DNA from: Candidatus Thorarchaeota archaeon
GTDB lineage: Archaea > Asgardarchaeota > Thorarchaeia > Thorarchaeales > Thorarchaeaceae
DNA length: 29,866 nt
Assembly (NCBI GenBank): GCA_020348985.1
Contig: CP070761.1
Coordinates: forward strand, 600,388 to 630,253
Direction of reading: 5' to 3'
Positions 1 to 29,866 of the stretch are shown piece by piece (position 1 is the stretch's first letter; each line of letters starts with the position of its first letter). A program made the translations under genes and the position numbers. Under the pieces are notes generated by a model. That model had not been told where the DNA came from. It did not search any database and saw only the letters and a program-made list of their open reading frames with translations.

Positions 1-3000
1 CACCAGACTTGCGGTTTCACTTTCAAATCCATATTTGCTGAACACAAGCTGCAATTCGTATTCGCCAATTCCCTGCGGAGTTAGCTGAACGACGTACTGA
101 CCCGGGGATTGTTCCGCGTACGTCATCCATTGCGCAACTGAACCTGAAGCCGTTACTGAGGCAAGCGGGACTCCCGTCGTGTTGGACATGAGATAGTTAA
201 ATGTGAAATTGTAGGTCCTGCTGAAGATTAATGGCTCAAGCAGCACGATGTCGTTCACAGATGTGCTAATAGGAACGACTTCAAGCTCGAACTGCACAAA
301 AGCGTTGATGTGGTTTGATTTGTTGGCAGAGACTGAAACCTGCCACAATCCAACGAATTCTGCACAGATTCTCAGGTAGTAGAGATCCGTGAACTCTTCT
401 ATGGTGCAGTTCAGATTATCATCAGGGGTGAAGGAGACTTGAATGTCTGCTGAACTGATGTTATACGGATAGTCCGTTCTTGAATACATCAGGATTACAG
501 TATGTACTGAGCCGAATTGAACAGAGCCTGAGTCGCCTGAAGACACCTCTAGTTGAGTTGGAATTGCAGTAACTATGAGTGTGAATCCTACTGTGGAATT
601 CTGATAGTCTGAGAGCACGGCTCTGATTGCAATCTGAAACGTCCCAATCTGAGATGGGATTAGTTCTAGGCTGTAAAGGCCGTTCGACAGTCCGATGGCG
701 TCTTCGTGGGTCAGTCCCGATGGAAGATTGATTACAAGAATCTGAGCGCCGTCTAGTCCGGTTCCTATATCATCTCTGAAGGTTATCTGAACAGTATGAT
801 TCTGATCCACCGATACCGATGCACCTGGACTGTCTACGTTCAAAACCGTTGGAATCTCGGTTGAGGTGAGGGTGAAAGTTGAGATTTGAGTCACGTGATT
901 TGAGAGATTCGCCTTTACTACAACCGTGAACGGTCTTGCAGAAGATGGCGTCAAGAGAATAGAATAGAACCCTCCGCCCTCCTCAGTAGCATTGTCATAG
1001 AAGAGCCCTACGCTGGGCGTAACGTCAACAACTCCTACTGTGGCATCAATCAGTCCGAAACCTGTGCTGTTCGTATATTCCACAACAAGTCTATAGCTAT
1101 CACCCATCCTCACGAAGCCCGACGTGCCGTTTACCACTGAAAGATCAGTGTATATCTCGCCAACAATTATCGTAAATGTTTCAGAGCTTTCCTTGTGGTA
1201 TAACTGAGTCGCAGAGACTGTGACAGTGTATGTTCCTGACTTGGAGTTTGCCATTGTGATAGTATATGTGCCATTGCCAAAGTCTGTACCATTTGCGAAT
1301 GAGAGTCCGTTGGCTGGTCCCGAGTATTGAGCTCGTATTGTGGACCCTCCAATTCCTGTTCCACTGAGAAGCTCGTGCTTTACAGTTAAGGTGGTGTTTT
1401 CGTTCAAACCCATCTCGATAGGTACAGTCCCCACTCCCGGCAGTCTCAGATCAGTAACGTGGACTGATGTAATAGCAAACTGACAGGATGCGTCGTCATA
1501 GAAGGGTCTAGTCGCGTTCACGATGACAACGAAATGCCCTGCGCCCACTAGAGAGGTATCGAAGTCTGCTTCCCACCAGTTTCTTATGAATACCGGACCA
1601 AAAGTGACTGTTGTTGCAGACCAGTTGCCCTGGATAGTCGCAATTCCATCAACAAGATACTCTCCAGAGTCCGTGTCCACATAATACAGCATGTTTGTTA
1701 TTACTAGACCAGAATCCGTTTCGACAAGAGTCTGCAATGGTGTGAGGCTCGTTGCATGATACATACTGAAAGTGATGATATCAAATGCTACTTCAGTGCC
1801 ATTCGTCCAAGCTACCTCCGCAGTCCACAATCCTGCAGATGTATTAGTCGAGCCTAACGTCCATGAAGTGCTATTCACGACTCCGCTCAACATTCCACTA
1901 TTGGAATCGAAAGCCCAAACGGTCCCATTTGGAAGAAATAGTGTGAAGTTGACCGGGTCTGTCGCCGAAGGAACAGAGGACGGCGTCCTAATCTCTGCCT
2001 GTAGTCGAGTGCGATTCTCTGCCCGGAAGACAATGTTCTGAGACCACTCACCTGAACCTGAGTTGAACACCTGGGCTGTGTTATTCCAAGCATAATTGGG
2101 GGCTTCTAGCCTTATCTCCCACGAACCTACTCTATCGAGAAGACTGTTAGGAATCGATATCACCCCTGTAGAAATATCACACGACCCCGTCACATCGACT
2201 TTCAGTGGGTCCAGCACTGTGACATTCTCCCAATCCCAAGGATGTTGGATATCCACGGTTCTGTCATAGTAGCCATTTAACGTCCCAACATATGTGAAGA
2301 GCACCAAAGATGCACTCTCACCAGATGACAAAGTGTATGAAACACCGTGCTTGGTTGGGTCCGCAGTCCAAGAGGAATTGGTTTGGTGATGTTTCTGTAA
2401 CCTTACTCTGTAGTCGAATGATACTGTATTGTTTGACGTTATCTCGACCTCAAGGTAGTCTCCAGTCCAAAACGATGGGTTGGAGACAGCGGCTTGACCC
2501 ATGGTCCCTCCATCTACTATGGGCTCAGAAAGCACACCAGCATGAAAGACCAAGTCGACTGCCTCGTAGTCAAGTGGAGTCGTACTAACCAATGATATGC
2601 CGTCTAGAAAAACCTCTATGGTTTCGGCGTCTTCCCAACCAATGTCTTGTCCGTCACCATCGTAATCCGTGTTGACGTCTACGACTATGTTGCCGCCAGA
2701 GATGAGAAGCCCAATCTCCATATTGAATGTAGGTTGAGCCGAAGGGATATCAATCGTGAAGTTGCTTACTGAATACCATACATCCTTTGCGTCCAGGTCT
2801 AGCAGACTCAACGCGTAGGGTTGATTGTGAATGTTAATGTAAAGGAGGGCATCGCCTGTTAGCAGGAAGCCCGGATCGATTGGTCCTTTTGAATACAGAA
2901 AATCAAAGCTCAGACTGAAGTTGGTCGCATATGGACTATTGTCGATTGTGTGATTCCAAAGAATCCAGCTGTTCGCGTGATGCGTGAAATAGTCAAGATT

Positions 3001-3543
3001 GGGATGTGTGTCACGCTCGCCGTTGTTCTCAACAGTAACGTACTCTCCGATTTGGTTATAGGTTGCATTCTGAGTTTGGTCGCCTCCACTCGAATCATAG
3101 CTAGAGTTGGTCCAAGGTGAGACTCCATCTTCAAAGGTCCCGTTGAAAGCGTATAACTTCCTGAGATTCGTTAACTCGATATACGCTTCACTAGCAAACC
3201 AACCATCTCCATCGTCGACACTCAAATTCGTCTTCGTGTTCGTCCCTGTATCCGTACGGGCGGTGAAATTGTCGGACGTGTCGAATGCTGATAGTTCGAC
3301 AGTCACGGGCTCAAGGGTTCCAGTAAGAGAATAGTCAGAAGGAATGTGCGCGCCCCCAGGAGCCGACCGTCCTGGGTTTCTGGCATCAAGGGGGCTATTG
3401 ACATGAGGTCCAAGTGATTCCACGTCCGGTCCAGAGTTGACACTGTCGTATGAGCTGGTATTCGATCCAACACTTAAGGAGAGGGCAGGGTAAAGAAGCA
3501 ACATACAGACTAAGCCCATCAGTAACTGTCTACTTTGCCTCAT
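1..3543 (-). CDS. Large secreted/cell-surface protein with ~100-aa Ig-like beta-sandwich repeats (3' end runs off window, >1181 aa)
   Basis: ATG at 3543 reads MRQSRQLLMGLVCMLLLYPALSLSVGS (signal peptide). The frame is open in every block spot-checked, down to ...GFESETASLV at position 1. It is absent from the ORF track, consistent with no stop in the window. S/T/V/G/N-rich repeats (e.g. GDSYRLVVEYTNSTGFGLIDATV...GGGFYSILLTP...KANLSNHVTQISTFTL) carry many N-x-S/T sequons. Confidence 0.9.
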   Translation of the reverse strand, partial: MRQSRQLLMGLVCMLLLYPALSLSVGSNTSSYDSVNSGPDVESLGPHVNSPLDARNPGRSAPGGAHIPSDYSLTGTLEPVTVELSAFDTSDNFTARTDTGTNTKTNLSVDDGDGWFASEAYIELTNLRKLYAFNGTFEDGVSPWTNSSYDSSGGDQTQNATYNQIGEYVTVENNGERDTHPNLDYFTHHANSWILWNHTIDNSPYATNFSLSFDFLYSKGPIDPGFLLTGDALLYINIHNQPYALSLLDLDAKDVWYSVSNFTIDIPSAQPTFNMEIGLLISGGNIVVDVNTDYDGDGQDIGWEDAETIEVFLDGISLVSTTPLDYEAVDLVFHAGVLSEPIVDGGTMGQAAVSNPSFWTGDYLEVEITSNNTVSFDYRVRLQKHHQTNSSWTADPTKHGVSYTLSSGESASLVLFTYVGTLNGYYDRTVDIQHPWDWENVTVLDPLKVDVTGSCDISTGVISIPNSLLDRVGSWEIRLEAPNYAWNNTAQVFNSGSGEWSQNIVFRAENRTRLQAEIRTPSSVPSATDPVNFTLFLPNGTVWAFDSNSGMLSGVVNSTSWTLGSTNTSAGLWTAEVAWTNGTEVAFDIITFSMYHATSLTPLQTLVETDSGLVITNMLYYVDTDSGEYLVDGIATIQGNWSATTVTFGPVFIRNWWEADFDTSLVGAGHFVVIVNATRPFYDDASCQFAITSVHVTDLRLPGVGTVPIEMGLNENTTLTVKHELLSGTGIGGSTIRAQYSGPANGLSFANGTDFGNGTYTITMANSKSGTYTVTVSATQLYHKESSETFTIIVGEIYTDLSVVNGTSGFVRMGDSYRLVVEYTNSTGFGLIDATVGVVDVTPSVGLFYDNATEEGGGFYSILLTPSSARPFTVVVKANLSNHVTQISTFTLTSTEIPTVLNVDSPGASVSVDQNHTVQITFRDDIGTGLDGAQILVINLPSGLTHEDAIGLSNGLYSLELIPSQIGTFQIAIRAVLSDYQNSTVGFTLIVTAIPTQLEVSSGDSGSVQFGSVHTVILMYSRTDYPYNISSADIQVSFTPDDNLNCTIEEFTDLYYLRICAEFVGLWQVSVSANKSNHINAFVQFELEVVPISTSVNDIVLLEPLIFSRTYNFTFNYLMSNTTGVPLASVTASGSVAQWMTYAEQSPGQYVVQLTPQGIGEYELQLVFSKYGFESETASLV

Positions 3544-3643
3544 ATTGTCCGCCTCGCAGGGAGATTTGTGCTGCACATGATTCATGTGTCAGCTGGATCG
3601 TCGTATGGAATATACAGTTGAGAGGCGAAATTCTGCAGATATT

Positions 3644-4594
3644 ATGGTATCTATGACGGATTTGCAGCTCTTTTTTCGAGATTCGCCTGAAGCTTTCGCC
3701 GGAACCATGATTAGGGACGGGGCGAGTCACCCACTCATGCCAAAGAAAGACAAGACACGGAAAGTCGGCCCTGTGTATCGTATCCTATCACAGGATCTCT
3801 TCATAACCAGTTTCCATGCTGACGAAGTGGGCTTCCGCCAGGATGAGATATGGCGATCCAAGAGCAGACAGTTTTCAAAGGATGCTGACATCATAGGGAA
3901 GATAGAGGAGTCCAAGAAGAAGCCTGGCTCTAGAAGGCTGCCTCCGAGGAAGAAGACAGGTTTCATCATACTTAGGAATTCAGTTTGGGACGGCGAAAAG
4001 GATGAGCTCGCCCGCCGGCTTGTTGTGAAACTCTTCTCGAATAGAGGCGGATGGACCGCGACTATAGAAGAAATGGTAGCTGAGGAATTGGCGGTAAGCT
4101 ACAGTTCCAATGAACCGTTGCTTAGCTACTCAGTGGTTGTCAAGGACACTGAGATCGTGACCTACATCAGACAAGTCCGGCGAGGTGGGCTTTCGACTGA
4201 GAACTACTCTTTCTACATCCTCGGTCCAAAGAACACATTCGAAGTATTCAGAATCGAGGGCAAACGAGCAACTCTTGGGGATGATTTCCATGTAATCCGT
4301 CTGGCAACTGGTGACGTTGTCGCAGAGATCGATAGCAAGTTCGGTGACATAGGAGGCGAATTTGTCGTTTCAATCAGGGATCCAGTTCTTGCAGATAATT
4401 CCTGGTTCTGCAGAGTTCTCCAGTGTTTCTCTGTGACTATCTGGTACAGGGTCAAAATGAGGAATCGAGTAGAAAAGAGAATGAAGATGTGGGAAAAGGA
4501 GAAGTACGTGCCTAGGATGCATAGGCACGAAACCAGCCTCCTTGCCAATCCCAGAAAACTGACACTGAGCAGAGAGGAGTTTGAAGAAGTCTAG
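3644..4594 (+). CDS. Hypothetical protein, C-terminal half resembles Tubby C-terminal/LURP-one/scramblase beta-barrel
   Basis: 336-aa ORF; start uncertain (3605, 3644 or 3653). Pattern FRIEGKRATLGDDFHVIRLATGDVVAEIDSKFGDIGGEFVVSIRD followed by a hydrophobic helix (WFCRVLQCFSVTIWY). The CDS is secure; the fold call is tentative. Confidence 0.7.
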   Translation: MVSMTDLQLFFRDSPEAFAGTMIRDGASHPLMPKKDKTRKVGPVYRILSQDLFITSFHADEVGFRQDEIWRSKSRQFSKDADIIGKIEESKKKPGSRRLPPRKKTGFIILRNSVWDGEKDELARRLVVKLFSNRGGWTATIEEMVAEELAVSYSSNEPLLSYSVVVKDTEIVTYIRQVRRGGLSTENYSFYILGPKNTFEVFRIEGKRATLGDDFHVIRLATGDVVAEIDSKFGDIGGEFVVSIRDPVLADNSWFCRVLQCFSVTIWYRVKMRNRVEKRMKMWEKEKYVPRMHRHETSLLANPRKLTLSREEFEEV

Positions 4595-4605
4595 GTCTCC
4601 ACCAG

Positions 4606-5001
4606 CTACTCCTCTTCTTCCTCTGTTCTGAAATCAAGAGCTGCAGAGTTGATACAGTATCTCAGTCCCGTGGGATTCGGCCCATCATCAAAGACATGTC
4701 CGAGGTGTCCCCCGCAATTCTTGCAGATTACCTCTATTCTCCTCATTCCATGACTTGTATCGATCTTTGTTTCTACGCTGTTCTCGTCTGCTTTCTCCCA
4801 GAAGCTCGGCCACCCGCTCCCGGATTCGTACTTCGTATCAGATGAGAATAGGACGTTACCACATCCCGCGCAGACGTAGACTCCTTTCTCTTTATGGTAA
4901 ACGAACTTCCCCGTGAACGGGGCTTCAGTTCCACATTGTCTAAGTACTCGGTACTGCTCAGGGCTCAGAGTGAGTTTCCATTCTTCCTCGTTTTTTTCCA
5001 T
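4606..5001 (-). CDS. msrB: Peptide-methionine (R)-S-oxide reductase MsrB (zinc-binding type)
   Basis: Motifs [52 protein letters not shown] at 5001 is preceded by GGTGA. Confidence 0.97.
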
Positions 5002-5075
5002 AACCCTCACCAACTTAACAATTGAAAACTACATTGAAAACCTCTTCCATATGTACGTCCCTGAGCCCGAATGGG

Positions 5076-6035
5076 TCACTCTCCACGGTTCCAGGCATGA
5101 CAAACTCGTCCCCATGCTTCCTCGAATCCGAGGATCTTGTAGAATCGGTATGCAGGTTCGTTCGAAATGTCAACATTCATGCTCATCGTTTTGAAGCCTT
5201 GGTCTTCCAGCCTATCCCTGACTGCACTCATTAGAAAACGAGCGAGACCTCTTCGTCTGAATTCCGGATGTATGCCAAACTCCCAGAGATGGCCGTTGTT
5301 GTCACCATGTGTGCGTCGAACCAGGGCAAATCCAATCACCCTTTCATCCATCGATAGTGCCAGGGATGCGCTGCTCTCGAATGAATCATTTCTTTCGAAG
5401 GTTTGGTCGAAATACTCTCTCTGCATCTCCATAGGTCTCTCAAGGAAGCTTCTGTCACGTCCACTCAGAAATGCCTGATACCAACATTCGTAAAGCAGCT
5501 CCACATCAACATCTATGAGGCGTCGTTCATGGATGCCGTCCGGGATTACTGTTTGGCTCATTAATAGATCAGACAGCTTGTTTCGGAGATGTACAAGCTC
5601 CTCATACTGTTTCATGCCATTCCTCTCGAACAACTGACTTCTTGAATTAGCAGATTCATCTCGAGGAAACATAACCTCAAGTCGGTCCAGACCTTGTCTG
5701 TCGACGTATTCCACGGACTTAGCAACAAGTCTATCAGCAAGCTCTTCAGAAGGTGCCCGTTGTGAAACAACGGGAGTCCCTCCTAGAAACCAAGGGTTCA
5801 TCTCCACTAGCTTATCCTGTTCGAAATGTAGCAAAGCAAACCCATCAATACCCTGCTCAGATTCAGCAAGTATCACAACGTCGTTAGTGCCCCCAAAGCA
5901 GCTGATGAAATGCTCCTCTACACCCTCCAAGGTAGCATCCTTTGGAATGGTGCCCGCAAGCTGTCCGACTTCCATGATGAGACCGGAAATCTCGAGAGTC
6001 TCGATCTCCGCCAGGCTAAGAATTCTTAACTCCAT
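5076..6035 (-). CDS. Tandem GNAT-family N-acetyltransferase
   Basis: C-terminal acetyl-CoA motif GIHPEFRRRGLARFLM and NEPAYRFYKILGF. Degenerate N-terminal GNAT domain; 319 aa. Confidence 0.9.
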   Translation of the reverse strand: MELRILSLAEIETLEISGLIMEVGQLAGTIPKDATLEGVEEHFISCFGGTNDVVILAESEQGIDGFALLHFEQDKLVEMNPWFLGGTPVVSQRAPSEELADRLVAKSVEYVDRQGLDRLEVMFPRDESANSRSQLFERNGMKQYEELVHLRNKLSDLLMSQTVIPDGIHERRLIDVDVELLYECWYQAFLSGRDRSFLERPMEMQREYFDQTFERNDSFESSASLALSMDERVIGFALVRRTHGDNNGHLWEFGIHPEFRRRGLARFLMSAVRDRLEDQGFKTMSMNVDISNEPAYRFYKILGFEEAWGRVCHAWNRGE

Positions 6036-6384
6036 AGTATCACACTCCTTTGAACATGGGTGGGGAAGTCAATCAGTTCTGTGAAGACGGTGACTCATTT
6101 CTGCCTACTGGATCCTCTTTAGATGACCACACCACTGGGTTCCAGTCAAAACTAGATCCTGAACGTGGAGACAAACACAAGCCAGCCGATTCTGATAATG
6201 GTAGTCCTCAGACATTTCATGACTTCTGTCCACCTCCGTTCTCGTTCTAACCGTGGCTCTGGATAAGCCGTAATAAACCATTGGGAAAACGCACCGATTC
6301 AGAGTTAATCCTAGAGTGCCTTTTGGAGCTCTATGACAAGCAATAATAGTATACCCGGAAGCAGACAGAGTTGGATGTGCAAAT

Positions 6385-6846
6385 GTGACGAAGGAAGCGA
6401 TTCAAGATACGTGGCCCCACGAAGGAACGTTTTGCTTTGGTTGTGGGAAAAACAATGCGAACGGACTCCAATTGAAGAGCTATTGGGAAGAAGATGAGGC
6501 CGTTGCTTCCTGGACGCCCAAAGACTATCATCTGGCATTTCCAGGGATTGTCAACGGTGGTATTATCGCCACATTGATTGACTGCCATGGTACAGGAACC
6601 GCCAATGCGGCAGCCTATAGAGACGCAGGTGACTCGCCTGCTTCATTCATGTTCGTAACAGGATCACTTTCCGTAAGATTCCTCAAACCTACACCAATCG
6701 GTGAGCCGCTCACGCTTAGGGCTCGAGTCATCGAGCAAAGGGAGCGTAAGATGACTGTTTCCTGTTCAGTGTACGCTGGCGGAATAGAGTGCGCAACAGG
6801 TGAAGTGGTAGCAATTCGGGTTGATCAAACACGATTCCTTCACTAG
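6385..6846 (+). CDS. PaaI family (hotdog-fold) thioesterase
   Basis: CFGCGKNNANGL, FPGIVNGGIIATLIDC, SVRFLKPTPIG. Confidence 0.92.
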   Translation: MTKEAIQDTWPHEGTFCFGCGKNNANGLQLKSYWEEDEAVASWTPKDYHLAFPGIVNGGIIATLIDCHGTGTANAAAYRDAGDSPASFMFVTGSLSVRFLKPTPIGEPLTLRARVIEQRERKMTVSCSVYAGGIECATGEVVAIRVDQTRFLH

Positions 6847-6848
6847 CA

Positions 6849-7370
6849 TCACTCATATTCATGTAGTCGCGGGTCGATCTTTCTCCACTCACTATCTCTC
6901 TCAGAAAACGACCTTCTCTCTTCCTCAGTCGTGGCAACTACGTCGAACGTGCAATTCTCATCGCCACATGCCTCGCATGTCAAGTGTATCATCTTTGCAT
7001 TGGCATCCTTAGCCATCCACTTGGCCGCATCCACATAGCAGTAAAGACATCCAAGATCGAGTGCATCATGTTCTTTAAACACCTTGGCGAGAGTGCATCC
7101 CCGAGCATAGTACCTGCCCTCCTCATCTTGGCCAGAATCTTCATACACTCCAAAGGCCGGCAAGTCGGGCTTCCCCTGATTCACCCTTTCAGTAATTCGC
7201 TGACCATAATCCATGATTGCTTTCACTATCAGGTCTTTGCCTCTTCCTTCGCCCAATGCATCCACTATTGTCCTCGAGAATGACAGGTGAAGGAGGGCGA
7301 CTCTCGACATTGCACCCTCTGCCGCTGCAGCTGCTTCCCGGACGGTGACAGTAGACTCTTGACCCTTCAT
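6849..7370 (-). CDS. L-2-amino-thiazoline-4-carboxylic acid hydrolase-like (V4R/HNOB-like) protein
   Basis: GCTLAKVF, GCLYCYVDAAK and CEACGDENCTF Cys pattern; N-terminal helix DALGEGRGKDLIVKAIMDYG. Confidence 0.75.
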   Translation of the reverse strand: MKGQESTVTVREAAAAAEGAMSRVALLHLSFSRTIVDALGEGRGKDLIVKAIMDYGQRITERVNQGKPDLPAFGVYEDSGQDEEGRYYARGCTLAKVFKEHDALDLGCLYCYVDAAKWMAKDANAKMIHLTCEACGDENCTFDVVATTEEERRSFSERDSEWRKIDPRLHEYE

Positions 7371-7463
7371 AGCATTCCCGCCACACACGGAGTTCTGTAC
7401 GACTTCTCAAGTATATAGCCTATGCTTTATCAAGAGGACCTCGCATACTCCCGAGTGAGACGA

Positions 7464-7688
7464 ATGACCTGTTACTTCAAGAATTCTGGGATGACCGACC
7501 TGTTTGAAGAAATCGGAATTGAGGTAACAAATGAGAATGTGGTGCTTGTCGATGAGAACATTCACGATTTTCTAAGCGTCGATTATCCAAATTGTGCAGC
7601 CGCTTGGAAACTTGTACGCAAGAAGCTAGCCGAAGACGGTGAGGGATTCAAAAAACGTCTGCAAGAAGTCCTGTCCGAATTCGGATAG
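7464..7688 (+). CDS. Small conserved hypothetical protein (MTCYF...IH..L.VDY.NC...WK family)
   Basis: 74-aa ORF from ATG 7464. The motif layout resembles a small archaeal/bacterial family of unknown function. Confidence 0.75.
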   Translation: MTCYFKNSGMTDLFEEIGIEVTNENVVLVDENIHDFLSVDYPNCAAAWKLVRKKLAEDGEGFKKRLQEVLSEFG

Positions 7689-7723
7689 GAACTTCTCGCA
7701 GAGGAAGAAGATCCGCACTTGCT

Positions 7724-7906
7724 CTACGAATCCTCGTTAGTGGGTCGATTACTTCCACTATCTTCGTCATCATCATCGAGGTAGCGCTGGATTCGATAGG
7801 GTCCTGGATCTTGGCCTGTTAGCACGATCAGGATAGCTCGAGTCAGGGGATTCGCGAGGAGTTCCAGAAGCCTGTCCATCTCCTCGTCCTTGGCTTTCTC
7901 ACTCAA
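7724..7906 (-). CDS. Small protein resembling the N-terminal helices of ArsR-type wHTH, with acidic tail
   Basis: TTG start overlaps the upstream stop by 8 nt (alternative ATG 7879). LLELLANPLTRAILIVL matches the ArsR 'L..L.NP.R..IL..L' pattern. Confidence 0.6.
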   Translation of the reverse strand: MSEKAKDEEMDRLLELLANPLTRAILIVLTGQDPGPYRIQRYLDDDDEDSGSNRPTNEDS

Positions 7907-8693
7907 TGCCCGCAGCCTCCAGCTGCAGTGTCCTAGACCTCACGCGTGCCGTCAGCGCAATTGTGAGAAGGGTAGTGAAGATAGTCCCGAGGAGCATGCC
8001 CACCCATTGTAGTGAGTAGAGCGCGAGCTCTCCTGAGTAGGAAAGCAGCAAGAACAGGAAACCGTTGACAAAGGATCCAATCGCGAAGAACGTGATGATC
8101 AGAAATCCGTTTCTGTTGGGAGAACGAATCAGGAACCAGTTCAGCTGCAGAAACACCAGAGATGAGAGCCCAAGCTTCATTTTTCTGATTATGCCAACCA
8201 TCTTCCATGTTGACCTTAAAGCTATAACCAGCGCCGCGAGTCCCAGAGCAACCGATGGCCAGAACAGGGTCCAAGAGACTCCGTAAGTCAACACCGCTGC
8301 CACTAGGCTGAATACGCCTACAAAGAGGCCGAAGACAGTACCCATCTGGTACAAGAACAGATCCAGTTCACGCTTTGGACTCATTGACATGACCGCGGAT
8401 AGAACGCCGTACTGGTCGATTTTGACATCACGGCCTACCTGATCCACGAGAATCAGTGCTTTCTTTCCGAGGTCGGTTATCATGTAGTCTCCATTCAATC
8501 TCTCGATTAGTCCCGCTTCCGTGAGTTCTTTGAGATGGTAGTTGAACTTCCCGCTCATCAGTGACGGATCTAGACCGAGTACTTGCATTATCTCAGTATA
8601 AGTGGCAGTGCCCTTTTCTGAGATCTGACGCATTATCGTTCTTCGTGTTGAGTTCGACAACGCCTTCAATACATCTTCAGACGATGAGTTCAT
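7899..8693 (-). CDS. Membrane-anchored ArsR-like winged-helix transcription regulator (N-terminal wHTH + ~4 TM helices)
   Basis: VLKALSNSTRRTIMRQI...TYTEIM...SGKFNYHLKELTEAGLIER...YMITDLG, followed by four long hydrophobic segments. Confidence 0.88.
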   Translation of the reverse strand: MNSSSEDVLKALSNSTRRTIMRQISEKGTATYTEIMQVLGLDPSLMSGKFNYHLKELTEAGLIERLNGDYMITDLGKKALILVDQVGRDVKIDQYGVLSAVMSMSPKRELDLFLYQMGTVFGLFVGVFSLVAAVLTYGVSWTLFWPSVALGLAALVIALRSTWKMVGIIRKMKLGLSSLVFLQLNWFLIRSPNRNGFLIITFFAIGSFVNGFLFLLLSYSGELALYSLQWVGMLLGTIFTTLLTIALTARVRSRTLQLEAAGIE

Positions 8694-8764
8694 TTTCAGT
8701 ACCTGTGTATGACTCGGATTCTAGATATTTAACCGATTTTCACTAACTTTCTCGACAGGCATAA

Positions 8765-8806
8765 AACAGTTCTGTCAAAAAAAATTGACAGGCTCGCGCA
8801 ACTGTT
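8765..8806. promoter_or_regulatory. Nested inverted repeat, candidate operator in divergent promoter region
   Basis: CTGTCAA-A6-TTGACAG (8772-8791), flanked by AACAGTT (8765-8771) and AACTGTT (8800-8806). Confidence 0.55.
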
Positions 8807-8834
8807 GCCTAGATTCTGCTCTTGGAAACTACGT

Positions 8835-8852
8835 TTCGCTAGCCTTATCTTG
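8835..8852 (+). promoter_or_regulatory. Conserved upstream motif copy 1 (TTCGCTAGCCTTATCTTG), probable promoter of GTPase 1
   Basis: Repeated at 9607 and 10341, 81-89 nt before each GTPase ATG. Confidence 0.6.
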
Positions 8853-8922
8853 ACTGCCGAGTCCAGTCTTCCGAACAAGCAGACCTTTGTGGATGAGCTC
8901 GGCGACTCGGGGAACTCTTCTC

Positions 8923-9525
8923 ATGGAATACAACTGGCAATTCAAGACGGTTCTTATTGGAGATGGCGCCGTCGGGAAAACTTCAATTCGTCGCAACTAC
9001 ATGAAAGAGGGCTTCAAAACAACACATATTCCTACGATAGGTGTCGACTTCGCCAAGAAGCTAATCAACTTCTATGGTGAGATTGTCAGGTTCGTGATTT
9101 GGGACCTCGCCGGACAGCATAGCTTCGAGAGGGTCAGAGGCCATTATTACCAAGGCGCTCAGAGTATTGTCCTTGTGTACTCTGTTATGGATAGAGAGTC
9201 ATTTGACAACGCATCCAAATGGCTGGTCGAAGCCTACAGGCATCTCGGGAAGCTTCCTCCCACAGCGATTCTTGCAAACAAGGTGGATTTGCGTCAGTCA
9301 GATTCTGATGAAGACATTGTCACAACAATGGAAGGTCTGGAGTTTGTTGATTACTTCAAAAGGAAACTAGCTATCCCCGCCATATTCAGGGAGACTTCTG
9401 CCCTTACGGGATACAACATCAACGAGACGTTCAATGAGCTTATTCGAATGATGATGCGGAATACTGAGGATCCCCCTCCACTCGTAACAAGGCAGGAATC
9501 TCAGACGCAGGAAGAGACAGAGTAG
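8923..9525 (+). CDS. Rab-like small GTPase, paralogue 1
   Basis: G1 GDGAVGKTS, G2 PTIGVDF, G3 WDLAGQ, YYQGA, G4 NKVD, G5 ETSAL. ATG 8923 aligns with the paralogue starts. Confidence 0.96.
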   Translation: MEYNWQFKTVLIGDGAVGKTSIRRNYMKEGFKTTHIPTIGVDFAKKLINFYGEIVRFVIWDLAGQHSFERVRGHYYQGAQSIVLVYSVMDRESFDNASKWLVEAYRHLGKLPPTAILANKVDLRQSDSDEDIVTTMEGLEFVDYFKRKLAIPAIFRETSALTGYNINETFNELIRMMMRNTEDPPPLVTRQESQTQEETE

Positions 9526-9606
9526 AACTCTGATGATGACTCCAGAGGCTCAAGAAGACTCCTGATTTGTAGTTCTCGATTTCAAAGTGGGAATGCGCTG
9601 ACTCTA

Positions 9607-9624
9607 TTCGCTAGCCTTATTTTG
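9607..9624 (+). promoter_or_regulatory. Conserved upstream motif copy 2 (TTCGCTAGCCTTATTTTG)
   Basis: 17/18 identical to copy 1. Similarity continues through to the ATG. Confidence 0.6.
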
Positions 9625-9695
9625 ACTGCTGAGTAAAGTCTTCCGAATCAGTGGACCCATTGAAAATGGGATTGAGGACTCGGGGCACTCTTCTC

Positions 9696-10298
9696 ATGGA
9701 ATACAACTGGCAATTCAAGACGGTTCTTATTGGAGATGGCGCCGTCGGGAAAACTAGTATCCGCCGCAACTACATGAGAGAGGGCTTCCAGTCAACACAC
9801 ATCCCGACCATCGGCGTAGACTTTGCAAAGAAAATGGTCTATTTCGAAGGCAAGATTGTGAGATTCGTCATTTGGGATCTCACCGGACAGCATAGCTTCG
9901 AGAGGGTAAGAGGACACTACTATTCAGGCTGCCACAGCATCGTTCTCGTGTACTCTGTCACAAACAGAAAATCATTCGACAACGTTCCCAAATGGCTTGT
10001 TGAAGCCTATAGACACCTGAGGAAGCTTCCTCCCACGGCGATACTTGCAAACAAGATAGATCTGCGCCAGTCAACTTCTGATGAGGATTTCGTCACCACT
10101 GTGGAAGGTCTGGAGTTTGTCGACTACTTCAAGAGGAAATTGGCAGTCCCGATCATATTCAAGGAAACCTCGGCTCTGACTGGGGAGAACATAGACGAAA
10201 CTTTCACAGAGTTAATCCGAATGATGATGCAGCACACGGAGGGTTTCCCTCAACCCACGACTCAGGTCGAGTCTGAGAAAGCAGAAGAGACAGAGTAG
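9696..10298 (+). CDS. Rab-like small GTPase, paralogue 2
   Basis: GDGAVGKTS, PTIGVDF, WDLTGQ, NKID, ETSAL. Same length as paralogue 1 and the same EETE C-terminus. Confidence 0.96.
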   Translation: MEYNWQFKTVLIGDGAVGKTSIRRNYMREGFQSTHIPTIGVDFAKKMVYFEGKIVRFVIWDLTGQHSFERVRGHYYSGCHSIVLVYSVTNRKSFDNVPKWLVEAYRHLRKLPPTAILANKIDLRQSTSDEDFVTTVEGLEFVDYFKRKLAVPIIFKETSALTGENIDETFTELIRMMMQHTEGFPQPTTQVESEKAEETE

Positions 10299-10340
10299 CT
10301 CTCAGTCACTCTCTGGTGTGGGATACTGGTTGCGACCTTA

Positions 10341-10358
10341 TTCGCCAACCTTATCTTG
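10341..10358 (+). promoter_or_regulatory. Conserved upstream motif copy 3 (TTCGCCAACCTTATCTTG)
   Basis: 16/18 identical to copy 1, although the remainder of the leader has diverged. Confidence 0.55.
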
Positions 10359-10421
10359 CGCAAGAAATCTAGTAGGGCCCCGGAAGAACTATTACATTCA
10401 CTATGTTGGAGCGCCTCACCG

Positions 10422-10982
10422 ATGGAACGTACTTGGTATTTCAAGAGCGTATTACTGGGTGAGGGCGCCGTCGGGAAAACTTCAATTCGCCGCAACTACA
10501 TGAGAGAGGGCTTCAAGTCAACACACATCCCAACGCTCGGCGTCGACTTTTCAAAGAAGCTGATTGATTTCTATGGCGAGATTGTGCAATTCATTATCTG
10601 GGATCTAGCTGGCCAACCGAGCTTCGAGAGGGTAAGAAAACACTACTATCAAGGGTGTCAGAGCCTCATTCTTGTCTACTCAGTCGTCGACCGAGACTCA
10701 TTCGACAACTCCCTAAGGTGGCTGACTGAGGCCTACAAGCACATAGGAGAACTCCCGCCGACAGCTATAGTTGCCAACAAGATCGACCTTCGTCCTTCAA
10801 CAGAGCCCAGTTCTGTAGTCACAACTCAGGAGGGTCTCAAGTTCGCCAATGACATAAAAGAGAAGCTGAAGTTTCCGCTCGTCTTCAAGGAGACCTCTGC
10901 TTTGACAGGAGAGAACATCGAGGAGACCTTCACGGAACTTCTCCGGTTGATGATTGTGCGCGCAGAAGAGGCTCCCACGTAG
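10422..10982 (+). CDS. Rab-like small GTPase, paralogue 3
   Basis: GEGAVGKTS, PTLGVDF, WDLAGQ, YYQGC, NKID, ETSAL. Shorter C-terminal tail. Confidence 0.96.
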   Translation: MERTWYFKSVLLGEGAVGKTSIRRNYMREGFKSTHIPTLGVDFSKKLIDFYGEIVQFIIWDLAGQPSFERVRKHYYQGCQSLILVYSVVDRDSFDNSLRWLTEAYKHIGELPPTAIVANKIDLRPSTEPSSVVTTQEGLKFANDIKEKLKFPLVFKETSALTGENIEETFTELLRLMIVRAEEAPT

Positions 10983-10995
10983 GCGAGTCCGACCA

Positions 10996-11631
10996 CTATA
11001 CTGAGACTATTAGATACACGCCCCCACAGAATGAAATCTGTTCGTATACAACGTAGAGACCTTCTCCCCACAGCATAGTCTTGGTCTCATCAGCCGCCCA
11101 ATAATACTCATAGTCATCCCATTCATGTGCTAGCTCTCTACGAGCCGCCGCCCGTTCTGCAAAGGACCGAAAGGAAACGTCTCCAATCACAATTCTGCCT
11201 TCTTTGTTCAAGAGCTCATCATGCATTCGTTTGATTGTATCAAGTTTCGCGTTGAGATCTAGGTGATGGATGGAATATGCAGACACAATAAGGTCAAACC
11301 CGATGCGTAACTCAGATGGCCATTCGGATCGAATATCTGCTTTCACTAGGTGAGCAGAGGGGACCTTTTGCGCCGCTTTTTCCAGCATCTTTGATGAATA
11401 GTCTAGTCCCCAGATTTCGCAGTTGAAGTCGACGAATCTCTTGGCCAGGCCTCCGGTGCCAATTCCCATATCCAAGACTCTCATTCCCTCCTTGGGGTCG
11501 GAGAGCTCGACCATCCTGTCTAGGACTTGGTGATATCCGGCGAATGGAAATCTATCCGACACGGTGTCGACGAAGTCGTCGTAGTTTTCTGCCCAAGAGT
11601 CGAACAATTCTGGAGTTCTTTCTGGAGTCAT
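10996..11631 (-). CDS. Class I SAM-dependent methyltransferase
   Basis: FDSWAENYD, VLDMGIGTG, GLDYSSKML, FDLIVSAYSIHHL. Confidence 0.93.
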   Translation of the reverse strand: MTPERTPELFDSWAENYDDFVDTVSDRFPFAGYHQVLDRMVELSDPKEGMRVLDMGIGTGGLAKRFVDFNCEIWGLDYSSKMLEKAAQKVPSAHLVKADIRSEWPSELRIGFDLIVSAYSIHHLDLNAKLDTIKRMHDELLNKEGRIVIGDVSFRSFAERAAARRELAHEWDDYEYYWAADETKTMLWGEGLYVVYEQISFCGGVYLIVSV

Positions 11632-11691
11632 CGTGAAAACACCTGCGGCTTAACAGATATCTACGTCTCGCTTCGAGCAAGACTGATTGAG

Positions 11692-13014
11692 TCAGAGATC
11701 CAAGTATTCCTCACGTTCCCAGTCAGTAACTCTCTGTTTGAAATTGCGCCACTCTGCAGTCTTTAGGCTAAGGTACTTTTCGAATGCATGTTCGCCGAGT
11801 GTCTCCTTCATCAGTTTGCTCTCTTCGAACTCATGCAATGCTTCACCCAAATCCGTGGGAAGAGAATCGATGTAGAACTCTCTCAGTTTTGCATCGTCGA
11901 AATCGAAGACATCTTCTTCTACTGGTTCTGGCGGCTCGATTTTCCTATCAATGCCCTCGAGTCCTGCAGCCAACATAACAGCAAATGCAATGTAAGGATT
12001 ACAGCTTGGGTCCGGACATCGTAGCTCCAAACGTGCTGGTGTTCGTTGATTCTGGCTGAACCTCGGGACTCTAATCATGGCCGAACGGTTTCGTTGCCCC
12101 CAGCACATGTAGATTGGGGCTTCGAAGCCACCTAGTCGCTTATAGCTATTGACGGTTGGACATAGTACAGCCGCCATTTCCCTGACGTATTTGAGCTGAC
12201 CTCCCATGAAGTGATAGGCAAGAGTTGAGAGCCGATATGAATCGTCTGGGTCATAGAATAGATTCTGTCCGTCCCCATCAAATATGGACTGGTGGGTGTG
12301 CATTCCACTTCCTGCCACCCCTTCCTTCGGCTTTGGCATGAAAGATGCTAGAAGGTTCATGCTGTTTGCGACGGTTTTGATCGCTTGTTTAGCAACCAAG
12401 ATGTTGTCAGCGGTTCTCAAGGCGTGGTCATAGCTGATGTCAATTTCATGCTGGCTCGGTCCACATTCATGATGTGTCATTTCAACCTTAATGCCCAAGC
12501 CTTCAAGTGTTGAGACAATCGTTGCTCTGATGTCAGTACCAATACCTTGAGGAGAGAAATCGAAATAGCTCGCTCGGTCTAGAAAGCCGTCGTCGGTCTT
12601 GGAACCAAACAAGAAGAACTCGAGTTCAGGTCCAACGTTATATGACCATCCTTTGTCGTCAGTCTTCCTAGTCATGCGTCGCAGTATATTCCTAGGTGCC
12701 CCTTCGAATGGGATTTCATTGGGCTCATGTACATCACAAATGATTCTTGCTGCATTCTTGCTGTGCCTAGGCCATGGAAGCTTGATGTACGTAGTTGGGT
12801 CGGGAATCAACAACATGTCGCTTTCGTGAATCCTCGTAAAACCTTCAACCGAGGATCCGTCAAACCACTTTCCATGTTCAAGACAAGCTGCAAGCTCTCT
12901 CGGCGAAGTAGTCACACATTTCAACTGCCCTGACATATCCGAGAACATCAAGTCTATGAAGCTAATCTCTTCCTTCTCTACTCTTTCAAGTATGTCCTGG
13001 CTCTCTTTGTTCAC
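11692..13014 (-). CDS. glnA: Glutamine synthetase type I (GSI-alpha-like)
   Basis: FDGSSVEGFTRIHESDM, PELEFFLF, HHE..PSQHEI, FMPKP..G..GSGMHTHQS, NSYKRL-GFEAP, NRSAMIRVP, RLELRCPDPSCNPY; 440 aa. Confidence 0.96.
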   Translation of the reverse strand: MNKESQDILERVEKEEISFIDLMFSDMSGQLKCVTTSPRELAACLEHGKWFDGSSVEGFTRIHESDMLLIPDPTTYIKLPWPRHSKNAARIICDVHEPNEIPFEGAPRNILRRMTRKTDDKGWSYNVGPELEFFLFGSKTDDGFLDRASYFDFSPQGIGTDIRATIVSTLEGLGIKVEMTHHECGPSQHEIDISYDHALRTADNILVAKQAIKTVANSMNLLASFMPKPKEGVAGSGMHTHQSIFDGDGQNLFYDPDDSYRLSTLAYHFMGGQLKYVREMAAVLCPTVNSYKRLGGFEAPIYMCWGQRNRSAMIRVPRFSQNQRTPARLELRCPDPSCNPYIAFAVMLAAGLEGIDRKIEPPEPVEEDVFDFDDAKLREFYIDSLPTDLGEALHEFEESKLMKETLGEHAFEKYLSLKTAEWRNFKQRVTDWEREEYLDL

Positions 13015-13195
13015 ATCAACACATCCTGTGTGGCATGTATTCTGTCTGTCGCTTCGTATTCCGCATGACTCCTCTCTAACCCTTTAAGACTCTTCTATTG
13101 GCGATGAGCTGCGCTGTACGAAAAACATAAGTTAGTCACCTCTAACTTCTCAATCTCTTTGGAGCATTGTTGGCTCGCGTTTGGGAGGTCTGCAC

Positions 13196-13708
13196 ATGCC
13201 GTTACTGGATCACTTGTTTGCTCACGGCTCAATATTCGCAGCTTTGCTAACACTTTATCTTCTGGCCATAATGAGATTCACAAGTCCTCGAGTTTGGGCC
13301 TTTGCAGATTATCCAAAGGAAATCACGGATGCAGTTGAGCCACAGACCAGTGATGAGCGTCGCCTAGGTGCTATTATCGGTATTCCATTCTTCGTCTTGA
13401 TGCTTGGATTTCCTGTCATCTCGACTCTGATGCTTGAGAGCACCTATATCGGACCCATCCCGCTGATAGATGCCTTTCTCAACGTTTTCGGGCTTGCACT
13501 GTTTGGTACTGCGGCTGATCTCTTCATTCTGGACTGGCTGATTGTTGGCACAATCACTCCAGACTTCGTCATCATCCCCGGAACTGAACACATGAGGGAC
13601 AAAGAATACAAGGATTTCAGAGTGTACCACGGGAAGGCACACATCAAGGGTACAATCGGTTTGGCAATACTCAGTTTAATCATTGCCGCCGTGATTGTTA
13701 TGTTCTAG
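13196..13708 (+). CDS. Hypothetical integral membrane protein (~4 TM)
   Basis: GGAGG upstream of ATG 13196. Hydrophobic helices and conserved-looking DLFILDWLI..TITP.FVIIPGTE and YKDF.VYH. Confidence 0.85.
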   Translation: MPLLDHLFAHGSIFAALLTLYLLAIMRFTSPRVWAFADYPKEITDAVEPQTSDERRLGAIIGIPFFVLMLGFPVISTLMLESTYIGPIPLIDAFLNVFGLALFGTAADLFILDWLIVGTITPDFVIIPGTEHMRDKEYKDFRVYHGKAHIKGTIGLAILSLIIAAVIVMF

Positions 13709-13841
13709 AACCTCTGTTACGTTCGCGGTGACCAGATGACTGGTTCGTTGCGGACTCGAGAAATCACTCATTACGCCGTGACCAGACCAGAAAACCATAA
13801 CTCACCCTAATCTCACAGAACTGCGAAAGGACTGTCAATAT

Positions 13842-15194
13842 ATGCCGGCCAAAGAACCGACGAAGAAGAAGCGCAAACGGTCCAAGAAGAAGACTGAGGC
13901 CATCAAAGAGACAGATGCAGTCCCATTCACGGCTCGGCTCATGGCATACTATCGCGCCCAAGAACGCAACAATCAATCTCCTCTCATCGACGACCCATTT
14001 GCAGAGCAGCTTGCAGGAGATATGACAGAGTATGTCAGCAAACATAGTGTCGGAAGGGGCGACTACCCAGTTGTTAGATCATACTACATAGAGACCAGAT
14101 TCCTTGCGCCTTGGTGCAAAAGCCAAGCAGAATCTCAGATTGTCTTGCTCGGGGCCGGCCTGGACACAAGAGCATACAGATTCAAACCACTTGAGGAGAA
14201 CGAACACACAATCTTCGAGATTGATCTCCGAGTCGTAAACAAATACAAAGAGAGACTCCTGAAGGATGAAACTCCTCGATGTAGACTAGTCCGGTTGTCT
14301 GCAGATCTCTCCAAGCGAAGATGGGTCTCAGAGTTGAAGAAGAAGGGATTCTCCAAAGATGTTCCCACCTTCTGGGTGCTTGAGGGACTTGTCTACTACA
14401 TGGAACAAGAAGATGTCATAACCCTCCTGAAGGAGGCAGCCAAGATGAGTCCGCTGGGAAGTTTGATCTTTGCCGATGTTTGCGTTCCCGGTTTGGCTGA
14501 TGCAATGTATGGTCCGCTTATGATGCATTTCAAATGGGGTCTCCAAGAGGATGAGATTCCTGATTTCTTTGCCGCATCTGGCTGGAATGTTGCATGTTCA
14601 TTTGCAGATGACCATGACCAAGGAAGGGATGTCGGACAGCGAGGACTCATCTTTGTCCAGGGTGCACGAAAAGAGAGCTTGGCAGACCTAACCACAACGA
14701 AAGCCAAAAAGATCCAACCCGAGGAATCCACACTCTCAATAACCGATCCTGAATTGCAGACATTCTCTCTCCAGACTGCGCAAGAGGTTATACCTCAAAT
14801 TGAACATGTTGTGAATACGTTCAAGAACAACCCGAAGGAAGGGCTTACGGCATATCTTGACTTCGTTGAAGAAGTGAAGCCTTCGATGATGAAGATCATC
14901 AAAGGATTTCAAGATGTGACATCAATTGGACGAATATCCCCTAGACTTCTTCGGGACCCGCTATCTATGGATTTGCTGACTCTCAGAAGAGCCCCTGATG
15001 AGGTGGAGGCACACGTGTCGGGATTCCTCAAGGCAATCCTGATGCTCGTCTACTGTGGGGCGAAGGGACTTGAAGGCAGTCAGTTCTCTGGTACACCTGT
15101 TCATAAGGAGGCTCTAAAGCAAGAGGGAGTCACTGATATCTCATCTGTTTCAATTATTGCCCGGACTGTAAAGGAAGAAATCACAAAAGAATGA
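13842..15194 (+). CDS. LCM/YktD-type (leucine carboxyl methyltransferase-like) SAM methyltransferase with extra C-terminal helical domain
   Basis: TARLMAYYRAQE, DDPFA, QIVLLGAGLDTRAYR, FEID, LSADL, WVLEGLVYYM. About 170-aa C-terminal extension. Confidence 0.9.
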   Translation: MPAKEPTKKKRKRSKKKTEAIKETDAVPFTARLMAYYRAQERNNQSPLIDDPFAEQLAGDMTEYVSKHSVGRGDYPVVRSYYIETRFLAPWCKSQAESQIVLLGAGLDTRAYRFKPLEENEHTIFEIDLRVVNKYKERLLKDETPRCRLVRLSADLSKRRWVSELKKKGFSKDVPTFWVLEGLVYYMEQEDVITLLKEAAKMSPLGSLIFADVCVPGLADAMYGPLMMHFKWGLQEDEIPDFFAASGWNVACSFADDHDQGRDVGQRGLIFVQGARKESLADLTTTKAKKIQPEESTLSITDPELQTFSLQTAQEVIPQIEHVVNTFKNNPKEGLTAYLDFVEEVKPSMMKIIKGFQDVTSIGRISPRLLRDPLSMDLLTLRRAPDEVEAHVSGFLKAILMLVYCGAKGLEGSQFSGTPVHKEALKQEGVTDISSVSIIARTVKEEITKE

Positions 15195-15197
15195 AGA

Positions 15198-15224
15198 AAA
15201 AGAGAGAGGGGGAATCTCTCTTTT
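15198..15224. terminator. Bidirectional hairpin terminator between convergent genes
   Basis: AAAAGAGAGA-GGGGGAA-TCTCTCTTTT, a perfect 10-bp stem immediately after stop 15194. Confidence 0.7.
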
Positions 15225-15267
15225 GTCTCATGTGCCCATGTAGCAGCACATTTGACATTTGCAGGCT

Positions 15268-15645
15268 CTACTCAGGCAGGTGTGCGTGCCTGTCCGCCCA
15301 AGTGGGTCCTCTCTCCACAGCTGGAATCTCGTCTAGTGAGTGATAGATAACCTTCCCTTCTTCTTTCGCTCTTTGGTACTCTATGAGCGCACCCTTCGAT
15401 TGACCCAGCAAGAATAGTGCATGACAATCATCCACCCATGGCGCATCCCAGAGCATGTAGTCCACCCAATCCATTGGTGTCTTTAATTCGTGAGCCCGCA
15501 AATCAACCCAATGTAGCAGATGTGGTATATACGGAAAATGGCCCTTCTTCCAAATCTCTATTCCAGCATCAATGGCTCTCCGAACATTGGCCTCAATCTC
15601 TTCAGTTGTGGGAGCAGAATAGGGTCCTGCAACATAGATCTTCAT
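15268..15645 (-). CDS. Nucleoside 2-deoxyribosyltransferase-like protein (DUF1937/DUF4406-like)
   Basis: KIYVAGPYS, GHFPYIPH, CHALFLL, SKGALIE..AKE.GK. Confidence 0.82.
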   Translation of the reverse strand: MKIYVAGPYSAPTTEEIEANVRRAIDAGIEIWKKGHFPYIPHLLHWVDLRAHELKTPMDWVDYMLWDAPWVDDCHALFLLGQSKGALIEYQRAKEEGKVIYHSLDEIPAVERGPTWADRHAHLPE

Positions 15646-15836
15646 GCTCTGCATGGGCTAACACCAGGATGATCCTTTGTCAGCAGACCTGCGAACGACT
15701 AGAAAAGTGTGTCATTTCAATGACTTGCTTGGTTGCCGCAGTTCTGTGCAATCAAGTTGCGCTGTAGAGACACTATATGAAATCCCACGTGAAATGTCCA
15801 CGTTAGGATTACCTTCGCAATCTTGGTGGTGGAGAA

Positions 15837-16619
15837 GTGGAAACAGAGCCAAATCTCGATCTTGCTAGAGAGCTTCTAAAGAATCCGCGGTACCCTCGTA
15901 CTTGCAAGTATGATCCGGAATGGATGGTTGGGCTTGATATGGGCTGCCCCACACTCTGGTTGCTTGAACGCCTGTGTGAGGTCATGGAGCTCAAGCCCGG
16001 CATGCGTGTCCTTGATTTGGGATGCGGAAAAGCGGCGGGATCGATCTTCCTTGCGAAAGAGTTTGGTGTGGAAGTGTGGGCTGCTGATTTGTGGATACCC
16101 CCTACCGAGAACTGGACGCGAGTCCGGGAAGCCGGTGTTGAGTCTCTGGTTTTTCCCATTCATGCTGACGCTCGCAAACCGGTCTTTGCTCAGGATTTCT
16201 TTGATGCAATGATTGGGCTCAACTCACTATTCTTCTTCGCAACGGACGATGTCTTCCTCCCAAACTACTTGGTGGGACTCGTCAAACCAGGAGGTCAATT
16301 CGGGATTGTTGTTCCAGGGTTCTACAAGGAGTTTGAGGGTGATTTGCCAAAGGATCTACCAGAGCACCTCAAGCAGTACTGGATTTCTTGCATGTTATAT
16401 TCCTGGCACTCAGGTGATTGGTGGAAGCGACACTGGCTCAAAACAGACCAAGTGGAGATTGAGCTTGTTGACAACTTCCCGGACAAGGAAGGATTTCGAA
16501 CATATCTCGATTGGGAGCGAATCATAGGGTACAAGGAGAAGATTGCCGAGGATGATGCTGGAAGAAACATAACCTTTGTACGATTAGTTGCACGTCGAAA
16601 CAAGAATACTCCTAAATGA
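15837..16619 (+). CDS. Class I SAM-dependent methyltransferase
   Basis: LKPGMRVLDLGCGK, VWAADLW, IHADAR, FFDA, VKPGGQFG. Confidence 0.93.
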   Translation: METEPNLDLARELLKNPRYPRTCKYDPEWMVGLDMGCPTLWLLERLCEVMELKPGMRVLDLGCGKAAGSIFLAKEFGVEVWAADLWIPPTENWTRVREAGVESLVFPIHADARKPVFAQDFFDAMIGLNSLFFFATDDVFLPNYLVGLVKPGGQFGIVVPGFYKEFEGDLPKDLPEHLKQYWISCMLYSWHSGDWWKRHWLKTDQVEIELVDNFPDKEGFRTYLDWERIIGYKEKIAEDDAGRNITFVRLVARRNKNTPK

Positions 16620-16652
16620 TCTCTGAATCTCGTGAGTCTCCGTTCCCATTAC

Positions 16653-16925
16653 TCAGCTCTTACAATCCCTTCTTCCAAACCTACCAGATGCCAACGCGAA
16701 GCTCCAGAAGACCACCATGGCGCACAAACATACCACTATTGATATGATAGTCATCGGGTCTGTGGAGAACGCAATCCATGCCTTGGTCTTGGCCGCTCCT
16801 CCGGCAAGGATTCCCTGCCAAAAGACGGCAGTCTTAAAGAACAGAATCGGACCTGCTCCCATAAACACAGCCTGCAATACTGCAACATAATCCTCCTCCA
16901 ATGCCAAAGGCCTCACCTCCATCAC
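16653..16925 (-). CDS. Possible small membrane protein or gene remnant
   Basis: 90-aa hydrophobic ORF filling an otherwise empty gap; no recognisable motif. Confidence 0.35.
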   Translation of the reverse strand: MMEVRPLALEEDYVAVLQAVFMGAGPILFFKTAVFWQGILAGGAAKTKAWIAFSTDPMTIISIVVCLCAMVVFWSFALASGRFGRRDCKS

Positions 16926-17108
16926 AACGCTGCCTTTGGTGAATCAGTGCGTCAATCGATACCCATTGATTCGGCATCATTGTTCATACGTGCATGCGCG
17001 CGAATGGATATCTATACGCGGACGAAATCACAGGTGGAAACAGGTACATTCTACTGCCTGAACTATCAGAATGTGCAAACACTTTCGCAGAAATCGGCTG
17101 ATGCCATT

Positions 17109-18062
17109 TCACGTCACTGAGGTCGGAATCCGAAGACCTGCTTCCTCAAGCATCTCTCTGATTTTAGTTTCCGTTGGTCTCTCGAAAGAGTATTGGCCAG
17201 AAGCCACTAGAGACGCAGTCGATTTGACAAATGAAGCCTCTCTTATACGACTGGATATCGTCTCCACGTCTAGGAGGCTTTCTAGGATGAAATCTGCAAA
17301 CATAACCGAGTCAGATGCCGAGATCCACGTAGCCCAGAGGTCGTCAGGATATTCGTCCCTCAGCCACTCACAGATTTCTCCAGCCGTTTTGATTTTGTCG
17401 TCCCATTCGAGGCGTATCCAAGCATCTACTACATCCCTGCCCGCTAGGTTCACTCTACAATAGTAGCGTATTCCTCTGCCAGGTTCAAGCTCTCTCAAAA
17501 TCCTGCGAACAGTCTTTGCAGCCATTCCAGTTCTTCTGGCAACCTCTTCAACTCTCATACGAGCATCATCGTATAAGCAGTTGATGACTCTCAATTGCGA
17601 CTTCGTAAACTCTGTCTTGGTTCCGTGTGCTACAGGGAGTGTTCTATGTAATTCGATGCTAAGAACTTCGTCGTAGCCTCTAAGCTTGGCCCCTAGCTCA
17701 GCCTGTTCGACCGGACCTGAGCAAGTACTGAAGACGAAGTACGCGCCACCCTTTGTCGCGCTCAGAGTCAGCACAGCCCAAATCATGTGGGATTCTCCTA
17801 GACGCGCAACAAATTCTTCACTACTCTCAGTCCCATTTGTGAATACAAGACAGATGACATAGTCAGCACCGAGCATTTCGGTCGTTAATCCTACCGCGAA
17901 TTTGATTATTGTTCCATTGTCGACCAACTTCTTGACACGATACTTTGCGGCATTCGGACTGAGCCCGACCTTCTTGGCCAGAGACCTATAGCTGACTCTA
18001 CAGTTGACAAACATGAACTCACGAAGAATCGCTTTGTCTATTCTGTCCAGAGTGCCTCCCAT
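17109..18062 (-). CDS. Lrp/AsnC family regulator with tandem-duplicated wHTH+RAM units
   Basis: LDRIDKAIL...CRVSYRSLAKKVGLSPNAAKYRVKKL and a second HTH QLRVINCLYDDARMRVEEVARRTGMAAKTVRRIL. Start at 18062 or 18104. Confidence 0.9.
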   Translation of the reverse strand: MGGTLDRIDKAILREFMFVNCRVSYRSLAKKVGLSPNAAKYRVKKLVDNGTIIKFAVGLTTEMLGADYVICLVFTNGTESSEEFVARLGESHMIWAVLTLSATKGGAYFVFSTCSGPVEQAELGAKLRGYDEVLSIELHRTLPVAHGTKTEFTKSQLRVINCLYDDARMRVEEVARRTGMAAKTVRRILRELEPGRGIRYYCRVNLAGRDVVDAWIRLEWDDKIKTAGEICEWLRDEYPDDLWATWISASDSVMFADFILESLLDVETISSRIREASFVKSTASLVASGQYSFERPTETKIREMLEEAGLRIPTSVT

Positions 18063-18186
18063 CCTCTTATCGACTGGTGCAGACTTTGCTAGTAGTGTAA
18101 CCATGGCTTTGATTTATCCATTGTCATGGATATCTCCTTAGGCAATCCTCGAGTAGGTCCAATCCCCTTCTTGCACCACAAGAGAA

Positions 18187-18250
18187 TGCATGCTGTCGTC
18201 GCCCTTCCTAGGAGAGAGCTAGGAGGATACAGATGCGACGACAACATGCA
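18187..18250 (-). other. Long stem-loop upstream of Lrp gene (candidate structured RNA/cis-element)
   Basis: 16-bp arms 18187-18202 and 18235-18250 (15 Watson-Crick pairs + 1 G-U on the minus strand), with inner stem CCTCCTAG/CTAGG(A)AGG. Confidence 0.55.
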
Positions 18251-18382
18251 GTACTATTCTGGTATCATTGTATATGTAATCAAGTCTGGACAGTATTGCG
18301 GAAATCGGGTCAAAATGGTCCGGAATCGACCGAAAAACGCAGACACCTGTCATTTGACTATTCTCTCCAATCTTCAGCTATT

Positions 18383-18862
18383 TCACAAGTCTTGAAGTAT
18401 GCTCCCAAGCTCTCTTCCTATTTCGACGAATCTTTCTTCTTCATTTTGTCTCAAGGGTCCTTCTCTGCCACTGACGATCGCAGACTCACGTTCTCTTATG
18501 ATTCTCAGTTTCATTCTTCTTAGCTTTCCCTGGATTCTTCTCGCAGCGCTATTCTCAAGAAACCACCAGCGCCTCTTGTTCATTCTGGATTGGGCTCTTG
18601 TGTCGAAGGCGAAGCCAGCCTTGCCTTTTAGGTCAATGTGCTTGATTTTCTGAAGGAATTCTTTCATGCCTTTGGACAATCCAATCATGTGGGTAGGGCC
18701 TCCGACGGCAAGAAAGTCATAGCCAGCAACCTCACTGACTACAACTTCCTGAGTGCCTAAGAGAACAACCTCTATTCCTGCTTCTTCGAGCCCTCTCCCA
18801 AGGGATTCTGCTATTGATCTTGTATTGCCAAACATAGAATGATAGACAAGAAGCGCCCGCAT
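18383..18862 (-). CDS. Flavodoxin family protein
   Basis: LVYHSMFGNTRSIA, YDFLAVGGPTH, GFAFDTR, GREGPL. Confidence 0.93.
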   Translation of the reverse strand: MRALLVYHSMFGNTRSIAESLGRGLEEAGIEVVLLGTQEVVVSEVAGYDFLAVGGPTHMIGLSKGMKEFLQKIKHIDLKGKAGFAFDTRAQSRMNKRRWWFLENSAARRIQGKLRRMKLRIIRERESAIVSGREGPLRQNEEERFVEIGRELGSILQDL

Positions 18863-19335
18863 TATCTCACACCTTCACCACGAATCAGCTGTATGACTTC
18901 AACCACTATGGCAAGTGCTACTCCAATTCCAACTCCTGCCCCCATGCCAATGAACATCTCGATGTCAATTCCTCCAAGGAGTCCGATGGCCATTCCCCCT
19001 ACCACGCCCATGAGTACCCACTGGCCTGTGCGTCTAGCCCGTTTCAATTTCAGGGTTAAGACCAGCCCTATCACGGACGCTACAGAAAGTATTGCAGTAC
19101 TGAGTGGTACGAATGAGCAGTGTGAAACGTATCCGAGCAAGTTGGGCCTAGTTGAACCCCACGCCAGAAGGTCGGTGGGTATTGCTGTCCAAATCGCTGC
19201 AGCAAAACTGCCAACTGTCAACGATATCAAAAATGCCCAAACAAGAGCGTAGCCTAGAATCCGGAGTAGATGTCCTACTCCCCTCTTATGATTTGATTCC
19301 TGTGTTTTCGCAACGAATTCTGAACTAGTTTCCAT
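18862..19335 (-). CDS. Hypothetical membrane protein
   Basis: ~4 TM segments and PNLLGYVSHCSFVP loop. Translationally coupled to both neighbours. Confidence 0.85.
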   Translation of the reverse strand: METSSEFVAKTQESNHKRGVGHLLRILGYALVWAFLISLTVGSFAAAIWTAIPTDLLAWGSTRPNLLGYVSHCSFVPLSTAILSVASVIGLVLTLKLKRARRTGQWVLMGVVGGMAIGLLGGIDIEMFIGMGAGVGIGVALAIVVEVIQLIRGEGVR

Positions 19336-20011
19336 AGTTTTTCAAACCTCTATCTATGATATTGAACAAGACATTCAGGTATTCCCTGGTCTTCTCCCTT
19401 GGCTCTTCGCCGGACATTCCTCGAACAACCAACTCTCTTATTGCCCCACCAATAGTACTGAGAGCCATTATTACAGAGAATGGGTCAACCTTGCCCTCAA
19501 CACCTGAGGCCTTCATGGTCTCCACTATCACGTCTGTCATCAGCCTCTCGACTTTTAGCTGGTGATGCCTGAACTCCTTCTCGCTCTCTGCGAGAAGTTC
19601 GTTTGCTTCCTCCTTCTTAATGAGTCCCCTAATGACTAGGCCCAAGCGCCCTGATTCAAACAGCCCCGCCTGATCGGGGTATCGCTCGACAAATGTAAGA
19701 TATGCATCGCCCATTGACCTTAGTTCGTAATTCACGCCAGGTTGGCTCAAGTAAGTGTCAAGAACCTCAAACAGATTCTCATAGGTCCTTGCTACTGCCC
19801 CAATGTAGAGCTCCTCTTTCGAGTCGAAGTAGTTGTAGATGGTGGCCTTTGTATAGCCTGCCTCCTTCGCAATTTGCTCTACCATGGTCTGCTCATATCC
19901 CTCTTTGATGAAGAACCGCATTGCGGTCTCGATGATGGCATCTCGACGCTGCTTTCGTTCACGCTCAAGTCTCTGTTCCTTGGAAGTCTTGGACGTGTCT
20001 TGATTGTTCAT
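19325..20011 (-). CDS. TetR/AcrR family transcriptional regulator
   Basis: RRDAIIETAMRFFIKEGYEQTMVEQIAKEAGYTKATIYNYFDSKEELY. Confidence 0.96.
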   Translation of the reverse strand: MNNQDTSKTSKEQRLERERKQRRDAIIETAMRFFIKEGYEQTMVEQIAKEAGYTKATIYNYFDSKEELYIGAVARTYENLFEVLDTYLSQPGVNYELRSMGDAYLTFVERYPDQAGLFESGRLGLVIRGLIKKEEANELLAESEKEFRHHQLKVERLMTDVIVETMKASGVEGKVDPFSVIMALSTIGGAIRELVVRGMSGEEPREKTREYLNVLFNIIDRGLKNYGN

Positions 20012-20029
20012 GTCGATTCTCCTCTCTGT

Positions 20030-20067
20030 ATTTGACTCAAGTCAAATTGATTATACTTGAGTATAAT
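20030..20067. promoter_or_regulatory. Twin palindromic operators (probable TetR sites)
   Basis: ATTTGACT-CA-AGTCAAAT (20030-20047) and ATTATACT-TG-AGTATAAT (20050-20067). Each has perfect 8-bp arms; centres are 20 bp apart. Confidence 0.8.
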
Positions 20068-20115
20068 AATGTTATCTTCAACGCTATTGCCCTCAGCAGC
20101 TGTTAGACGATTGTT

Positions 20116-21303
20116 TCAGATAGACTCTCTTGGAGGGCTCAGAATTGTCAACAACAGAATGAATGCGACAAGAGCAAGTAGAGCTCCTATTATGAAAAGC
20201 AGGTCGAGGCCCCACTGAACATAAAGCGCTCCGGATAAGACTGGACCGATGCTCTGGCCAAGCCGGAGCACCATGCCGTTGAGTGACATAACGGCTCCTC
20301 TATTCTCAAGGCTGGCCTGTCCTGCGAGTAGAGTGTGCACACTTGGTATGTTGATTCCAATGGCCGCTCCAACGATCATAACTGGTAAGAGTATAGTCCA
20401 GATGTTTGTGACAAGCGGGACCAGGAGTAGTGAGACCCCAAAGAGGATGAATGAGGCTCTCACCAACCATACCGTAGAGGTAACTCGTGTCAGTTTTGGC
20501 ATCTGTGATGACACGACGGCTGTTATTACTGATGCCGCAGACATCACTAGCCCAATTATGAAGCTAGAGACCCCAAAGGATGAATCAAGGAAAATGGGGA
20601 TGTATGTCATATAGGGTCCGTATAGAACAACGAAGGTCATCGTACTCGCAAAGAAGAGTCCTATCACCAATGGATTCTTGATTTCATGCCAGGCCCCTCG
20701 TAGGTAAGCCGTCATCTGCTCAGGAGCTTTGGGTTCAGGACTATCCAAGGAAAACAGGACGATTAGGCCAATGGGTACTGCGAATGAGGGCAGTAAAAAG
20801 GGGAAGTTCCAGCCGATGGTGGCAAGAAGACCGCCGATTGCTGGATAGCCTGCTGTTCCAATACTTAAGACGCTTGCATTGTATCCCATTGCGGCGTTTC
20901 TGTCTGCTCCCGAAAACAGATCGCCAATGATTGTCACGTTGAGAGATCCCAAGGATGCTGCTCCAATTCCTTGGAAGAATCTGAGAACTAACAATATATC
21001 GAAGTCACTCGCGAGAAAGCAGAGACTCCCTGCCACCCCAAACAAAAGAAGACCTGGAACGAGAATCTTCTTTCTTCCAAATCTATCTGCCAGAATGCCT
21101 AGAAGAAGTGTCAATAGAACTCCTGGAATCGTGAATGCAGTGATAAGCAGTCCTACAGACTCAGTCGAAATGCCTAGTTCTTGGACAATCCTTGGAAAGG
21201 CTGGAGTAATGCTCGATACCCCGAGAACGGCCATCAACGTGACTGAGAAAACTATCTGGAGACTCCTGTTCAGGTACAATCTAGAACTAGCGCCTTCGTG
21301 CAT
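20116..21303 (-). CDS. MFS transporter (DHA1-like drug/H+ antiporter)
   Basis: Motif A GILADRFGRKKIL, LRFFQGIG, PAIGGLLA; ~12 TM. Confidence 0.95.
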   Translation of the reverse strand: MHEGASSRLYLNRSLQIVFSVTLMAVLGVSSITPAFPRIVQELGISTESVGLLITAFTIPGVLLTLLLGILADRFGRKKILVPGLLLFGVAGSLCFLASDFDILLVLRFFQGIGAASLGSLNVTIIGDLFSGADRNAAMGYNASVLSIGTAGYPAIGGLLATIGWNFPFLLPSFAVPIGLIVLFSLDSPEPKAPEQMTAYLRGAWHEIKNPLVIGLFFASTMTFVVLYGPYMTYIPIFLDSSFGVSSFIIGLVMSAASVITAVVSSQMPKLTRVTSTVWLVRASFILFGVSLLLVPLVTNIWTILLPVMIVGAAIGINIPSVHTLLAGQASLENRGAVMSLNGMVLRLGQSIGPVLSGALYVQWGLDLLFIIGALLALVAFILLLTILSPPRESI

Positions 21304-21407
21304 CGATGAGGAACTGAAAAACCTAGGTACCTTATCTCTTTAGTGAGAAACAATCCTTCGATTGCCTATCGTGACATCTTTATTCAGCCAAGCTGAGAGC
21401 ATGTGCT

Positions 21408-22223
21408 ATGAAGCTACGAAAGTACTTCGAGGCCAATCAGAAATTGTGGGACGAGTTTGCCAAGATAAACTACGAAGCTGAGTCCTACAGGACAAAGGAG
21501 TTTCTCCAGGGTGCGACTACGCTCAAGTCCATCGAGCTTGAGGAACTGAGAGATGTCAAAGACAAGACACTGCTTCATCTACAATGTCACTTCGGACTTG
21601 ACACGCTTTCTTGGGCACGCGAGGGAGCGAAGGTTACAGGTGTTGACTTCTCTGGAGAAGCCATCAGATTGGCGAAGCAACTCGTCGAGACGACTGGAAT
21701 TGAAGCCAAGTTCATTCAAGCGAACATCTACGACCTGCCTGATGTTCTTGACGAGCAGTTCGATATTGTGTTCACCTCATATGGCGTTCACTGTTGGTTG
21801 AATGACCTCAACCGTTGGGCCGAGATAGTAGCCCATTTCTTGAAACCCGGAGGCACTTTCTACATCGCTGAGTTTCATCCCTTCCTTTGGGTCTTTGATT
21901 GGGATGCCCAAGATTTCGAAATAGTTAGGTCGTACTTCCACAGTCCTGAACCTCTCATGGAAAAGGTTGATGGATCCTATGCCGACTCGAGCGTGAGAAT
22001 GGAGCCTACTGAGGATTATGAGTGGGCCCATGGGATTGGTGATGTGGTCACATCCCTTTGCAGCGCAGGATTACGGATTCAGTTTCTCCATGAATTTCCC
22101 ATGATGTGTTTTCCGAATTTCCCCTTCTTGAAGAAGCGAGAGGATGGGTACTGGTACTACGATAATCCAGATGTGCAAATGCCGTTGACATATTCGATCA
22201 AGGCGGTCAAGGACAATCGTTAG
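21408..22223 (+). CDS. Class I SAM-dependent methyltransferase
   Basis: LLHLQCHFGLDTLSWAREGAKVTGVDFS, FDIVFTSYG, LKPGGTFYIAEFHP. Confidence 0.94.
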   Translation: MKLRKYFEANQKLWDEFAKINYEAESYRTKEFLQGATTLKSIELEELRDVKDKTLLHLQCHFGLDTLSWAREGAKVTGVDFSGEAIRLAKQLVETTGIEAKFIQANIYDLPDVLDEQFDIVFTSYGVHCWLNDLNRWAEIVAHFLKPGGTFYIAEFHPFLWVFDWDAQDFEIVRSYFHSPEPLMEKVDGSYADSSVRMEPTEDYEWAHGIGDVVTSLCSAGLRIQFLHEFPMMCFPNFPFLKKREDGYWYYDNPDVQMPLTYSIKAVKDNR

Positions 22224-22230
22224 AGGCACT

Positions 22231-23421
22231 TCACTGCCTGAGACTTCTTAGGCGAATTAGATATGCAAGAGAACCCACAACTATTACCGCGGCAGGAATC
22301 ATCAAAACTCCAAGTGGAAACTCTGGTGGCGGCGCTCCAGTAGTTGTAGTTGTGTTGGTCGTTGTAGTTGTGTCTGTGTGTGTAGTCGTTGTATCGATTT
22401 CACTCAAGTCGGTCCATGTGTTGTTCTCATATGAGTAGGCCCACGTATCATTGAAAGTGCCTCCATAGTCCGTTCCCATACCACCGTACAGAACCACGAT
22501 TTCGAAGGCCGGAACAAACGCCAGTCCCGTGTTTATTCTTCCTCGTGGCGATGAGTCAGGTCCTGGGTCAGTCCAGCTGCTCGATTGTGCGTCGAATATC
22601 CACGTTCCATCAACAGAGGTGTCACCTACCTGCCCTCCAAATAGGATACTCTTGTGATTCACCGGATCGTAGACCATAGAGGGCCACTTGAGTCGATCTG
22701 GATTGCCCATGGTAGTGATTCTAGTCCATGTATCGGATGAGACATCAAATGTCCAAGTATCATCCTGGTGGCCCTGAAAGGCTGTGTTCCCACAACACAT
22801 GACAATCTGCGCGATTGTTTCATCATAGGTCATTACGTGTCCGTATCTGTCGAGCGGCATGGTCGAAGGCTGGAGCTCAGTCCACTCACGAGAAGAGACA
22901 TCGAACTTCCAGATGTCACCCGCCAACTCTCCGCCCGCTCCAAAGCCACCATAGAGAATCACCGCATTGTTTTGAGAATCATAAGCCATGGCGTGCGAAT
23001 AGTGTACTCCCGGATTGGCATCCGTTTCCACTTCAGACCAGGTCTGCGTTTGACAATCGAACGACCACGTATCGGTTGCTTGACCTCCTCCATAGAGGAT
23101 AATTTCGTTTGTCGCGTTAGCATAGACCATTCCGAGGTTTGATCGACTGCTTGGGGATGGCGTCGTTGACAACTCCGTCCAATTGCTTGACTCATACGTA
23201 TACAACCAAGTGTCACTCAGGGAATGATAGCCACCCTCAAAGCTGTAACCCCCAAACAGCACTACCACATCGTTGTGTGGATCGTAGACCATTGCATGCC
23301 CAGCCCTTTCGCCAGGGTTGACCGTGGTCTGTGTCAATATGGATCTCACCGGGAGAGTGGAATGACCTAGACAACTTAGTGAGAAGACCACTATTAGAAC
23401 AAGAGCGGTGCGGCGCATCAC
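22231..23421 (-). CDS. Membrane-anchored Kelch-repeat beta-propeller surface protein
   Basis: Signal peptide and six repeats (R..HAMVYD....VVLFGG....DTW.Y....W), then a poly-Thr stalk, PPPEF, TM helix and basic tail. Confidence 0.93.
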   Translation of the reverse strand: MMRRTALVLIVVFSLSCLGHSTLPVRSILTQTTVNPGERAGHAMVYDPHNDVVVLFGGYSFEGGYHSLSDTWLYTYESSNWTELSTTPSPSSRSNLGMVYANATNEIILYGGGQATDTWSFDCQTQTWSEVETDANPGVHYSHAMAYDSQNNAVILYGGFGAGGELAGDIWKFDVSSREWTELQPSTMPLDRYGHVMTYDETIAQIVMCCGNTAFQGHQDDTWTFDVSSDTWTRITTMGNPDRLKWPSMVYDPVNHKSILFGGQVGDTSVDGTWIFDAQSSSWTDPGPDSSPRGRINTGLAFVPAFEIVVLYGGMGTDYGGTFNDTWAYSYENNTWTDLSEIDTTTTHTDTTTTTNTTTTTGAPPPEFPLGVLMIPAAVIVVGSLAYLIRLRSLRQ

Positions 23422-23532
23422 AGATTCACATCATTTTGTCTACTTCAGAATCAAAGGCACCCCGCTCAGCTGCAATATAGAGATGCGTTACAGCGCAATG
23501 ACTGTTCTGACTTTTGGCTTCTCGCAAGTGAA

Positions 23533-24204
23533 CTACAGATGAATCTCCGTCACCTTGTTTCTAGCAGGAAATGCCACATTGATGACTCGTGAACGACCAA
23601 CTGTTGTCTCTGGTTGGTCTGTACCATGAACGTGGCCGTGTAGCACCAAGTCTGGTTGTGTTCTCTCGACTGCTCTTGCGACCCACCACGAGAATGAATC
23701 GGAGTCGGATTCTGATTGAGAAGGCAGCAATGGGTTGTAGTGCATGAGAAGAATGGTGAATGATGCGTTCTTCGAAACCTCATCTAGAAGCTCAGAAATG
23801 TGGTCCGATCGTTTTTCGAAGGCCTCACGAATCTTTTCTATGTCGACTTCAGAAGATTTTCTTCTGACTATTGCCGGTGCTCCAACGACTCCAATCGTAA
23901 TCCCATCCAAATCCAAACTGCAGGCCGAATCATCAAGGAATCTTATTCGATCTCCGACAAGTTCTAGGATTTCGTCCCTCACTCTCACATGTTCCTCGTT
24001 GCCAAAACATGATACGATGGGAATATCAGCCCCCGTTCGAGATTCTATTGCTTCAACGATGTTGAGATACTCTCGGGGCTTTCCAAAGTTTATCATGTCG
24101 CCGGCAAGTAGCATCAAATCAACCGTCCCAAGATCCGACAGCGAACGTCTGAATTCGCTGAGGTAACGTGGGCCATGAACATCTGCGACAGCCGCGATTT
24201 TCAA
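23533..24204 (-). CDS. Calcineurin-like metallophosphoesterase
   Basis: ADVH, AGD, GNEE (variant of GNHD/E), MHY, HGHVH. Confidence 0.9.
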   Translation of the reverse strand: MKIAAVADVHGPRYLSEFRRSLSDLGTVDLMLLAGDMINFGKPREYLNIVEAIESRTGADIPIVSCFGNEEHVRVRDEILELVGDRIRFLDDSACSLDLDGITIGVVGAPAIVRRKSSEVDIEKIREAFEKRSDHISELLDEVSKNASFTILLMHYNPLLPSQSESDSDSFSWWVARAVERTQPDLVLHGHVHGTDQPETTVGRSRVINVAFPARNKVTEIHL

Positions 24205-24352
24205 GTTGCGTTCTCCAGTCAGCCGTGTCCTTTCTCCTCCTCAAATCATTTGTGTGGTATGGACAACAGGGCCCGTCCCTAGCTGAAGGAATCGCCGCAT
24301 GAAACTTCATTTCTGAATAATGCTTTAATCGAGCGGCGCGCTTGACGCTAGT

Positions 24353-25096
24353 ATGAGTAGGGTCTATTTGAATCGGATTAGGGCTGTGATATTCGACTTA
24401 GGAGAGACCCTGTATGAGCCGCCAACGTTAGGTGCAGGCTACTACCAGTATCACCTCACGATGTCTCGCAAGCTGCTAGGTGAGGACTTCTACTTCCCTG
24501 AAGAACAATACAAAAAGGCGGATGCCGTGGCCTACGAACAGGTAGCCAGAAGGCTAGTTGAGGAAGGTGTTGGTCCCGAATACGAGATAACAAAACAGGA
24601 CTGGGTGGAGTATGATACTGCTATTCTGAAAGGGTTTGGTGTGACGGGAGATCTAGAAAGACTCGGTCGAAAATACCAAGATTTGTGGGAGGCGTTTGAA
24701 GAAACGTACACCCCTGTTCTCAAACCCGACACTAGAGGAGTGCTTGAGGGATTGAGTGACCGAGGATATAGACTTGGTCTAGCCACAAACTGGAGTGATC
24801 CAAGTGAGCAATTGCGTAAGGATGGCATTCTGGACTTCTTTCAGAGCGTCCAGTATTCACTGGTGCCCGGATACAGCAAACCATCTCCGTATATGCTTTT
24901 CAGGAATGCTCAGGTTCTAGGCCTCAATCCAAGAATGTGTGCCTTTGTAGGCAATAGCATCCGAGTGGATATAGAAGCTGCAAGAAGAGCAGAAATGCTT
25001 CCAATCCTGCTGCTGCAGGTGTATCATGAGCGCCCAATTGATGATGGTCTGATTGGAATAGAACGCCTGGCTGATCTGCTGGACATCTTTCAGTGA
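24353..25096 (+). CDS. HAD-superfamily hydrolase (subfamily IA)
   Basis: IFDLGETL, LATNW, SKPSP, FVGNSIRVDIEAA. Confidence 0.9.
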   Translation: MSRVYLNRIRAVIFDLGETLYEPPTLGAGYYQYHLTMSRKLLGEDFYFPEEQYKKADAVAYEQVARRLVEEGVGPEYEITKQDWVEYDTAILKGFGVTGDLERLGRKYQDLWEAFEETYTPVLKPDTRGVLEGLSDRGYRLGLATNWSDPSEQLRKDGILDFFQSVQYSLVPGYSKPSPYMLFRNAQVLGLNPRMCAFVGNSIRVDIEAARRAEMLPILLLQVYHERPIDDGLIGIERLADLLDIFQ

Positions 25097-25113
25097 AGCC
25101 CTATGTTTGCTCT

Positions 25114-25446
25114 CTAGCCTTTCCAGTCCCTCCGAGGTGTCACCCTAATGCGCTCGGTCTCTTCAGGCTCTTCATAGATTTCTGACCACTGATCGGGAGT
25201 CAACATCTCCCTCAGTTTCTCCTTGCCTCCCTTCTTCATTCGCTCACTGGTATGGACCATCCTCTTCACTTTCACAGGCACATCTGGGTCGTCGTATTCG
25301 TCTTTCTCATACTTGCGCAGAGTAATCTCCATGTACTCGTGAAGATGCTCCAGCTGCTCCTCAATAGCATCTCGCTCCTTATCCAACTTGTAGAACTCTT
25401 CGCAAATCTTACGCATCTCTTCCTCGAATTTGTCCTGAAGGCTCAT
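25114..25446 (-). CDS. Hypothetical charged protein with N-terminal coiled coil
   Basis: 110 aa, E/K-rich. GGAG upstream of ATG. Confidence 0.75.
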   Translation of the reverse strand: MSLQDKFEEEMRKICEEFYKLDKERDAIEEQLEHLHEYMEITLRKYEKDEYDDPDVPVKVKRMVHTSERMKKGGKEKLREMLTPDQWSEIYEEPEETERIRVTPRRDWKG

Positions 25447-25478
25447 GTTTTCTATCGCTCCTGAGAGCCCGCTTCTTG

Positions 25479-25666
25479 ATGAAATACCGACTAATCAGTA
25501 TGACGGGAGAATGATTCTGGTGGTTTTGCTGCCAATCGGGACTGCAACTTTAGTAAATGCTCCCACACTAAACCTGGGTTTGCTGGTGAACCTAGGCTAG
25601 ATTGGTATCGCAATTGGTTTCATGGGGTTCTACATGATTGCGGAGGCACTCTTTGGTGAGAGATAG
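25479..25666 (+). pseudogene. Degraded small two-helix membrane protein gene (in-frame TAG, possible frameshift)
   Basis: ATG 25511 reads MILVVLLPIGTATLVNAPTLNLGLLVNLG*IGIAIGFMGFYMIAEALFGER* with TAG at 25598. The upstream segment MKYRLISMTG (ATG 25479) is out of frame. Confidence 0.45.
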
Positions 25667-25701
25667 ATTCGGATCGATTGCTGGCTATCAAAGACTCCTT
25701 G

Positions 25702-26283
25702 TTAGACTCCAACGTATGCCCGTGACGTTCTTGCAAAGCCATTGGCTATCACTATAATCAGCAGAATCATCGCTATAGCTGAGAAATCTGTTGCAGAGTA
25801 GACAAGAACCAAGGATGTCAGGGCCACAGTTGCCAAGCCAATCACAAGCTGAAGGATTCGTGCCCACTGAAACACGTCCTTTTCGATTATTCCAATCAGA
25901 ATCCTAGCCAATCCCATTACCATCCAAGCGATCCCGAGGATAATCACAAGATAGCCTTCAGGGAGAGAAATATTGAAGATAATCAATGATGCCGCTCCAA
26001 TCCCAAGGAGCCCTGCAGCAAGATTGACAACACGACGCGGAGTACCTTTTGCCCTGACCGCCGCCGCTCTTGCGAATCGAGCTAGCCCTACCATGAATAG
26101 CGCAATTGTAAGGAGAATGATGATTGCAACATTGGACGGCATAAGGCCAACCAGAACGAAAAAAGCAATAGAAAGGGCTCCTACAAGAAGGTCAACGACT
26201 CGCAGCCAGCCCGGGATGATTACCTGCTCTACATCCGTGTCAGTGGTCAAACTGTTCATCAATCTTCTCTTGCTTCCTTCCAA
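25702..26283 (-). CDS. HdeD/DUF308-like membrane protein
   Basis: Six hydrophobic helices in repeated pairs (WLRVVDLLVG... / WARILQLVIG...). Start at 26283 (TTG) or 26259 (ATG). Confidence 0.8.
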   Translation of the reverse strand: MEGSKRRLMNSLTTDTDVEQVIIPGWLRVVDLLVGALSIAFFVLVGLMPSNVAIIILLTIALFMVGLARFARAAAVRAKGTPRRVVNLAAGLLGIGAASLIIFNISLPEGYLVIILGIAWMVMGLARILIGIIEKDVFQWARILQLVIGLATVALTSLVLVYSATDFSAIAMILLIIVIANGFARTSRAYVGV

Positions 26284-26445
26284 TTATGGTGCTCATTGTA
26301 AGGTTTTCAGGAATTCGCCCATAAGGTTGTTGCTCTCCTGCTATCGTGACGTCCTCTGCCATAGGCTCACCAACCAAGGTGTATAATGGGAAAAGATGAA
26401 AAATGCCGTAGAACTCTGAGATTCGCTCGTTAATGAGGCGAAACT

Positions 26446-27141
26446 ATGAACAGTAATGACTGGAATTCCATAGGCTGGCTTGAGGGGGCCAGAAGACTTG
26501 TGGCTTGGATAGATAGCCTTCCTCTCGAAAGTCGAATCATGTTGCTCATTCGTCACTCTCACCGTGAGGCTATCGAAGACCATGATGCTCAATTGAGTAC
26601 AGAACTTACTGATCTTGGCCGCCGAATGTCATTCGAGATGGGTAAAAGATTGCCCGTGGATAGGAAGTCACTCTTCTTCTTCAGTTTCGTTAACAGATGC
26701 TATCAGACTGCGGATGAAATGGCAAAGGGCATTAGAGAGACTGGGGGCGACGTCATAGACCTTAATCCGCTTCCTCTTCTTGCAACCCCTGACATAGCCG
26801 ACAACAATGTGTGGGAAGAACTCCAGCCAGATGGCCGAAATATTGCTGAGTTTGTGAACAGATGGGCCGACGGGCGATTTGGCGATATGATAGAAGGCTT
26901 TGGGGAATACGGCGCCCGACTTCTGGAAGCTACAATTGGGAGATTGTCAGAGGCGGATGATGGTGTTATACATATTCATGTAACTCATGATCTTGCACTA
27001 ATGGCCGCCAAACGAACGCTACTAACAAGACCTGTTGCAATGAGTGACAGGGACCCCTTCCTTGGTGGCCTTGGAGTGGTCATTGGTGACGATCGAAAGA
27101 TGTTCCTGAGTAGTTCTGGAGAGGAACACATTATCCCTTGA
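26446..27141 (+). CDS. Histidine phosphatase (phosphoglycerate mutase) family protein
   Basis: LLIRHS, LTDLG, S...RCYQTA, HVTHD. Confidence 0.88.
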   Translation: MNSNDWNSIGWLEGARRLVAWIDSLPLESRIMLLIRHSHREAIEDHDAQLSTELTDLGRRMSFEMGKRLPVDRKSLFFFSFVNRCYQTADEMAKGIRETGGDVIDLNPLPLLATPDIADNNVWEELQPDGRNIAEFVNRWADGRFGDMIEGFGEYGARLLEATIGRLSEADDGVIHIHVTHDLALMAAKRTLLTRPVAMSDRDPFLGGLGVVIGDDRKMFLSSSGEEHIIP

Positions 27142-27165
27142 GTCCGTCACAAAGCAAAGAAAGGA

Positions 27166-27188
27166 CTGAGAGAAACGAGCCCTCTCAG
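27166..27188 (-). terminator. Hairpin terminator between convergent genes
   Basis: CTGAGAG-N9-CTCTCAG, followed on the minus strand by a U-rich tract (TCCTTTCTTTGCTTTG). Confidence 0.5.
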
Positions 27189-27213
27189 GTTTCTATAGCC
27201 AATCGTACAGTCT

Positions 27214-27420
27214 CTACCGTTTCCTGAGAAATACTACGAGAACGATTACGAGCACTACTACGCCGCCACCAATAGATATGAGAGTAATGTCGATGCCGCC
27301 CGTTGCCACTACATTGACTGTGAATGTTCCCCATACAGTATTGTCGAAAGTGTCAGTGCCCGTCACATTCAATCTGTATGTGCCGACTGCCAATACGACA
27401 GCATTTGTCACGACACCCTC
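27214..27420 (-). pseudogene. C-terminal remnant of an Ig-repeat surface protein (half repeat + TM anchor)
   Basis: GVVTNAVVLAVGTYRLNVTGTDTFDN aligns with GLLTNNTVLPIGDYGLRVSVWDVYGN of the 29199 protein. An in-frame TGA lies a few codons upstream and there is no signal peptide. Confidence 0.7.
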
Positions 27421-27497
27421 GCGTCGTTCGGTTCAGGCGCCTAGTTCGTTGACGAGGCGCTACTAGTAGAGTCCTAGCTTCTCGGCTGAATAACAGT

Positions 27498-29012
27498 TCA
27501 TGGAAGATTCTCTCGCACGTAGTCAATAAGCTCACTGAAGTTCCCCAAAGAACTCTCATAGAGAACGTCGGGTCGTGTCCGAAGTTCTTCATTTGCATGA
27601 CCCGTGATGTCCAATCCAAGTGCAGAAACCATGTTGAGTATTAATTTGCTGTTTGGCAATTTGAAGAGCGTTGGAAATGCCATCAAACCGTCTCCTCCAG
27701 TTGTAGTGCCATGGAGCGCAGCAAAGCCTGTCTGTTTGCAGAAGAGAGCAAACGCTTCACATGCTGAATAGACAACGTGATCCGTCAACACGACAATACT
27801 CCCAGAGAAGTTCCAGTTGCCGGTTGGTGTGAAACTGTGCAAGTAGTTGTATATGGCGAATTCATCTCCATATGCTTCAGGCGGAAGATACGCGAATGAC
27901 TCCTTCGCAAGCTCAGTAGTGATCCCCATCCCTTCTCTGAATGCATTACTGTAATCATCCGTTCTGTATGCAAGATAGGCCTGCAGCTCCATGTCCTCGC
28001 TTATCAAAGGTTCCACAATCCCCTCAATCCAAGACTGATAGTTGCCTCCAGTGTTTCCCCTGACATCTATTATCAGATGATCATAGTCCTCTATTTGATC
28101 ATAGAAGTCAGAAAAAGTACCAAGGTAGTTCTGAATGATACTCCATTCGAAAGTACTCACGTACAGATATGCGACGCTTTCATCCGGCCAAAGCTCGGTG
28201 TCGACAATTGCTGGCGGGTAACTGTAAGGATAGCCAGAATAACCTGAGAAAGTGCTGAATGTGATGTCAGCCTCATGCCCACTAGAGTTGCGGACTGTGA
28301 ACATTGCTCCTTGGCCGAAATCTCGTGGTGAAATCGCCCAAAGGAAACTCTTGTTTCTCTCATAATCATAGTCGATGTAATCTAACTCGTATGTATCTTT
28401 TATCACATCGTCAATCGGTGTACCATTAACCGCAACAACCCTGAGGTCTTCACCGTATAGACTCGTCCAAGAACCCGTGTTCTGTATAACGTATTCGCCC
28501 TTGTCATAAGCAATGTTAGCAGCAAAGCGACGATTGTATTTCTGATGATCCGCAGTCCTATAGGTCGCACTCCAATATGAGGTGGCATTGACATCAGGGT
28601 CGCTGAAGATTTCATTGAGCGGATAGAAGGCATTCTCGAACCAATCCCGGTACATGGAATAATCAAACGGGTTGATGAAATTGGTGTGTCTATTTTGGAG
28701 GGCATCAACAGCGTCAAGAAGGATTCGCACGAACTCAACATCGCTCTCGGCATTTGCTATTCTTTCAACATACGAGTATCTCAAGTCCAACCAATTGTAG
28801 CCATGAGTTCGATTCTTGACCCAAAGATATGGGTAGTTTGCCTCGATGAAATCATACAGTGCGTTGAAATCTTCCATCCATCCCTCAACACGAGGATTTT
28901 CAGCTCCATTTCCACTTGGAGAATCGCCTTGGGTCAGGAAGTAGTAGACAACAACGACACCAGAGACAACCACAATGCCTGATATGAGAATCGAGAGGAT
29001 CTTCTTGTTCAT
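27498..29012 (-). CDS. S41 family peptidase, N-terminally membrane-anchored
   Basis: N-terminal TM, EDF..LY..I..NYPY, IIDVRGNTGG, VVLTDHVVYSACEAFA (catalytic Ser), GTTTGG, PD motif. Confidence 0.92.
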   Translation of the reverse strand: MNKKILSILISGIVVVSGVVVVYYFLTQGDSPSGNGAENPRVEGWMEDFNALYDFIEANYPYLWVKNRTHGYNWLDLRYSYVERIANAESDVEFVRILLDAVDALQNRHTNFINPFDYSMYRDWFENAFYPLNEIFSDPDVNATSYWSATYRTADHQKYNRRFAANIAYDKGEYVIQNTGSWTSLYGEDLRVVAVNGTPIDDVIKDTYELDYIDYDYERNKSFLWAISPRDFGQGAMFTVRNSSGHEADITFSTFSGYSGYPYSYPPAIVDTELWPDESVAYLYVSTFEWSIIQNYLGTFSDFYDQIEDYDHLIIDVRGNTGGNYQSWIEGIVEPLISEDMELQAYLAYRTDDYSNAFREGMGITTELAKESFAYLPPEAYGDEFAIYNYLHSFTPTGNWNFSGSIVVLTDHVVYSACEAFALFCKQTGFAALHGTTTGGDGLMAFPTLFKLPNSKLILNMVSALGLDITGHANEELRTRPDVLYESSLGNFSELIDYVRENLP

Positions 29013-29198
29013 CCGAGATTCATCTCCTCATCTGATACCCATATCTGTCGAACTCTGCACGCATCAGAGACCACGCTTTACCTGATGAACAGATTATTGC
29101 ATATGTCAATTAAAGGCCCAGTTCAAAGCAAAACATGCGAATTCTATGGCCAGGGGAAGAAATGGATTTCTCCACACTTCCCTGAGCCGCTCACTTCT

Positions 29199-29866
29199 CT
29201 ATCCGCCACGTTTTCGCAAAGTGACGAGAATCACGATTACCACAATAGCAGCACCGCTGCCTGCAGCGATTATGAAGAGTGTCGTACTATCAAGCGGTGG
29301 CGGGGGTGTTGTCGTTTCTGTTGGTCCTGTTGTTGTAGTTGTTGTAGGAGTAGTAGTTGTCGTCGTTGGGGTCGTTGTGGGAGGAGGTACAAAGAGAATC
29401 CGAATTCGGATTTCATGGTCTCTGAGGTTACCATAAACGTCCCACACACTTACACGGAGACCGTAGTCACCAATTGGCAATACAGTGTTGTTCGTGAGCA
29501 ATCCCGAAGAGTCTATGTGGAAATTCATTGTGTCATTGATAGACCAACCACCAATGCCTGACAAGTCTGTTGCACTGAACTGGACGTTCAGCCCTACACC
29601 CTCATCGATTGCTTGGTCACTCGGCCCTACAACCCAGTCTGGTGCTGTAGTATCGCTGACGTTGACATAGGCAGAGCCGCTCGTAGAATGACCAGAGATG
29701 TGATAAACCGTCAACTCAATCAGGTTGTTGCCAACCGGCAGGTCATCAACATTAACGTCGACCGCTGAACCGTCCCACATATCACTCGTGAGAAGACTGC
29801 TGTTCGCTCGGATTTCATATGTTCCCGGATTCAGTGCCTGAGCATACCATGGTAACGTGTGTCCTG
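29199..29866 (-). CDS. Cell-surface protein C-terminus: Ig-like repeats, Thr/Pro stalk, TM anchor (5' end outside window)
   Basis: Frame is open from the window edge (GHTLPWYAQALNPGTYEIRAN...WDGSAVDVNVDDL), with DTTAPDW, poly-Thr, TM helix and RKRGG. Confidence 0.92.
   Translation of the reverse strand, partial: GHTLPWYAQALNPGTYEIRANSSLLTSDMWDGSAVDVNVDDLPVGNNLIELTVYHISGHSTSGSAYVNVSDTTAPDWVVGPSDQAIDEGVGLNVQFSATDLSGIGGWSINDTMNFHIDSSGLLTNNTVLPIGDYGLRVSVWDVYGNLRDHEIRIRILFVPPPTTTPTTTTTTPTTTTTTGPTETTTPPPPLDSTTLFIIAAGSGAAIVVIVILVTLRKRGG

Follow-up and report, generated by a model that had tools for sequence, protein, structure and literature searches.

How the expanded small GTPases of Asgard archaea are controlled is an open question, and a dedicated membrane-sensing regulator would be a valuable handle on it. 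A locus of Candidatus Thorarchaeota archaeon (GCA_020348985.1, CP070761.1, 600,388–630,253, forward strand) appears to offer one. The window, whose coordinates are used throughout, is this whole stretch of 29,866 nt. The original prediction described a wHTH gene with four TM helices, a small coupled ORF, three Rab-like GTPase genes, and an intergenic gap with a palindrome, all of which are present (Table 1). It went on to propose that the regulator and the mini protein sense the state of the membrane and control the adjacent Rab-like array through the shared intergenic region. Does this pair of genes serve the GTPases, or does it form a unit of its own?

The reading favored here, with a probability of roughly 70%, is that positions 7724–8791 hold a self-contained, Thorarchaeota-restricted cassette, in which an autoregulated, membrane-tethered one-component regulator would be coupled to a micro-protein, and that its adjacency to the GTPases is incidental. 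The true GTPase starts are likely the ATGs at 8923, 9696, and 10422; since GTPase 1 then begins at 8923, the divergent gap spans 8694–8922 (229 bp). That the regulator and GTPase 1 adjoin is backed by independent sediment-metagenome contigs, X1 spanning 7510–8745 and X7 spanning 8711–8982.

Table 1. Genes and candidate control elements of the locus, in window coordinates
Feature	Position	Strand	Remarks
Mini ORF	7724–7906	−	60 aa, TTG start
Regulator gene	7899–8693	−	264 aa ORF
Shine–Dalgarno-like GGAGG of mini ORF	7916–7920	−	Inside the regulator's conserved C-terminal Leu-Glu codons
36-nt core promoter of cassette	8723–8758	−	From alignment of 33 loci
TATA box TTAAATAT	8725–8732	−	Minus-strand reading; 31 nt before regulator ATG
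BRE-like GTGAAAAT	8736–8743	−	Minus-strand reading
Proximal imperfect (half-palindromic) site	8740–8758	−	Abuts BRE/TATA
Distal operator, perfect palindrome CTGTCAA-N6-TTGACAG (N6 = A6)	8772–8791		Candidate site
18-nt motif of GTPase 1, TTCGCTAGCCTTATCTTG	8835–8852	+	Putative own promoter element
Rab-like GTPase 1	8923–9525	+	200 aa from ATG; longest ORF begins at 8887; Pfam Ras E 4e-41
18-nt motif of GTPase 2	9607–9624	+	Block shared by the three upstream regions
Rab-like GTPase 2	9696–10298	+	80% identity to copy 1
18-nt motif of GTPase 3	10341–10358	+	Block shared by the three upstream regions
Rab-like GTPase 3	10422–10982	+	68% identity to copy 1

The regulator and its overlapping partner

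The regulator is laid out as an N-terminal ArsR-type wHTH (DUF7347), a linker, and four TM helices. In Pfam it exceeds three curated thresholds, those of DUF7347 (38.6 bits vs. 27.6), HTH_20 (34.5 vs. 27), and HTH_5 (26 vs. 22). In its AlphaFold2 model (pLDDT 78.6), residues 1–88 form the wHTH, composed of helices 3–12, 15–27, 32–38, and 48–59, a wing at 63–72, and a further helix at 74–88, and four long hydrophobic helices follow at 106–136, 141–171, 194–220, and 228–263. Matches to solved structures (AF ArsR 1y0u, CadC, and SmtB; TM-score by target ~0.66) cover the wHTH only. With Cys absent from the protein and its sole His, H53, placed within a conserved FNYH motif, the usual ArsR/SmtB metal sites are missing; its score against the NCBIfam model HTH_metalloreg (NF033788) falls below the cut-off (36.2 bits vs. 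55). A search of 1.84 billion representatives recovered the TM domain in just 15 clusters; the domain is essentially confined to Thorarchaeota, as are nearly all of the 147 regulator homologues; in full-length matches it occupies the same position as in the window protein. Between TM2 and TM3 lies an invariant NWF-x2-RSPNR motif (alignment A2). The conserved, K/R-rich TM2–TM3 loop and the C-terminus are cytoplasmic in the predicted topology, with short loops on the outer side. A single polypeptide thereby carries both a predicted cytoplasmic DNA-binding domain and TM segments, the layout of a membrane-bound one-component regulator, the functional class to which ArnR, ToxR, and CadC belong.

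The mini ORF overlaps the stop codon of the regulator by 8 nt in the window, and its homologues at 27 other loci do so by 8, 11, or 14 nt. A TGGAG sequence stands 10–11 nt upstream of the mini start at all 27 of these loci as well as in the window. The embedding of this Shine–Dalgarno site in the codons of the regulator's C-terminus accounts for the invariance of E259 in the regulator alignment (A2). The mini protein has invariant residues of its own, M1, L14, L17, P20, L26, G31, and P34 (alignment A4), and is modeled as a helix-kink-helix (residues 3–18 and 20–29) with a disordered acidic tail. Judged by these signals, the mini ORF clearly encodes a translated and conserved micro-protein, and the pattern of conservation marks regulator and mini ORF as a real functional pair, a two-gene cassette of Thorarchaeota. 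This part of the original interpretation, a conserved pair, holds. The label "mini-wHTH" was dropped: the modeled fold is a helix-kink-helix, a Pfam search with the mini protein returned no match, and its likeness to helices 1–2 of the regulator in a profile comparison was not significant (E 0.1).

Two candidate operators at the cassette promoter

The DNA upstream of the regulator is conserved far beyond what surrounds it. On average, the core promoter is 80% identical to the window, the wHTH coding DNA 68%, the full CDS 56%, and DNA far upstream 28%. The proximal site together with the BRE/TATA element occurs at 33 of 33 loci, irrespective of the neighboring gene, and contigs from foreign metagenomes match 8718–8759 only. 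A site that abuts the BRE, with a TATA box 31 nt before the ATG, sits in the usual position of an archaeal repressor. The distal site, as TGTCRA-N6-TYGACA, exact or with one mismatch, recurs 94–108 nt before the regulator ATG at 13 other loci, the in-genome paralogue counted among them. At two loci (L032 and L034) the palindrome covaries to TGTTGAGA-TT-TCTCAACA, a double change that keeps the symmetry. A pair of outer 7-nt arms around the distal palindrome (8766–8772 and 8797–8803) is found in the window only. Since both the palindrome and the core promoter keep their place before the regulator regardless of what lies beyond, they are best read as the cassette's own control region.

Genome-wide scans point the same way. 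The exact 6 + 6 palindrome occurs twice in the 3.16-Mb genome, where 0.2 occurrences are expected, and both copies are at cassettes. A PWM built from other genomes gives 54.9 bits at the window cassette and 38.8 at its paralogue, with no other place in the genome exceeding 9.3. Both cis-elements are restricted to the two cassette copies. The DNA-related evidence for the regulator consists of these conserved operator-like sites in the cassette promoter, and the palindrome is very probably bound by a dimeric regulator. It is odd for a regulator to have no detectable target besides itself; the scan would have overlooked weaker sites or single half-sites elsewhere.

Conservation and position together suggest how such a cassette might operate. 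The first gene encodes an ArsR-type wHTH, predicted to be cytoplasmic, joined to an orphan membrane domain of four helices that has hardly any extracellular loops; the second, translated from a conserved ribosome-binding site within the final codons of the first, yields a product of 45–60 aa. A dimer of the regulator most likely binds the two sites in its own promoter, the distal perfect and the proximal imperfect palindrome, where it would block TBP/TFB and so repress its own transcription. A signal within the membrane or at its inner face, the mini protein, or both, would then modulate DNA binding. The GTPase triplet beyond the operator would be driven by a promoter element before each gene, its neighborhood with the cassette being incidental.

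Cassette neighborhoods and competing readings

The cassette is found in 8 of 24 genomes of the same family; the 16 in which it was not found include both genomes of the same genus. Genomes that carry it have a single copy or two, set among unrelated neighbors. Such a patchy distribution would fit a selfish or conflict module, for instance an addiction, immunity, or defense pair, by analogy with immunity operons of the SdpR/SdpI type or with toxin–antitoxin operons under tight autoregulation. The membrane domain would then be an effector or an immunity protein and the mini protein an antagonist, with the wHTH serving for autoregulation only. The compact, overlapping gene pair, the extremely conserved autoregulatory promoter, and the lack of another target in the genome would suit such a module, as would a sub-threshold match of the regulator to the SdpR autorepressor family (NCBIfam NF033789, 21.3 bits vs. 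a cut-off of 100), for which SdpR/SdpI offers a precedent (PMC2910880). Against it, PADLOC returned nothing beyond generic wHTH hits (the Csa3/CARF wHTH region for the regulator, none for the mini protein), a search of viral contigs gave 0 matches, the flanks of the cassette showed neither repeats nor mobility genes, and neither a toxin nor an enzyme domain is recognizable. The family is also old, with identities down to 43%, yet it has stayed within one phylum. On balance a conflict module seems improbable, if the best placed of the rivals.

Control of the GTPases fares slightly worse. It draws on the divergent arrangement over the 229-bp gap, in which the distal palindrome lies ~44 bp upstream of the GTPase 1 motif and could, in this genome, also act on GTPase 1. 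Small-GTPase genes of Asgard archaea as a rule do not share operons with their regulators, and specific transcription factors have been suggested to control them (PMC10933270), a suggestion that favors such a link. Synteny speaks against it. In 33 related loci, which are MAG fragments 43–62% identical and were compared with up to 8 kb of flank, a Ras-family gene directly adjacent or divergent to the cassette occurs at 0 of 33. The flanking genes differ and are unrelated from locus to locus, and the second cassette of the same genome faces an HTH_10 regulator, with no GTPase. Absence of the adjacency from related genomes had been set beforehand as the first of two outcomes that together would count against a membrane switch for the GTPase bank, and this first outcome was obtained. 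Among the loci compared, a position beside three Rab-like GTPases is peculiar to this genome. By our own estimate from the Ras-family count and roughly 3,000 genes, the chance that one of two cassettes adjoins one of ~29 Ras-family genes is a few percent.

A looser association does exist, in that a Ras-family gene of the long coiled-coil type lies 1.3–3 kb from the cassette at 7 of the 33 loci. These genes, however, fall in another paralogue group, and other genes intervene between them and the cassette. As a rough estimate, their proximity fits chance combined with shared ancestry, though the association is not zero.

The DNA in front of the GTPases points away from the cassette as well. When the three upstream regions are aligned, an 18-nt block is invariant; its exact form precedes only the three triplet copies genome-wide, a version with two mismatches lies ~200 nt before an unlinked fourth paralogue (C1:265051), and the block has no operator-like site. 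Operator-like sites with up to two mismatches are absent from the upstream regions of GTPases 2 and 3, and the operator itself accompanies the cassette even at loci that lack a nearby GTPase. In the tree the triplet forms a single clade (support 99/94), and it is best described as a lineage-specific tandem duplication; the two same-genus genomes each have one triplet-related GTPase, orthologous to the unlinked fourth paralogue. With neither conserved adjacency, nor an operator at GTPases 2 and 3, nor a PWM score above 9.3 bits outside the cassettes, the proposed switch over the GTPases finds no support. Since the evidence argues against the link, the locus should not be cited as one between a GTPase and its regulator.

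Eukaryotic microProteins titrate or gate partner domains. By analogy, the cassette might be an Asgard-specific switch in which the mini protein titrates or gates the DNA-binding domain, with the distal operator here recruited for GTPase 1 too; we hold this to be as doubtful as control of the whole GTPase array. That the palindrome is instead a transcript hairpin, an intrinsic terminator, or another RNA element is very improbable: the minus strand at 8791–8772 looks terminator-like in a consensus scan, with a 7-bp stem followed by a T-run, but the site lies upstream of both divergent genes and of the cassette TATA box, so that it should be part of neither mRNA, conservation covers the bases of the half-site and not their pairing alone, a related half-palindromic site adjoins it, Rfam gives no match, and terminator-like sequences in the region are no more numerous than in shuffled sequence.

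Relation to known systems

Read as an autoregulated cassette, the locus invites comparison with several characterized systems. ArnR and ArnR1 of Sulfolobus acidocaldarius are membrane-bound one-component transcription factors, of which ArnR activates archaellum genes (PMC6396743). Like them, the regulator joins an archaeal DNA-binding domain to C-terminal TM helices and would be tethered to the membrane. Unlike ArnR, it has four TM helices, forming an orphan domain with the NWF-x2-RSPNR loop, and its gene is accompanied by one for a translationally coupled micro-protein and preceded by a promoter with two palindromes; external targets were not detected, and a sequence relationship to ArnR or ArnR1 was not found. 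In Bacillus subtilis, SdpR is an ArsR-type autorepressor coupled functionally to the polytopic membrane protein SdpI (PMC2910880). The regulator shares with the ArsR/SmtB autorepressors, SdpR included, an ArsR-type wHTH and palindromic operators in its own promoter. Whereas SdpR and SdpI are separate, here wHTH and membrane domain form a single polypeptide, and none of the searches found the membrane domain to resemble SdpI. Similar in plan are other archaeal fusions of the DUF7347 wHTH (to RDD, MEDS, NrdD, or receiver domains), where it likewise stands N-terminal to a module that is a sensor, an enzyme, or a membrane part. Those with RDD are membrane proteins too, and about as long as the regulator, but the TM domain of the regulator is dissimilar to RDD (TM-score 0.33) and makes up about 15 sequence clusters.

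What the locus offers is a putative regulator–operator pair restricted to Thorarchaeota, with an exceptionally conserved 36-nt promoter, an orphan four-helix domain, and a micro-protein. Few membrane-tethered transcription factors are known from archaea, and the regulator would be a further one; the cassette promoter presents a defined Asgard BRE/TATA–operator architecture that could be used in future genetic tools.

All three GTPases match Pfam Ras (PF00071) with E about 1e-41 and carry G1–G5, with GDGAVGKT, DLAGQ, NKxD, and ETSAL motifs, alongside Rab-like switch motifs (alignment A1), features they share with Thorarchaeota Rab 7ezb (PMC10933270) and with eukaryotic Rab1 and Rab8. The closest PDB structure is that same 7ezb (E 2e-32 for GTPase 1), and the matches after it are all Rabs (Rab1, Rab8, Rab10, and Rab23), which places the three in the Rab family by a Ras-superfamily G domain closest to Rabs. 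Unlike eukaryotic Rabs, none has a C-terminal prenylation Cys, the proteins ending in ...QEETE, ...AEETE, and ...EEAPT, and they stand in a lineage-specific tandem triplet.

The regulator and its small partner

The five open reading frames of the region lie exactly as the original prediction described them: a regulator gene and an overlapping mini ORF, the two of which together with their upstream control DNA are called the cassette here, face away from three Rab-like GTPase genes. Within its first ~80 residues the regulator exceeds the cut-offs of three Pfam families of ArsR-type winged helices, DUF7347, HTH_20 and HTH_5. The AlphaFold2 model (pLDDT 78.6, built on 25 homologues) opens with this winged helix-turn-helix (wHTH), continues through a helix at residues 74-88 and a weakly modelled linker, and then displays four long hydrophobic helices (106-136, 141-171, 194-220 and 228-263) with short outer loops of 5-8 residues. 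The wHTH and the C-terminus fall on the cytoplasmic side, and so does the TM2-TM3 loop, which is rich in lysine and arginine. The 147 homologues, 43-62% identical and nearly all labelled Thorarchaeota, keep motifs of the juxtamembrane linker unchanged, and NWF-x2-RSPNR in the cytoplasmic TM2-TM3 loop is invariant as well.

When the linker and membrane part served as the query, an exhaustive profile search of 1.84 billion representatives returned 15 clusters, all of them the regulator's own family or fragments of it, and no distant relative of the TM domain beyond that family. Most of the non-full-length clusters are short, and full-length matches carry the domain in the same position as the window regulator. 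Foldseek against the PDB matched the wHTH part alone, the membrane part being without a structural relative, and a literature search found no paper on DUF7347. Three longer homologues, P0014, P0117 and P0083, considered as regulator-mini fusions, instead bear N-terminal extensions or insertions. One orthologue (L006 8001-8792, equivalent to G024:C50 and L050) has an in-frame TAA after ~93 codons, yet what remains of the gene can still be recognised, as can the mini ORF; the gene has either decayed to a pseudogene or been misread in sequencing.

Features of the cassette and of the adjoining GTPase genes (window coordinates)
Feature	Position	Strand	Description
Regulator ORF	7899-8693	minus	264 aa
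Mini ORF	7724-7906	minus	60 aa; TTG start; 8-nt overlap with regulator stop
GTPases 1-3	likely ATGs 8923, 9696, 10422	plus	PF00071, E ~1e-41
18-nt block TTCGCnAnCCTTATnTTG	8835-8852, 9607-9624, 10341-10358	plus	identical before all three GTPases
Distal palindrome	8772-8791		CTGTCAA-A6-TTGACAG; perfect; within divergent gap
Family distal palindrome	upstream of regulator		consensus yTGTCRA-N6-TYGACAr
Proximal imperfect palindrome	~13 nt past distal		TGTCRA-N6-TMGTGA; CACGA variants more symmetric
BRE-like element			GTGAAAA; proximal palindrome runs into it
TATA box	~31 nt before regulator ATG		TTAAATA

The survey of the mini ORF took in 38 loci, each with as much as 8 kb of flanking DNA, and the second copy of the cassette in the same genome. 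In these loci the regulator is followed by a homologous small ORF, whose start overlaps the regulator stop by 8, 11 or 14 nt in 27 loci other than the window. Upstream of the mini start, at a distance of 10-11 nt, the motif TGGAG(G) is found in the window and in 27/27 of the others, which is strong evidence for translation of the mini ORF. This motif sits within the conserved Leu-Glu codons of the regulator, and such embedding explains why E259 is invariant. Regulator and small partner make up a real, conserved and newly delineated module, to which a putative operator and promoter also belong.

The designation of the small partner as a 'mini-wHTH' fared less well. The protein is modelled as two helices, separated by a break at a proline that never varies, and then a disordered tail that is acidic in most cases. 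It has no family match in Pfam, NCBIfam or PADLOC; Pfam run over all 27 members gave two single-member matches only, both with E above 0.1, and an Atlas feature search gave no usable match. As to a truncated wHTH, a likeness to regulator helices 1-2 is visible, and hhalign places the mini protein on them with an E of 0.1 and a probability below 1%. That likeness is not statistically significant, and the name is therefore not apt. What the mini protein does and in which direction regulation runs are matters that we infer. Convergent with the mini gene, and 35 nt from its stop, lies an 88-aa ORF (7422-7688, plus strand) without a Pfam or NCBIfam match.

Control DNA and candidate autoregulation

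An alignment of the 135 nt upstream of the regulator start in 33 loci showed the control region to be conserved as DNA across the whole regulator family. Mean identity to the window reaches 80% in the 36-nt core (8723-8758) that holds the proximal site, BRE and TATA box, compared with 68% for the wHTH coding DNA, 56% for the whole gene and 28% further upstream. In 13 other loci, including the in-genome paralogue, the distal site recurs exactly or with one mismatch at 94-108 nt upstream of the regulator ATG. Two loci have a different yet perfect palindrome at that position; both arms have changed, which is what recognition by a symmetric dimer would lead one to expect. Only two exact copies of the operator exist in the 3.16-Mb genome (0.2 expected), one at each cassette. 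A core-promoter weight matrix trained on other genomes only gave the two cassettes 54.9 and 38.8 bits, the next best site in the genome reaching 9.3 bits. Short contigs of other organisms from the same sediments match 8718-8759 only, which fits conservation of the core promoter.

Judged by this conservation, the palindrome at 8772-8791 belongs to the cassette. It had been described as nested: the inner palindrome stands, but the outer arms (8766-8772 and 8797-8803) have no counterpart in the other loci and are probably due to chance. A terminator was rejected on the grounds of the position and the conserved half-site sequence, and Rfam gave no match across 7300-11200.

From position and conservation, the simplest reading is that the cassette regulates itself. 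A dimeric wHTH would occupy both the distal and the proximal sites, and occupancy of the latter would block the BRE and TATA box. By function, such a regulator belongs with the membrane-bound one-component transcription factors and the ArsR-family autorepressors. The former are represented in archaea by ArnR and ArnR1 of Sulfolobus (PMC6396743); no homology between ArnR and the regulator was found. The latter include SdpR/SdpI, in which an ArsR-type autorepressor is coupled to a polytopic membrane protein (PMC2910880). The regulator falls below the cut-offs of both the SdpR and the metalloregulator families and is a member of neither; unlike metalloregulators, it has no Cys and no metal-site His residues. 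Other archaeal fusions of the DUF7347 wHTH carry many modules, for example RDD, MEDS and NrdD; the present regulator adds one more, confined to Thorarchaeota and equipped with an orphan membrane domain and a dedicated micro-protein.

A second type of membrane-tethered ArsR-like protein is encoded at L003 1423-1941 (genome C1:666286-666804). It comprises 152 aa, with a wHTH and two TM helices, and an ABC-transporter ATPase gene follows directly. A palindrome, GTCAATAATCATTGAC, begins 60 nt upstream of the ATG of this 152-aa protein, and its half-sites are akin to those of the cassette operator.

Neighbourhood and distribution of the cassette

Independent sediment-metagenome contigs span 7510-8745 and 8711-8982 with no differences across the junction, and the arrangement of cassette and GTPases is therefore not an assembly artefact. 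The proposal that the regulator controls a bank of Rab-like GTPases is not supported: the adjacency, whose absence the original prediction named as counting against it, is missing in related genomes, a Ras-family gene directly adjoining the cassette in 0/33 related loci, and no operator-like site precedes GTPase copies 2 and 3. Nor does any family recur among the two genes closest to the cassette on each side. Genes found directly upstream encode, among others, HTH_10 regulators, UPF0047, ATC-hydrolase-like proteins, PP-loop ATPases, NUBPL/ParA, DsrE and methyltransferases, and the second cassette of this genome (C1:1684021, 53% identical) faces an HTH_10 gene. The genome holds ~29 Ras-family genes, and the chance that one of its two cassettes abuts such a gene is a few percent. 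That the distal operator also affects GTPase 1, in this genome alone, is improbable.

In 7 of the 33 loci a Ras-family gene does lie 1.3-3 kb away, upstream in L006, L007 and L011 and downstream in L024, L027, L028 and L031. Its product, of 376-392 aa, joins a Ras domain to a long coiled-coil tail, and its counterpart here (C1:1722336) is 38 kb from the second cassette. The gene falls in another paralogue group than the triplet, other genes intervene, and only two arrangements exist; we judge the recurrence compatible with chance plus shared ancestry. Proteins resembling ATC_hydrolase (PF14196) are also encoded one or two genes from the cassette, both in the window (6849-7388, minus strand) and, within the other cassette clade, in three loci (L024 7398-7895, L027 and L031).

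The cassette was found in 8/24 same-family genomes and in 0/2 of the same genus (98% and 88% complete). Such a patchy distribution, combined with variable genomic context and self-targeted control, leaves room for a selfish or immunity-type module, although PADLOC found no defence-family match, IMG/VR contained no relative, and the cassette has neither flanking direct or inverted repeats nor a mobility signature. The IMG/VR and repeat results likewise dismiss a mobile-element origin.

The GTPase triplet

Conserved N-termini indicate the GTPase starts listed above and hence a divergent gap of 229 bp. The other two copies are 80% and 68% identical to copy 1; the best solved relative is the 'Thorarchaeota Rab' 7ezb, all next matches are Rabs, and C-terminal cysteines are absent from all three. 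The triplet forms a single clade (support 99/94) when the genome's Ras-family proteins are placed in a tree, which indicates a lineage-specific tandem duplication. Both same-genus genomes have one triplet-related GTPase each, adjoining a P-type ATPase in one of them.

Each copy is preceded by TTCGCnAnCCTTATnTTG at 72-88 nt from its ATG, and exact matches occur genome-wide only there. A version with 2 mismatches (C1:264849) precedes a fourth, unlinked Rab-like paralogue (C1:265051) by ~200 nt, and in other genera (L048, L049) CTAGCCTTATTTTG-like sequences stand upstream of related GTPase genes. The 18-nt block is probably the GTPase subfamily's own promoter or regulatory element. Copy 2 (9696-10298, plus strand) reads DLTGQ in its G3 box, as against DLAGQ in copies 1 and 3 (alignment A1 of the three GTPases).
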